Source: an uncultured Gemmatimonadales bacterium
Lineage (GTDB): Bacteria > Gemmatimonadota > Gemmatimonadetes > Longimicrobiales > RSA9
Assembly: GCA_963798085.1 (NCBI GenBank)
Contig: CAWCRS010000003.1
Coordinates: 960,001-1,024,000 of the forward strand
DNA: 64,000 nt
Reading direction: 5' to 3'
A program made the translations under genes and the position numbers. The notes beneath the pieces were generated by a model. The model was not told the origin of the DNA and did not search any database. It was given only the letters and a program-made list of their open reading frames with translations. Below are positions 1-64,000 of this stretch, piece after piece; positions within the stretch are counted from its first letter, which is position 1, and each line of letters opens with the position of its first letter.

Positions 1-160
1 GGTAGCGTCCGGCCCCCGGGAAATCGCTGTCGGTCCCGCCGCCTGGACGTGCGCGGCCGGGCCCGCCCAGTTTGGGTGGACCGAACCCGGACCCTGGCTG
101 TAGACGATTCGAAGCAGCGCCGGCAGGCGCACACGATTTCCGCAGCGTGGATCCTCCATC

Positions 161-2083
161 ATGAACACGACACTTCGCTTCGACCGCCGGCGCGTCTTCG
201 GGCGGCTGCTCACGGCCACGGTCTTCGCAATGCTGGTCTCGGGCGTTCCGGCGCGGGTCGCCGCGCAGTCGCTGTACATGCCGCGCGCGATCCGGCACAC
301 CTATGCGGCGGGCACGCGGTCGCTCAATGGCAATCCGGGCGCGAAGTACTGGCAGAACCGCGGGCGCTACGTGATCACGATCGCGACCATGCCGCCGGAC
401 CGGCGCGTGTCGGGCACGGAGCAGATCACGTACACGAACCAGAGTCCGGACACGCTCCCGGCGCTGGTGATCCGGCTGCTGCTCAACGGGCACAAGCCGG
501 GCGCGCCGCGCTTCGGCGGCGCATCGCCGGACTATCTCACGTCGGGTGTGCACATCCGCTCGTTCGCGGTGAACGGCAAGCCGCAGAAATGGGAGGATGA
601 ACCGGGCCTGTACACGTGGCAGCCGGTGCAGCTGCCCGCGAAGCTGGCGCCGCAGCAGTCGGTGCAGCTCGCGTTCGAGTGGTACTACGACGTGTCGCGC
701 GAGGCGGGGCGCGAGGGGATGATCGACTCGACGACGTACTACATCGCGTACTTCTATCCGCGCGTTGCCGTGTACGACGACTACAACGGCTGGGACACGA
801 TGGACCACGCCGGCCACGAGTTCTACAGCGACTTCAATGAGTACGACGTGACGGTGAACGTGCCGGCCAACTTCGTCGTATGGGGCACGGGCACGCTCAC
901 GAACGCGGAGCAACTGCTGCAGCCGGGTCCGCTCGAGCGTTACCGCGCGTCGTTCACGTCGGACAGCACGCTGCGCATCGCGACGGGTGCGCAGGTGCAG
1001 GCGGGTGAGGTCACGTCGTCGCATGCAATGAACAGCTGGCACTTCACGTCGAGCAATGTGCCCGATGTCGCGTTCGGTCTGAGCGATCACTACGACTGGG
1101 ATGGGGCGAGCGTGCTGGTGGATGACGCGGCGCACCGGCGGGCGAGCGTGCAGGCGGCGTACAACGACACGGCGGCCGACTTCCACCGCATGGTGCAGTT
1201 CGGGCGGCATTCGCTCGACTACCTGTCGCACGTCTGGCCGGGCGTGCCCTATCCGTACGAGAAGACCACGGAGTTCCAGGGCGGCGCGGGCATGGAGTAC
1301 CCGATGATGGCGAACGACGAGTCGTACGCGGAAGCGGCGTTCGCGCAGTTCGTCGCCGCGCACGAGATCGCGCACACGTACATGCCCTTCTACATGGGGA
1401 TCAACGAGACGCGCTACGCGTTCATGGATGAGGGCTGGGCCACTACGTTCGAGTACCTCATCAACAGTGTGGACATGGGCGTGGCGGATGCGACGTCACT
1501 CTTCCAGCGCTTCCGCGTGAACGGCTGGGCGCAGGACCCGTCACCGCTCGAAGACCTGCCCATCATCACGCCCGCCGACGCGCTCGCGGGCGGCTCCTAC
1601 GGGATCAACGCCTACGGCAAGCCCGCGTTAGGCTACCTGGCGGTGAAGGACCTGCTGGGCGACGATCTGTTCCGGAAGTGCCTGCACGCGTACATGGAGC
1701 GCTGGAACGGCAAACACCCCACGCCGTGGGATTTCTTCTACACGTTCGACAATGTCGCCGGTCGTCCGCTCGACTGGTTCTGGAGCAACTGGTTCTTCAG
1801 CAGCAATTACATCGATCTGGCCCTGAAGAGCGTGACCAAGGCTAACAGCGGATACACCGTCGTCGTCGACAACATTGGCGGCATGGCCTCGCCTTTTGAC
1901 CTGGTGCTGCAGCTCGAGGGCGGCACCACCATGCGGCAGCACCAGACGGCGGCGGTCTGGGAACGCGATGCGAAGCAGGCCACCGTGCGCGTGAACACGA
2001 GCAAGGCCGTGCAGTCCGTGGCCATCGATGGCGGGATCTGGGTGGACGCGGATTCGAGCAACAACACGTGGAAGCGGAACTGA
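161..2083 (+). CDS. M1-family (gluzincin) zinc aminopeptidase, secreted
   Basis: GAGMEYP exopeptidase-like motif, HEIAH zinc motif with downstream E (FMDEG), N-terminal signal peptide. Confidence 0.9.
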   Translation: MNTTLRFDRRRVFGRLLTATVFAMLVSGVPARVAAQSLYMPRAIRHTYAAGTRSLNGNPGAKYWQNRGRYVITIATMPPDRRVSGTEQITYTNQSPDTLPALVIRLLLNGHKPGAPRFGGASPDYLTSGVHIRSFAVNGKPQKWEDEPGLYTWQPVQLPAKLAPQQSVQLAFEWYYDVSREAGREGMIDSTTYYIAYFYPRVAVYDDYNGWDTMDHAGHEFYSDFNEYDVTVNVPANFVVWGTGTLTNAEQLLQPGPLERYRASFTSDSTLRIATGAQVQAGEVTSSHAMNSWHFTSSNVPDVAFGLSDHYDWDGASVLVDDAAHRRASVQAAYNDTAADFHRMVQFGRHSLDYLSHVWPGVPYPYEKTTEFQGGAGMEYPMMANDESYAEAAFAQFVAAHEIAHTYMPFYMGINETRYAFMDEGWATTFEYLINSVDMGVADATSLFQRFRVNGWAQDPSPLEDLPIITPADALAGGSYGINAYGKPALGYLAVKDLLGDDLFRKCLHAYMERWNGKHPTPWDFFYTFDNVAGRPLDWFWSNWFFSSNYIDLALKSVTKANSGYTVVVDNIGGMASPFDLVLQLEGGTTMRQHQTAAVWERDAKQATVRVNTSKAVQSVAIDGGIWVDADSSNNTWKRN

Positions 2084-2118
2084 AGCGACAAAGCTCATCC
2101 GGCCGGTTGCGCGCCGGG

Positions 2119-4653
2119 TCAGAAGACTTTCGCGGGCGTTAATACGACGGGCAGCGGTCGGCCGACCCGCCCGTCGTCGCCGTTCCCCCAGCAGAATGCT
2201 GCGCCGCTGTTCTGGAGCGCGCAGATCACGTTCTGGCCGGCAGCGATCTGCGCCGCGTTCGGCACACCGGTGACACGCGTGGGCGTTGTCGTCGTGGCCC
2301 GCGGGAAGGTCCCCGGGTTGGCGCCCCAGCACCAGAGCACGCTGCTACCGTCAATCGCGCAGCTGACGTCCGGTCCTGCTGCAATCCGCGTGGCATTGGT
2401 GATGCCGGCGACGGGTGTCGGCGGGTCGCCGCCCGTCTGGGCCACCTGCGTGTGCCCGAGTGCGCCGTTCAGACTCGAGCCCCAGCAGTAGACGTTGCCA
2501 CCGCTGATCGCGCATGTGTGATTTGCCCCGCCGGCCACTAACGCGACATTGGACAGGCCGGGCACCTGAGCTGGCACGAGCTGCGTTCCCGGCGTGGGTG
2601 CGACCGGAAAACCCAGCTGGCCTACCCGTCCGAACCCCCAGCAATAGACGTCGCCGGCGGTGCTGATTGCGCAGGTGTGACTCGCACCCGCGGCCACATC
2701 CCGGAACGGCACACTCGAAAGCGCCATCACCGGTACCGGGCTGTTCGTGGTCGAGTTGTCGCCGAGCGCGCCCAGGGCGTTGTAGCCCCAGCACCAGAGG
2801 TAGCCGGTTTGCGACTCCACGGCGCAGGCGTGGGCCTGACCCGTGGTCAGTGCCGAGTAACTGCGCCCGCCCCCGACCAGGCGAGGCGAGACAGAGGATG
2901 TCGTGGAGCCATCGCCCAGCCCGTACGGGTTGGTGCCCCAGCACCAGGCGCCGCCGGCGGCGTCGAGTCCGCAGGCAAAGCCCAACGCTCCGGATATGGC
3001 GTGCAGCGCCGGCCCCCCGATGGACGCCGGAGCGGCGGTCAGACTTGTCGAATCCGGTGACAGCGGACCCCAGCAGCTCACGGTACCCGATGATGCCACG
3101 CCGCACGAAGCGCCGCTGATCTCCCGCCACCCGGCGCCGGGCAGCTGCACGGGATCAGGCTCGTAGGCATCCAACCCTGTCCCCACCTGACCGAGAGCGC
3201 TCCGGCCCCAGCAGTAGAGGCCCACCTGCGCCAGCCAGCAGGAGTGCTGGCCACCCAGGGAGAGTTCGCCCACGCCACCGGCGAGCATCACCGGAGCCGG
3301 AGCCGCATGATCACTGCGACTGCCGTCGCCGAGCTGACCGTACGCGTTGGCACCCCAGCACAGGACTGCGCCACTCACTGTCACACCGCAGGTGTGCTGC
3401 GTACCGGTCTTGATATCCTCGAAGTGGAATCCGCCCTCAACGGGCCGCGGTGACATCGCACAGCTGTACGCGACGGTAGCAAAACTACAGCTGTCGAACG
3501 GGCCCGCAGCGCCGAGTTGCCCGTTGCTGTTGTTGCCCCAGCACCACGCGGCCTCATTCAGGTCGACAGCGCACGTGGTAGTCAGGTAGCTGTTCACCGT
3601 TGCCATGCCGAGTCTCTGGAACTTGTGACCGCCGGCGACCAGCGTGGGAACGGAGCGGTCCGTAGCCGTTCCGTCGCCGAGCTGACCCGTTATGTTCGAC
3701 CCCCAGCAGTACGCATCGCCGCCGGTCGAAAGCGCACAGGTGTTGAGGGCACCCGCATCCAGCGCGGCAAAGGAAACCCCTGGCGGCGCCAGAGCCTTGA
3801 CCGGAACCAGCGAGTTGCCTGTCGCGCCGCTGCCGAGTTCCGGGCCCAGGCCGCCCCAGCACCAGACCTCGCCCGCAGACGTCAATCCGCAGGTATGGAA
3901 TCCGCCCGCCGAGATATCCACGAATGTGAGACCTGCGGCAGCAGCGACGGGAACATGGCTGTCGACCTTCGCGCCGTTGCCCAGCTGGCCGTAGAAGTCG
4001 TAACCCCAGCACCATGCCTTGCCGGATGTCTCGAGAGCACAGGTGTGGATGAGGCCGGCGCTGATGATGGAGTACGGTCCTCCGGACACCGCCGTGGGAG
4101 TGGACAGAAAACCGCTCGCCGATCCACTGCCCACCTCGCCCTGATCGTTTCTGCCCCAGCAGTACGCGGTCCCGCTGCGCAGGACGCAGCTGTGCTGATC
4201 GCCCAGGCTGAGTGTGCCGGTCAACACCATGGCATCGACGGAGGCGGTCGTCGTCTCACCCTGCTTGAGCGTGACGGTAGTGCCGCCGCTCTCCACGACG
4301 CGCGCATTCTCCAGCAGGTCCACGCGCACATCGACGGTCTGCGTCTGTTCCTTCACATCCAGTTCCAGCCGGATGCGCAGCTCGCTCGATGTCGACGGGA
4401 AGGCGATGGTTGTGTCCGCGAGCATGCCGGTACTCGCACTGACGCGGACACGCACCTGGTCGGGTGCGGCGAGTCGGGCCGCAGCGGAGACGGAATAGCC
4501 CACGAGGAGTGATGCCCTGGCCTGCGCCGGTGCGTGCAGGATCGCGTCCGGGTGGCAGCCCGGCAGCGCGATGGCCAGCAGGAGCGTCGTCCACCAGAAG
4601 GGTGCACGACTGACTCCGTCTGACCGAGGTCCGCGCGACGTCGCCGGCGTCAT
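2119..4653 (-). CDS. RCC1/BLIP-II-like beta-propeller repeat lipoprotein
   Basis: Many repeats of HTC..G.A(Y/W)CWG.N..GQLG; ATG at 4653 precedes a hydrophobic segment ending LPGC (lipobox-like). Confidence 0.85.
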   Translation of the reverse strand: MTPATSRGPRSDGVSRAPFWWTTLLLAIALPGCHPDAILHAPAQARASLLVGYSVSAAARLAAPDQVRVRVSASTGMLADTTIAFPSTSSELRIRLELDVKEQTQTVDVRVDLLENARVVESGGTTVTLKQGETTTASVDAMVLTGTLSLGDQHSCVLRSGTAYCWGRNDQGEVGSGSASGFLSTPTAVSGGPYSIISAGLIHTCALETSGKAWCWGYDFYGQLGNGAKVDSHVPVAAAAGLTFVDISAGGFHTCGLTSAGEVWCWGGLGPELGSGATGNSLVPVKALAPPGVSFAALDAGALNTCALSTGGDAYCWGSNITGQLGDGTATDRSVPTLVAGGHKFQRLGMATVNSYLTTTCAVDLNEAAWCWGNNSNGQLGAAGPFDSCSFATVAYSCAMSPRPVEGGFHFEDIKTGTQHTCGVTVSGAVLCWGANAYGQLGDGSRSDHAAPAPVMLAGGVGELSLGGQHSCWLAQVGLYCWGRSALGQVGTGLDAYEPDPVQLPGAGWREISGASCGVASSGTVSCWGPLSPDSTSLTAAPASIGGPALHAISGALGFACGLDAAGGAWCWGTNPYGLGDGSTTSSVSPRLVGGGRSYSALTTGQAHACAVESQTGYLWCWGYNALGALGDNSTTNSPVPVMALSSVPFRDVAAGASHTCAISTAGDVYCWGFGRVGQLGFPVAPTPGTQLVPAQVPGLSNVALVAGGANHTCAISGGNVYCWGSSLNGALGHTQVAQTGGDPPTPVAGITNATRIAAGPDVSCAIDGSSVLWCWGANPGTFPRATTTTPTRVTGVPNAAQIAAGQNVICALQNSGAAFCWGNGDDGRVGRPLPVVLTPAKVF

Positions 4654-4894
4654 GATGCCCTCGAATGCTGCCGATTTCGGAATGTTGCCAGGCAGGCGGG
4701 GGGCGCCCGAGGCGGTGGCGAAAATAATAGCCCCGCCCCCGCCACGCGACGCATCCGGCCGCCGCGCGCCGCGACGGCACGCACGCCGTGCGCGGTCGGC
4801 CGATTGGGACAAAGTTTCCGCGCCACAACTCGCGTGGTATCATCAGCGTCGGCCACCCCGGGATAGACACCCCCACATTCAACAGGAGGACTTC

Positions 4895-5677
4895 ATGCGA
4901 GGTCGCATGGCTGGCGGTACGGTCGCACTGATGGCGGCCGTCGTGTGCGCGTGTTCACAGGAGGCTCCGGTCGTAGAAGCGAAGGGGGACTGTGCGGATG
5001 TGTTTCAGGGCCAGGTGTGCACGTGGGCGAAGACCAAAGGCAACGACGTGGTCGAAGTGGGCGCGACCATACCCCTCGCGAGCATAACGAATGCGCCAGG
5101 CGAGCCGGACATGTCCTGGCCGCCCAAGGCGATTGCTACGCTGACCGTGCCCGGGAGCGAGCAGAGCGGACTCCTGCACATGGACGTTTTCTGGGAAGCG
5201 GCAGGGCATCCGCCGGGCCCCTACCTCACCCCGCACTGGGACTTCCACTTCTACACGGTGCCCCAGGCCGACGTGACAGCAATCGATTGCTCGGACCTGT
5301 CGAAGCCGTCGGAGCTGCCCGCAGCGTATTCCCTGCCGGATGTGCCGCTACCGGACGAGATGGCGCAGATGGTGGGGACGAAGACGTTGATCGGGCTCTG
5401 CGTGCCGAATATGGGAATGCACGCATTGCTGTCATCGGAGCTGGCCAGCTCCGAGACGTTCCGTGGCACGATGGTCGTCGGCTACTACAAGGCGAAGCCC
5501 ATTTTCGTCGAGCCGATGATCACGAAGGCGATGCTGGAGGAGAAGAAGCCGTTCGATCTGACCATCCCGACGGTTCCCGGGATGACGGGCAAGCACCCGA
5601 CGATGTTCCACGCGGATTTCGACGACGCGACGCAGTCGTACCGCTTCGTGTTCTCGGGGTTCGCTGCGGCGGGCTGA
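4895..5677 (+). CDS. DUF5602/TTHB210-like His-rich lipoprotein
   Basis: AGGAGG RBS before ATG 4895; signal ending VCAC; GHPPGPYLTPHWDFHFY and PNMGMH motifs. Confidence 0.7.
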   Translation: MRGRMAGGTVALMAAVVCACSQEAPVVEAKGDCADVFQGQVCTWAKTKGNDVVEVGATIPLASITNAPGEPDMSWPPKAIATLTVPGSEQSGLLHMDVFWEAAGHPPGPYLTPHWDFHFYTVPQADVTAIDCSDLSKPSELPAAYSLPDVPLPDEMAQMVGTKTLIGLCVPNMGMHALLSSELASSETFRGTMVVGYYKAKPIFVEPMITKAMLEEKKPFDLTIPTVPGMTGKHPTMFHADFDDATQSYRFVFSGFAAAG

Positions 5678-6356
5678 GTTTGTCGTGGTACGCGCGCGTC
5701 ACGTCTGACTGAGCGCGTCGCACGGGCTCACGGCGAGCGCCTGCCGCACGGCGAGCCGCTGGCTGTGGAGCCCGGCGACGCGCGCGCAGTTGAGCGTCGC
5801 ATCGATCTGCGCCGCAACCTGCCGTACACGTATCCACCCGCGGCCGCGACAGTCGCGCCGCCTCGCACGTACGCGTGACGAGCGGCGCGGCGGGCCGTGG
5901 ACGCGAGTGCCTCTGCGCGGGCGTGCCTGCGCCGCGCGCCGCGCGCGTGTAACGCATTGTTAGCAGATTCGGCGAAAAAGCGCGGGCACAGGCGGGCTTT
6001 CCGGGTCCTGGCAGATGGCCGCTGCGCGCGCGTTGCAAAATGCATCGGCCGGTGTGGAGTTCACAGCGTGTTAGTGCTTGACAGACGGCGGTCATGAGAC
6101 AAGATTGAGGCCACTCTTCCCCGGATTCATACGTACATGGAAGCGCTCCCGTCTTTGTCCGAGGCGGGCGATCCCTGAAAAAATCGCGACGCGACGCGAA
6201 CACGACGCCCCGTGCGGGGCCCGTCGCGTGCCTGAGGTATTGCCGATGTGAGGCAGTGACCCGAGCGAGTTCCCCGGGTCCGCGCCGACGCGTGTTCCCG
6301 ATCTCCCCGGATCGGTTGCCACTCTCTCATTCCCAGGTTCCCCCAGGGAGGTCGCT

Positions 6357-7796
6357 ATGTCGTGTATCAGGGCAGGGACAGGTACACAGGCGCCGCAACA
6401 GCGTGTTCGCGGGCGCCGCCGACGAGCGTGGGTCGGCGTGGCGGTGCTCGGCGTCGTGCTGGTGCCGGGCTGCGCGGACCGGACGGATCCCATCGATCAG
6501 GCGAAGGCGGATGCGCCCGCGCCGGCGATGGATCTCACGCCGACGGCGAGGATGATCGGGGACGTGCTGCCGGGCACGGACATGACGGCGTTTGCCGAGG
6601 CAGCGGATGCGTTCGGTGACGCCGAAGGCATCGAGGATGGCCTGGGCCCCATCTTCAACGACCGGGCGTGCGGCGCGTGTCACAGCACACCGGTGATGGG
6701 CGGTTCGGGTGCGCAGATCGAGCGTCGCTTCGGCAGGCTGACGAACGGCGTGTTCTTCGGCTACGATCGCGCACCGGACAACCAGGGCGGCACCCTGCGG
6801 CAGCTGTTCACGAACGGCGCCTACCTGTACGGCTCGCAGGCGTGCAACATGCCGCTCGAGGTGGAGCCGGCGGACGCCAACGTAAACAACGTCGGTCGCC
6901 GCACTACGCCGCTGTTCGGGCTGGGTCTGGTGGATGCGCTTCCCGATCTGCTCTTCGACCTGATCGCGGCGGCGCAGCCGGCGTCGATCCGCGGCGCGGT
7001 GCAGCGCGTCAACGTGGTGCTGCCGGACCCGCGTGATCCTGCGCAGAGCATCGGCGCGAAGCGCGTCGCGCGTTTCGGCTGGAAGGGTCGCGTGCCCAGC
7101 CTGATGCAGTTCGCGGCGGATGCCTACGTCAACGAGATGGGCATCACGACGCAGAGCTGCTTCCACGGGCAGACCATCACGGCCTTCGCCAACGAGAACC
7201 AGCCCAACGGCGCACCGGATGATCCGGTGTGCAATGCGGGCGACCTGGCGCCAGTCCAGCCGGCGCACGCCGACGTGCCGACGTTCACGGACGACGCCGT
7301 GGGTCCGTGCACGGGCGGGCTGACCGAGGTGCAGGAAGATCTGGTGCTCTTCACGAAGTTCATGGAGTCGCTGGCGCCGCCGCCGCGTGACTTGAGCCAA
7401 CCCGGCGCGATCCTGCTGGGCGCGCCGCTGTTCGCGAAGATCGGCTGTGCCGGCTGCCACCTGCAGGCGGTCTACTTCACGCCGGCGCATCCGTTCAATG
7501 GCGTGCCGGGCAATTATCCGTTCCAGCCGTTCTCTGATTTCCTCGCGCACGACATGGGATCATTGGGCGATCACATTGGCGACACGGGAAACACCGAGGC
7601 GCAGACGCGGCTCATCCGCACGCAGCCGCTCTGGGGCGCGCGCTTCAACACGCAGTACCTGCACGACGGGCGCGCACCGGACCTGCGCAGCGCGATCCTG
7701 GCGCACGATGGCCAGGCGAGGCCAGCGCGTGTCGCGTTCGAGAAGCTCGGCCCGACAGCGCAGAACGTGCTGATCAAGTACATCCTCTCGCTCTGA
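6357..7796 (+). CDS. Di-heme oxidoreductase (DHOR family), lipoprotein
   Basis: Two CxxCH motifs (CGACH, CAGCH), GLGPIFN, RFGWKG, YLHDGRA; GGAGG RBS. Confidence 0.85.
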   Translation: MSCIRAGTGTQAPQQRVRGRRRRAWVGVAVLGVVLVPGCADRTDPIDQAKADAPAPAMDLTPTARMIGDVLPGTDMTAFAEAADAFGDAEGIEDGLGPIFNDRACGACHSTPVMGGSGAQIERRFGRLTNGVFFGYDRAPDNQGGTLRQLFTNGAYLYGSQACNMPLEVEPADANVNNVGRRTTPLFGLGLVDALPDLLFDLIAAAQPASIRGAVQRVNVVLPDPRDPAQSIGAKRVARFGWKGRVPSLMQFAADAYVNEMGITTQSCFHGQTITAFANENQPNGAPDDPVCNAGDLAPVQPAHADVPTFTDDAVGPCTGGLTEVQEDLVLFTKFMESLAPPPRDLSQPGAILLGAPLFAKIGCAGCHLQAVYFTPAHPFNGVPGNYPFQPFSDFLAHDMGSLGDHIGDTGNTEAQTRLIRTQPLWGARFNTQYLHDGRAPDLRSAILAHDGQARPARVAFEKLGPTAQNVLIKYILSL

Positions 7797-7797
7797 C

Positions 7798-8601
7798 GTG
7801 CAGAGTTCAGGCGACGATGCACGGCCGGGAACCGGCGAAGGTTCCGCGTTGAGCGGGGCCTCCGCCGGCGCCGCGCGGCGTGACGCATCTCCGACGTCAC
7901 GTCGCGCGCGCGGCCCGCGCGCGACGCGCTACCTGTGGCTCCTGGTACTGGGGCTCGGGCCGGTGCGCGCGCGCAGCCTGCCAGCGTCCACGCCGGGTCC
8001 GCTGGATCTGCCGGATGCCGGATACGCGAAGGGATCGAGCCACGCGCCGGTCGCCATCATCGAGTTCGTAGACTTCAGCTGTCCGGCGTGCGCGACCTTC
8101 GCGCTGCACACCATGCCGCAGATCGAGCGCGACTGGATCGCCACCGGCCGGGCCCGCCTGCGCGTGGTGCCGTTCGATGCGTTGCGTGCCGGCCGCGCGG
8201 CCGCGCGCGCCGCCGCCTGCGCGGCCGAGCAGGGAAAGTTCTGGCCCATGCACGACTCTCTCTTCGCGCGCAGCGGTGAATGGCGTCGTCGCGTAATGCA
8301 GTACCGGTTCTTCGATGGGTTCGCAGCGCAGATCGGGCTGGACCTGACACGCTACGAGTACTGCTGGAAGCACAACACCGGACTCGAGCAGTTCGAGCGC
8401 AACACGGCGCTGGCACGCGGTTATGGTGTGCCGGGAACGCCCGCGTTCTTCGTGAACGGCCGGCCGCTCGTGGGCGCGCTGCCGTACAGCGAGTTTGGGC
8501 CCATGCTCGAGGCGGCCGAGGCGGGCGTCGCCTCAGGCCGCAGTCCCGCGTTGTCTCCCACGCAAGGGGCGGCAGGTAGTCGGCTTCGATCCGTTCGGTG
8601 A
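7798..8601 (+). CDS. DsbA/thioredoxin-4 family protein (start uncertain, possibly TTG 7849)
   Basis: IIEFVDFSCPAC active site, GKFWPMHDSLF, GVPGTPAFFVNG cis-Pro loop. Confidence 0.85.
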   Translation: MQSSGDDARPGTGEGSALSGASAGAARRDASPTSRRARGPRATRYLWLLVLGLGPVRARSLPASTPGPLDLPDAGYAKGSSHAPVAIIEFVDFSCPACATFALHTMPQIERDWIATGRARLRVVPFDALRAGRAAARAAACAAEQGKFWPMHDSLFARSGEWRRRVMQYRFFDGFAAQIGLDLTRYEYCWKHNTGLEQFERNTALARGYGVPGTPAFFVNGRPLVGALPYSEFGPMLEAAEAGVASGRSPALSPTQGAAGSRLRSVR

Positions 8602-8691
8602 CCCGGTCCCGTTGTGGCGCGGCCTCGCTCGAGGAGGTGACCGTACCCAGCCCGACCGGCGTGACCGGCGGCTGCACCGGGCGAGGCCGGA

Positions 8692-11394
8692 CTACTCCTC
8701 GCGCAACGCCACGAGCGGGCTGATGCGGCTGGCGCGCACCGCCGGAAGCAGGCAGGCGAGCATTGCGCCGGTGGACAGCAGCAGCACGACGCCTGTCCAG
8801 GTCAGCGGATCGAGCGGACTCAGGCGGAAGAGCAGTCCGCGCACCAGGCGGGAGGCGGCGAGCGCCCCGGCCGCGCCAATGATGAGTCCCACCGCGATGA
8901 TGCGCGCGCCCTGACCTACGACGTGGCCCAGCACCACGCCTCGCCGCGCGCCAAGCGCCATGCGCACGCCGATCTCACGCGTGCGCTGCGTCACAGCGAA
9001 CGCCATCACCCCATAGATGCCGACCAGCGCGAGCACCCCGCCGAGCCCGGCGAAGCAGCCGACCACGAATGTGCGCAGTCGCGGCTCCGAGACGGTGGTG
9101 GCAATGCGGTCCGTCATGGTGCGCAGACCCGTGATGGGAATGGCCGGATCGATCTCGCGCACCGCGGCGCGCACCAATGCGACGAGCGGCATTGGATCAT
9201 TCGTCGCGCGCAGCACGATCCAGAGGTCCGTGGCCCACGGCGTCTGTACGAGCGGGAAGTACAGCTCCAGGCGCACGGGTTCATCGAGCGAAAACCGCTG
9301 CGTGTTGCCGACGACGCCGACCACGGTGATCCACGGGTCATGGTCGACCTCGTCGACGCTGCCCGTCCGGAAACGCCGGCCGATCGGGTCCTGGCCGGGC
9401 CAGAGCCGGTCCGCCAGCGCCTGGTTCACGACCACGACGCCGGGCGCGTTCGCGTTGTCGCGGGCATCGAGCAGGCGACCACGCTGCAGCGGGATGCGCA
9501 TCGTGTTGAACCAGTCGCCGTACACGGGATACATGCCGACGACCGGTTCCTTCCCTGCCTGCACACTTGCGCCTTCGGGAACAATGCGGCCGGAGGCGAA
9601 GCCATTGCTGAAGGGCAGCGCCCAGACACCGCCCGTGCCCACTACGCCGGGCAGGCGCCCGACACGCTCGAGCACTGCCGTGAAGTAGGCCACGCGCCGG
9701 GCCGGCTCGCGGTAGCTCGCGGCGGGCGGAGCCAGGTGCAGGCTCAGCACATTCTGCGGATCCAGCCCGGCCGGCACCGCGGTGAGGCGGAGGAAGCTGT
9801 GCAGCAGCAGCGCGGCGCCGGTCAGCAGCACGAAGGCGAGGGCGAGCTGCGCCACCACGAGCAGCCGCTGCAGGCGACCGGCGCGACGGCCCGTACTGCC
9901 ACGCCCGGCCTCCCGCAATGACGCGTTAGTATCCTGGCGTGAGATGCGCAGTGCGGGCAGCAGCCCGAAAAGCACGGCGCAGAGCGCGGACACGACGAGC
10001 GTGAAGATCAGGGCGCGCGTGTCCACGCTGATCGCATCCCGGCGAGGCAGCGAGTCGGGCGCGAAGGCAAGGAGCAGACGCGTGCTGTTGAGCGCGAGCA
10101 GAACGCCCAGTCCTCCGCCGGCGAACGCCAGCAGGCTGCTCTCCGTCAGCAGCTGGCGCACCAGTCGGCCGCGTCCCGCGCCCATCGCCGATCGCACCGC
10201 CAGCTCGCGGCCCCGCACGGTGGCGCGCACCAGCATGAGGTTGGCCAGGTTCGCGCACGCCACCAGCAGCAGCAGCGCGACGGCGAACGAGAGCATGGTG
10301 AGCGTGGGCCGGATGTCCGCCGTTACCACATCGTTTTCCAGCTGCAGGTTGGGCTGGTTCGTTTCGAACACATCCGGATACGCAACGCGCATGCGGTCGA
10401 ACAGCGCCTGCATCTCGGCGCGCGCGGACGTCAGAGAGGCGCCGGGCGCGAGCCGGCCAATCACCTGCAGGTAGTTCGTGTCACGATCCTGACGGGCATC
10501 ATCCGCGCGCAATGCCGTCCAATACTCGTCGCGCCAGCCGGGGAAATCGAAGTGCGGCGGCATTACGCCGATCACCGTGTGCGCCTCGTCGCCCACCATG
10601 AGCACCTTGCCGATGATGCCGGGCAGCGCGCCGTAGCGGCGGCGCCAGAGCGCATCGCTCAGCACGATCACGCGCGGTGCACCCGCGACCGCATCCGCCT
10701 CCGTCAGCGTGCGCCCCAGCTGCGCGCCCACGCCCAGCAGCGTGAACAGATTGCCCGTGCTCTGGGCGCCGGCGATCTGCTCGACCTCCGCTCCATCGCC
10801 GGAGAAGGTGTGGCCGATCTGCGTGCGGAATGCGGCCATGTCCGAGAAGCTGTGCGCGTCGTGGCGCAGGTCGCTGAAGGTGGGCCAGGAGAGCGGGCCT
10901 CTCGCCATGTCGATGCGCGCCACGCGCTGCCAGACCATCACCAGGCGGTCCGGCGAACGCCAGGGCAGCGGCTTCAGCAGCGCCGCATCCACCACGGAGA
11001 AGATGGCGGTGACCGCGCCGATCGAGAGCGCGAGCACGACAAGGGCGACGACGCTGAAGCCGGGGTTACGCGCCCAGGAACGCACCGCGTGCCGCACATC
11101 CGTCACAAGCCGGTCCATGGATCTACCTCGCCTTTTCTCAGCCGCGTGCCGAATCCCGGGCGACCTGACCGGGATCCCGCGCGCGATACGGAGCTTCACC
11201 GCAATGCGTGCGACGTCGGCGGATTCGCGCAGTGCGCAGAGAAGGGCGCCCGCCCACCCGCGCTCCGCGTGCGCCTCGGCGGACAAGCGGGCGAAATCGG
11301 CTTCCATCTCCCACGCGTGCTCGCGCCGGAACTGCGCGGGCAGCAGCCGGAGCGCGGCGCGATACGCGAAAGGCGCGCGGCCGCGGGCCGACAT
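8692..11394 (-). CDS. ABC permease, duplicated MacB/FtsX (ADOP-type orphan permease)
   Basis: DVRHAVRS..RNPGF, LLVACANLANL, QRTREIGVRMALGA, C-terminal PLVALREE. Confidence 0.92.
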   Translation of the reverse strand: MSARGRAPFAYRAALRLLPAQFRREHAWEMEADFARLSAEAHAERGWAGALLCALRESADVARIAVKLRIARGIPVRSPGIRHAAEKRRGRSMDRLVTDVRHAVRSWARNPGFSVVALVVLALSIGAVTAIFSVVDAALLKPLPWRSPDRLVMVWQRVARIDMARGPLSWPTFSDLRHDAHSFSDMAAFRTQIGHTFSGDGAEVEQIAGAQSTGNLFTLLGVGAQLGRTLTEADAVAGAPRVIVLSDALWRRRYGALPGIIGKVLMVGDEAHTVIGVMPPHFDFPGWRDEYWTALRADDARQDRDTNYLQVIGRLAPGASLTSARAEMQALFDRMRVAYPDVFETNQPNLQLENDVVTADIRPTLTMLSFAVALLLLVACANLANLMLVRATVRGRELAVRSAMGAGRGRLVRQLLTESSLLAFAGGGLGVLLALNSTRLLLAFAPDSLPRRDAISVDTRALIFTLVVSALCAVLFGLLPALRISRQDTNASLREAGRGSTGRRAGRLQRLLVVAQLALAFVLLTGAALLLHSFLRLTAVPAGLDPQNVLSLHLAPPAASYREPARRVAYFTAVLERVGRLPGVVGTGGVWALPFSNGFASGRIVPEGASVQAGKEPVVGMYPVYGDWFNTMRIPLQRGRLLDARDNANAPGVVVVNQALADRLWPGQDPIGRRFRTGSVDEVDHDPWITVVGVVGNTQRFSLDEPVRLELYFPLVQTPWATDLWIVLRATNDPMPLVALVRAAVREIDPAIPITGLRTMTDRIATTVSEPRLRTFVVGCFAGLGGVLALVGIYGVMAFAVTQRTREIGVRMALGARRGVVLGHVVGQGARIIAVGLIIGAAGALAASRLVRGLLFRLSPLDPLTWTGVVLLLSTGAMLACLLPAVRASRISPLVALREE

Positions 11395-11765
11395 CAGCGC
11401 TCGGCGCGGGCGGCGCTGCGCAGGCTGGCCGGGCGCAGCAGATGCTTGTCCGTGCCGACCGCCACCAGGTTCGCCAGCCGCTGCAGCTCCGCGCGCGCAA
11501 CATCGCGGCCGAGCGCGGTGATCGCGTAATAGCGGCGGCGGGCGTCCTCACCGGCCGCAGGCGCGAGCGTCGAACTCTGGATCAGTCCCTCGTCGGTCAT
11601 GCGCTGGAGCGCGGCGTACAGCGTGCCGGTTCCGGGTCGCCCACCTGCCGGGTCGTTTTCCTGGATCTGCTTGAGGATGGCGTAGCCGTGGCGGTCCTCG
11701 TCGGCGAGCGCGATGAGGATGCCGAGGGACAGCGGTGTGAGGGGCAGGAATTGTCGTATGGGCAC
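11394..11765 (-). CDS. PadR-family transcriptional regulator
   Basis: RHGYAI, GTLYAALQRM, RRRYYAIT motifs; overlaps the permease start. Confidence 0.92.
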   Translation of the reverse strand: MPIRQFLPLTPLSLGILIALADEDRHGYAILKQIQENDPAGGRPGTGTLYAALQRMTDEGLIQSSTLAPAAGEDARRRYYAITALGRDVARAELQRLANLVAVGTDKHLLRPASLRSAARAER

Positions 11766-11768
11766 GTT

Positions 11769-11789
11769 CTATACCGACGGTATCTATAG
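11769..11789. promoter_or_regulatory. Candidate PadR operator
   Basis: CTATACCGACGGTATCTATAG: CTATA/TATAG ends with an internal ATACCG-A-CGGTAT palindrome, immediately upstream of the padR start. Confidence 0.4.
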
Positions 11790-11843
11790 TGACAATCGCC
11801 ATAATGGGTGGAGGGGATGGGGAAAGTCAAGGGCGGGTGGGCA

Positions 11844-12114
11844 TCGGACCGTCTTGGCGTTCTTGGGTTTGGCGGGAGCTGTTATCGAACGCCCGAGCGC
11901 CTCCGAATTGTCACCCGCGAGGAGGATCCGGACGCTTGCGCGGTCCCGTTGTACCGGTAGCGGGCCAGGTGGTTGGGCGGACATGGCTTCAGCTCGTCCG
12001 ATGCTGCTATCGGCGCGCCCGGAGTGGACGGTTAGGGTGGCCAATGCCCTGGAGGCGAGGAAGGCCGCGGCATAGCGGGAACGGCCAGAACCCAAGAACG
12101 CCAAGACGGTCCGA
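11844..12114. repeat. 271-bp intergenic element bounded by a perfect 26-bp inverted repeat (REP/MITE-like)
   Basis: TCGGACCGTCTTGGCGTTCTTGGGTT at 11844-11869; exact reverse complement at 12089-12114. Confidence 0.85.
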
Positions 12115-12116
12115 CG

Positions 12117-13965
12117 TCAGTCCACCCGCGTCCCCCCGCCCGGCGCCCACCCCGAACGAAGGATCACCCACCCAACAGCCGCCGCGACCGTCGAGCCGGC
12201 GAGAATGCTCAGCTTCGCCAGGGAGAGCGTGGCCGCATCCGGATAGGCCATGCCGGCGATGAAGAAGGCCATGGTGAAGCCGATGCCGCAGAGGAACGCG
12301 GCGCCGATGAGCTGCGGCCAGCGAATATCCTCGGGCATCGTGGCGACGCCGGTGCGGGCCGCCAGCCAGGCGCCGAGCGCCAACCCGAGCGGCTTGCCAA
12401 GCAGCAGACCGAGCGCAATGCCGAGGCTGACGGGCTCGAGGAAATCGCTTAGGTGCACAGACAGCGGAACACCCGCGTTAGCGAAGGCGAACACGGGCAG
12501 CACGACGTACGCGGACCACGGTTGCAGGTTGCGCGCGAGTCGCTGGGCAGGGGAGAGCAGGCGCTCGGCAATGCCCTCGAGCGCGCGCACTGCGGCCTGG
12601 TAGCGGACTTCGCTGGCTTCGCCCGTGGCCGGCGCCTCGATGCTGAGGAGCACCGATTCGGTCTGTCCCAGCAGCGCGGCGGCGTTGGGTGCGGCGCGCG
12701 TCGGAATGGCGAAGGCGAGCAGCACGCCCGCCAGCGTGGGGTGCACGCCGGAGTGCAGCACAGCGAGCCAGAGCAGGATGCCCACCAGCGCGTAGGGCAG
12801 TGCGCGATAGACGCGCGCGCGATTGAGTCCCAGCGTGAAGCCCCAGAGCAGCGCCGCGACACCGAGGCTCATCAGCGAGATCCTCGACGCGTAGAAGAGC
12901 GCGATCACGAGGATCGAGCCCACGTCGTCGGCAATGGCGGCGGCGGCAACGAACACGCGCAGCGAAAGCGGCACGCGCCGGCCGAGCAGCGCCAGCAGCC
13001 CGAGCGCGAACGCGGTGTCCGTACCCATGGGCACGCCCCAGCCGTGGGCCGCGGGTCCGTTGGCATTGAACAGCAGGTAGATGAGCGCCGGGAAGAGCAT
13101 GCCGGCGGCGGCGGCGATCAGCGGCAACGCCGCCCGCCGTGGCGTGTTGAGGTCCCCGACCGTGATCTCGCGGCGGATCTCGAGGCCGACCACCAGGAAG
13201 AAGATCACGATCAGGCCGTCGTTAACCCAGTGTTCGAGTGTCAGCTCGAGCGCCCGCCGGCCGAATCCGATGGCGAGGCGTGTTTCCCAGATCCCGCGAT
13301 AGGCATCGGCCCACGGTGAGTTGGCCCACACGAGTGCGATAACGACGGCGAGCAGCATGAGCAGGCCGCTCGAGGTGGAGAGGCCGGCGAACTGTTCGGC
13401 GAGCAGCCGGATGCGCCAGCCCAGTGGTTTGCGCACGGCATCGACCAGGGACTCCACATCCCACGGTCCATCGTAGCGCCGGGTATCGACGAAGAAGGTG
13501 GGCGTGGCGCTGGCGCCGCTGCGCTCGGCGCTGGCCACGTCCTCAGCGATGCGCGCGGCAAAGCTGTGCCCGTCGAGATCGCGGACGAAGCGCTCCGTGT
13601 CGAGGCCGATCTCGGCCGCAGCCATGACCAGCCCATCGCGGTCGATCTCACCCTGGTGCGTGAACAGGTACTCGTGCATTTCCCAGAACTTGTCCTGCGC
13701 ACCCGCCGCTTCCGCAGCCTCCGCCGCTAACTGTGCGTTGGGATGTACCCGCCGGTTGGGCAGATGCCGGAAGACGTACCGCAGCTGACCGGGCATGCGC
13801 TCGTCGCGCACCCGCTTGAATGCCGCGATGTGCGCGCCGGCAGTACGGGCATTCGTAATCGCCGTACTCGACGAGCGTGACGGGCGCTGCGAACGGGCCC
13901 GAGATGTGATCACGCTTCGCGTCGACCGGTGGCCACAGCCGGCCGGCCCTGTCTTCCGCATTCAT
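12117..13965 (-). CDS. nhaA: Na+/H+ antiporter NhaA with N-terminal DsbA-like thioredoxin domain (frameshift near 13820)
   Basis: [11 protein letters not shown]-terminus in one frame continues into LRYVFRHLP in another; NhaA motifs [35 protein letters not shown]. Confidence 0.88.
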
Positions 13966-15044
13966 GGGTCGATCATCCACTGCGCACGGGCGGGGGTCAA
14001 GCCCGGGTGCAGGTGAGGTCGGGTGCCTTCGCGATGGCGCTGTTGCCGTCAGCCGGAGGAGCAGGCGACGACGGGTGGTCCAGCAGCCTTCGCTCCGGCA
14101 GCCGCTCCGCACGGGAAGGGCGGGCGCGGGACGAGCATCGTCGCCTGACATCCGGTCCGGCTGGCAAAGACGGTCCGCCAACCGTGCCGATTGACGCGCC
14201 GCTCACCACGGGTGAAGCTGCGATTGCCGCCCGTGGCCACGCGACCTCACCGTTTACGGGACAGACGCGCGCGCGAAACGACAGACATGCGAGCCACCTG
14301 CTGTCACGACACCGGCACGGCGGCATTCGCCGGCGCAGCCCAGCGGGTCCGTCCGCCCGCTGCCTAACAGCCTGCAAGGGCGGGCGCGCACGAGCGGATA
14401 ACGCGGACTGCGCTTCGGCGGCCGCTTCATCACGCGCTGACGACGGCATCGCTTCGGGATCTGCTGCGCCAATGGTCACGGTCGCGTGGGACCTGCGCGC
14501 ACTCTTGCCGCGATCGGCATCACGACGACTCTGGCGGCAGGGTTGGCGGGCGCGCGCGGGCTCCCATGGTGACACGCCAGCGACTTCGGTGATCGAACCT
14601 GATGCGCGTGCCCGCTCGACGGCCGTTGGGCTCGGCCTCCGCAGCACTTCGCTCCTGATGACACAACGGTGCGCAGCAGCAACCAGCGCGGGGGAGATCA
14701 GGCACTTCGCCAGGCCGTGCAACCGCCGCTACCCGGCGTTTCCCGGCAACGGCAAGGACACGCTCTGCCACCCATCATGCTGCATTGAGGGCGCACCTGA
14801 GGCGCGCCCCGGCCATCTCGCGGGTGCGCGGATCTCTGCGTAGCGACACGATATAGGTGACCGACCTCGCAACCCGAAACGGCGGCAGTCTTGCATCCTG
14901 CGTTATCGGGAGCGTTGGCCCGACGTGCGAGGCGCCGCCGGATGTTGCATATTGTCCGAACAACGCGCCGGTCGGGATAGCCGGCCACGGACCGATCGCT
15001 GAAGGGACGCGGCAGGAGCCCCACCCTTCGCATCCGGGAGATCC

Positions 15045-16277
15045 ATGGCCACGCTATCCATCGACCCGCACGTCGCCGGGCGGCCCACTGAGGCGGGCGC
15101 CGCCACGCATCGGCTGGACCCGCCGCACGCGCCCCACCGTCGTCGTTCGGGAATTCCCGCGTTCCTGCAGCTCGCGTTGCGCGCCAGCCGTCATTTCTGG
15201 CGCAACCGCCGCTACTACACACTTCGCAAGCTGCTCAACATCGGATTGATCGAACTGCAGTACCGATTCAAACGCGAGCATGTGTACGGCCGGCCGTACG
15301 CAGTAAAGATCGAGTCCACCAACCTCTGCAACACGCAGTGCCAGCTGTGTCCCACGGGGCTGCTGCTGCCCGGCCGGCGCAAAGGCACCATGGACTTCGA
15401 GCAGTTCCGCGGCCTGGTCGATCGCTTCAAGCCATGGACGCGAGAGATCGATCTCGCGATGTGGGGCGATCCGCTGATCGTGCGCGACATCTATCGCATG
15501 ATCCGCTACGCGCACGACGCTCGCATCTGGACCAGTGTCAGTTCGAACCTGCACGCCTTCCGGCCGGAGCTGGGCCATGCGCAGGCCATGATCGAGTCCG
15601 GCCTGGATGAGCTGCTGTGTTCGCTGCACGGCGCGACTCAGGCGACGTTCGAGAAATACCAGCCGCGCAAGCAGCTGGCGCCACTGCTCGAGCGCATCAG
15701 AATGCTGCAGGACCAGAAGCAGACGATGCGCAGTCGCACGCCCATCGTGCGCCTGCACTTCGTGGTGACGCGTGCCAACGAGCATGAGATGGCTGCGTTC
15801 CGCGATCTGGCCGATGGGCTCGGCTGCACCGCGATATTCTCCAATCCCTCGCTGAACATTCGTTTCGCCGAGCTGCAGCGGAAAGGCAGGCAGAGCAGAG
15901 ACCAAGCGACCTCTGCTGGACACAGCGATGCGCGCGCCGTCATGGAACGCTGGCTGCCGCAGAATGAAGCGTTTGTGGATGAGGTCTACCGCCGCGTGCG
16001 GGCCGGCGCCCACTTCAATGGCGACTTCAACGGCCGAAAGCTGGTGAACTGCGACTGGCCCTGGCGCAGGGCTGTCATCAACTGGGACGGCTCGGTCGTG
16101 CCCTGCTGCGGTTCCTGGCACAAGAACGAAGAGCTGGGCAACGTCTTCCAGCAGTCCTGGCGCGAGATCTGGAACGGGCGGGCCTACCGCATGGCCAGGC
16201 GCAGCTTCCGCCACCGCGTCGAGGCGCCACAAGGTTACAACAATCCCTGCCGCAACTGCCCGGGCATAATGCCGTAG
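15045..16277 (+). CDS. Radical SAM protein with C-terminal SPASM/twitch domain
   Basis: CNTQCQLC (CxxxCxxC); C-terminal CDWPW...DGSVVPCC...LGNV...CRNC. Confidence 0.88.
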   Translation: MATLSIDPHVAGRPTEAGAATHRLDPPHAPHRRRSGIPAFLQLALRASRHFWRNRRYYTLRKLLNIGLIELQYRFKREHVYGRPYAVKIESTNLCNTQCQLCPTGLLLPGRRKGTMDFEQFRGLVDRFKPWTREIDLAMWGDPLIVRDIYRMIRYAHDARIWTSVSSNLHAFRPELGHAQAMIESGLDELLCSLHGATQATFEKYQPRKQLAPLLERIRMLQDQKQTMRSRTPIVRLHFVVTRANEHEMAAFRDLADGLGCTAIFSNPSLNIRFAELQRKGRQSRDQATSAGHSDARAVMERWLPQNEAFVDEVYRRVRAGAHFNGDFNGRKLVNCDWPWRRAVINWDGSVVPCCGSWHKNEELGNVFQQSWREIWNGRAYRMARRSFRHRVEAPQGYNNPCRNCPGIMP

Positions 16278-16443
16278 TCGTTTCTGGGGCTCGGGCTGGG
16301 GCTGGGGCCAACGACAACGGACGACGGCGGGCACCAGCCGCTCTTTCTTCTGCGGCCGCGCGTCATCCGCCGACGCCACGCAATTCCTGAGGAAGCTTCA
16401 CACTTCTGCCACAGTCGGCAGTAGCGCGGGCGCTCTTGTTTCG

Positions 16444-18934
16444 ATGAGCTTCACTCGGTCAAGGAGCCCACCGAAGAGGGAGGTCCGCGTGCTGAACGGA
16501 TTCCGCCTGCTCGTCCGCCGCCTGGTCATGACGCCCGGTTACTCCATCGCGTTCATCCTCACACTTGGCCTCGCCATCGGCATCAACACGGCCATCTTCA
16601 GCGTGCTCGACGGCGTGCTGCTGACGCCACTGCCGTACACGAATTCGGAGCGACTCGTCTACCTGCAGCAGCCGGCGCAGCTGCGTGGCATTACCAACGG
16701 CAGTTTCTCGTTCGCCGAAGTCCAGGATTACCGGGAGGCGGCGCACACAGTCGACGCGATTGTGGAGTACGGCGACGTGACGTTCAGCGTAGTGGGCGAG
16801 GGCGAACCGCACCGGGCGATTGGCGGTGTAGTGACGTCCAACTACTTCGATGTGCTCGGTCTGCGCGCCGAGCTGGGCCGCACGCTGCGACCCGAAGACG
16901 ATGGCACGGACGCATTGCCCGCGATGGTGCTGACACACGATTACTGGCTCAATGCCTTCGGTGGCGATCCATCGGTAATCGACAAGACCGTGAAGCTGTA
17001 CGCGTTCAACACGCCGAAAGAGGCACACATCGTGGGTGTGCTGCGGCCCGGTCCGCTCTACACGGGTTCGCGGCGCCAGGATTTCTTCGCCAACTACGCG
17101 TCGAACTCGCACTACGGCGGGGCGTCCATGCTGAACGAGCGCACGCACCGCATGACGGACATCTTCGCCCGCCTCGCACCCGGACAGAGCGTGCGGTCGG
17201 CGCAGGCGGAGCTGAAGTCGCTGAGCGACGGCCTGCACAAGCAGTATCCGGAAGCCTATCCCGCGTCGTTCGGTTACACGGTGACGGTGGACTCCTGGCG
17301 CGAGGAGCTGACGCGTCAGGCGAAGCCCACGCTGCTGGTGCTGACCGGCGCGGTCGCGCTGGTGCTGCTGCTGGCGTGCGCCAATGTGGCCAACCTGACG
17401 CTGACGCGTCTGGTGCGCCGGGAAAGGGAGCTTTCCGTGCGCGCGGCGCTGGGCGCCGGCGTCACGCGGCTGCGTCTCGAGCTGCTGGCGGACAACCTGG
17501 TGCTGGCGACGGCGGGCGCGGTGCTGGGCCTGGCGCTGGCCAGTGCGAGCCGCTCACTCCTGGTGCAGTACGCGAGCCGCTTCACCGTGCGCACCGATGA
17601 GATCGGGATCAACACCACCGTGCTCCTGTTCACGCTGCTGGTGTCGACAGCGGTGGCGGCACTGCTCGCGTGGACGCCAAGGCTGCCCGGCACGGGTGGC
17701 CTGGGCTCCGCGGCGGGCGCGGCCAGCAGCGCTCGCGGCACCGCGGGTCTGCCGCGCAAGCAGCTGCAGCGCGGACTTGTCGTAAGTCAGCTGGCGCTAT
17801 GCTTCACGCTGCTGGTGGGCGCCGGTCTCATGGTCCGCACACTGTTCAATCTGAGCCACGTCGATCCCGGCCTCGCGTACCAGAGCGTAGTGTCCGTGGA
17901 TGTGCCCACCACGGGGAACAGGAGCATGGCGGACAACGTCGCGTTCATGGACAATCTCACGGATCGTGCCCGCCACTTCCCCGGCGTGCTCAATGCCGCA
18001 TACACCAGCCGTGTGCCGTTCACGCAGACCAACCTGCTCCGGTTCGCGTTCAGGGTGGAGGACCGGGAAGATGGTGAAGTGGCAAGCCCGGCCACGACCA
18101 TGACCACCGTCAGCCCCACGTACTTTCAGACCGTGGGTATCCGCATTCTGCGCGGGCGCTCGTTCAATGGAAGCGATGTTACCGGTGCCGAGCCCGTGGT
18201 AATCATCAACCAGTCGCTTGCCCGGCGCCTGTTTCCCGCGCAGGAAGCGGTGGGCAGGCGTCTCGCCCAGCAGCAGGGCAACGGGCAGTGGGGTCCCTGG
18301 CAGCGCATTGTGGGCGTGACTGCGGACACGCACGAGCAGGACATGACGCTGGCCGAGACTAACATGCTGTTCAAACCGGTGGCACAGGCGTTCCCGGGCC
18401 AGAGCATCGTGCTGCGCACGGCCGGCGATGCTTCGCCTGCACTGAAACAGCTGTCCGGCCTGGTGCGGCAGATCGATCCCGAGCGTCCCGTCGACAACAT
18501 CCGGACGCTGGAAGGTTTGCGCTACGAGGACCTGGCGCCACCTCGCCTGAATGCCACGCTGTTCATCGCCTTCGGCGCACTCGCGCTCCTCATTGCGGCC
18601 GTGGGCGTATTCGGCGTGCTGTCCTTCACCGTAAGCCAGCGCACGCGCGAGTTCGGCGTCCGCATGGCCATCGGCGCGCGCAAGGAACAGGTGCTGCAAA
18701 TGGTGCTGCGCGAGGGCGGGGTACTGGTGGCGCTGGCGCTGATCGCGGGCGGCATCGGTGCGTTTGCGCTCTCGCACTTCCTGAGCGGCCTGCTGTTCCG
18801 CGTGGCGCCCGGCGACGCAGTCACGTACAGCGTGGTCGGCACTTCTGCTGGTGGCCGTGGCATTGACGGCGACGTGGCTGCCGGCCCGGCGGGCCACGCG
18901 CGTGAACCCCACCGACGCCCTGCGCACCGACTGA
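16444..18934 (+). CDS. ABC permease, ADOP-type (frameshift near 18843)
   Basis: LACANVANL, QRTREFGVRMAIGA; canonical end PARRATRVNPTDALRTD* lies in the +1 frame, stop at 18932-18934. Confidence 0.88.
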
Positions 18935-19148
18935 TGCCACTCGGGGGGCGTGCGCCGGTCCCGGCCGCGCACGCCCCTGCACCAGTCCCCGGTGCCGGGC
19001 CCGCCTCGCTACGCCTTCCGTACGGGCCTTTCTGTCAAGGTCGCGTGAGAAGCCGTCGAACATCAGATGGATGAAGCGTATGCAAGCCGGTCCCGAGGGG
19101 TGGCCGGCAGACACGCGTGCGGCCAGGGCCTACCGCTGATGACGACAA

Positions 19149-22100
19149 ATGCCGGACAGGCAGGTTGTGGCAGGGTGTAGCGGGCGGTTTGCCCGGCGCG
19201 CCCTGCGCGCTCGCGTGCGCACGCGACTCCTGTCTGCCGCGCTGATGATCGCGGCGAGCGCCGGCACGGCCGCCGCGCAGATGGTCAACTTTCGCAACTA
19301 CACGCGGAACGAAGGCCTGCCACAGGCGCAGGTGCTGGGCATTCATCAGGACCAGCAGGGCTATATCTGGTTCGCGACCTATGGCGGCGTGAGCCGGTTC
19401 AACGGCGCGGATTTCCAGACGTGGACCAAGGACCAGGGCCTCTCGTCCAACTCGGTGTTCGATGTCGCCGAGGACGCGCAGGGACGCATGCTGCTGGCCA
19501 CGTCCGGCGGGCTGTGCGTCCAGCAGACCAGCCGCTTCCAGTGCTACCGCCAACGCGATGGACTGGCCAATGACAATGCGCGCAGCGTCATGCCGGACGC
19601 CGCGGGTGGCATTCGGGTCGGCACGCAGCAGGGTCTTTCGTACCTGAAAGCCGGCCGCATCCGCAACTACACCACGGCCGATGGCCTGCCCGCCGATCGC
19701 GTGAATCGCGTGGCCATGGACTCGAAGGGCAGCGTCTGGGTCGCCACCGAGCAGGGCCTGGCGCACTTCGATGGCCAACGCTTCACGGCAGATTCGCCGG
19801 AGAACTTCGGGCAGGCGACGGTGCGGTTCATCGTGCCGTCGGAACAGGGGCTGCTGGTGGGCACCGATGCGGGTCTGTTCTGGCGTCGCGACGACGGCGT
19901 GTCGCCGCTGGCGCAGGTCGAGTTCCCGGCGGGTGCGGGACCCGTGGATGCCGCCATCGACCGCAACGGCATCATCTGGGTGGCCACGACTAACGGTGCG
20001 TTAAGGATCCAGGGCGGACAGGTGGAGCGGCTCACACGCGCCAACGGCCTGCTGACCGACCTCGTGAACCGTGTGACCATCGATCGCGAAGGCGATGTCT
20101 GGTTCGGCACCGAGAGCGGCGCCAGCAAGCACGTGCCTGGCCCGTTCAGCACGTACACGGTGATGGAGGGTCTGCCGCACGACTTCGTGCGCGCGCTCGA
20201 GCTGGACGACCGGGGCCGCCTCTGGGCGGGCACACGCAACGGCGTTGCCGTGCGGGACGGCGGGCAGTTCCACACCATCGACCTGACGGGCGCACCCGAC
20301 GTGCGCGTGTACGCGCTGACGCACCTTCAGGGCGAGGGCATGCTCATCGGCACGCGCCGCGGACTGATCCTCTACGATGGTCACTTGCGCCGCGTATACA
20401 CGCGCGAGGATGGCCTGCCCGGCGACGTGGTCTACAGCCTGCTGCGCGACACGCGAGGCACCATCTGGATCGGGACGGAGCGCGGACTGGCGAGGTGGGA
20501 GTCGGGACGCATCGTGCCGGACCTGCATCCGGAGCTTGCCGGCATCGGCTTCATCAGCCTGGCACAGGACCGCGCGGGTCGCGTCTGGCTGGGCCGCCTC
20601 TCGGGCGGCGTCGCCATTCTCCACGGCGACTCCGTGTCGCTGCTCGGGCCGGCGCAGGGCGCCACCGATCAGACCGTCTGGTCGATGGCCGAAGATGCCG
20701 AGGGCCGCATGTGGGTGGGCACCAACGGCGACGGCGCGCTGCGCATGGGACCTGACGGCATCAGGCACTACACGACGCGCCAGGGACTGGCGAGCGATTT
20801 CATCTGGCAGGTGCTGCCCGACTCGCGTGGCGATCTCTGGCTGTTCGGCAACGACGGGCTGGACCGCTTCGCCGGCGAACACATCACGCACTACGATCGC
20901 GGCAGCGGCCTGCCGGAGCTGGAAGGCAGCGCCAACGCCGCCCACGACGATGGGGACGGCAACCTCTGGTTCGGCACCGGCTCCGGCCTGGTCCGGTATG
21001 TCCGCGGCCTGGATCGGGCGCCCGCCATGGCGCCGCCCGTTTATGTCGAGGGCCTGACCCAGGACGGCGAACCGGTGGCCACCGAGGCGTCGCGGCTGCG
21101 GCTGCACCGCGGCGCGCTGCAGATCCACTTCGCGTCCCCCACGTTCCGCGATGAAGCCTCGGTGCGCTTCCGCTATCGGCTGGTGGGCGCGGGAGCGAAC
21201 AACGCCTGGTCGCCACCCACATCGGAACGCCGCATCACGTACGCGGGTCTGGGCGCCGGCCACTACCGCTTCGAGGTGCAAGCCGAGAATCTCGGCGTAG
21301 AGAGCCGCGCCCCGGCCATGATGAGCTTCGCCGTCCTGCCGGCGTTCTGGCAGACGTGGTGGTTCACGCTGTCCGCGCTGCTGCTGCTGATTGCCGCGGC
21401 CGTCGCCGTGCCCGTGGTGCGGGCGCGTGGACTGGAACGCGAGAAGCAGAGGCTGGAAGCCGTCGTCGCCCATCACACGCGTGAGCTGGCGGACAAGAAC
21501 GACCGGCTCGAGCAGTCGAACCGCGATCTCGAGCATTTCGCCTACGTCGCGTCGCACGACCTGCAGGAGCCGCTGCGCAAGATCCAGGCGTTCTCCGACC
21601 GCGTGTCGCGACAGTACGCGCCACAGCTCGACGATCAGGGCCGAGACTTCCTGTCGCGCATGAGCAATGCGGCCGCGCGCATGCAGCGGCTGATCGACGA
21701 TCTGCTCAGCCTGTCGCGCGTGTCGACCCGCCCTGGCAAGAAGCAGCCCGTGGACCTCGCCGTTCTGGCGCAGGAAGTGGTGGGCGACCTCGAGTTCCGC
21801 ATTCAGTCGACGCGCGGCCGCGTCGAGATTGGCGACCTGCCGACCATCACCGCCGATCCCGTGCAGATGCGACAGGTCTTCCAGAACCTGATCGGCAACG
21901 CGCTCAAGTTCCACCGCCCGGAAGAACCACCCGTCGTGCGCGTGAGCGCGCTGGCCGTCGGCCCGAACAGGATCGAGCTGCGCTTCGAGGACAACGGCAT
22001 CGGCTTCGAGCCGAAGGACGCGGACAAGGTGTTCCTGCCCTTCCAGCGACTGCACAGCCGGGCCCAGTACGAAGGCACGGGCATCGGACTCACAATCTGC

Positions 22101-22221
22101 CAGAAGATCGTCGAGCGACACGGCGGATCGATCCGCGCGCTCGAGCACGCCCGGCAAGGGCTCGCAGTTCCTGGTGACCCTGCCCGTCCACGAAACGCAG
22201 GAGATGAACCATGCCGCGTGA
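19149..22221 (+). CDS. Sensor histidine kinase with periplasmic beta-propeller (Reg_prop/Y_Y_Y) domain (frameshift near 22140)
   Basis: Repeated DxxGx(I/L)W(V/F)(A/G)T and DGL repeats, PAFWQTWWF TM, H-box ASHDLQEPLRKI, QNLIGNALKF, DNGIG, GTGIGL; true end STPGKGSQFLVTLP in the +1 frame. Confidence 0.9.
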
Positions 22222-22681
22222 GGGCCACGAATCCATCGCCATCCTCATGGCGGACGACGACGCGGATGATCGCATGCTGGCGCATGACGCCATGGTCGAG
22301 AGCCGGCTGTGCAACTGCATGCGCTTCGTGGAGGATGGGCAGGAGCTGATGGACTATCTCCGGCGCGAAGGCCGCTTCGCGCGTGAGGAAGCGCCCACGC
22401 CCGGCCTCATTCTGCTCGACCTCAACATGCCGCGGAAGGACGGACGGCAGGCGCTGCAGGAGATCAAGAGCGATCCCGCGCTGCGACGCATTCCGGTCGT
22501 CGTGCTGACCACGTCGAAGGCGGAAGAGGACATCCTGCGCACCTACGACCTCGGCGCCAACTCGTTCATTGCGAAGCCCGTCACGTTCGAACGGCTGGTC
22601 GAGATCGTGCGCACGCTCGGACTCTACTGGTTCAACATCGTGCAGCTGCCCGGCGGCCGGAGCGCCGCGGCGCATGGATAA
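22211..22681 (+). CDS. Single-domain response regulator (Rcp1-like)
   Basis: ADDDADD, LLDLNMPRKDG, VVVLTTS, YDLGANSFIAKP. Confidence 0.92.
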   Translation: MPREGHESIAILMADDDADDRMLAHDAMVESRLCNCMRFVEDGQELMDYLRREGRFAREEAPTPGLILLDLNMPRKDGRQALQEIKSDPALRRIPVVVLTTSKAEEDILRTYDLGANSFIAKPVTFERLVEIVRTLGLYWFNIVQLPGGRSAAAHG

Positions 22682-23654
22682 CACGGCTGTTCGCGTCCTG
22701 CTGGTCGAGGACGACGAGGACGACTACGTCCTGACCCGCGACCTGCTGGCCGAGGGATACGCCGGTCGCTTTGCGCTGGACTGGGAGTCGGCGTACGTCG
22801 CCGGACTCGCCCGTCTGCTCGAGGGCCGCCACGACGTGGCCCTGCTGGATCACAACCTGGGCGCTCACACGGGCATCGAGCTGCTGCGCGAGGCGGCCGC
22901 GCAAGGCTGCGAGATTCCCATCATCATGCTGACCGGCCAATCCGATCGCGAAACGGATCTGCTGGCCATGCACGCGGGCGCCGCGGATTACCTCGTCAAA
23001 CGCGACGTTACACCGGGCCTGCTGGAGCGAGCCATCCGCTACGCGCGGGAGCGGCACCGCCTGCTCGAGGAGATCCGATCGCTCTCGCTGATCGATGAGC
23101 TGACCGGCCTGAGCAATCGCCGCGCCTTCTTCACCATGGGTGATCAACGGCTGCAGCTGCTCGAGCGCCGGGGCACGCCCTGCCTGCTGGTGTTCTTCGA
23201 CGTCGATGGCCTGAAGCAGGTCAATGACACCCGCGGCCACGAGGCGGGTGACCGTATGCTCGTGGACGCCGCACGCGTGCTGCGCCACACCTTCCGGCGC
23301 ACGGACCTGGTGGCGCGTATGGGCGGCGACGAATTCGTCGTGCTGGCCGATGACGCCGGCGACGACGACACGGAGATCCTGCTCACCCGCCTCGACGAGC
23401 AGATCGCGGAGCGTAATGGCGCACCGAACGCCGAGTATCGACTGTCGATCAGCGCAGGCGCAGTCGCATTCAAGGCGGGCGAGGACACGCGGCTGCAGGA
23501 TCTGGTGGCCGAAGCGGATACGCTGATGCTGCGCTGCAAGGCGGGGCGCAGCAGCCGCGGGCAACTGCAGTCCGGTGTGGAGACGACACTGGCGCCCTTC
23601 GCCGCCGTGCTCGCGTCCGCCACATTGCCGGAGACGCGGGCCGGCACCGCCTGA
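22674..23654 (+). CDS. REC-GGDEF diguanylate cyclase
   Basis: VEDDEDD receiver; DELTGLSNRR, KQVND..GH..GD, RRTD I-site, RMGGDEF. Confidence 0.92.
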   Translation: MDNTAVRVLLVEDDEDDYVLTRDLLAEGYAGRFALDWESAYVAGLARLLEGRHDVALLDHNLGAHTGIELLREAAAQGCEIPIIMLTGQSDRETDLLAMHAGAADYLVKRDVTPGLLERAIRYARERHRLLEEIRSLSLIDELTGLSNRRAFFTMGDQRLQLLERRGTPCLLVFFDVDGLKQVNDTRGHEAGDRMLVDAARVLRHTFRRTDLVARMGGDEFVVLADDAGDDDTEILLTRLDEQIAERNGAPNAEYRLSISAGAVAFKAGEDTRLQDLVAEADTLMLRCKAGRSSRGQLQSGVETTLAPFAAVLASATLPETRAGTA

Positions 23655-23775
23655 CTCCAGCCTTATCCCGGCCCTCGCTGGGCTGTATTTCAAACCCCTG
23701 ACAGCCTGTTCACAGCCGGCCAGCAGCTGCGTCAGTGCGGCGGGAAAGGTCGCGAATACCCATGCCCGGAAACAC

Positions 23776-23807
23776 AAAGCCCCACGGCGGATTGACCGCC
23801 GTGGGGC
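23776..23807 (-). terminator. Intrinsic terminator
   Basis: 12-bp stem GCCCCACGGCGG/CCGCCGTGGGGC with a 5-nt loop, followed by TTTGTGTTT on the minus strand. Confidence 0.65.
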
Positions 23808-23828
23808 CCGCGCTTCGATCGATTTGCT

Positions 23829-23960
23829 TCAGCGTGCGAGCTGGGTCGGGTTGGTGGGGTTGCCCGAATTCTTCGATACCAGGCGGACCAGGATCGTCAA
23901 CGGGCGAACCGACCAGACTGCGACAAGCACCCAGGCTGCAATGTTCGTGAAGTGTGACAT
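23829..23960 (-). CDS. Putative 43-aa small membrane protein (not in ORF track)
   Basis: MSHFTNIAAWVLVAVWSVRPLTILVRLVSKNSGNPTNPTQLAR; AGAGGAAGAA before ATG; terminator just downstream. Confidence 0.55.
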   Translation of the reverse strand: MSHFTNIAAWVLVAVWSVRPLTILVRLVSKNSGNPTNPTQLAR

Positions 23961-24381
23961 TTCTTCCTCTATGACTTCAGCGCGGTCCCGGGTCGCGCGT
24001 GCGTGTTAGGTGGTTCCTGCAGCTCGTCTCACCCGAGGAGAGCGCAGCCATCAATACGAATGATGAGACCACCCGGTTCCAGGAACGGTTGCCATGGCCT
24101 GCTTCACCCCTGGGACTGGCGGAGTCCGGGTCCCGGCGAGCACCATTTCCGCCGTGCCGCGAGGCACTGGGGCCCGGCACCAGGTAAAGCGTGAAAGTCG
24201 CCGGATTCGCGACATTGGCGGCATTCCGCGGTCGCCCGGGCTGAGCACAGAAGGTTCGGCAGCTCTCACGGCCAGCTGAACGCCGGACGGCGGCGGCGGG
24301 TTCCCGGCGGACCCAACGAAGGCGGGTCGGCCGGCATCCTATTCCCGACCGCAACGCGCGCCACTACAACACGGTAAGCCC

Positions 24382-26904
24382 ATGTCATTCGACCCGATCG
24401 GCCGGACGGCCGCGGATCTGCGCCATGCCGTCCGCCAGCTGCGCGCGAGCCCCGGCTTTGCATGGGCGGCCATCCTGACCCTGGCGCTCGGGGCCGGCGC
24501 GAATGCGGTGGGGTTCAGCGTCCTGCGGGGCGCGCTGCTGCGACGCCTGCCGTTCGCCGATCCCGACCGCCTCGCAATGGTGCAGGTGGTTCGCGTCAAT
24601 CAGGATGGGTCGCGCGAGCGTTACCCGTGGTGGTCATGGCCGCAGTACCGCTGGCTGCGCGAGCGGGCCGGTGATTCACCGCTGCCGGAGACAGCCGTCT
24701 ACGACCCGGAAGGCGTGAACCTCACGGATGGCGGCGAGCCGATCCGCGTGCGCAGCGAGGTGGTGTCGGGCGGGTACTTCGAGCTGCTGGGCGTCCGTCC
24801 CGCAGTGGGCCGCACGTTCGCGCCGGCCGAGGACTCGGTACCGGGCCGGAATCCAGTGGTCATCCTCGGCCATGATCTCTGGCGCCGACGCTTTGCCGGC
24901 GACCCGTCGATTCTGGGCCGAAGCGTGCGGGCCAACGGCGTGGCGCTCGACGTGGTCGGCGTGATGCCGGCCGGATTCGGCGGCGTGAGCGGGGAGGCGG
25001 AACTGTGGATCCCGGCAATGATGGCGCCGCTGGTGGCCTGGGACCGAATGCTTACCTCGACGGATCCGGCGTTGACGCTGGTGGCGAGGCTGCCGGCCGG
25101 CCGGTCCGCTGCCACGGTGCAGGCGGCCATGCAACCGCTCGGTGACCCGCTGCGGCGTGCACTGCCTGACGTGGAGTCGGCGGATGGGGCGGCCGCGCTC
25201 GAATTCGGCGTGCGTCCGCTCGCCGAAGTCGGCATCGATCCGGCCCGTCGCCGATCTGCGATTCTGCTGTTCGCGGCCGTGTGGCTGGTGCTCGGCGTGG
25301 CCTGCGTCAACCTTGCGGCGCTGCAGCTGGGCCGGTCGCAGACGCGGGCGCGCGAATTCGCGGTGCGGGAAGCGCTGGGCTGCCGCCGCGCCCGCCTGCT
25401 GCGGCAACTGCTGACCGAAAGTCTCGTGCTGGCAGCCGCGGGCGGCGCCGTGAGCCTGCTGCTGGCGCTGGGCGCGGGCCGGCTGTTGCGCGCCATCGCG
25501 CCGGTACGCATGCCCGGGCCGGCCAACTTCTACGCACGCGTCTCCGAATTCGCAGCCGTGCGCATTGACGGCGTGGTGCTGCTGTTCGCGCTGGCCATGG
25601 CTTGGCTAACCGCTGTGTTAGTGGGTGTGCTGCCCGTCCTGGGACGGCGCGAGCTGGGGGGTGCGCTGCGCACCGGAGTGCGCGCCTCGTCGCCCGGGTG
25701 GTCGCTCCGGCGACCGGGTGCGCTGGCCATGCTCACGGCTATCGAGATCGCGCTGGCTGTGGCGCTGGCCACCGGCGCGGGACTGCTGATCCGCAGCTTC
25801 GATCAGGCGAAGGCCCTGAAGCCGGGGTTCGACGGCAGCCATGTCATCACGTTCCGCATCGAGCCGGCGGACCCGACGTTCTCGACGAGCCGGGCGCCCT
25901 CGCTGATCACACCCGTGCTGGACGCGGTGCGCCGGGTGCCCGGCGTGGTTTCCGCGACCGTCTCGATGTGCACCCCGTTCATGGCAACCTGCGGGCGACA
26001 CGCGATGTACCCTGCGGAACCGGCCCCGCCCGTGCACTCCGAGGCCGAAGCGGAGACCGGGATCCACTACGTCGCCTCCGATCACTTCAGCACGCTGCGC
26101 ATTCCCCTGCGCGAGGGACGCGCGTTCTCGCCCGCGGATCGGGCGGGTGCTCCGCGCGTCGCAATTGTGAACGAGGCCGCCGCGCGGCGGTTCTGGCCCG
26201 GACTCGATCCGGTGGGCCAGCGGCTGGTGCTGGATGACCCGAAGCTGCTGGCGTTCCCTGACTCGATGCTGCAAGTGGTCGGTGTGGTTGGTGACGTCAC
26301 CTACTGGCCGGTCGAGGCCTCGCCCGGCCCGGACCTCTACCTGCCGTACCTGCAATTCACCTATGCGTCGACGTACGTCATGGCGCGCACCAGCGGCAGC
26401 CCGCTGGCGCTCGTGCCGGCGTTGCGCGCGGCGGTGCGGTCGGCCAGTCCCGACCTGCCTGTCGAGGACGTGCGCACCATGGATGAGCGCGCGGCGCTCA
26501 CGCTTTCCGGGCGACGCTTCGTGGCCTGGGTTCTGGGTGCCTTCGCAGCGCTCTCGCTGGGGCTGGCTGCCGTGGGGGTCTATGGCGTGGCCTCCTGGTC
26601 GGTGACCTGCCGAACGCGTGAGATGGGCGTGCGGATGGCACTCGGCGCCGCGCCGGGCAGGGTCTTCCGGCTGGTCCTGGCGCAGGGAATGGCGATCGCA
26701 ACGGTCGGACTGGTAGCTGGCGGCGCGCTGGCCGCTGCGCTGAGTGCACTGCTGCGCTCGCAGCTCTACGGCACGTCGGCGACAGATCCGCTGATGCTGG
26801 GAGCCGGCATGGGCGTAGTGGCGATCGCTGCGGTACTGGCGGTTGCGATTCCTGCGGGTCGTGCTACGAGGGTGGAGCCTGTGGAAGCGTTGCGGAGCGA
26901 ATGA
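24382..26904 (+). CDS. ABC permease, ADOP-type
   Basis: DLRHAVRQLRASPGF, VACVNLAAL, RTREMGVRMALGA, RVEPVEALRSE. Confidence 0.92.
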   Translation: MSFDPIGRTAADLRHAVRQLRASPGFAWAAILTLALGAGANAVGFSVLRGALLRRLPFADPDRLAMVQVVRVNQDGSRERYPWWSWPQYRWLRERAGDSPLPETAVYDPEGVNLTDGGEPIRVRSEVVSGGYFELLGVRPAVGRTFAPAEDSVPGRNPVVILGHDLWRRRFAGDPSILGRSVRANGVALDVVGVMPAGFGGVSGEAELWIPAMMAPLVAWDRMLTSTDPALTLVARLPAGRSAATVQAAMQPLGDPLRRALPDVESADGAAALEFGVRPLAEVGIDPARRRSAILLFAAVWLVLGVACVNLAALQLGRSQTRAREFAVREALGCRRARLLRQLLTESLVLAAAGGAVSLLLALGAGRLLRAIAPVRMPGPANFYARVSEFAAVRIDGVVLLFALAMAWLTAVLVGVLPVLGRRELGGALRTGVRASSPGWSLRRPGALAMLTAIEIALAVALATGAGLLIRSFDQAKALKPGFDGSHVITFRIEPADPTFSTSRAPSLITPVLDAVRRVPGVVSATVSMCTPFMATCGRHAMYPAEPAPPVHSEAEAETGIHYVASDHFSTLRIPLREGRAFSPADRAGAPRVAIVNEAAARRFWPGLDPVGQRLVLDDPKLLAFPDSMLQVVGVVGDVTYWPVEASPGPDLYLPYLQFTYASTYVMARTSGSPLALVPALRAAVRSASPDLPVEDVRTMDERAALTLSGRRFVAWVLGAFAALSLGLAAVGVYGVASWSVTCRTREMGVRMALGAAPGRVFRLVLAQGMAIATVGLVAGGALAAALSALLRSQLYGTSATDPLMLGAGMGVVAIAAVLAVAIPAGRATRVEPVEALRSE

Positions 26905-26961
26905 CTGCGGGGCCGAACCGAGTCGCCTGATCCGCCCGGATCCTGGCGACCGGCTCGGCGA

Positions 26962-27081
26962 TCAGGCTGCCGTGTCGCTGGCTCGCAGGCTGGTGAGAAC
27001 CGTCCGCACCAGCAGCGCTGCCGAAGTGAGCATCCCCGTACCGATCACGGCAAAGAGAGCGATTGCGTTCCAGTCATGCAT
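26962..27081 (-). CDS. Putative 39-aa single-TM small protein (not in ORF track)
   Basis: MHDWNAIALFAVIGTGMLTSAALLVRTVLTSLRASDTAA; GGAGGT RBS 5 nt before ATG. Confidence 0.6.
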   Translation of the reverse strand: MHDWNAIALFAVIGTGMLTSAALLVRTVLTSLRASDTAA

Positions 27082-27442
27082 GTTAAACCTCCCGTTCCGA
27101 ACGTCAGTCCCCAATCATGAGGCGCAGGCACCTTCGCTTACCGGACATCCACGTCATTCCTACAATGCTTTGCACCTGCCAGGTTTCAGACGCCCGAGCC
27201 CCGGAAAAGGTTGGCCCGTTCGCCTTCGAAAGCCTGAGTATCGGCCGGCTGGATGGCTGCGGGTTGTAGGGGAAACCTGCCAGCTCGTAGGGGAATTGTC
27301 AGGGTGGGCTGACGCAGTTGCTCTACGGCATCCGGGAAGGGGACTGAGGTGGGTCAGCGTCGACCCGCCACTTCCCCATTCCCATGAATACTTCCGCTCC
27401 TTCTCCTTCGACTCGCCCTCTCCTTCGGGAGGGCCGCTCTTG

Positions 27443-29110
27443 TCAGAAGAGCTTGAACGCCTGCGAAACGAAATTCGGGTGGTACGTGAGGAAGAAGGGG
27501 GCGTATGCGATCGCGATGAGGGCCAGGGCGACGAGCATCCAGATGCCGAGGCGATCGAGCGTGGGCTCCCAGCCGACGGTCGCAGGCGGCGTCAGCGTGC
27601 CGGACACGGGGATGTCGGTTGGCCCGCCGCGCTTTCCGGCCACGATGGTCATGCCCACCGTGATAAAGAAGAGCATGACGCCCAGGAACATGATGGAGCC
27701 GCCCACGCCTGTGATGATGCCGGGCAGTCGCCATTCGGGCTTGTAGTAGGTAGCCGCCGCCATGAAGGTGCGGCGAGGCATGCCTTCGAGGCCGCCGGAG
27801 ATCATGCCGCGGGCGAAGATCAGCACGCCGATCGTGTAGATCCAGGCGGAGGCCAGCGCCAGCTTCCGCGACCAGAGCTGACGGTCCGTCAGGTACGGGA
27901 TCAGCCAGTACGCGATGCCCATGAGCGTGAGCGCCACGGCCGTACCGACCGTCATGTGGAAGTGGCCGGGCACCCACGTCGTGTTGTGGATCACCTGGTT
28001 CATCGTGTAGCTCGCGTTGACCAGCCCGGTGGCGCCGCCCAGCACGAACGTCAGCATGGCCAGCACCTGGGCCGCGACAGACGGGTCGTGCCATGGCAGA
28101 TGCCGGAACCAGCCGAATACACCGGTGCCGCCTCGCCGCCGGCCGCCGATCTCGAGCGCCGCGATCACGCTGAATGCCGTCGCCAGGCTGGGAAAGAAAA
28201 CGCCGAATGTCAGGAAGCCCTGCGCCGCCTTCATGCCCGTGCTGATGCCGGGGTCCGTGTACTGGTGATGGAAACCGGTCGGGATGGAGAGCACGAGGAA
28301 AAGAATGAAGACGATGCGCGTGTACGAGTCGCTGATCATGATGCCACCCACCTGACGTGGCACGAGCGCGTACCACGAGACGTAGGCGGGCAGCAGCCAG
28401 GCGTACACGATGGCGTGGCCGGTGAACCAGAACAGTGTGCGGGTCAGCAGCGGGTCCACGAGCTGTGTGAGGCCCAGCGACCAGGGCAGCAGGAACACCA
28501 GGAACTCGACGGCAATGGGCAGCGAGGCCATCGCCCACATGAGGTACGATGCCAGCGAGATGAAGGCGAGGAGGGGGGTGCGCTCGCCCGGATGCTCGCG
28601 GCGCCAGCCGCGCACGGCTAACAGCATGTTCAGCAGCGCCAGCCAGGTACTGACCACCACCAGCGCCAGCCCGAGGTAGTACGTCCAGTGCGCCTGCAGC
28701 GGCGCATAGGAAGTGAAAAGCACGGATGCCTTGTTGCTGACCACTGCGTAGATGACAAGGACGTTGCCGGCCACGAGCGACAGGAAGACGGCCCAGAGCA
28801 GTCCCGTCGACAACCGCCGGCTGAGCGCTCGTGCAGTCATCAGCGGCAGGAATGCATTGGAGAACGAGAACGTGAAGATCAGCACGTTGGCCACGCCGTG
28901 CGCGGTGAGGCCCTCGTAGTAGGTGTGCAGTCCGGGGAACCAGCCCAGGATGTTGATGCGCGCGTAGCCGAGAGCATTGGCCAGACCGTGGAACACGCCG
29001 GCAGTGAGGGCCGCGTAGCCGATATAGATGGTCCAGCGCAGCAGGCGCCGCTGTTCATCAGGCAGCCTGTAGCCCGCGGGATCGGCGACGATCGGAGTCA
29101 GGGCGGCCAT
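27443..29110 (-). CDS. cbaA: B-family (ba3-type) cytochrome c oxidase subunit I
   Basis: YYEGLTAHG, FWFTGHAIVY (His-x3-Tyr crosslink), GFHHQYTDPGI, HNTTWVPGHFH, GMPRR. Confidence 0.92.
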   Translation of the reverse strand: MAALTPIVADPAGYRLPDEQRRLLRWTIYIGYAALTAGVFHGLANALGYARINILGWFPGLHTYYEGLTAHGVANVLIFTFSFSNAFLPLMTARALSRRLSTGLLWAVFLSLVAGNVLVIYAVVSNKASVLFTSYAPLQAHWTYYLGLALVVVSTWLALLNMLLAVRGWRREHPGERTPLLAFISLASYLMWAMASLPIAVEFLVFLLPWSLGLTQLVDPLLTRTLFWFTGHAIVYAWLLPAYVSWYALVPRQVGGIMISDSYTRIVFILFLVLSIPTGFHHQYTDPGISTGMKAAQGFLTFGVFFPSLATAFSVIAALEIGGRRRGGTGVFGWFRHLPWHDPSVAAQVLAMLTFVLGGATGLVNASYTMNQVIHNTTWVPGHFHMTVGTAVALTLMGIAYWLIPYLTDRQLWSRKLALASAWIYTIGVLIFARGMISGGLEGMPRRTFMAAATYYKPEWRLPGIITGVGGSIMFLGVMLFFITVGMTIVAGKRGGPTDIPVSGTLTPPATVGWEPTLDRLGIWMLVALALIAIAYAPFFLTYHPNFVSQAFKLF

Positions 29111-29118
29111 GTTCTCCC

Positions 29119-29625
29119 TCAGTTGCCCGGTGTGCGCGGGGCGGCCGCTGTCGCGGTGCCTTCCACAATGACCTTGCCCGACATCGTGTGATGCCCCAGT
29201 CCGCAGTACTCGTGGCAGATGATCAGATGCTCGCCCGGCTCACGGAATCGATAGGTGTTCTGCGAGATCTGTCCGGGGATCAGCATCATGTTGAGCCGCG
29301 TGCCTTCGACATTGAAGCCGTGCAGCACGTCCACCGAGCTGACAGTGAACGTGATGTCGGCGCCGGCGGGGACGTGGATCTCTGAGGGCTGGAACTGCCA
29401 GGCGCGCGCGATCACCACCACCTCGTACTGGCCGGGAGCGCGCTGGTGCACGCCCGGCTGATCGAAGGGCGGCGTCTGCGCCAGCGTGCGCGGATCCACC
29501 TGACCCACCGCATCCGGGAGATGGATGTGCATGGCGAAGGAGGCGTAAGCGAGCGCCGCCATGCAGCCCACCAGCACGACCAGGCCGGCGGCGAGGAAGC
29601 CCTTTTCGTACGTGTGGATCTTCAT
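29119..29625 (-). CDS. cbaB: ba3-type oxidase subunit II (CuA)
   Basis: MKIHTYEK start, single TM, DVLHGF and CHEYCGLGHHTM CuA ligands. Confidence 0.92.
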   Translation of the reverse strand: MKIHTYEKGFLAAGLVVLVGCMAALAYASFAMHIHLPDAVGQVDPRTLAQTPPFDQPGVHQRAPGQYEVVVIARAWQFQPSEIHVPAGADITFTVSSVDVLHGFNVEGTRLNMMLIPGQISQNTYRFREPGEHLIICHEYCGLGHHTMSGKVIVEGTATAAAPRTPGN

Positions 29626-29810
29626 CGGTTGAGCAGCTTGAGGTACATGATCACCCACACCGCCCCGATCACCATCAGGATGATGATCACGAAGAAGAGC
29701 GTGCCGGTGGCGACGGGCTCCTCTCCGGGTGCGAGGCCTCTGGCGAAATAGTCATCGGCGCTGGCCGGCGAATCGGCCTGCGATTCGCTGGCACTCTGCG
29801 GCGGGTTCAC
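29622..29810 (-). CDS. cbaD: ba3-type oxidase subunit IIa-like single-TM peptide
   Basis: AGGAGG RBS with GTG start; GTLFFVIIILMVIGAVWVIMY helix; ATGA overlap with cbaB. Confidence 0.7.
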   Translation of the reverse strand: MNPPQSASESQADSPASADDYFARGLAPGEEPVATGTLFFVIIILMVIGAVWVIMYLKLLNR

Positions 29811-29820
29811 GTGTCCTCCT

Positions 29821-30075
29821 TCACTTGCTGGCCGGGTGCGGCCCGGCCTGACTCGCAAAGCGGCTCACGACCCGGAGCAGCAGTATGAACAGCACGGCTA
29901 CGGGAATGGCCAAGAGCAGGCGGCGGGGCTCGACGTGTCCAGCCAGCAGGTGGTTCAGCGTTTCCCACAGGTAGGCCACGATGGGTGTGCCGACCACGAA
30001 GAGCGCGAGTATCGAGAGCATGACCGAGGCCATGCTCGGCGAACCCTTCGCCGCAACGGAGGATCTCTCGTCCAC
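29821..30075 (-). CDS. Small 2-TM protein at head of cba operon (start uncertain)
   Basis: Two hydrophobic helices around YLWETLNHLLAG; stop abuts the cbaD RBS. Confidence 0.6.
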   Translation of the reverse strand: MDERSSVAAKGSPSMASVMLSILALFVVGTPIVAYLWETLNHLLAGHVEPRRLLLAIPVAVLFILLLRVVSRFASQAGPHPASK

Positions 30076-30182
30076 GTCGATTTCCCGGCGATCTGTCGTG
30101 CGTGGCGCGCGCAACCGGCAAGAACTGCGGTGCAATGATAGCGTTGCCGCGGCGTCCCGCTGTCAGGCTTTGCCCTACTGAA

Positions 30183-30971
30183 CTACGGGGATGCCCTGTG
30201 CCCCAACTGCTGACGAGCCGGCACCTGCATCAGCAGGCCGTCGTAGGCGGCGGTCGCGCGCAGCTCAGCGGCGACGTGGTCCGCGTGCTTCAGCACTTCT
30301 TCTCCCATGTGCGTAAGCACGAGCCGCTCGCACTCGAGCGCCGGTCGATGAAGCAGCAGTGTCGCGTAGTCCAGATGAATGCCGACTGGACCGTCGTAGC
30401 CGGACACTTCGCAAATGAAGATGTCGGCGCCGCGCGCGACATCGATGAGCGCTTCGTTCCATTCGGTATCCCCCGAATACGCAATGGTGCAGCCTGCGAA
30501 CTCGATACGCAGTGCGTGCGGCAGCGATGCGGGCGCGTGCGTGACCGGGTAGCCGGTGACGAGCGCCGGTCCCACCTGTACCGGTACGCGGTCGATATAG
30601 TCGACGTACTCGACCGGGAACGGGAAGGTCGCACCCGCACCTGGAAAGAGGACGCTCGTGGCGCTGGCGACGCGCGCGTTCAGTCCCGGTGGGCCACCCA
30701 GCGCCAGCGGCGTGGTGCGGCCGGAGAACCGGCCTTCGGTGAGCAGGAAAGGAACGCCCGCGAAGTGATCGCCGTGGTAGTGGCTGATAATGATGGCATT
30801 GAGCGTGGCCGCGTCGATACCGTGGCGCTTCAGGCCGATCGATGCCGATGCACCGCAATCGATGAGGAAGGACGCGTCTCCGGACCGTACGTGGAAGCAG
30901 GTCTGCAGGCGGCCACCGCTGCCGAACGCATTGCCGGTTCCGAGGAAGCGGATCTCCACGCCCTCACTCAT
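30183..30971 (-). CDS. MBL-fold metallohydrolase (RNase Z/BN-like)
   Basis: FLGTGNAF, LIDCG, SHYHGDH, YSGDT, LTHM, AYDG. Confidence 0.88.
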   Translation of the reverse strand: MSEGVEIRFLGTGNAFGSGGRLQTCFHVRSGDASFLIDCGASASIGLKRHGIDAATLNAIIISHYHGDHFAGVPFLLTEGRFSGRTTPLALGGPPGLNARVASATSVLFPGAGATFPFPVEYVDYIDRVPVQVGPALVTGYPVTHAPASLPHALRIEFAGCTIAYSGDTEWNEALIDVARGADIFICEVSGYDGPVGIHLDYATLLLHRPALECERLVLTHMGEEVLKHADHVAAELRATAAYDGLLMQVPARQQLGHRASP

Positions 30972-32376
30972 GCATCATCGCCTGCGTGCATCAGTCCGCG
31001 TGCGCCTTCTGCAGCTGCGCGGCCACGGCATTCGACCTCGCGCCACACGCGCAGCAGATTGCCGCCCCAGAGCTTCGCGATCTGCTCTTCCGTGTATCCT
31101 CGCCGCACCAGCTCGAGCGTCACGTTGAAGCTCTCCGCGGCATTGTCCCAGCCGATCACGCCGCCACCGCCGTCGAAGTCGGAGCTGATGCCGACGTGGT
31201 CGATGCCGATGAGCTTGACCGCATGGTCGATGTGGTCGACGAAGTCCTTCACCGTGGCCAGCGGATACTGCTTCTCGATCTCTGCCATGCGCCGGTCGTA
31301 CTGGGCGCGCTTGTCGGGCGGGAGCTGCGCGAGCGGATCCTGGCCTCGCCCGGCCCGCCCGCCTCGTCCGGCACCGGCGCCGCCCCTGCCGCGGGCCGCA
31401 TCGGCGCCGCGTCCGCCGCCCGCCGCATTCTGCGGAGGTGCGGCATCCGGCCGCGCCTCGCCCACCGCCGCCGCCCGCACCACCACCCAGGCCGAACTCA
31501 TCGCGCAACCGCTGAATGGCCTGCTGGCGTTCAGGTGGCTGCACCTTCACGTAACTCTGGAACGCGACGGTCTGCATTACGCCGCCGTTCTGCTTCAGTG
31601 CGAGCAGAGTCTCGTCATCCATGTTGCGGGGCACGTCGGCCAGCGCGCGCGTGGACGAGTGCGACGCGATCACGGGCGCCTTCGAGACGCGCATGGCGTG
31701 CAGCGCCGCGGCCTTCGAGATGTGCGAGACGTCCACCATCATGCCCAGCCGGTTCATCTCGGCAACGACGTTCTCGCCGAACGGGGAGAGGCCGTTCCAT
31801 TCGGGACCGCAGGGATCCGTCGACGAGTCCGCGATGTCGTTGTTGGACGTGTGCGCGAGGGTGAGATAGCGACCCCCGAGGTCGTAGTAGGTTTTGAGGA
31901 GTGAGACGTCGTCTCCGATGATGTAGCCGTTTTCCTGACCGATGACCGTGGCCAGCCGGCCGCTGTCGGTGATGCGCTTCACGTCCGCAGGGTGATACGC
32001 GATCTGGATCTGCTGCGGGCACAGCTTCTCCGCCATGGCGTGGATGCCGCGGTACTTGTCCATCGCCTGCGCTTTGGCGCTGTCGTTGCCCGCCGGCGTG
32101 CGCGGGCCCTGACCGACATACACGGCGAAGAACGCGACATTCGAGACCGCCCTGGCGCATCTTCGGGATATCCACCTGCCGCCGGTCCATGGACTGGCAG
32201 GGATTGGCCTCGGCCGTGCCGAAGTTGCGGGGAATGTCATCGTGCGTGTCCATCGTGATCACACGGCGGTGAATCTCCCTCGCCTTCGCCACCAGGGCCG
32301 CATTGTTCTGCGCTACAGCGGGGACGCTGAGGAGCAGCGTCGCGAGCGAAGCGAGCAGCGGAGCACCGATGCGCAT
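30968..32376 (-). CDS. Membrane dipeptidase (M19) with two frameshifts (~32140, ~31430-31490)
   Basis: Signal peptide, MDTHDD, VDIPKMRQGGL, GMMVDVSH, IASHS, PRNMDD, IGIDHVGISSDFDGGG spread over three frames. Confidence 0.88.
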
Positions 32377-32679
32377 GGGACCTCCCGAACACTGGGCGCG
32401 ATTCGCGGCGGAATGGCCCGGCAAGATTAGGCTGGCGGACGCGGTAGCGGAAGTGCTGCAATGCTCTGCACCGAGGCGTGCGTCGAGCCGGCGGCACGTG
32501 GCCGGAGCCGTTGTCACGGAGCCATCGCATCAAAGGCCGGGGTACGAATCGTTGAATTGACACCTGAAGGGCCGGCGAAGCATTTTTCCGGGCGTCCACC
32601 CTGCATGCGCGTCCTGCCGACAGGCTTCCCATCCCGGGTTGATGCGTCGTGGCTTTCCCTGCGTGTTGTGGAGGTGTGG

Positions 32680-33570
32680 GTGAGGGAAGAGGTCCGCCAG
32701 ATCCAGGAACTCCTCGAGCGGCAGTCGTACATCGCGGACCCGGCGATTGCGACATCCGTGTGGCTGTCGACCGCACTGGGAAAACCGCTGCTGGTGGAAG
32801 GACACGCGGGTGTGGGCAAGACGGAAATCGCGAAGGTGCTGGCGCGCGCGCTCGATGCCGACCTCATCAGATTGCAGTGCTACGAAGGACTGGACGCGGC
32901 GGCCGCGCTGTACGAGTGGAATTATGCGCGCCAGATGCTGCACCTCAAGCTGCAGGAGCAGAGCGAGCTGACGGTCGAGCAGCGCGAAGCGTCGATCTTC
33001 TCCGAGTCCTTTCTGCTGAAGCGCCCACTGCTGCAGGCCATCACGCACGAAGGCCGGCCGCCCGTGCTGCTGATCGATGAAGTCGATCGCGCGGACGAGG
33101 AATTCGAGGCCTTCCTGCTCGAGGTGCTGTCCGATTTCCAGGTGACGATTCCGGAGATCGGCACGATTCGCGCGCGGGAACGACCGCGCGTGGTGCTGAC
33201 GTCCAATCGCACGCGCGAACTTTCCGATGCGCTGCGCCGGCGTTGCCTGTTCCTGTGGCTCGACTACCCGACGCTGGAGAAGGAGCTGCGCATTGTGCGC
33301 GCGAAGGTGCCGGGCATTGAGGAGCAGCTGGCGAAGGAGATCACGGCGTTCGTGCAGAGCCTGCGCCGTCTGAGCCTGAGCAAGGTACCGGGCATCGCGG
33401 AAACACTGGATTGGGCGAATGCGCTGGTGTCGCTGCACGCGTCGCACATTGATGAGACGCTGGTGCGTGAAACGCTGGGCTGCCTGCTCAAGGAAGAAGG
33501 CGATGCGCGCCGGCTGGAGAGCGCGCTCGTCGAGCCGGGGCTGACGGTGCTGCTGCAGGCGACGCTGTGA
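32680..33570 (+). CDS. coxD: MoxR-type AAA+ ATPase (CoxD-like)
   Basis: GHAGVGKT Walker A, RLQCYEGLD, LLIDEVD Walker B, DALRRRC; GGAGG RBS. Confidence 0.85.
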   Translation: MREEVRQIQELLERQSYIADPAIATSVWLSTALGKPLLVEGHAGVGKTEIAKVLARALDADLIRLQCYEGLDAAAALYEWNYARQMLHLKLQEQSELTVEQREASIFSESFLLKRPLLQAITHEGRPPVLLIDEVDRADEEFEAFLLEVLSDFQVTIPEIGTIRARERPRVVLTSNRTRELSDALRRRCLFLWLDYPTLEKELRIVRAKVPGIEEQLAKEITAFVQSLRRLSLSKVPGIAETLDWANALVSLHASHIDETLVRETLGCLLKEEGDARRLESALVEPGLTVLLQATL

Positions 33571-33583
33571 GCGGTGGCCGCGC

Positions 33584-34711
33584 GTGACCGGTGCGATGGA
33601 TGCAGGTCAGGATGACCTGGTGACGACAACGATCCGCTTCGGTCGCGCACTGCGCGCGCGGGGCTTCATTGCGTCGCCTGCGGAAACACAGGATGCGGTG
33701 CGCACGCTGGCACTGGTGGATCTGCGTGACCGCGGCGAATTGCGGCTGGCACTGCGTGCGCTGCTCGCGCTGCGGCCCGAGGAGTATCCGGTTTTCGATG
33801 AGCTTTTCCCGCGGTTCTTCGGCGGGGGTGTGCCGGCAGGTGAAGGCGCGAACCCTTCGCAGCGCGGCAAGCCGCAGACGGTGCCCGCACCGGCGCTCGA
33901 GCGCTGGGTGGACCCCGGCACGTACGAAACGGCGGGCGAAGTGAAGCTGGCCTCGTACAGCTCGGAGGAAGCGCGTGGTGTCCGGGACCTCGCACGTTAC
34001 GCGGGCGAGGATGCGGACGAGCTCCGGCGGGTGGCGAGGCAGATGGCAAGGCGACTCGCCACGCGGCGCAGCCGGCGGTGGCGGCCGGCACGACGCGGTC
34101 CGAGAGTGCACGCGCAGCGCACCATGCGCGCGGCACTGCGCGCGGGCGGCACGCCCATTGAGCTGACGTGGCGCCGGCGCCGCATCCGCAAGACGCGGCT
34201 GGTGGTGCTCTGCGATGTTTCCGGATCGATGGAAGTGTATGCACGCTTCCTGCTGCAGTTCCTGTATGCGATGCAGGATGCGTTCGCACGGGTGGAGACG
34301 TTCGTGTTCAGCACGCGACTGGCCAGGGTGACGGACCGCCTGCGAACACGCACGTTCGCAGAGGCATTGCGCGGCCTGTCCGCGGATGCGGGCGGGTTTG
34401 CGGGCGGTACGCGCATTGGCGCTAGCCTGGCCGCGTTCGAGGCGGAGCACGGGCGGCTCGTGAATCGCGACACCGTAGTGGTGATACTGAGTGACGGCTG
34501 GGATACGGGCGAACCGGAACTGCTCGCGGCGGCCATGCGGGGGATCCACCGTCGTGCCGGGAAGGTAATCTGGCTCAATCCGCTGCTGGGCAATCCCGCG
34601 TATCAGCCGCTCACGCGCGGCATGCAGGCGGCATTGCCGCACGTTGACGTCTTCGCACCAGCGCATGACCTGGCGAGTCTGCGCGCGCTGGTGCGGCATC
34701 TCGAGGTGTGA
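33584..34711 (+). CDS. coxE: vWA-domain protein (CoxE-like)
   Basis: CDVSGSM MIDAS, FSTRL, GGTRIG, ILSDGWD, WLNPL. Confidence 0.87.
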   Translation: MTGAMDAGQDDLVTTTIRFGRALRARGFIASPAETQDAVRTLALVDLRDRGELRLALRALLALRPEEYPVFDELFPRFFGGGVPAGEGANPSQRGKPQTVPAPALERWVDPGTYETAGEVKLASYSSEEARGVRDLARYAGEDADELRRVARQMARRLATRRSRRWRPARRGPRVHAQRTMRAALRAGGTPIELTWRRRRIRKTRLVVLCDVSGSMEVYARFLLQFLYAMQDAFARVETFVFSTRLARVTDRLRTRTFAEALRGLSADAGGFAGGTRIGASLAAFEAEHGRLVNRDTVVVILSDGWDTGEPELLAAAMRGIHRRAGKVIWLNPLLGNPAYQPLTRGMQAALPHVDVFAPAHDLASLRALVRHLEV

Positions 34712-35841
34712 CGCAGAAAATGACAGACGCATTCGATGATCTGGACCGCATCCGGCGGAGCGAGCGGCGCGCGGCTCTGGCCACACTGGTGGCGACACGT
34801 GGCACATCGCCGCGCAAGGAAGGCGCGCGCATGTGGGTGGGCGAAGGTGGGTCCATCCTGGGTAATGTGACGATTGGCGGTTGTGTGGACGCGGAGGTCG
34901 TGCGTGTGGCGGAAGACGTGCTGCGCGCATTGTCGCCCGCCTTGCTTTCGCTCGAGCTGGGCGATGACGACGCGCACGAGCTGGGGCTGACGTGCGCGGG
35001 CGAGGTGGATGTCCTGGTGCAGCAGCTGAACCTGGCCGGCGATGACCCGCTGCTGGAAGCGTGGGACCGCATCCGCGCGCACACGACGCGCGGCGGACGC
35101 GCCGTGATGATCACGCTGCTGCCCGACGGGTCACTGCGCACGCCGGAACGCGGTGCAGGCGTGCTGGTGGTGCAGGATGACGGTGCGCGCTGGGGCACGC
35201 TGGGCAGCGCCGCCCTGGACGCGGCGGCCGTACCCATGGCGGAGGAGCGGCTGGCGCGCGGCGGCGCGCGCACGCTGCAGATCCAGCACGCGGGCCGGTC
35301 ACTGGATGCGTATTTCGAGGTGTACGGCCGCGGGCCATCGCTGGTCATTGTGGGCGCCGGCGCGATCACTGCGCCTCTCGCGACCATGGCCAGGCTGCTG
35401 GGCTACCACGTGACAGTCGTGGACGCACGCGAGCGCTTCGCGGGTCACGAGCGCGTGCCCGATGCGGATGAGATGAAGGTGGGCATGCCCTCGGACATCG
35501 TCGGCGAGATGGAGTTCGATGCGTCCTCGGCCATCGTGCTGGTGGCGCACGACTACAAGTTCGACATCCCGGTGCTGCGCGCGGTACTGGGAACCGATGT
35601 CGGCTACATTGGCATGCTGGGCAGTCGCAAGCGATCGGGCACGATCCTGCAGATGCTCGAAGAAGAGGGCGCAGCAGCCGCCTCGCTGGCGCGCGTGCGC
35701 ACGCCCATCGGCCTGGACATCGGCAGTCAGAGCGCGGCGGAGATCGCGCTCAGCATTCTGGCGGAACTGGTGGCGGTGCGGAACGGCCGGAGCGGCGGTT
35801 CCATGCGCGCGCGCAACGACGCGCGCAGCGCCGGCGCCTGA
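34708..35841 (+). CDS. xdhC: XdhC/CoxI-family molybdoenzyme maturation factor
   Basis: GTSPRKEGA, IGGCVD, GLTCAG, YIGMLGS, PIGLDIG..AEIALSI. Confidence 0.9.
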   Translation: MTQKMTDAFDDLDRIRRSERRAALATLVATRGTSPRKEGARMWVGEGGSILGNVTIGGCVDAEVVRVAEDVLRALSPALLSLELGDDDAHELGLTCAGEVDVLVQQLNLAGDDPLLEAWDRIRAHTTRGGRAVMITLLPDGSLRTPERGAGVLVVQDDGARWGTLGSAALDAAAVPMAEERLARGGARTLQIQHAGRSLDAYFEVYGRGPSLVIVGAGAITAPLATMARLLGYHVTVVDARERFAGHERVPDADEMKVGMPSDIVGEMEFDASSAIVLVAHDYKFDIPVLRAVLGTDVGYIGMLGSRKRSGTILQMLEEEGAAAASLARVRTPIGLDIGSQSAAEIALSILAELVAVRNGRSGGSMRARNDARSAGA

Positions 35842-35857
35842 ACTGCCGCCCGGTCCC

Positions 35858-36226
35858 ATGTACAGTGCCATCATCCTCGAACATTTCCGCCATCCGCGGA
35901 ACCGCGGCGAGCTGCCGGGCGCGGACCTGTCCGGCGAGGCGCACAATCCGCTGTGCGGCGACCGGCTGCGGCTGGCGCTGCGCCTGGAGAACGGTGTCAT
36001 ACGGGAAGCGCGCTTCCACGCGGATGCCTGCGCGATCTGCACGGCGGCGGCATCGCTGCTGACAGAGCGCATCAGCGGGCTCGCTCCGGCAGCGGCTGCG
36101 GACCTGGCGGAAGCCGAGCTGATCAACGCACTGGATGCCGAGATCCGACCCGAGCGCCGCCGCTGCGCCACGCTGCCGCTGGAGGCGCTGCGCGCGGCCG
36201 TGGAGGCCGGTGGCACGAGTCATTGA
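35858..36226 (+). CDS. IscU/SufU/NifU-N-like scaffold or sulfur-transfer protein
   Basis: YSAIILEHFRHPRNRG, NPLCGD, CAICTAAAS, RRRCATLP. Confidence 0.85.
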   Translation: MYSAIILEHFRHPRNRGELPGADLSGEAHNPLCGDRLRLALRLENGVIREARFHADACAICTAAASLLTERISGLAPAAAADLAEAELINALDAEIRPERRRCATLPLEALRAAVEAGGTSH

Positions 36227-36272
36227 CACGTCGATCTGCGAGAACCCGCATCCCTCAAACAGGAGGTTAGTG

Positions 36273-37059
36273 ATGTCCGATCCCAAGGCAAGAGGCCGCT
36301 TCGTGTGGTACGACCTGCTCACGTCCGACCCCGAGGCGGCGATCCGGTTCTACACGACGGTGGTGGGCTGGGGCACGACGAAGTGGGATGGCGGCGGCGG
36401 CCAGGAATACACCATGTGGACCAACGGCGAGAGTCCGCTGGGCGGGGTGATGCCCATGCCGCCCAATGTCGCCGCAACGGGCGCGCCCCCGCACTGGATC
36501 GCATACATTCGGCACGCCGGACACGGATGCCACGGCGAAGCAGGCGCGGGCGCTGGGCGGCCAGGTGCTCTCGCCGCCCATGGACATTCCCACCGTGGGC
36601 CGCTGGGCCGTACTGTCGGATCCGCAGGGTGCAATGTTCGCCGCGTTCACGTCGGTGGGCGATGCGCCCGGTCACGATGGCGCGCCCGGGCCGGGCGAAT
36701 TCTCCTGGCACGAGCTGGCAACGACGGACGCCGACGCCGCGTTCGACTTCTACCAGCAGCTGTTCGGCTGGGAGAAGACCGACGCGATGGACATGGGTCC
36801 GGACGGCATGTATCAGATGTACGGTCGCAACGGCCTGACCGTCGGCGGCATGTTCCGCAAGCCGGCGCAAATGCCGGGCCCGCCCTCCTGGCTGCATTAC
36901 GCCCTGGTGGATGACGTGCACGCGCGCGTGGAGACCGTGAAGCAGCTGAACGGCCAGGTGCTGAACGGCCCCATGGAGGTGCCGGGTGGCGACTGGATCG
37001 CGCAGCTCATGGATCCGCAGGGCGCGATGTTCGCGATTCACTCGAAGGCGAAGAAGTAG
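36273..37059 (+). CDS. Two-domain VOC/glyoxalase family protein (frameshift near 36508)
   Basis: AGGAGG RBS; FVWYDL..DPEAAIRFY and FSWHEL..DAAFDFY, two DPQGA motifs. Confidence 0.88.
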
Positions 37060-37283
37060 CAGGTGTACTAACACACAGATTTAGCAGCTGGTCGCGCACC
37101 CGCGCGGCCGCACTGGAGCCCGCGGCGCTCACGCGCGCGCGGGCTCCACTGCATCGTCCCGCCATGTTTCTCCCTACACGTGCCCGGCAATTCGCTTACA
37201 GGCGGGCGGGGCATTTTCCTCCACGCGGGTAGTAGCGCGCCCCACGCTGGCAGCGGCAAAGGGCTGATTATGGTGGCGTGCTG

Positions 37284-37313
37284 AAATCCCATATTTACAT
37301 GTGAGTTTCACAT
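37284..37313. promoter_or_regulatory. AT-rich palindromic operator candidate upstream of rrf2/nos
   Basis: AAATCCCATATTTACATGTGAGTT imperfect dyad (16/24) overlapping perfect ATGTGA-GTT-TCACAT (37299-37313). Confidence 0.45.
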
Positions 37314-37328
37314 TTTGCGGAGCAGGAG

Positions 37329-37838
37329 ATGCTGTCACGGACTGGTGAACACGCACTGCGCGCCGTGCTGTACCTGGCGAGGCTGCCCGAGGGAAGCAGT
37401 CTGGCGGCGGCGGAGATTGCCGACGCACTCGGGCTGCCGCGCAACTACCTGTCGAAGACGCTGCACCGGCTGACGCGCATTGGCGTGCTGGTTTCGGAGC
37501 GCGGCCGCAACGGCGGCTTCCGCCTGGGCCGGTCTGCTGCCTCGCTGCCGGTGTCCACAGTGATCGGCGAATTCGAGACCACGATCACGACCGGCGGCCG
37601 CTGCATGCTGGGCGATCGTCCGTGCGACCCGCAGTCTCCCTGTGTGGCGCACGAACGCTGGACAACGCTGACCGGCCAGCTGCTGCGCCTCCTCTCCGAC
37701 ACGACCGTCGCCGGTCTGCTGGGCGCCACGGAAGCGGCGCCTGCAACTGGCCCTGTGACGCGCGGGCACACCAGACGAGCGGGCAAGCCGGCCACGGCCG
37801 GCGCTGGCGCCACGCAATCCTCGAACACGCTGTTATAG
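37329..37838 (+). CDS. Rrf2-family regulator with Cys ligands
   Basis: HALRAVLYLA, NYLSKTL, RGRNGGFRL, CMLGDRPCDPQSPCVAH. Confidence 0.9.
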   Translation: MLSRTGEHALRAVLYLARLPEGSSLAAAEIADALGLPRNYLSKTLHRLTRIGVLVSERGRNGGFRLGRSAASLPVSTVIGEFETTITTGGRCMLGDRPCDPQSPCVAHERWTTLTGQLLRLLSDTTVAGLLGATEAAPATGPVTRGHTRRAGKPATAGAGATQSSNTLL

Positions 37839-37855
37839 ATCAGGAGATGCGTTCC

Positions 37856-38356
37856 ATGACTGGCAGGCAATGGACGGTATGGGTGGGCACGGGACTGGTA
37901 CTGGGCGGAGCGCTGGCGTGCGGCGGTTCACAGAAGGCGCCCGCCACGAACACTGCGGCCTCGCCGCCCGCGGCCGGCGCCACGCTGACGCCGGAGCAGA
38001 TGGAGCACGGCGTAGGCCCGATCACCCATGTGGATCTGGGAACTCTGGATCACGCGCTGGCCGAGAAGGGCCACAACGTGTTCAGCCTGAAGTGCGCGGC
38101 TTGCCACAAGATGGACCAGCGCTACGTGGGCCCGCCCCTGGGCCAGGTGCTGGAGCGGCGCAAGCCGGAGTACGTGATGAACATGATCCTCAATCCCGCG
38201 GAAATGACGGAAAAGCATCCGGCTGCGAAGGAGTTGCTCGCGCAGTTCATGACGCAGATGCCGAATCAGCAGCTGACGCCGGATGACGCGCGCGCAGTGC
38301 TCGAGTATCTGCGTTCGCAGCAGATCCCGGGCAAGCAGGACACGAATGACAGGTAG
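37856..38356 (+). CDS. Monoheme c-type cytochrome lipoprotein of the nos cluster
   Basis: ALAC lipobox, GVGPI, CAACH, VGPPL, MILNP, QMP distal Met. Confidence 0.88.
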   Translation: MTGRQWTVWVGTGLVLGGALACGGSQKAPATNTAASPPAAGATLTPEQMEHGVGPITHVDLGTLDHALAEKGHNVFSLKCAACHKMDQRYVGPPLGQVLERRKPEYVMNMILNPAEMTEKHPAAKELLAQFMTQMPNQQLTPDDARAVLEYLRSQQIPGKQDTNDR

Positions 38357-38427
38357 TCGGACCCGGCCGTAACCCGGGGAACTCACGCGTCGCAACGTGG
38401 CGGCGATGCACGATCTGGAGAAACGCG

Positions 38428-40420
38428 ATGAAACGGACGACGAGCCTGGTTCTGGCGGTGGGCGCAGCGGCTGCGGCCGGCGCAATCGCCTGGGCGTGTC
38501 AGTCGGGAGGCGGAGCGCAGGGCTCCGTCGGATGCGGATGCAGCGAAGGCCGTGTACGTGCCACCCGGCCAGTACGATGAGTTCTACACCTTCTTCTCGG
38601 GCGGCTTCAGCGGCAATCTCACCGTGTACGGACTGCCTTCAGGGCGGCTGCTGCGCACGATTCCGGTATTCTCGCAGTACGCCGAGAACGGCTACGGCTA
38701 TTCGGAGGAGACGAAGGCCATGTTGAGTACGTCCTTCGGCCAGATCCCGTGGGACGACGCGCACCATCCGGAACTGTCGCAGACGGACGGCGTCCCGGAT
38801 GGCCGCTGGATCTTCATCAATGGCAACAACACGCCGCGCATCGCGCGCATCGACCTGACGCGCTTCGAGACGGAAGAGATCCTGCAGATCCCCAATTCGG
38901 CGGGCAACCACGGTTCGCCGTTCATCACTCCTAACAGCGAGTATGTCATTGCGGCGACACGCTTCAGCGTGCCCATTCCCAACCGCGATGTGTCCATCGA
39001 CGACTATCAGAGCCAGTTCAAGGGCACACTTACGTTCGTGCGTGCGAACGAGCCGGGAAAGATGTCGATCGCGTTCCAGATCCTGGTGCCGGGTTTCGAT
39101 TACGACCTGTCGCATGCGGGCAAGGGACCGTCCAATGGCTGGGCCTTCTTCACCTCGTACAACACCGAGCAGGCGCACTCGCTGCTCGAAGTCAACGCCT
39201 CGCAGAAGGACAAGGACTTCATTGCGGCGGTGAACTGGAAGCGCGCGGAGGAGTGCGTGGCGCAGGGCAAGGGCCGGCAGATGCCCGCCGACTATGCCCA
39301 CAACACACTGGGCCAGGACCGCATTGCGCACAGTGAGAAGCTGACCAGCGTGACCGTGCTGGAGGTGGGCGCCTGCTCCGACATGATGTACTTCCTGCCC
39401 ACACCCAAGTCACCGCACGGCGTCAATGTGGATCCCACGGGCGAGTACATCGTGGGCGGTGGCAAACTGGCCACGGTCATACCGGTGCACTCCTTCAGCA
39501 AGATGATCAAGGCCATCGCGAACAAGGATTTCGAGACCACGGTCAATGGCATTCCGGTGCTGAAGTACGAGTCGGTGATGGCGGGCGAAGTGCAGAATCC
39601 GGGACTGGGACCCCTGCACACGGAGTTCGACGGCAAGGGTTACGCGTACACCACCGCGTTCATCTCGTCGGAGATCGTGAAGTGGAAGCTGGGCACGTGG
39701 GAAGTCGTCGACCGGATTCCGGTCTATTACTCGGTGGGCCACCTGATGATTCCGGGTGGTGACAGCCGCCAGCCCGCGGGCAAGTACCTGGTCGCGCTCA
39801 ACAAGATCACCAAGGACCGCTATCTGCCCACCGGTCCGGAACTGGCGCAGGCCGCCCAGCTGATCGACATCAGCGGCGACAAGATGCGGCTGCTCCTCGA
39901 CTTTCCCACCATGGGCGAACCGCACTATGCACAGGGTATCGCGGCCAGTCTGATCAAGGACCGGCAGCTCAAGGTCTACGCGCTCGAGGACAACAAGAAC
40001 CCGGCGGTCACGCTGGGCGAGGATCGCGCGCACGTCGAGCGCAAAGGCAATGAAGTGCACGTCTACATGACGGCGATCCGCTCGCACTTCAATCCGGACA
40101 ACATCGAAGGCATCAAGGTCGGTGACGTTGTCTACTTCCATGTTACGAACCTCGAGCAGGACTGGGATGTGCCGCACGGCTTCGCGGCCATGGGCGCGCA
40201 GAACGCGGAGCTGCTGATCATGCCGGGTGAGACGCGCACGCTGCGCTGGGAGCCGAAGGCGCCGGGTGTGTATCCCTTCTACTGCACTGATTTCTGCTCG
40301 GCACTGCACCAGGAAATGCAGGGCTACGCGCGGGTCTCGGCCGCGGGGTCGAATGTGGCGCTACGCTGGGGCACGGGTGGCAGCTGGACGACCAGCGCGT
40401 CCGTGGCAGGCGGCAACTGA
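38428..40420 (+). CDS. nosZ: Nitrous-oxide reductase, clade II (Sec/lipoprotein signal; frameshift near 38530)
   Basis: CuZ His motifs DAHHP, GNHG, SPHG, GPLH, VGHL, EPH; CuA HGF and FYCTDFCSALHQEM; signal MKRTTSLVLAV..AWAC without a Tat motif lies in another frame. Confidence 0.95.
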
Positions 40421-40514
40421 CGTTCGAGGGGCGATGTCGTCACACACGACATCGCCCCTCCCGGTTTCCGGCGGCGTGAGCCGCCCACGTTCCCATGAGG
40501 ACAGAGAAAAGACG

Positions 40515-41180
40515 ATGAGGACCGGTTCGAGATGGTTGGCAGGCATCAGCGCGCTGGCTCTGGCGCTGGCTTTCGTGCTGCCCCTGTGGAGCATACGGCT
40601 GAAGGCGCCGCAGTATCCCGAAGGCCTGGGCATGCACATCCGCGTGAACAACATCACCGGTGTCCGACCGAACGACCTGCGCAGCATCAACGGCCTCAAT
40701 CACTACATCGGCATGGCGAAGATCGAACCCGGCTCGATTGCGGAGCTGCGCTACATGCCGTGGATCCTGGGCGGACTGATTGCGCTCGGCCTGATGGCGG
40801 CAATCAGCGGCAAACGGGCCGTGCTCGCGGGCTGGGCGGCGACATTCATGATCGCAGCTGCGCTCGGCCTCGCCGACTTCTACCGCTGGGGCTACGACTA
40901 CGGGCATCACCTGAATCCGGAAGCGGCCATCAAGATCCCCGGCATGGCGTATCAGCCGCCACTCATCGGGTCGAAGAAAATCCTCAACTTCACGGCCAAC
41001 TCGTGGCCCGCGAGCGGCGGCTGGATCATGATCGCGGCATTCCTGACCATCCTCGCTCTTGTGGCGTTCGAGCTGCGTGCACGCGCGCAGCGGCAAACTG
41101 CGCACGTGGGCGATCCGCCGGTGGAGCCCTCCGGCGCATCGCTACGGCGTGGTGCGCCAGGCGCGACAGTCGGGCATTGA
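40515..41180 (+). CDS. nosB: Clade II nos transmembrane protein
   Basis: LKAPQYPEGL, INGLNHYIGM, DYGHHLNP, YQPPLIG; directly after nosZ. Confidence 0.85.
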   Translation: MRTGSRWLAGISALALALAFVLPLWSIRLKAPQYPEGLGMHIRVNNITGVRPNDLRSINGLNHYIGMAKIEPGSIAELRYMPWILGGLIALGLMAAISGKRAVLAGWAATFMIAAALGLADFYRWGYDYGHHLNPEAAIKIPGMAYQPPLIGSKKILNFTANSWPASGGWIMIAAFLTILALVAFELRARAQRQTAHVGDPPVEPSGASLRRGAPGATVGH

Positions 41181-42964
41181 AGGCGACCGTGCGTCTTCCG
41201 CTCTTCGCACTGACCATGAGCGCGCTGCTGGCCGCAGCGTGTTCGAGCGGCCCGCGGCCCATCCGGTTCGGTCAGGACAAATGCGAGTTCTGCCTGATGG
41301 GCAATGCCGAGGAGCGCTTCGCGGCGGAACTCGTCACGCGCACGGGCAAGACGCACATCTTCGATTCCGCCGAGTGCCTGGCGGGCTTCGTCGCTTTCCC
41401 GCTGCAGCACGAGGCGACGCGCTCCCTGTGGGTCACCGATTATGAGAGTCCGCCACGCCTCATTGATGCGCGCAGGGCGTTCTTCCTGGAGAGCGGTGGC
41501 ATCAGCAGCCCGATGGGCCTGGGTATCGCCGCGTTCGCCAGCCGCGAGGCGCGCGACGCGGCCCGGCAGCGGCTGGGCGGGCACGATCTGGACTGGAACG
41601 GGCTGTTAGAGGCGGTGCGACTGGCCTGGCCGAATGGATCACCCCACGGCCTGGCCCACGCCGCGGACGCCATGCAGGCGATGCCGGGCATGAACGCCAT
41701 GCAATCACCACCGCGCGTGCACTCCGCGGCGCAGGCAGTCGCGCGATACCCGGAGCCAGCGAGTCTGCGGACGGAAAGTCTGCCCGCTCGAGCGCCCACG
41801 CTGGCCGAGCTGGTGGCGAGGGCGGCGCCGGGCGAGCGCGTGGTTCTGCCGGCTGGCGTCTACCGCGAACCCACCGTAGTGATCGACAAGCCACTCGAGC
41901 TGCTGGGCAACGGCGACGCGGTGCTGGACGCGGAGAATTCGCGGGCGCTGCTGCTGGTGCAGGCCGACAATGTGACGATACGCGGGCTGGTGCTGCGCAA
42001 CATCGGCACCACCTACACCGAAGATCGAGCCGCCATCCGGGTGCAGCAGTCGCGCAACTGCCGCATCGAGCAGAATCGCATCGAGAACGGCTTTTTTGGC
42101 ATTTACCTGGCCAATGTCAGCGATTGTGTGGTCCGTCACAACACGCTGTCAGCCAACGCCACGCGGGAGAGCGCCGCAGGCAACGGCATCCACCTGTGGC
42201 ATGCGCGGCGGGTCACGCTGGAAGACAACACGGTGCGCGGCTTCCGCGACGGCATCTACTTCGAGTTCACGAAGGACAGCCGCGTGCACGGCAACATCAG
42301 CGAGCACAACCTGCGCTACGGCCTGCACTTCATGTTCTCGGACAGCTGTCATTACGTACGCAACAGCTTCCGCGCGAACGGCGCGGGTGTGGCCGTCATG
42401 TACACGCACTTCGTCGAAATGACGGGCAACGAATTCGCCGACAACCGCGGCTCGTCGACGTACGGGCTGCTCCTCAAGGAGATCCGCGACAGCCGCATCA
42501 CCGGCAACACCTTCACGGGCAACTCGGTGGCACTCTACGCCGAGGGCTCGGACCGGCTGACCGTTGCGGACAACGACTTCCGGGCCAACGGCTGGGCGCT
42601 CAAGCTCATGGCCAATGCCGAGAACAACCGGTTCACGGGCAACAACTTCATCGGGAACACGTTCGACGTGGCCACCAACAGCCGCGCCAACTACAGCCTG
42701 TTCCAGGGCAACTACTGGGACCGGTACCGCGGTTACGACCTGGATCACGACGGCACCGGCGATTCACCGGAGCGGCCCGTGCGGCTGTTCTCCGTGCTCG
42801 TCGAGCGTAATGCGCCGTCGCTCATTCTGCTGCGCAGCTTTCTGGTGAGGCTGCTGGACGCGGCAGAAGCCGTTGTGCCGGCGCTCACACCCGCGACGCT
42901 CGTGGATGCGCGCCCGCTGATGCGCGCCGCGGTGCGCAGGCCGCTGGCGAGGAGCGGCTCATGA
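41177..42964 (+). CDS. nosL/nosD: NosL-NosD fusion (Cu chaperone plus beta-helix maturation protein)
   Basis: TTG overlaps the nosB stop; AAAC lipobox, CEFCLM, FDSAECL, SPMG (NosL); His/Met linker; then GNGIHLW, RDGIYFEF, LRYGLHFMFS, GNYWD.Y.GYDL (NosD). Confidence 0.85.
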   Translation: MKATVRLPLFALTMSALLAAACSSGPRPIRFGQDKCEFCLMGNAEERFAAELVTRTGKTHIFDSAECLAGFVAFPLQHEATRSLWVTDYESPPRLIDARRAFFLESGGISSPMGLGIAAFASREARDAARQRLGGHDLDWNGLLEAVRLAWPNGSPHGLAHAADAMQAMPGMNAMQSPPRVHSAAQAVARYPEPASLRTESLPARAPTLAELVARAAPGERVVLPAGVYREPTVVIDKPLELLGNGDAVLDAENSRALLLVQADNVTIRGLVLRNIGTTYTEDRAAIRVQQSRNCRIEQNRIENGFFGIYLANVSDCVVRHNTLSANATRESAAGNGIHLWHARRVTLEDNTVRGFRDGIYFEFTKDSRVHGNISEHNLRYGLHFMFSDSCHYVRNSFRANGAGVAVMYTHFVEMTGNEFADNRGSSTYGLLLKEIRDSRITGNTFTGNSVALYAEGSDRLTVADNDFRANGWALKLMANAENNRFTGNNFIGNTFDVATNSRANYSLFQGNYWDRYRGYDLDHDGTGDSPERPVRLFSVLVERNAPSLILLRSFLVRLLDAAEAVVPALTPATLVDARPLMRAAVRRPLARSGS

Positions 42965-43737
42965 TCCGCGTGGAAGGGATCCGCAAGCGCTTCGGCGCGC
43001 TCCAGGTTCTGGCTGGCGTGAACCTGCGCATCGAGCGCGGTCGGGTCACCGCGATCGTAGGGCCCAACGGCTCGGGCAAGACCACGCTGATCAAGATGCT
43101 GTTAGGACTGGTCAGACCGGATGCGGGTCGCATTGTCTGGGAAGACCTGCTCGCCGTGCCGCCCCGGGGAGCCGAGGTTGCGCATGATGCGCATCAGGAA
43201 GGGCGCGACCTCGTGCTCAACGGCGACTGCCGCTATCGCGAGCGGGTCGGCTACATGCCGCAGATCGTGCGCTTTCCCGAGAACCTGAGTGGACGCGAGC
43301 TGCTGGCCATGATCACGGACCTGCGCCAGGCCAGCGCCGCACAGGCCGAGCTGGTTGCGCGCTTCGGGCTGGAACGCGATCTGGACAAGCCCTTCCGCAC
43401 GCTGTCCGGCGGCACGCGACAGAAGGTGAATGCTGTGCTGGCATTCGGGTTCCAGCCCGACCTGCTCATCCTCGATGAGCCGACCGGCGGCCTGGATCCG
43501 GTCGCGGCGCGCACCCTGAAGGCGCACGTGCGCGAGCAGCGCGCGCAGGGGCGGACGGTGCTGCTGACCTCGCACGTCATGAGCGAGCTGGAAGCGCTGG
43601 CAGACAATGTGGCATTCCTGCTGGATGGCCAGGTCCGCTACCGCGGCACGCTCGACGAGCTGAAGCGTCTCACCGCGGAGCAGACACTGGAAGGCGCCGT
43701 CGCCAGCCTGATGACGGACGGAATGGCGTCACAATGA
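42961..43737 (+). CDS. nosF: ABC ATPase NosF
   Basis: GPNGSGKT, GYMPQ, LSGGTRQK, ILDEP, TSH. Confidence 0.9.
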   Translation: MIRVEGIRKRFGALQVLAGVNLRIERGRVTAIVGPNGSGKTTLIKMLLGLVRPDAGRIVWEDLLAVPPRGAEVAHDAHQEGRDLVLNGDCRYRERVGYMPQIVRFPENLSGRELLAMITDLRQASAAQAELVARFGLERDLDKPFRTLSGGTRQKVNAVLAFGFQPDLLILDEPTGGLDPVAARTLKAHVREQRAQGRTVLLTSHVMSELEALADNVAFLLDGQVRYRGTLDELKRLTAEQTLEGAVASLMTDGMASQ

Positions 43738-44525
43738 ATACCACAGCGAAGATCCTGAAGTATGAACTGCGTGACGTGCTGCGCAGCCGCACACTGCTGC
43801 TGTACGGCGGCTTCTTCCTGCTTGCCTCGGAGCTGCTTTTCCGCTTCAGCAGTGATGGCGGCAAGGCGCTGCTGAGTCTGGCAGACGTCACTCTGCTGAT
43901 CGTGCCGCTGGTGAGCGTGGTTCTGGGGACGATGTTCGTGTACAACGCGCGCGAGTTCAACGAGCTGCTGCTGGCGCAGCCGGTGAACCGGCGCCAGCTG
44001 TTCGGTGGGCTCTACCTCGGTCTCACGCTGCCCCTGACAGCGAGTTATATGCTCGGCATTGGCGCGCCGGCGCTGCTGCACGGCCTGCACGGCGGTGTCG
44101 CCCCGCGCACCGTGCTCCTGCTGCTGCTTGCGGGGACGTTCCTGACGGCGATCTTCACGGCACTGGCATTCGCCGTGGCATTGCGCTTCGAGGACCGCGT
44201 GCGCGGCATGGGCGTAGCGCTGCTGCTCTGGCTGTTTCTCGGCGTGATTTACGATGGGCTCATCCTTCTCGGTGCGAACGTGTTCTACGCCTGGCCGCTC
44301 GAGAAACCGCTGCTCGTACTGACCCTGCTCAACCCGGTGGACCTCGCGCGTGTGCTGCTGCTGCTCGACTTCGACGTATCTGTGCTGATGGGCTACACGG
44401 GCGCCGTCTTCCGCGATTTCTTCGGCGGCCCGCTGGGACTGACCGTCGCCTCCGTCGCGCTCACCGCGTGGCTGGCAGCTCCCCTTGCGGCCGGCATGCG
44501 GGTGTTCGTGCGCAAGGACTTCTGA
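43734..44525 (+). CDS. nosY: ABC permease NosY
   Basis: REFNELLLAQPV, LLNPVDLARV, MGYTGA; multi-TM; operonic with nosF. Confidence 0.88.
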   Translation: MNTTAKILKYELRDVLRSRTLLLYGGFFLLASELLFRFSSDGGKALLSLADVTLLIVPLVSVVLGTMFVYNAREFNELLLAQPVNRRQLFGGLYLGLTLPLTASYMLGIGAPALLHGLHGGVAPRTVLLLLLAGTFLTAIFTALAFAVALRFEDRVRGMGVALLLWLFLGVIYDGLILLGANVFYAWPLEKPLLVLTLLNPVDLARVLLLLDFDVSVLMGYTGAVFRDFFGGPLGLTVASVALTAWLAAPLAAGMRVFVRKDF

Positions 44526-44553
44526 ACGCTGCGGACAGCGTGTGCACGCGCGT

Positions 44554-47079
44554 TCACTCTTCGCTGAGTGCGAGTGCGCTTTCGATCACGGCAATGTGGC
44601 TGAAGGCCTGGGGCACGTTGCCCAGCGCTTCGCCACTGATGGGATCATGCTCCTCGGACATGAGGCCGGTGGGCCCGGCCACGGACAGCATGCGGTCGAA
44701 CAGCGACTGCGCGTCCCGCCTGCGACCCAGCAGCGCGTAGGCGCGAATGAGCCAGCCCGTGCACAGCGTGAAACCGCCTTCACTGCCCGGCAATCCGTCA
44801 TCGCCCAGGTAGCGGAACACGACCGAGCCACGCAGCAGTCGCTGCTCGATGGCATCGACGGTGCCGAGGAAGCGCGGATCATCCGGCGCCAACAGTCCGC
44901 TGAGGCCGACGTGCAGTGTGGCCGCGTCCGGCTCTTCATCGCCGTAGGCAATGCAGAAGGCGTTGAGCTTGCGGCTGAAGCCGCGCTCGAGGATTTCGGC
45001 GGCAATCCGGTCACGCAGTGCACGCCAGCCGGGCGGCTCCGAGCCGTTGAGCTGCTCAGCCACAGCGATCGCGCGATCCACGGTCAGCCAGCACATGACC
45101 TTGGAGTGCACGTGGTGCCGGCGGGAGCGGCGGATTTCCCAGATGCCGTGGTCCGGCTCTTCCCAGCGGCTCTCCACCGCTTCCACCATGGCGCACACCA
45201 GGCGCCAGTGCTCGCTGGACAGCGGCGCATCACGCTCGGCGAGCAGTGCCAGCAGATCCACGATCGGCCCGAACACGTCCAGCTGCAGCTGCTGCGCGGC
45301 GGCATTGCCCACGCGCACCGGGCGGCTTGCGCGATACCCGGAAAGCTCGGGAATCACCGCTTCCGCACCGAGCTGCCCGCCTGTTACCGTGTACAGCGGC
45401 CGCAGCGCGGCGGGCGAATCATGCGTGTCGACCACAGTCAGAACCCAGTCGAGAAAACGCAGCGCCTCGCGCGTGCTGCCCAGCTTCGCCAGTGCGGTCG
45501 CGGCGAGTGCGCCGTCGCGCAGCCAGCAGTAGCGGTAGTCCCAGTTGCGTACGCCGCCGATTTCCTCCGGCAAACTGGTCGTCGCCGAGGCAATGATCGC
45601 GCCGGTCGGTTCATAACACAGTGCTTTGAGGAGCAGTGCACTGCGGCGCACGCGCGTGGGCGCAATGGCAGGGATCCGCAGACCCGAAGTCCAGTCCGAC
45701 CACCACGCGCGTGTTGCTTCCAGGCGGGCGCCCGCGCGCTGCCCGGGATCCGGAATGCTGCCTGACCCATAGACCAGCTCGAGAACGAGACTGCCACCAT
45801 CCAGGTCAACTTCGGCGCGCGCCGTCTGATGCGGCGCAGCGGCCTCGATGTGCCAGTCGAGTCCCGGCGCACGCAGCGTGATCGGTTCGTGCACGGCACT
45901 GACCACGATGCCGCCCGGCTTCACCTCGAGCCGCGTGTGCTCACGGCCGAAATCGAGACGAGGCGCGAACTCGATCTGCACACGGCCGCGGCCTTCGATG
46001 ATGCGGAACAGCTCGGAACGGCCGGCACGCTGGACGGGCCGACCACCGGAGCAATCCAGAAAGTCGGTGACCGAGAGGTCGGGCCAGTGCGTCTCGACGA
46101 TCATCGTGTCGCTTTCGTAGCGCTGCGTGGGGGTACCCAGGCGCCGGGCCGGACGCACCGCGAAGAACCCCGCTGTCGGGCCACCCACCAGCTCGGCGCA
46201 GATGGCGGGGGAGTCCACGCGTGGCAGGCACAGCCACACGATACGACCCTCGACCGTCAGCAGCGCGACGGCCCGGTGATCGGAGAGCAGCGAGTGCCGT
46301 TCGATCGGCATCGCGGCCTCGCCTTCGAGCCACGCACTGCGCAGCTCAGCCAGGCGGGCGAGCAAGCGGGCGACGTCTTCCGTGCCATCAATGCGGTAGG
46401 GCGCACGCGTCGCGCCGGGACCCACCTTCACGGCCAGATCCGGACCGCACAGCGTGGCGAACACATCTTCATCCGTCAGATCGTCGCCGAGAAAGACCAC
46501 CGCAGTGGCCGCGACGCGGTGGCGCAGTGTCTGCACCGCATCACCCTTGTCCGTGGCGACGACGCCCACATCGAGCACGGACTTGCCGTGGCGCAACGTG
46601 ACGCCCTCGAGCGTTGCCACACGCTCCAGTACCGCAGCCACCGCGCGCCGGGCGGTCTCGGGATCGGCATTGCGGTAGTGAAATGCAATGTTAGCCGGCT
46701 TCGCCTCCACCGCCAGGCCGCGACCCGAGCGCGCAATGTCGTCCAGCTCTTCCAGCACACGCTGGCGCAGCGCGATCTGCCCGGCCGAAAGTGTCTGCGC
46801 GAAATCGAGATCGAACTCACTGCCGTGACTGCCCACCAGGTGCACTTCGGGAGGCAGGCGGGAGAGCGCCGCGAGATCGCGCAGCGCGCGCCCCGAAATC
46901 AGCGCCACGTAGGTGTGTGGCAGATTGGCGAGCGCGCGCAGCGCCACCACGGACTCCCGCTGCGGCAGCGCGTGCGACGGATCGGGTACGATGGGCGCCA
47001 CCGTGCCATCGTAATCGGAAGCCACCAGGAGGACAGGCGTGCGCGCCAGCTCCCGGAGCCTGCTTTCCAGTTCGCTCAT
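44554..47079 (-). CDS. otsB: Trehalose-6-phosphate phosphatase fused to GH15 hydrolase
   Basis: HAD motifs [22 protein letters not shown], then GH15 motifs [39 protein letters not shown]. Confidence 0.88.
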
Positions 47080-48483
47080 GCAGACAGGGCCTGGAGGAAG
47101 GAGTCCGCCCAGTCGTATACCGTGTTGCGACGGACGGTGCGACGCAGATCGCGGACGCGGCGCCTCTGCTCCGCGGCCGACATGGTCAGCGCCGCGTGCA
47201 TGGCGGAATGCCAGCCCGTCAATGTCGTGGGGATTCACCAGCAACGCGGAGCGCAGCTCCACCGCCGCGCCCGTGAATTCACTGAGCAGCAGCACGCCAC
47301 GGTCGTGCGCGCGCGACGCCACCCATTCCTTGGCGACGAGATTCATGCCATCGCGCAGCGGGGTAACCGCCATGACATCCGAGGCCAGGTAAAGAGCGAC
47401 GAGCTGATCCGGCGGGTAGGTACGACGCGCGTAGTGCAGCACCGGCAGACCGATCTCGCCGAATTCGCCATTGATCTGGCCCACCAGCCGCTCGACACGC
47501 TTGCGCATGGTGCGATAGTCCGCCACCCGCTCGCGACTGGGCACCGCGATCTGCACGAACACACACTCCTCGCGGCGCACACGGCCGGAGCGCAGCAGCT
47601 CCGCGAACGCACGCAGCCGGATGTCGATGCCTTTCGTGTAATCCAGACGATCGACACCCAGGATGATGCGCCGCGAGCCGACACTGCGGCGGAACGCGTC
47701 GGCGCGACGCTCCGCTTCCGGCCGACTCGCCAGCTCCTCGAACATCGCGACATCAATGGAAACCGGGAACGCGCCCGACCGCACGGTGCGCCCCTGGTAC
47801 TGCAGTGTGCCATGCGCACCGGTCGCTCCACAGAAACGTTTGCTCAGGTCATCGAAATTGCGCGCCGCCTGCTCCGTCTGGAAGCCGACGACATGCGCAC
47901 CCAGCATGCCGTCCAGAACGGCGCGCCGCCACGGCAGCTTGGCGAACAGCTCGCGCGGCGGAAAGGGAATGTGCAGGAAAAAACCAATGCGCAGGTCAGG
48001 CCGCAGCTGCCGCACGAACGAAGGCACCAGCTGGAGGTGATAGTCATGCACCCAGACCAGAGCGCCGGGCGCCGCCACTTCCGCCACCGCGGCGGCGAAG
48101 CGGCGGTTGACGCGCACGTACGGCTCCCACCAGTCACGGCGGAAACGCGGTGGGCGCAATGCATCGTGATAGAGCGGCCAGAGCGTGCGGTTGCAGAAGC
48201 CTTCGTAGAAGTCGGCTACTTCGCGCGCCTCGAGCGCCACAGGATGCAGCCGCATGTGATCGTGCTCGAAAGGTTGCGGCGCTTCGCCTGGATAGCCGGG
48301 CCAGCCCACCCACACGCCCGTGCGCTCCGCCAGAATCGGCGCGAGGGCGCGCACCAGGCCCCCCGGACTGCTCCGCCAGCCAATGCCCGCACCGAGTCGC
48401 ACACAATGCACCGGTAACCGATTGGCGACGACCACCAGCTCCACATTGCTGGCTGCACCGCCGGCGCGGGTCTCAGCCGCCAC
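47076..48483 (-). CDS. otsA: Trehalose-6-phosphate synthase (frameshift near 47208)
   Basis: [45 protein letters not shown]; true C-terminus ..[14 protein letters not shown] in the shifted frame, with ATGA overlap to the next gene. Confidence 0.9.
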
Positions 48484-48596
48484 GGCGCGATGTACCGGGT
48501 GCGCTGCCCTTCAGGATCAACCGATTCCCCATGTGTGAGCGCAGCAAAACGCACAGGCGCGTACCCCGCTGTGGCGCCAATGTGCATGACGCTGAG

Positions 48597-48739
48597 CGGA
48601 CCGTCCTGGCATTCTTGCGTTGCGGCCGGTTCGGTCATGGGGCCGACTCGGTTACGTATCGACGGACCACTTTGCATGTCGGAGTGGGTCGCTGGAATGG
48701 GGGAAGAAGCCGAAAGGAAAGAACGCCAAGACGGTCCGA
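48597..48739. repeat. Second, 143-bp element bounded by the same inverted repeat
   Basis: CGGACCGTCCTGGCATTCTTGCGTT (3 mismatches to 11845-11869) and AAGAACGCCAAGACGGTCCGA (identical to 12094-12114). Confidence 0.8.
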
Positions 48740-48749
48740 CAGGGGTCTG

Positions 48750-50624
48750 TTAACCCGTGCGTGCGCGCGTGGTGACTCCGGGCGTAATGGGAGGCGAGGG
48801 CGCGAAGAGCGGCAGCGCCAGGGCGGTGGCGGCGCCAATGAGCAGACCGCTGACTGCGCCGATCACGATCGCGGGCACCATGGGTGCGCGAATGAGCGTG
48901 GGCAGGAATGCCTGCGTCGCGCCGACGAACCAGAGGTAGGCGAAGCCCCAGCCCACCACGTTCATGAAGACCCAGGCGAGGCGGCCGACGCCGCGCACGC
49001 GCGCAGCCCACGTCTGCGCCAGCCCGAGGATCACGCCATCGAGCACGCCCTTCATGAAGGCCGCGCCGTTCGAGACGTGCACCACGCCCCAGATGTTCTT
49101 CGAACTCTGCACCGGGATCTGCCAGCGCAGGATGCACGCGGCAATGATGGCGCCCATCCAGAGCTGCGCGGCCGGCGGCACGGATCGCTTGCGCAGGAAC
49201 AGCAGTGTCGCCAGACCCAGGAGCACGCCTTCGACCAGGCCGCCCACGAAGCGCGACGCCAGATTCCACTGCGCGAAACGCAGCAGGCCGCCCGTGATGA
49301 AACCGGACGCGGCGAAGGCCAGCGCATTCGCCGCCACCCACTCGCCGCGTGGCCCCAGACGCGTGAGCCAGTCGTTCACGGGCAGTCGGCTGAGCGATTC
49401 CGAAATCTGTTTCGCGGACGGCAGTGCAGCCAGCGAATCCGCGAGCGGCCGGCCGGCCGGGCCCGGCTGTATCGCCGCGCCGGTGCCATGAGGCGGTGTC
49501 GCCGTCTGTGCTGCGGCCGGCCCCGCGCCTGACAGCATGTTAGGGGCAGGCGACGATGCCAGTTCCGCCGTCGTTCCCGTGGCTGGCGCCACTGCCGCTG
49601 CAGCGGGCGGAACCAGCGGGCCAGCAGGCGGTGCAGCCGCCGACGACGGGCGCACGCTGAGGGGCGAGGCGCGCAACACATCCTCGGCAGCCTGGCGCAC
49701 CTGTTTGCTACGGTCGGCGTCCGCAATGCGCTGCAGCGCAGTACGCGCGGCCACCGCCACGGAAGCATCGGGACTGACGAGCAGCCGCTCCAGCTCGCGC
49801 ACAGCGGTGAGGCGGACGGCCGCCTGCGTGTCTTCCAGCTGGTGGCGCACACCGGAGGGCAGCGAAACCGGCAGCGAGTGCTGGCGTCGCGGATTGCGCG
49901 CGATTACCAGCATGCCCTGCTGGTTGTAGACCCACTTGCGCGGCGTCTGGCTGGGCGTCGAGCTGACGATCTTTCCGTACGCGTAATCGTACAGCGCATC
50001 GAGCGTGATGGTGTCCTCACTCGATGCGGCGCCTGTTACGAGCCCCTCCAGCAGGTAGTGCGTGAACAGCGAAAGCTCGGCCCGTTCGATGACGCGGTCC
50101 CCTTCGAGTGCGTACTGCGTGGCGTCCGATGCGGTGAGTACCACGCGGCCGTAGCCGTTGCCCGCGAACATGTCCGCGGTCACGGCAGTGGGATCGCCTT
50201 TCACGCCGCGCGCGAACGCGCCGCTGTTGCAGCAGTCGAGGATGAGGATCTGGCGCTTGGACCGGCACTCGTCCATGTGCTCGACCACGAAGCCGGAGGA
50301 GATGGCGGTGGCGCTGAGCTGGTGGTAGTCGGTGTCGCGCACCGCGAGGTACAGGCGGCCGCGATCATCCTTCACGCCGTGACCGGAGAAGAAGAACAGC
50401 AGCAGGTCATCGGGATGGCGGCGCGTGAAGAAGTCGGCAATGGCGCGCCGCACGATGGACTCGCTCTGGTCGATCAGCTCCTGGACCTGATCGAACTCGC
50501 CAATGCCGGGATCACGCAACGCTGCGGCCAGCGAGCGCACATCCGCGGCGGGCGCCTTGAGCCGGGTGAGCGTGGCGTCGTCATACGTGCTGTTGCCAAT
50601 GAACAGCGCGAGTCGCTTCGGCAT
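48750..50624 (-). CDS. Caspase-like (C14) protease with HEAT-like repeat and C-terminal multi-TM region
   Basis: ALFIGNSTY, FFFSGHG (catalytic His), ILDCCNSG (catalytic Cys), SLFTHYLLEGL, QTP. Confidence 0.9.
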   Translation of the reverse strand: MPKRLALFIGNSTYDDATLTRLKAPAADVRSLAAALRDPGIGEFDQVQELIDQSESIVRRAIADFFTRRHPDDLLLFFFSGHGVKDDRGRLYLAVRDTDYHQLSATAISSGFVVEHMDECRSKRQILILDCCNSGAFARGVKGDPTAVTADMFAGNGYGRVVLTASDATQYALEGDRVIERAELSLFTHYLLEGLVTGAASSEDTITLDALYDYAYGKIVSSTPSQTPRKWVYNQQGMLVIARNPRRQHSLPVSLPSGVRHQLEDTQAAVRLTAVRELERLLVSPDASVAVAARTALQRIADADRSKQVRQAAEDVLRASPLSVRPSSAAAPPAGPLVPPAAAAVAPATGTTAELASSPAPNMLSGAGPAAAQTATPPHGTGAAIQPGPAGRPLADSLAALPSAKQISESLSRLPVNDWLTRLGPRGEWVAANALAFAASGFITGGLLRFAQWNLASRFVGGLVEGVLLGLATLLFLRKRSVPPAAQLWMGAIIAACILRWQIPVQSSKNIWGVVHVSNGAAFMKGVLDGVILGLAQTWAARVRGVGRLAWVFMNVVGWGFAYLWFVGATQAFLPTLIRAPMVPAIVIGAVSGLLIGAATALALPLFAPSPPITPGVTTRARTG

Positions 50625-50655
50625 CGTCGCGCGCGCGAACCGGGATCGGAAAGGG

Positions 50656-51030
50656 TCAGGCCTTGGCGGTGGCGCCCGTCTTGAACGAAGCGGCCAGTCG
50701 GGCGAATTCGTCGATGGCGCCCTGGAACTTCACCGGATTGCCGTTCACCTGGCCCTCGAACATGATCGTGCCGCCCGTCTTGTGCAGCCGCTTCTGCAGC
50801 AGTGCCAGCACGATCTCGAGCGCCGTGGCGGACGCCTTTACGAGGAGCACGATCGTGTCCGCGTCGATGCCCTTGGTACCGGGCGGCGCGGTCCCTTCGT
50901 GCACGATTTCGGCGGACTCCACAGGCTGATCGCGCAGCTCGTGCAGCAGATCCCGTGTCAGCAGATCGATCTCTTCGCGGTCACCGTCGGCGGAACCGAC
51001 TTTGATCCTGAACTCGAGCGGTCTGGTCAT
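50656..51030 (-). CDS. EACC1-like small protein (effector-associated constant component)
   Basis: DREEIDLLTRDLLHEL..V......APPGTKG followed by a hydrophobic helix; directly upstream of the caspase; recognised by pattern and context, not HMM. Confidence 0.7.
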   Translation of the reverse strand: MTRPLEFRIKVGSADGDREEIDLLTRDLLHELRDQPVESAEIVHEGTAPPGTKGIDADTIVLLVKASATALEIVLALLQKRLHKTGGTIMFEGQVNGNPVKFQGAIDEFARLAASFKTGATAKA

Positions 51031-51121
51031 GGCAAGCGCCGGGGAGAGGGGTCAGGCGATGTCGACTTTCGATTATCGCGACGAGCCCGTTCCGCGTCCA
51101 GAGTGCGGCCGCGGGCGCGGC

Positions 51122-51487
51122 TCAGCAGGGCTTGTTCTCCAGAACCTCGATCCGATCCGGCAGGTTGGGAACGACGCAGAGGAATTCGAAGGGTTCGTCG
51201 CCCTCGGCTTCGTACCAGTGGGGCATGCCCGCCGGAATGTAGACCACGTCATTGACCTTGACCTCGAACACGCTGTCGCCAATGCCGACGCGAGCGCGGC
51301 CGCGCAACACGAACTGCTCGTGCTCGACCACGTTCGTGTGGCGAGGCATGCCGCCGCCCGGTTCCATGATGAAGCGGCGCATCGCGAAGTGCGGGCCCTC
51401 GTCCGGCCCGATCAGTACCTGGAAGCGTGCATCCTTGCCGGCCTTCACCACCTGTGCCGGTACCGTTTCCGCCGGTTTCACCGCCAT
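51122..51487 (-). CDS. Cupin-domain protein
   Basis: MPRHTNVVEHEQFVLRG and IPAGMPHWY cupin motifs. Confidence 0.88.
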   Translation of the reverse strand: MAVKPAETVPAQVVKAGKDARFQVLIGPDEGPHFAMRRFIMEPGGGMPRHTNVVEHEQFVLRGRARVGIGDSVFEVKVNDVVYIPAGMPHWYEAEGDEPFEFLCVVPNLPDRIEVLENKPC

Positions 51488-51501
51488 GGTCGGAGCCCTC
51501 C

Positions 51502-52440
51502 TCAGTCGGCGAACGCGAGCTGGCCGCGCGCCCGTAATTCCTGCGGCAGCAGACTGCCCAGGATGAAGTCGTGGACAGGTGTGGGCACGCCGCTCTGCCG
51601 GCCGAACCGGACGACGGCGCCGCACCAGTCGTCCAGCTCGGAGGCACGACCGGCCGCGATATCGCGCTGCAGCGAGATCGTGCTGGCGGGCGCGAGGCTT
51701 TCGAGGAACTTCCAGGCGCGGCCCACCACCTGGTCGTCCAGAGCGATGCCCAGCGCGCGGGTGACCGCTTCGATTTCCCGGATTGCCTGATCCAGCAGCC
51801 GGCGGGTCTCGGGCAGATCCCGCAGTACGCCGACCGGCGCGCGCGTGATGGCACCGACGCCGCCCGCGGGCACCACATTGAGCAGCTTTTCCCACAAGGC
51901 GAGCCGGATGTCAGGAGAGACGGTCGCCTTGATGCCGGGCACATCGAGCAGGTCACGCACCCGCTGCGCGCGCTCGCTCGGCCGGCCATCACGCTCGCCC
52001 AGCTCGATGGCGGCGGGCCCGCCCACATGGCGGACGTGACCCGGGCCGGCGAGAAAGCTCACAATGCGGGCCGTGCCGCCCAGCACGGGCGGGTCGCCCA
52101 GGACGGCCGCAAGCCGGTCCGGCGCTTCCACGCCGTTCTGCATGGGCAGCACCGACGTGCCCTCACCCACCATCGGACGCATGGCCTCGGCGGCTTCGGT
52201 CACCTGCCAGGTCTTGACGCCCACCAGCACGAGGTCGACGGGACCGACGTCCGACGGCTCCGATGTCGCAGCCGGCCGCACGTGCACATCGCCCAGCACG
52301 CTCTCCAGGCGCAAACCCGACTGGCGCAGTGCCTGGAGATGCGCACCACGCGCGATCAGCGTGACTTCATGCCCCGCCGCAGCCAGCCGGCCCCCGAAAT
52401 AGGCGCCGGTGCCACCCGCGCCGAAAACCGCGATTCGCAT
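51502..52440 (-). CDS. panE: 2-dehydropantoate 2-reductase (PanE/ApbA family)
   Basis: GAGGTG, VKTWQ, MQNGV, WEKL, SLQRDI.AGR.SE. Confidence 0.88.
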   Translation of the reverse strand: MRIAVFGAGGTGAYFGGRLAAAGHEVTLIARGAHLQALRQSGLRLESVLGDVHVRPAATSEPSDVGPVDLVLVGVKTWQVTEAAEAMRPMVGEGTSVLPMQNGVEAPDRLAAVLGDPPVLGGTARIVSFLAGPGHVRHVGGPAAIELGERDGRPSERAQRVRDLLDVPGIKATVSPDIRLALWEKLLNVVPAGGVGAITRAPVGVLRDLPETRRLLDQAIREIEAVTRALGIALDDQVVGRAWKFLESLAPASTISLQRDIAAGRASELDDWCGAVVRFGRQSGVPTPVHDFILGSLLPQELRARGQLAFAD

Positions 52441-52467
52441 GCGCCACAATACGCCCTCGGCTGGCGC

Positions 52468-52513
52468 AAAAAAAGCCGGGCCCGGCGTCGCGTGAGCGGC
52501 TCCGGGCCTCGGC
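52468..52513 (-). terminator. Intrinsic terminator just upstream of panE
   Basis: GC stem (GCCGAGGCCCGG...CCGGGCCCGGC) followed by T7 on the minus strand. Confidence 0.55.
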
Positions 52514-52780
52514 GGGGGCGAGCGGGTTTCAGGGGAGGCTCGCATCGGTGCGCGACGTCTGGCGTCGCTGGCTGACACGTTACTACAGCGATCCGCATGC
52601 CCATCGCGCAGGACGGCGCAAGCCGGCGTAATTCGTTGTTATACAAGCGAAAGTCACAATACGGGCCGGCCGTGAAGCGCTGAATTGTCGGCCGGATACC
52701 CCAGAAATCGTTGTGAGGGAGCAACAATGCGGTGAAGCGGAGAGCCTTGCGGAACGGCGCAAGTCGTTACGCGAAGCCGA

Positions 52781-53338
52781 TCAACGCCAGCCGGTGTGCT
52801 TCTGCGGCGATGTGGGAGGACGGCGCCGGAAAGGAATGACGTAGGGCTGCTCCGGCAGCTCGGGCAGGCGGTCGAGCGTGGCGGCAGGCAGGGCATCGCG
52901 GCCCGCGATCCAGCCCTTGCCGCCAAGCACTATGAGGACCGGCACTGCCAGGGTCGCGACCAGCAGGGCGCGCAGCGACGTCGCATCGAACCCGGTCCGA
53001 CTTCCTGCGTCCACGACCGCCCGCACCTGCGCATAGTCGAGCAGGAAGCGTACGATCGAGGCGCCCAGCAACAGTGCGCCAACAAGGGCGAAAGCCGAGA
53101 GCAGCCGCAGCAGGAGCCGGTGGCCCAGCGTGACGGCAACGGTCATCGCGAGAGCCAGCCCGAGCAGCTGCAGGATCACAGCGCTGAAGCCAATGCCCAG
53201 CGAACCGAAGCGCCAGGAGGCTTCAAGCGGGCGAACGGGGAAGGCGGAAACCAGGTCGATGGCCGGACCAACCACGAGGAAGGCTGCCACTGCGTACAGG
53301 CCGGGGAGGAAGCTCCGAACGTCGGCGTTGCGGACCAT
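52781..53338 (-). CDS. Hypothetical 4-TM membrane protein
   Basis: Four hydrophobic helices, WRFGSLG segment, protein-like composition. Confidence 0.7.
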   Translation of the reverse strand: MVRNADVRSFLPGLYAVAAFLVVGPAIDLVSAFPVRPLEASWRFGSLGIGFSAVILQLLGLALAMTVAVTLGHRLLLRLLSAFALVGALLLGASIVRFLLDYAQVRAVVDAGSRTGFDATSLRALLVATLAVPVLIVLGGKGWIAGRDALPAATLDRLPELPEQPYVIPFRRRPPTSPQKHTGWR

Positions 53339-53613
53339 GGGCCGTCCTTCGAAAGGGCAAACGCGCTGGTCCGCTGGAATTGCGAAACCCGTGCCCTGGA
53401 CGGTCCGAACACGTAACGCCGTGTCGGCTACTCAGTTGTCACTCGATACATCGGGTGACGAAGGGGCCGGTAGCGGCCACGAGGTGGGGCAGCCGTTCGC
53501 TGGCTGTTGCCCGCCAGCTACAGCGTCACGCGTGGCAAGTCCCGGAAGAGGTGCCGCCTGGGTCCGGCGATGCGGCCGCCGCGCTGACCGGTGTGGCTAG
53601 CGGCTGCTTGACG

Positions 53614-54243
53614 TCAGCCGATCCAGACGACGTCGCGGAACAGCTCATCGAGCCTTGGAACGCCGGACTCGCGACGCCCGGTCACGGTTTCGGGCACGGT
53701 TTCGGTGGGCTCGGGCGAAAGGTGTTCCTCGGCCTCATCGACCAGGAGCGGTTCCGGCTCGGCGGCGGATGGCTGCGCCGCCACGGTGTCGAGGCGCTCG
53801 ACGGCACCGTTCACGGACTCCTCGGTACCCGCCCGGCCGGAATCGAAGTAGACGGCGGCCAGCTTCTGGTCGGCTTCCGGATCGACGAAGTGGAAGCTCT
53901 TGTTCCAGAATCCGGCGGGTGCCCACTCAATGCGGCCATCAGGACCTATGCGACGGCACATCTTGCCTTCGGCGACGGCGACATCGTTCCAGAATGTGCC
54001 GGAGGCCTCGTCACTGGAACTCCAGTCCGCCACCGTGACGCCGCACTTCCACACGCCATTGTCGATGAGGCGGCGGGCGATGCGTGCGACGAAGGGTCGT
54101 TCGTAGCTGGTGCGTCTCGAGAGCGCGTCGATGTTGTGTCCGAACTCGAGTCCGCAAAACAGGAGCACCGCGGCCTTGAAGGTCGGGCTCGACGGCGGCA
54201 GATCCGCGTTGTAGCGGCGGATCTTCGCTTCGATCTCACGCAT
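53614..54243 (-). CDS. Hypothetical protein (globular N-terminal region, acidic tail)
   Basis: GGAGG upstream of ATG 54243; protein-like composition; no family recognised. Confidence 0.6.
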   Translation of the reverse strand: MREIEAKIRRYNADLPPSSPTFKAAVLLFCGLEFGHNIDALSRRTSYERPFVARIARRLIDNGVWKCGVTVADWSSSDEASGTFWNDVAVAEGKMCRRIGPDGRIEWAPAGFWNKSFHFVDPEADQKLAAVYFDSGRAGTEESVNGAVERLDTVAAQPSAAEPEPLLVDEAEEHLSPEPTETVPETVTGRRESGVPRLDELFRDVVWIG

Positions 54244-54611
54244 CGTGGTCCGTGGCCGGCCTCCTCCGGCGCCCAGAAAACAGGAGCCTGGAGGTCCTTC
54301 CTTGACCGGTTCGTGGTCCCAGTGTGCGGTCGGCAGCTCGTGCACGGATTCTTTCCGTTGAGTCGGAGACGCGGGACACGGCCCCGCCGTGCCCGCGATC
54401 CGACGATACGTTCCCCCGGCGGGGCGCCGCGTCCGGGCGGACGCTGCGGAGCCCACCAACACCCCCCTGGTGCGCAGTACCGAAGAGCGAGGAGTATGCC
54501 GAGCAGCGTCCCCCATGGTGGCCTCCGAGTCCAAGCACAAGAATCGCATGATCTTATCCCGCTGGTGGGAATGCGCGGCACGTTTCCCCGACAGGCCAGG
54601 ATCCACCCCTT

Positions 54612-54630
54612 TTGCAACGACCCGTTGCAA
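54612..54630. promoter_or_regulatory. Perfect 8-3-8 palindrome in divergent promoter region
   Basis: TTGCAACG-ACC-CGTTGCAA. Confidence 0.4.
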
Positions 54631-54789
54631 GCTGCACGTCCACTTTTGAAACGCGGTGTCGGATCCGGTGCGGGCTCACTGCCGTCCGGGTGAGCATGGT
54701 TCGCCGCAGCAGTGGCGCGCTGCCGCCTTCCACCGCATCCTCATGACGCTTGCTGCAGTTCATCGTTCCGCCCGGCAAGGAGGCCCACT

Positions 54790-55281
54790 GTGGATACCGT
54801 CCGCATCACCGTGAATGGCACCACGCATTGGAATGCGATCGAGCCGCGTCTGCTGCTCGTGCAGTATCTGCGGGATGTCCTTGGCCTCACCGGAACCCAC
54901 ATCGGTTGCGACACGAGTCAGTGCGGTGCGTGCACCGTGCTGCTCGATGGTCTCGCGGTGAAATCGTGCACCCTGTTCGCCGTGCAGGCCGATGGCGCGA
55001 GCGTGGAAACCGTCGAGGGCCTGGCGAAGAACGGACAGCTGCATCCCGTGCAGGAAGCATTCTGGGAAAAGCACGGCCTGCAATGCGGCTTCTGCACGCC
55101 GGGCATGCTGATGGCCACGGAAGCACTGCTGCGTGAGAACGCGGATCCATCGGAAGCGGAAATCCGTCACGCTCTCGAGGGCAATCTCTGCCGCTGCACC
55201 GGCTACCACAACATCGTGAAAGCCGTGCAGTACGCCGCCGGCGCGCGCAGGGGCGGCGTGCGCGCAGAGTCACCCGCGTGA
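54790..55281 (+). CDS. coxS: Mo-hydroxylase small subunit, 2x[2Fe-2S]
   Basis: [36 protein letters not shown]. Confidence 0.92.
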
Positions 55282-55297
55282 TGGAGACGAGGAAACC

Positions 55298-57667
55298 ATG
55301 ACGACGAATTCAGGTCGACTGTTCGGCGCGAGCATCAAGCGGCGCGAAGATCCGCGGCTCATCACGGGCAAGGGCAACTACACCGACGACATCCGTCTGC
55401 CGGGCATGACGCACGCCGCGTTCGTGCGCAGCCCGTACGCGCACGCGCGCATCCGCTCGATCGACTTTGCGGAGGCCGCGAAACAGCCGGGTGTGATTGC
55501 TGTGTACATTGGCAAGGATCTGGCCGATGGCGGAGTGAATCCGATTCCCGTGGGTTGGCTGCTCGATGGACTCAAGATGGGTGAGCGACGGGCGCTGGCC
55601 ATTGATCGCGTGCGTTACGTGGGCGAAGCCGTGGCCATGGTGATCGGGGAAAACGCCCATGCCGCGCGCGACGGTGCAGAACTCGTGGACGTGAGCTACG
55701 AGCCGCTGCCTGCGGTGGCCGATGTGGCGCGCGCCGTGGAGCCGGGTGCACCGCAGCTCTACGCCGATGCGCCGCGCAACATCTGCTTCGAGTGGAGCAT
55801 CGGCGATGCGACCGCGACCGATGCGGCGCTCCGCGGCGCGGCGAAAGTCGTGCGCCAGCGACTCGTGAACAACCGGCTGATTCCCAACGCCATCGAGCCA
55901 CGCGCCTGCGTTGCCAGCTGGAACGCGGCCACGCAGGACATGACGCTCTGGGTGACTTCGCAGAACCCGCACGTGCATCGCCTCATCATGGGCGCATTCG
56001 TGCTGGGCATTCCTGAGCACAAGTTCCGCGTGATCTCGCCGGATGTGGGCGGCGGGTTCGGCTCGAAGATCTTCGTGTATCCCGAGGAAGTGGCGGCGTG
56101 CTTCGCCACGAAGGCCGTGGGCCGGCCCGTGAAATGGACGGCGGAGCGGCGCGAGAGCTTCATGACCGATGCACACGGCCGCGACCACGTCAGCGATGCC
56201 GAGCTGGCCGTATCCGCCGATGGGAAGATCCTGGGACTGCGGGTGCACACACTGGCGAACCTGGGAGCCTGTCTGTCGCTGTTCGCGCCCGTGGTCCCCA
56301 CGTACCTCTACGGCACGCTGCTCTCCGGCCAGTACACGATTCCTGTAATCCATTGTCAGGTAACAGGCGTGTTCACAAACACGGTGCCGCTGGATGCGCT
56401 GCGCGGCGCGGGCAGGCCGGAAGCGACGTTCGTGGTGGAGCGCATGATCGATCTGGCGGCGCTCGAGCTGGGGCTGGATCCGGCGGAGATCCGGCGTCGC
56501 AACATGGTGGGCGCCGACCAGTTCCCCTACCAGACGCCGGTGGCGCTGCAGTATGACAGCGGCAGTTACGAAGTGGCGCTGGACCTGGCCATGAAGCGCA
56601 TCGACTACACGGCCCTGCGCGCACGGCAGAAGCAGCTGCGCGCGGACGGGCGGTACCTGGGCATCGGCTTCTCGTCCTACATCGAGGCGTGCGGCCTCGC
56701 GCCCTCGAAGATCGTGGGCGCACTGGGAGCGCAGGCCGGACTTTACGAAAGCGGACAGGTCCGCGTCCATCCGACGGGCAAGGTGACGGTGTTCACCGGC
56801 TGCCAGAGCCAGGGACAGGGCCACGAGACCACGTACGCGCAGATTGTCGCCGATGAGCTGGGCCTCGCCGTCGAGGACGTCGAGGTGGTCCATGGCGACA
56901 CGGCCACGATCGCGTTCGGCATGGGCACGTACGGCAGCCGCAGCGGGCCGGTGGGCGGATCGGCGCTCTTCCTCAGCGCGCAGAAGGTGAAGAAGAAGGC
57001 GATGAAGATCGCGGCGCACCAGCTCGAGGCTGCGGAAGAAGACATGGTTGCTGAGGGCAACCGCTACCACGTGAAGGGGTCGCCTGACCGCTTCAAGACC
57101 TTCCAGGACATGGCGCTGGGTGCCTACCTCGCGCACAACATCCCGGACGGAATGGAGCCGGGACTCGATGCGACGACGTTCTTCGATCCGCCGAACTGGA
57201 CCTACCCGTACGGCACGCACATCGCCGTCGTGGAAGTGGATGCAGAAACCGGTCACGTGACGCTCGAGCGCTACGTCGCCGTGGATGATGTGGGCAATGT
57301 GATCAATCCCATGATCGTGGACGGCATGCTGCACGGCGGCATCGCGCATGGCGTGGGACAGGCGCTCTGGGAAGAGGCGAGGTACGACGAGAACGCGCAG
57401 CTGATCACGGGCTCGATGATGGAGTACGCGCTGCCCAGGGCGGACCAGCTGCCCAGTTTCGAAACCGAGCGCACGGTCACGCCTTCGCCCAGCAACCCGA
57501 TGGGTGTGAAGGGCGCGGGTGAAGCGGGGGCGATCGCGTCGCCGGCGGCCATTTCTAACGCCGTGTTGGACGCGCTCGCGCCGTTCGGCATCCGGCACCT
57601 GGATATGCCGTACACAGCACAGAAGGTGTGGCAGGCCATTCAGGCGGCTCAGGGAGGAGTGCACTGA
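55298..57667 (+). CDS. coxL: Mo-hydroxylase large subunit, form II CODH-like
   Basis: [43 protein letters not shown]. Confidence 0.88.
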
Positions 57668-57668
57668 C

Positions 57669-58538
57669 ATGTACGCGGCAGGATTCGAGTATCACCGTCC
57701 GGACTCGCTGGCCGAGGCAATCGCACTGCTGGGCGAATTCGGGGACGACGGCAAACTGATCGCGGGCGGGCACAGTCTGGTGCCGCTGCTCAAGCTGCGC
57801 TTTGCGACGCCGCAGCATCTCATCGATATCCGCAAGCTGCCCGGCCTGGCCGGCATCCGGGAAGAGCTTGACGTGCTGATCATTGGCGGTGCCACGACAC
57901 ACGCCATGATCGAGAAGTCGCCGGTGGTGCGGGCGAAGCTCCCGGTACTGAGCGAGACTGCGGGCGGCATTGGCGATCCCGCCGTGCGCAACATGGGCAC
58001 CATTGGCGGCAGCCTGGCGCACGCCGATCCCAATGCCGACTGGCCGGCACTGGTGCTGGCGTTCGGCGCCGACATCGCGGTGGCCAATCCGCATGGCGAG
58101 AAGCGCATTCCCGCAGGCGAGTTCTTCCGCGGCCTGCTGAGCACGGCGCTGGAAGTGTCCGACATCATCACGGCAGTGCGCTTCCCGCTGCAGCCGCCGC
58201 GCACGGGTGGCGCGTATGTGAAGTATCCGCATCCGGCATCGCGCTTTGCGGTGTGCGGCGTCGCCGCGCTGGTCACACTGGATGAGGGCGGGACCGTGAG
58301 TCGCACGCGTGTCGCCGTGACCGGGCTCGGGCCGGTGGCGACGCGCGCGCTGGCGGTCGAGACCGCGCTCACCGGGAAGCGGCCCGATGCCGCAGCCATC
58401 AAGGCAGCGGCGCTGCACGCGCCCGAGGGTCTCGAGCTGCATGGCGACCCCATGGGTTCGGAGGAGTTCAAGAGCAACCTGGCGCGCGTCTTCGCCAGCC
58501 GCGCACTGACCCGGGCACTGGAAAGGGCCGGTCTCTAA
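57669..58538 (+). CDS. coxM: Mo-hydroxylase FAD subunit
   Basis: AGGHSLVPLLKLR, VRNMGTIGGSLAHADP. Confidence 0.92.
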   Translation: MYAAGFEYHRPDSLAEAIALLGEFGDDGKLIAGGHSLVPLLKLRFATPQHLIDIRKLPGLAGIREELDVLIIGGATTHAMIEKSPVVRAKLPVLSETAGGIGDPAVRNMGTIGGSLAHADPNADWPALVLAFGADIAVANPHGEKRIPAGEFFRGLLSTALEVSDIITAVRFPLQPPRTGGAYVKYPHPASRFAVCGVAALVTLDEGGTVSRTRVAVTGLGPVATRALAVETALTGKRPDAAAIKAAALHAPEGLELHGDPMGSEEFKSNLARVFASRALTRALERAGL

Positions 58539-58545
58539 CACAGCG

Positions 58546-60159
58546 TTGGTGAACGAAACCAGCCGGCCCGCCCGCATCGCCGCAGTGGTGCTGGCGGCCG
58601 GGCGCTCCAGCCGATTCCCCGCACACAAACTGCTGGCCGACGTGGACGGTGAGCCGCTGGTGCGGCACACCGTCCGTGCGTTGCGGCACGCGGATCTGGC
58701 CGCCATCGTCGTGGTCCTCGGCCACGCGGCCGCCGAAGTGCGCGCGGCCGTCGGGCCGGATCCCGGCCGGGATGGGGCGCCCGCTCTTTCGTTTGTCGAG
58801 AATCCGGACTGGGCGAATGGCTCGGGCGCCTCGATCGCGGCCGGGATCCGCAGTCTGGGTGCCGACTTCGATGCCGCCGTGATCGTGCTGGCAGACCAGC
58901 CCACACTCGACCCCGCGGTGATCGACCGCGTCCTGGCCCGATGGCGCGAATCAGGCAGGCCGGTCGTGACCGCGGACTGGGCCGGCGAGCGCGGGCCGCC
59001 CGTACTGTTCGCACGCGCCGTATTCCCGGAACTGCTGGCCCTGCGCGGCGATCGTGGCGCACGTGACGTGGTGGGCCGGGACCCGGACCGGGTCGCGGTC
59101 CTTGCACTCGGCGAGCCATTCCCGCCTGATATCGACACTCCCGAAGATCACGTCCGGCTCGTGCCCCGGCCGCCCGCGCCCGACGCACCGGCGCGCGCCG
59201 ACGGTTCGGCAGAGGAGAGAACCAGAGAGGCAATGGAGCAACTGAAACAGAACGTCGGCGCCGTGATCGGCCCGGCGATACTCTTCGCGGTGGCATTGCT
59301 GGCTCTCTATTTCGTGCCTCGCCAGATGCCGCCCTTCAGCCTGCTGACCAGCATCGAGTTCCTGTCCTTCGGCTTCATGGTGGGCGCATACGGCACGATG
59401 GTGGGGGCAGGCGGCGGCTTTCTGATCGTGCCGGCGCTGCTGCTCGTGTACCACGCCACACCGCAGCAGGCCGCGGGCACGTCCATAACAGTGGTGTTCC
59501 TCAATGCGCTGTCCGGTTCGACGTCGTACGCGCGGCAGAAGCGCGTGGACTACCGTGCCGGCATGTGGTTCTCCGTGGCGACGCTGCCCGGCGCCGTAAT
59601 CGGCGCATACCTCACGCGCTACTTCTCCGGCCGCTTCTTCGACATCGTGTTCGGCCTCATGCTGCTGGGCATTGCCGCCATGCTCATCATCCGGCCCACC
59701 GTGCAGGAAGAGATCGCCGAGATGGTGAAGGAGGAGGGTCGCCTGCCCTGGTGGCACGTGCAGCGCGTTCTCGTGGACCGCTCGGGCACGACGTTCCAGT
59801 ACCGCTACAATGTCTGGACCGGTGTCACGCTGAGCTTCTTCGTGGGATTCATCTCCAGCATCCTGGGCATCGGCGGCGGCATCATCCACGTTCCGGTGCT
59901 GATCCACGTCATGGGCTTCCCGGCACACATTGCGACCGCCACCTCGCACTTCATCCTGGCGGTTTCCGCAGGCGCCGGGGCATTGAGTCACATTGCACTG
60001 GGAAACGTACTTGCGGGGCCATCGGTATTCATGGGTATTGGTGTGCTGGGCGGGGCGCCGCTGGGCGCCCACCTGGCCAGCGAACTGAAGGGCTCTCGCG
60101 TCATCCGACTGCTCTCACTCGCGCTGATCTTCGTCGGGCTGCGACTCCTGCTGCGCTGA
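58546..60159 (+). CDS. MocA-like nucleotidyltransferase read in frame with a TauE/SafE permease (may be two genes; TauE ATG at 59233)
   Basis: LAAGRSSRF, ADQP, GPPVLF, GDRGAR, DIDTPED; then GAGGGFLIVP, GIGGGIIHVP, ATATS. Confidence 0.8.
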   Translation: MVNETSRPARIAAVVLAAGRSSRFPAHKLLADVDGEPLVRHTVRALRHADLAAIVVVLGHAAAEVRAAVGPDPGRDGAPALSFVENPDWANGSGASIAAGIRSLGADFDAAVIVLADQPTLDPAVIDRVLARWRESGRPVVTADWAGERGPPVLFARAVFPELLALRGDRGARDVVGRDPDRVAVLALGEPFPPDIDTPEDHVRLVPRPPAPDAPARADGSAEERTREAMEQLKQNVGAVIGPAILFAVALLALYFVPRQMPPFSLLTSIEFLSFGFMVGAYGTMVGAGGGFLIVPALLLVYHATPQQAAGTSITVVFLNALSGSTSYARQKRVDYRAGMWFSVATLPGAVIGAYLTRYFSGRFFDIVFGLMLLGIAAMLIIRPTVQEEIAEMVKEEGRLPWWHVQRVLVDRSGTTFQYRYNVWTGVTLSFFVGFISSILGIGGGIIHVPVLIHVMGFPAHIATATSHFILAVSAGAGALSHIALGNVLAGPSVFMGIGVLGGAPLGAHLASELKGSRVIRLLSLALIFVGLRLLLR

Positions 60160-60319
60160 CGAAGACCCGGGATCAGTGGCGACCCGATAGCATCTCCGGC
60201 GTCGCATTCGCAGCACGAGCATCACAAACGAGCACAGCACAGGGGCGCGTTGCCAGCGCCCATCCCGAACTGCGCGGCAGAGTCGCTGACGACTGCAGGC
60301 GAAGGGAGGTTTGTGAGCA

Positions 60320-60520
60320 GTGCCCAGGCTGAGCTGCAGGGAGCTGGGTGGCGATTGCGATTTTGTCGTGGAAGCAGGTAGCCCCGCAGAGGCGAAACAG
60401 GAACTGCTGCGTCACGTCAGCAGCGCGCACCACGCGCGCCTCGCGCGCATGTCGGAGGATGAGCGCGAGGCACTGGATGTGCGCATCGACCGCATGCTCC
60501 TGAAGCGCCCGGGCTACTGA
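60320..60520 (+). CDS. DUF1059-like small metal-binding protein
   Basis: LSCRELGGDCDF...HVSSAH pattern; GGAGG RBS. Confidence 0.75.
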   Translation: MPRLSCRELGGDCDFVVEAGSPAEAKQELLRHVSSAHHARLARMSEDEREALDVRIDRMLLKRPGY

Positions 60521-60694
60521 ACGCCGTCCCGACGGCAGCAGACAGAACCGCTCAGGCTCAGATACACCGTCTTGCCGGTGCCGGCTCGAAGCGCGGACAG
60601 CCGCTCCCCGTGGCCATCCGCGCGCAACAATGGGTTAGCCAGATCCCGGCCGCCCGCGCGCCCGCCGGCACCTTGCCGCTGCTGCGGCGGACTC

Positions 60695-61903
60695 TCACCC
60701 GCTCTCGTGCTCCCTCTCCTCCAGCAGCCGGCCAGGCAGGAGCGCGCGCGGCCCGAAGCGGCGGCGCAGCTGATCCGAAGCCTGCGCCAGGCGACGGTCC
60801 CGCTCGGACTCGAGCGCGTCCGCGAAAAGGTCCGCCTGATCACCGCCCCCGGCCTGCAGGTTCGAAGCGGCAATGCCCAGCAGGCGGGCTCCCGTACGCC
60901 GCGCGCGACGCAGGCGGCGCAGCAGCTCGCGTGCGAGCGCGTACAGTGCGCGATCCAATGCCACGCCATCAGGCACGGTGCGCGACGCCTGGCGCGTGCG
61001 GAAATCGGCATCACGCAGTTTCACAGTGACGGTGCGGGCGCGCAGTCCATCGCCTCGCAGATCGGCGCCCAGCCGCACGGCGAGAGCGAGCAGCGCGGTC
61101 TCCAGAGCGTCGTCGCCAAAGAGGTCCTTAGCAAACGTCTCCTCGCGCGACATGGACCTCGCCTCGCGTTCCGGATGCACCCCGCCCGCGTCCTCGCCGC
61201 GCACGCGGTGGTAGAGCCACTGGCCGCGCCCCGGGCCCAGCCACTGCTCGAGCGTGGTCAGCGCATGGCGCAGCGCATCCTCGACCGTGACCAGACCCAG
61301 CCGCTCCAGCGCGGCAGCGAAGACCGGGCCCACGCCAGGAATGTCGGAGAGCCGGAGTCCGCGCATGAAGGCCGCTTCATCACCGGGATCGACGATGCAC
61401 ACGCCGCCCGGTTTTGCACGTCCTGCCGCGAGCTTCGCGATCATGCGCGTGGCTGCGCCGCCGATCGATACATGGATGGCAGCGCCCGCGAGCACGTCCG
61501 CCTGCATACGCAACGCAGTGTCGCGCAGCGATTCGCCGTGGTAGAGCGCTTCTGTGCCGCTCATGTCGATGTAGGCTTCGTCGACGGAGGCCGGCTCGAC
61601 CACAGGACTGAAACGCTCGAGCACGGCGCGCACGTCGCGACTCTTGCGCATGCAGAGCGCGCGCGGCACCGGGACGACTTTCGCCTGCGGACACAGACGC
61701 AGCGCGCGCCCGGTGGGCATGCCGGAGCGCACACCGAACGCACGGGTTTCGTAGGACGCGGAAGTTACCACGCCGCGATGACTCGCCGATCCGCCCACCA
61801 GCAGCAATGGCGTGCGACCCGCGCCCTCCGGATCCGCGATCCGCGCACACTGCACGAAGAACTGATCGCAATCCACATGCAGTATGCGCGCCGGCCTCAT
61901 CAT
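60695..61903 (-). CDS. dinB: DNA polymerase IV (Y family)
   Basis: ILHVDCDQFF, ASYETRAFGVRSGMP, SVDEAYID, AKLA...KP.G, IPGVG, SREETF. Confidence 0.92.
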   Translation of the reverse strand: MMRPARILHVDCDQFFVQCARIADPEGAGRTPLLLVGGSASHRGVVTSASYETRAFGVRSGMPTGRALRLCPQAKVVPVPRALCMRKSRDVRAVLERFSPVVEPASVDEAYIDMSGTEALYHGESLRDTALRMQADVLAGAAIHVSIGGAATRMIAKLAAGRAKPGGVCIVDPGDEAAFMRGLRLSDIPGVGPVFAAALERLGLVTVEDALRHALTTLEQWLGPGRGQWLYHRVRGEDAGGVHPEREARSMSREETFAKDLFGDDALETALLALAVRLGADLRGDGLRARTVTVKLRDADFRTRQASRTVPDGVALDRALYALARELLRRLRRARRTGARLLGIAASNLQAGGGDQADLFADALESERDRRLAQASDQLRRRFGPRALLPGRLLEEREHESG

Positions 61904-62299
61904 CCCCGCACTCCACCGCAGAGTATCCGCGCACCGGCGTCTCCCGCGCGAATCGCGAGAGCACGCGGTGCCCGGACAGTACCCCGCTTCACGACCCGGG
62001 CATCCCGCGTACAGCACGCAATGGACTGCAACGGTTTGCTGTGAGTCAGAAGCGTCGTTTGACAGGGTTGAATCGCTGATGGCGAAGAGCATTCGATCAA
62101 GCGCTGCGTGCGTCCCGCGAACTGTCGGAAGGCGTATCTCTCACACGCAACGTCACGCACAACGCTCAATTCAGTTTCCGCCAAAACAAGAATCGGATCA
62201 AGGAAGAGACGAGCGATCCGCGACGCGACGGAACCTCAGACTGGCCGGAATTCCCAGCGAAGCACTCTGCGCACGCGCGCTCTCCGCAGTGAGACCGGC

Positions 62300-63896
62300 C
62301 TAGGGTAGCACGCCGTTGGCGGGGTGGAGGTAGACGCGGAAGACGAGGCCGGCGCCCGGGCCGGGCTCGACCGTGATGTGCCCGTTGGAGAGTGTGACGA
62401 GACCGTGCGTCGCGGCCAGGCCCATGCCTGAAGGGAGCAGGTCGGCGAATGGCTCGAAGAAGCGATCCAGCGCGGCTGAGGACACAGGTGAGCGGGTGTC
62501 CCGCAGTTCGAGCAGGATCCACGAGCCGGCGGGCACCTCGGCGTCAGCAGTGTGACGCGTGATCTCGACCGAGGACGTCGCGATCACCAGGCGCCCGCCT
62601 TCCGGCATGGCAGCGCAGCAGTTGGCCGTGAGGTTGAGCAGGATCTGGTCCGCGACGGATCGGTCGATGATCACGGGTCGCACACTCAGATCCAGCTCCG
62701 TCTGGACGTCGATGGCATCGCCGGCCAGCAGGCGGACCGCGGGAAGCCCGCGGTCGATCACGTCGCGCAGATCCGCGAGCACTGGCTGCGGCACCACACC
62801 GCGACCGACGGCGAGCAGCTGCGCGGCGAGCGCGGCCGTCGCATCCACTGTCCGCAACGCATCGTCCAGGTGCATCCTCGCCGGGTCGGCGAGTCCCACG
62901 CGCGACAGTGCGCTGCGGACCGATCCCTCGAGGCGGCCGACACCCGCCCGCAGCTCCTGCGCTACGCCGAGAGCCAGACGCGCCACCGCGGTCATGGCCG
63001 ACGCAGCGGATCGGCGGGCCTCGCGTCGCCGCACATCACGGAGGTCCGTGATGATCGCGACGAATCCGCGGATGACCTCGCCGCCACCCTCGCGCAGCGC
63101 CGAGGCTGTAATGCGAACCGGGAAGGGCTCACCATCGCGCGGCCTGACCTGAACCACGGCAGACCACGGGCGCCGGGCGACCAGCCCGGCAATGATCTCC
63201 GCCGTCTGGCCGGCATCCGTCTCCGTCTGGAGCACTTCACTATCCGTCCGGCCTATGGCTTCCCCGGCCGGCCAGCCCAGCAGTACCTCCGCCAATGCGC
63301 TCCAGTAGACCACGCGATGGTCGGCATCCGTCGCGAAAACTGCCTCACCCATGGCGGCGAGCAGACGGTCTGCGGAGAACGCCGGCTCTGGAACTTCGGG
63401 TGCCGGAGCCTCGGGCGGTGGCTGAAAACGGGCCGGCAGCACGAAGTCGTGACGACCCCGGCGCCAGCGGCGCCGTCGAGCCGGCGAATCGACGGCAGGG
63501 GGAGGAGGTCGTTGCGTAAGGTCGATCATGGCGCCCTGCAGCGCTCGGGCCTTGCCGGCAGCATCGGCAACCGCGCGCACACGATCACGCAGCTGCACGA
63601 CCGAACCGTCCGAGGCAATGGCCCGGTACTCCAGTTCGCAGGGCTGCAACTCACCGAGCGCACGCCAGAATGGCGGCCGCAACGCGCTCGCGGTCTTCCG
63701 GATGGAGAACGCCGATCCAGAAACCGGGCACGTCGCGCCAGCGCTCGAGTGGATACCCGAGCACGGCTTCCGCCCCAGCGCTCACCCGCGTGAACCGGCG
63801 GGTGTGCGCGTCCATTTCCCAGGCGATCAAGCTGCTGCTACCGTCGCTCGATCACCGATTTCCCGGTTGCTTCGCATCCGGGAGGCCACGCCGCAT
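62300..63896 (-). CDS. PAS-PAS histidine-kinase-like protein with degenerate catalytic motifs (frameshift ~63670; 5' end uncertain, in-frame TGA at codon 15)
   Basis: PAS motifs AEAVLGYP..W..LHPEDRERV and AEVLLGWPAGEAIGR; H-box reads GVAQEL; QILLNL, RFFEPF, FRVYL. Confidence 0.75.
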
Positions 63897-64000
63897 CGCG
63901 TCACCTCGACTCCATGGGGGAATGACCACGGTTGCCGTACTCGTGCGCCGGATCGGGCAAGTCCTGCGCCGATTCCGGCCACTTTGCGCCACTTCTCAGA

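What the first reader, a model, noticed from the sequence alone, without database searches (positions are those of the whole stretch)
48750..51030. EACC1-like protein plus membrane-anchored caspase: candidate conflict/cell-death module
Seen: a 124-aa ORF lies 31 bp upstream of a C14 protease with an intact His/Cys dyad (FSGHG, LDCC). The protease continues into a HEAT-like helical repeat, a Pro/Ala linker and several TM helices. Known: EACC1-caspase pairs were described computationally as biological-conflict systems with a constant EACC1 and variable caspase C-termini. Inference: the multi-TM C-terminus may sense a membrane or phage signal and activate the protease, with the small protein as substrate or effector. 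The pair sits among unrelated metabolic genes, with an inverted-repeat element 10 bp past its stop.
Basis: partly seen in the sequence, partly recalled or inferred. Interest (0 to 1): 0.75.

Follow-up and report, generated by a model that had tools for sequence, protein, structure and literature searches.

The report
Membrane caspase with EACC1 death effector
Two adjacent genes encode a caspase-like protease with a predicted membrane anchor and a small partner of the known EACC1 family; the protease likely cuts the partner after a lysine to release a predicted pore-forming, cell-killing fragment, and it carries a matching site in its own linker that would act as a built-in lock.

Summary
Observation confirmed. 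This is a known kind of system. The 624-aa protease passes the NCBIfam 'EACC1-associated caspase' cut-off. The 124-aa ORF misses the Pfam EACC1 cut-off, but its family aligns with canonical EACC1 (hhalign 95%), precedes 67 of 79 close caspases and is fused to one. A 2025 preprint showed for another member that the caspase cuts EACC1 into a membrane-permeabilising toxin. So the small protein is likely the effector.

What may be new: this is a Lys-type branch with an acidic, MALT1-like S1 pocket. The EACC1 loop residue (K, M, L or Q) recurs in the partner caspase's own linker in 33 of 38 pairs. That suggests a self-site lock, but it is not significant once kinship is counted.

The trigger is unknown. 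There is no defence-island context, and the complex prediction was weak. The downstream inverted repeat is an unrelated genome-wide tyrosine-transposase repeat, which the scan noted earlier elsewhere in this genome.

The parts
50656..51030 (-). Divergent Lys-type EACC1 protein, 124 aa (P0002); likely latent pore-forming effector
   Evidence: Pfam EACC1 15.4 bits, under the 23.6 cut-off; 73 bits on a profile of 62 caspase-linked ORFs built without it; its family vs canonical EACC1: hhalign 95%, E 3.9e-8, 116 columns
50869..50880 (-). G51-T-K53-G54 loop; predicted cleavage after Lys53
   Evidence: K or R in 122 of 123 family members; exposed loop, pLDDT under 50 at 47-55
50797..50853 (-). Hydrophobic segment 60-78 with small-residue patch A66-A70
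   Evidence: Kyte-Doolittle 19-mer 2.25; modelled as strand plus helix inside the soluble fold
49890..50624 (-). Caspase (C14) domain, EACC1-associated type; His82/Cys132; acidic S1 residues Asp28, Asp130 and probably Glu174
   Evidence: NF047832 171.3 bits, cut-off 140; MALT1 is the closest solved relative by sequence and fold; these residues invariant in 58 of 58
50196..50207 (-). Caspase linker G140-V-K142-G143, a look-alike of the EACC1 loop; predicted self-site
   Evidence: Motif in 66 of 68 close caspases with an EACC1 partner and 4 of 59 distant caspases; pLDDT under 50 at 134-145
49668..49856 (-). Helical hairpins, HEAT-like (residues 257-319); optional in the family
   Evidence: Model; found in 78 of 119 homologues; absent from P0006-P0009
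49449..49655 (-). Pro/Ala-rich disordered linker (324-392)
   Evidence: Sequence; pLDDT under 50
48822..49352 (-). Predicted six-helix membrane domain (425-601), no named family
   Evidence: no Pfam or NCBIfam hit; shared with 7 of 119 homologues; Atlas leads for the homologue P0008 are unnamed clusters and FHA fusions
48597..48739 (.). 143-144 bp miniature inverted-repeat element of a tyrosine-transposase (TIRtron/REPIN-like) family; not part of the module
   Evidence: 122 places in the genome; the same ends flank the genome's only Y1_Tnp gene, NF047646 80.9 bits vs cut-off 80
51072..51100 (-). Promoter-like site upstream of the pair (weak)
   Evidence: 1 found, 0.4 expected in shuffles

Best explanation
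This is a two-gene EACC1-caspase module: the protease is predicted to sit in the membrane, and once activated it likely cuts the small EACC1 protein after Lys53, which would free the C-terminal half (54-124) to form a membrane pore and kill or arrest the cell. Shown here: family membership, conserved pairing, intact dyad, acidic S1 residues, a conserved basic residue in an exposed loop. Taken from another member (Evans et al.): cleavage, toxicity of the C-terminal fragment, liposome leakage. Inferred: P1 is Lys53; the protease's own G-V-K142-G linker is a self-cleavage or pseudosubstrate site that gates activity; clustering or distortion of the membrane domain (envelope damage, or a phage membrane protein) is the likely trigger, the weakest step.
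For: Caspase passes NF047832. EACC1-like ORF directly upstream of 67 of 79 close caspases and 0 of 70 distant ones (9 and 2 loci dropped for short flanks; 62 of the ORFs built the profile; many loci are near kin). Natural EACC1-caspase-helical-membrane fusion P0170. hhalign places Lys53 opposite the Met of canonical EACC1. The monomer model puts the N-terminal strands and helix in one alpha/beta fold with the C-terminal strands, with the Lys loop between them, in keeping with Evans section 9. A cut after K53 gives 5.9 + 7.4 kDa against 5.7 + 7.1 kDa reported. Asp28 and Asp130 align with MALT1 aspartates that I match by position to Asp365 and Asp462 of its S1 pocket (PMC4357240). 18 of 18 pairs with a basic EACC1 residue have the acidic pocket; 0 of 20 others do. 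Complex prediction: weak support, 0.35 vs best control 0.00; the mark was reached by 116 of 157 solved complexes and 2 of 215 mismatches, but at 0.60 or under by only 18 of the 157 and by both mismatches; runs agree in at least 16% of contacts; partner pLDDT at least 64.
Against: P0002 is under the Pfam cut-off and scores only 3.0 bits on a profile of 20 canonical EACC1 proteins. It lacks the Trp, Pro and Gly that are over 90% conserved in its own subfamily. Evans et al. place the putative cut at an Asp in their member, and column 56 is Asp or Glu in 103 of 123. No defence-island context: 3 of 109 neighbour ORFs from 17 loci hit PADLOC, all generic enzymes. 12 of 79 close caspases have no EACC1 upstream. 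The Glu174 = Glu500 match rests on position and recall; no tool aligned it. The basic/non-basic split is one branch of the tree, and the linker match is not significant over independent pairs. One of three complex runs scored 0.00.
Confidence: 0.7

Rival explanations
1. Membrane-stress or developmental signalling rather than anti-phage suicide, or a module whose effector is drifting: the cut still happens, but this copy does not defend against phage.
For: Metabolic neighbours here and in related loci; no STAND or other recognised phage sensor; GC3 0.84-0.87, like its neighbours; missing conserved Trp/Pro/Gly in P0002; Evans raise a stress role for DnaK fusions.
Against: Very patchy distribution (1 of 201 genomes of the order; 6 of 401 over the cut-off in another phylum) and highly variable C-termini fit conflict systems; both ORFs and all catalytic residues are intact.
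Confidence: 0.15
2. Original Kaur 2020 model: EACC1 is a membrane sensor that switches on the caspase, which cuts itself and releases or activates its C-terminal part, here the six-helix membrane domain, as effector.
For: PMC7159879 section 33; the caspase has a conserved candidate self-site; EACC1 has a hydrophobic segment.
Against: In the one tested member EACC1 is the substrate and its C-fragment the toxin; EACC1 carries its own conserved site matched to the pocket; some close caspases have no membrane helices.
Confidence: 0.08
3. Same system, but the cut is at an acidic residue (Asp56) as proposed for the Ktedonobacter protein, and the linker likeness is shared ancestry without function.
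For: Putative Asp49 site in Evans section 9, from a model; a cut after D56 gives 6.2 + 7.1 kDa; column 56 acidic in 103 of 123; only 3 independent pairs for the linker test.
Against: Asp itself in only 45 of 123, against K/R in 122 of 123 at column 53; an acidic pocket goes with basic P1 in characterised C14 enzymes (PMC5756287, PMC4357240); K/K, M/M, L/L and Q/Q matches with none going the opposite way.
Confidence: 0.07

Closest known systems
EACC1-caspase two-gene system, 'System 4' (Kaur, Burroughs, Iyer, Aravind 2020, PMC7159879; Pfam PF19953, NCBIfam NF047832)
   Same: Gene order, small EACC1 first, N-terminal caspase, variable C-terminus; the paper says at least 33% of the caspases carry membrane helices.
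   Different: Lys-type loop and acidic S1 pocket, where the Pfam-typical actinobacterial pairs examined have Met/Leu/Gln and mostly Asn/Ser; poorly covered by Pfam; C-terminus is helical hairpins plus an unnamed membrane domain.
Ktedonobacter racemifer EACC1-KrAvs12 (Evans et al. 2025, 10.1101/2025.11.14.688446)
   Same: EACC1 upstream of a caspase domain; similar size, predicted fold and fragment masses.
   Different: There the caspase is fused to a STAND sensor of phage tail connectors and the putative cut is at Asp49; here no STAND domain and a predicted Lys site.
MALT1 paracaspase and orthocaspases (family C14B)
   Same: Closest solved structure; acidic S1 pocket; self-processing is reported for orthocaspase MaOC1 (PMC5756287 passages).
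   Different: No immunoglobulin or death domains; MALT1 needs no cut in loop L4 for activation, so the linker here may be a pseudosubstrate or may not be cut.
TIRtrons/TIRYT repeats (Di Nocera 2013, PMC3733652) and REPIN-RAYT systems
   Same: Applies to the downstream repeat only: one tyrosine transposase gene between inverted ends that recur as gene-less pairs.
   Different: Unrelated to the protease pair; not found in 40 related genomes searched.

Membership tests
EACC1-caspase system | 5' gene encodes an EACC1 domain | tested here: met
   Met by profile chain, not by the Pfam cut-off: 15.4 vs 23.6 bits; EACC1 is the top Pfam family of its relatives, 23 of 123 at E up to 0.05, best 3.5e-8; hhalign 95%, E 3.9e-8
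EACC1-caspase system | Single hydrophobic helix with a small-residue patch, flanked by alpha+beta elements | tested here: met
   Segment 60-78 with A66-A70; alpha+beta model
EACC1-caspase system | 3' gene with N-terminal caspase of the EACC1-associated type, dyad intact | tested here: met
   NF047832 171.3 vs 140; His82, Cys132
EACC1-caspase system | Conserved pairing with variable caspase C-terminus | tested here: met
   67 of 79; propeller, sulfatase-modifying, membrane or no extra domains among homologues
EACC1-caspase system | Caspase cleaves EACC1 and the C-fragment permeabilises membranes | not testable with these tools
   Shown for one other member; complex prediction weak
EACC1-caspase system | Activation by a phage signal | not testable with these tools
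   No recognised sensor domain; no defence-island context
EACC1-caspase system | Association with multicellular hosts | not tested
   Statistical trait in PMC7159879; host lifestyle not examined
Arg/Lys-specific C14B proteases (paracaspase/metacaspase type) | Acidic S1 triad (MALT1 Asp365, Asp462, Glu500) | tested here: inconclusive
   Asp28 and Asp130 align with MALT1 aspartates; Glu174 is invariant but its match to Glu500 is by recalled position only
TIRtron/REPIN-type repeat (downstream element) | Dispersed inverted pairs whose ends also flank a tyrosine transposase gene | tested here: met
   208 end sites vs 0 in the reversed genome; L205:404-1420 passes NF047646 between the same ends

The most novel reading that the evidence does not exclude
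EACC1 caspases carry a copy of their effector's cleavage residue in their own post-catalytic linker, as a self-cleavage or pseudosubstrate lock, and pocket, linker and effector loop have been re-coded together (Lys, Met, Leu, Gln). This gives a readable specificity code for the family. The window holds a Lys-type, membrane-anchored form with no known phage sensor, which would fire on envelope damage.
Probability: 0.35. Interest if true: 0.7.

Novelty: new variant of a known kind. Interest (0 to 1): 0.45.

Why it matters
The system type is published and one member has been tested, so the pair itself is a moderate find. Two things make it useful. First, the published cut site for EACC1 is model-based; the pocket-loop-linker match predicts the site for each pair from sequence and offers a way these proteases stay off, which three point mutants can test. 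Second, the Lys-type branch is large (2,756 cluster representatives at E up to 0.001, which may include canonical members), mostly under the Pfam cut-off, and often membrane-anchored (81 of 119 homologues with three or more predicted helices), so it points to an untested class of trigger.

Tried and rejected
Single-sequence search with the small protein found only itself among 24 candidates. Search with the membrane domain among longer proteins found only itself (weak evidence). Fold searches of the EACC1 model gave only generic ferredoxin-like matches, best Z 8.9 at rmsd 4.1 over 96 residues; this neither supports nor excludes a family. Rfam found nothing in 47500-53500. PADLOC gave a generic caspase hit and a chance-level hit for the small protein. 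NCBIfam has no model for the small protein's family. An empty-site test through panE found no close syntenic relative to compare: 8 of 25 genomes matched, relatives at 39-51% identity, and I did not inspect their flanks. No RNA holder listed; the one run laid may be the source sample and was uninformative. A profile search of solved structures did not reach the Glu174 region. attC site or terminator as identity of the repeat: set aside because the sequence shows no attC core sites (my reading) and the terminator scan is at chance level. Target-site duplication: only 8 of 44 at 2 bp, none longer. The independent-pairs test of the linker match was not significant. 11 of 40 loci in the covariation set had no EACC1 found upstream and were left out, as were 2 of 11 earlier loci without a called caspase ORF and one duplicate.

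Full report
Observation. Both genes are as described: 124 aa at 51030-50656 and 624 aa at 50624-48750, minus strand, 31 bp apart. The protease has His82 and Cys132, helical hairpins, a disordered Pro/Ala linker and six predicted membrane helices. GC and GC3 match the neighbours, which are PanE, a cupin and trehalose genes.

The protease. It scores 171.3 bits on NCBIfam NF047832 'caspase, EACC1-associated type', cut-off 140. It is the only such gene in the genome and the only one over the cut-off among 41 genomes of relatives, own included. Named close homologues are from Gemmatimonadota and Chloroflexota. Of 119 homologues, 78 share the helical hairpins, 81 have three or more predicted membrane helices, and 7 share this particular membrane domain. 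Four of those lack the hairpins. The membrane domain has no named family. Atlas results for the homologue P0008 score under 0.9 by features, and by structure (TM 0.64-0.69) point to unnamed stand-alone proteins and FHA fusions. It looks like a reusable membrane module; nothing here shows what it senses.

The small protein. Pfam EACC1 gives 15.4 bits against a cut-off of 23.6, so the label needed testing. In 160 loci of related caspases, an ORF of this type lies directly upstream of 67 of 79 close caspases and 0 of 70 distant ones (9 and 2 loci dropped for short flanks; the profile was built from 62 of these ORFs, and many loci are near kin). That profile, built without P0002, scores it at 73 bits. 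A library-wide search found 2,756 representatives at E up to 0.001. EACC1 is their top Pfam family, 23 of 123 scanned, and one, P0170, is a natural fusion of EACC1 to the same kind of caspase with helical and membrane parts. The family aligns to 20 canonical EACC1 proteins with probability 95%, E 3.9e-8, although P0002 alone scores only 3.0 bits on their profile and lacks a Trp, Pro and Gly that its subfamily conserves. The profile finds it in 1 of 201 genomes of the order, the own genome.

What is known. Kaur et al. 2020 (PMC7159879; passages and section 33 read) defined the system and noted membrane helices in at least a third of the caspases. Evans et al. 2025 (10.1101/2025.11.14.688446; abstract, passages, sections 4 and 9 read; supplements not seen) showed for a Ktedonobacter pair that the caspase cuts EACC1 into 5.7 and 7.1 kDa pieces, that only the C-piece is toxic, and that cleaved EACC1 leaks liposomes; their Asp49 site is putative, from a model. 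Our monomer model is in keeping with their description, with an exposed low-confidence loop at 47-55. The complex prediction gave weak support only: 0.35 against a best control of 0.00, one of three runs at 0.00, contact agreement at least 16%, partner pLDDT at least 64; such passes are more often wrong than right unless the pair was likely beforehand.

Where it likely cuts. MALT1 is the closest solved relative. Asp28 and Asp130 align with MALT1 aspartates that I match by position to Asp365 and Asp462, which with Glu500 set its P1 specificity (PMC4357240 passages). Glu174 is invariant, but its match to Glu500 is recalled, not aligned. In EACC1, column 53 is Lys or Arg in 122 of 123, while column 56 is Asp in 45 and Glu in 58. 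So Lys53 is the likely P1.

The linker match. The caspase has G-V-K142-G just after its catalytic Cys; such a motif is in 66 of 68 close caspases with a partner, 12 of 14 without, and 4 of 59 distant ones. I fetched 30 plasmid loci and 10 other loci. In the first batch, nine pairs with Pfam-typical EACC1 (79-109 bits) had Met or Leu in the loop, Asn or Ser in place of Asp28, and the same Met or Leu in the caspase linker, 9 of 9. Over 38 pairs the loop residue recurs at +9 or +10 after the Cys in 33; among 20 non-basic pairs in 18 (shuffle mean 8.9), including two Gln/Gln; among the 11 non-basic pairs outside the first nine in 9 (shuffle mean 4.2). All 18 basic pairs have the acidic pocket and none of the 20 others has both acids. 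Caveats: the +9/+10 window was fixed after I saw; shifted controls reach 1 to 9 of 20; five pairs miss, one clearly (L236, Leu vs Met); shuffles ignore kinship. On the tree the basic/non-basic split is a single branch, the loop residue changes five times, and only three independent pairs exist, 1-2 going the same way, none opposite, not significant. This is a lead, not a proof. I found no paper stating it: (17 papers hold 'EACC1', four about this domain), and no hit for autocleav, self-cleav, autoproteo or lysine in the preprint's main text. Kaur proposed auto-proteolysis in general terms; PMC8195603 and 10.64898/2026.10.19.760177 (passages) add nothing on it. Self-processing is reported for orthocaspase MaOC1 (PMC5756287 passages), while MALT1 needs no L4 cut.

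Defence context. Of 109 neighbour ORFs from 17 long loci, 3 hit PADLOC at 1e-20, all generic enzymes. The 52 of them scanned in Pfam are mostly metabolic or regulatory, with further caspase genes at three loci. One viral contig carries a relative. Anti-phage defence is therefore inherited from the family, not shown for this branch.

The inverted repeat. It belongs to a dispersed family, 122 places by profile and 208 end sites against 0 in the reversed genome. The genome's only Y1_Tnp gene lies between the same ends and passes NF047646. This fits TIRtron/REPIN-type elements (PMC3733652 passages; PMC3337134 and PMC3116915 seen as search listings only). Earlier notes of this scan on the same genome gave me the TIRtron name and the idea of helical phasing; 49 pair lengths other than 140-147 bp do show a 10.55-bp period, 0 of 2,000 random sets reaching it (nested copies not removed). 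It is unrelated to the protease pair.

Verdict. A real, intact, divergent member of a known and partly characterised system. New variant of a known kind, interest 0.45, with the specificity-code reading as the part worth pursuing.

Noticed in passing
window 46950-47260 (minus strand): The otsA-like frame shifts near its end and runs on into the otsB-trehalase frame, giving one 1,309-aa ORF; what reads as the usual OtsA end lies in another frame. Real frameshift or assembly error; the run laid did not cover the spot.
   Followed up: partly
L205:327-1382 (G000:C8:104626-105681): Tyrosine transposase gene (NF047646) between the ends of the dispersed repeat; probable parent of the family.
   Followed up: yes
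window 11844-12114: A second, 271-bp member of the same repeat family.
   Followed up: partly
P0145, P0177, P0209: Lys-type EACC1 fused to other C-terminal domains that by eye resemble CHAT and TIR domains (labels recalled, not scanned).
   Followed up: no
L032, L033, L034: EACC1-caspase pairs inside runs of further caspase genes, two loci with a caspase-FHA fusion: possible protease cascades.
   Followed up: no
L243, L245: Streptomyces plasmid pairs with Gln in both the EACC1 loop and the caspase linker: a possible Gln-specific caspase class.
   Followed up: partly
L236:325-2132: EACC1-caspase followed by an annotated dnaK, like the DnaK-linked forms in Evans et al.; also the clearest mismatch in the linker test.
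   Followed up: partly
window 38552-44525: Gene run that reads by eye as a nitrous-oxide reductase cluster (label recalled, not scanned).
   Followed up: no
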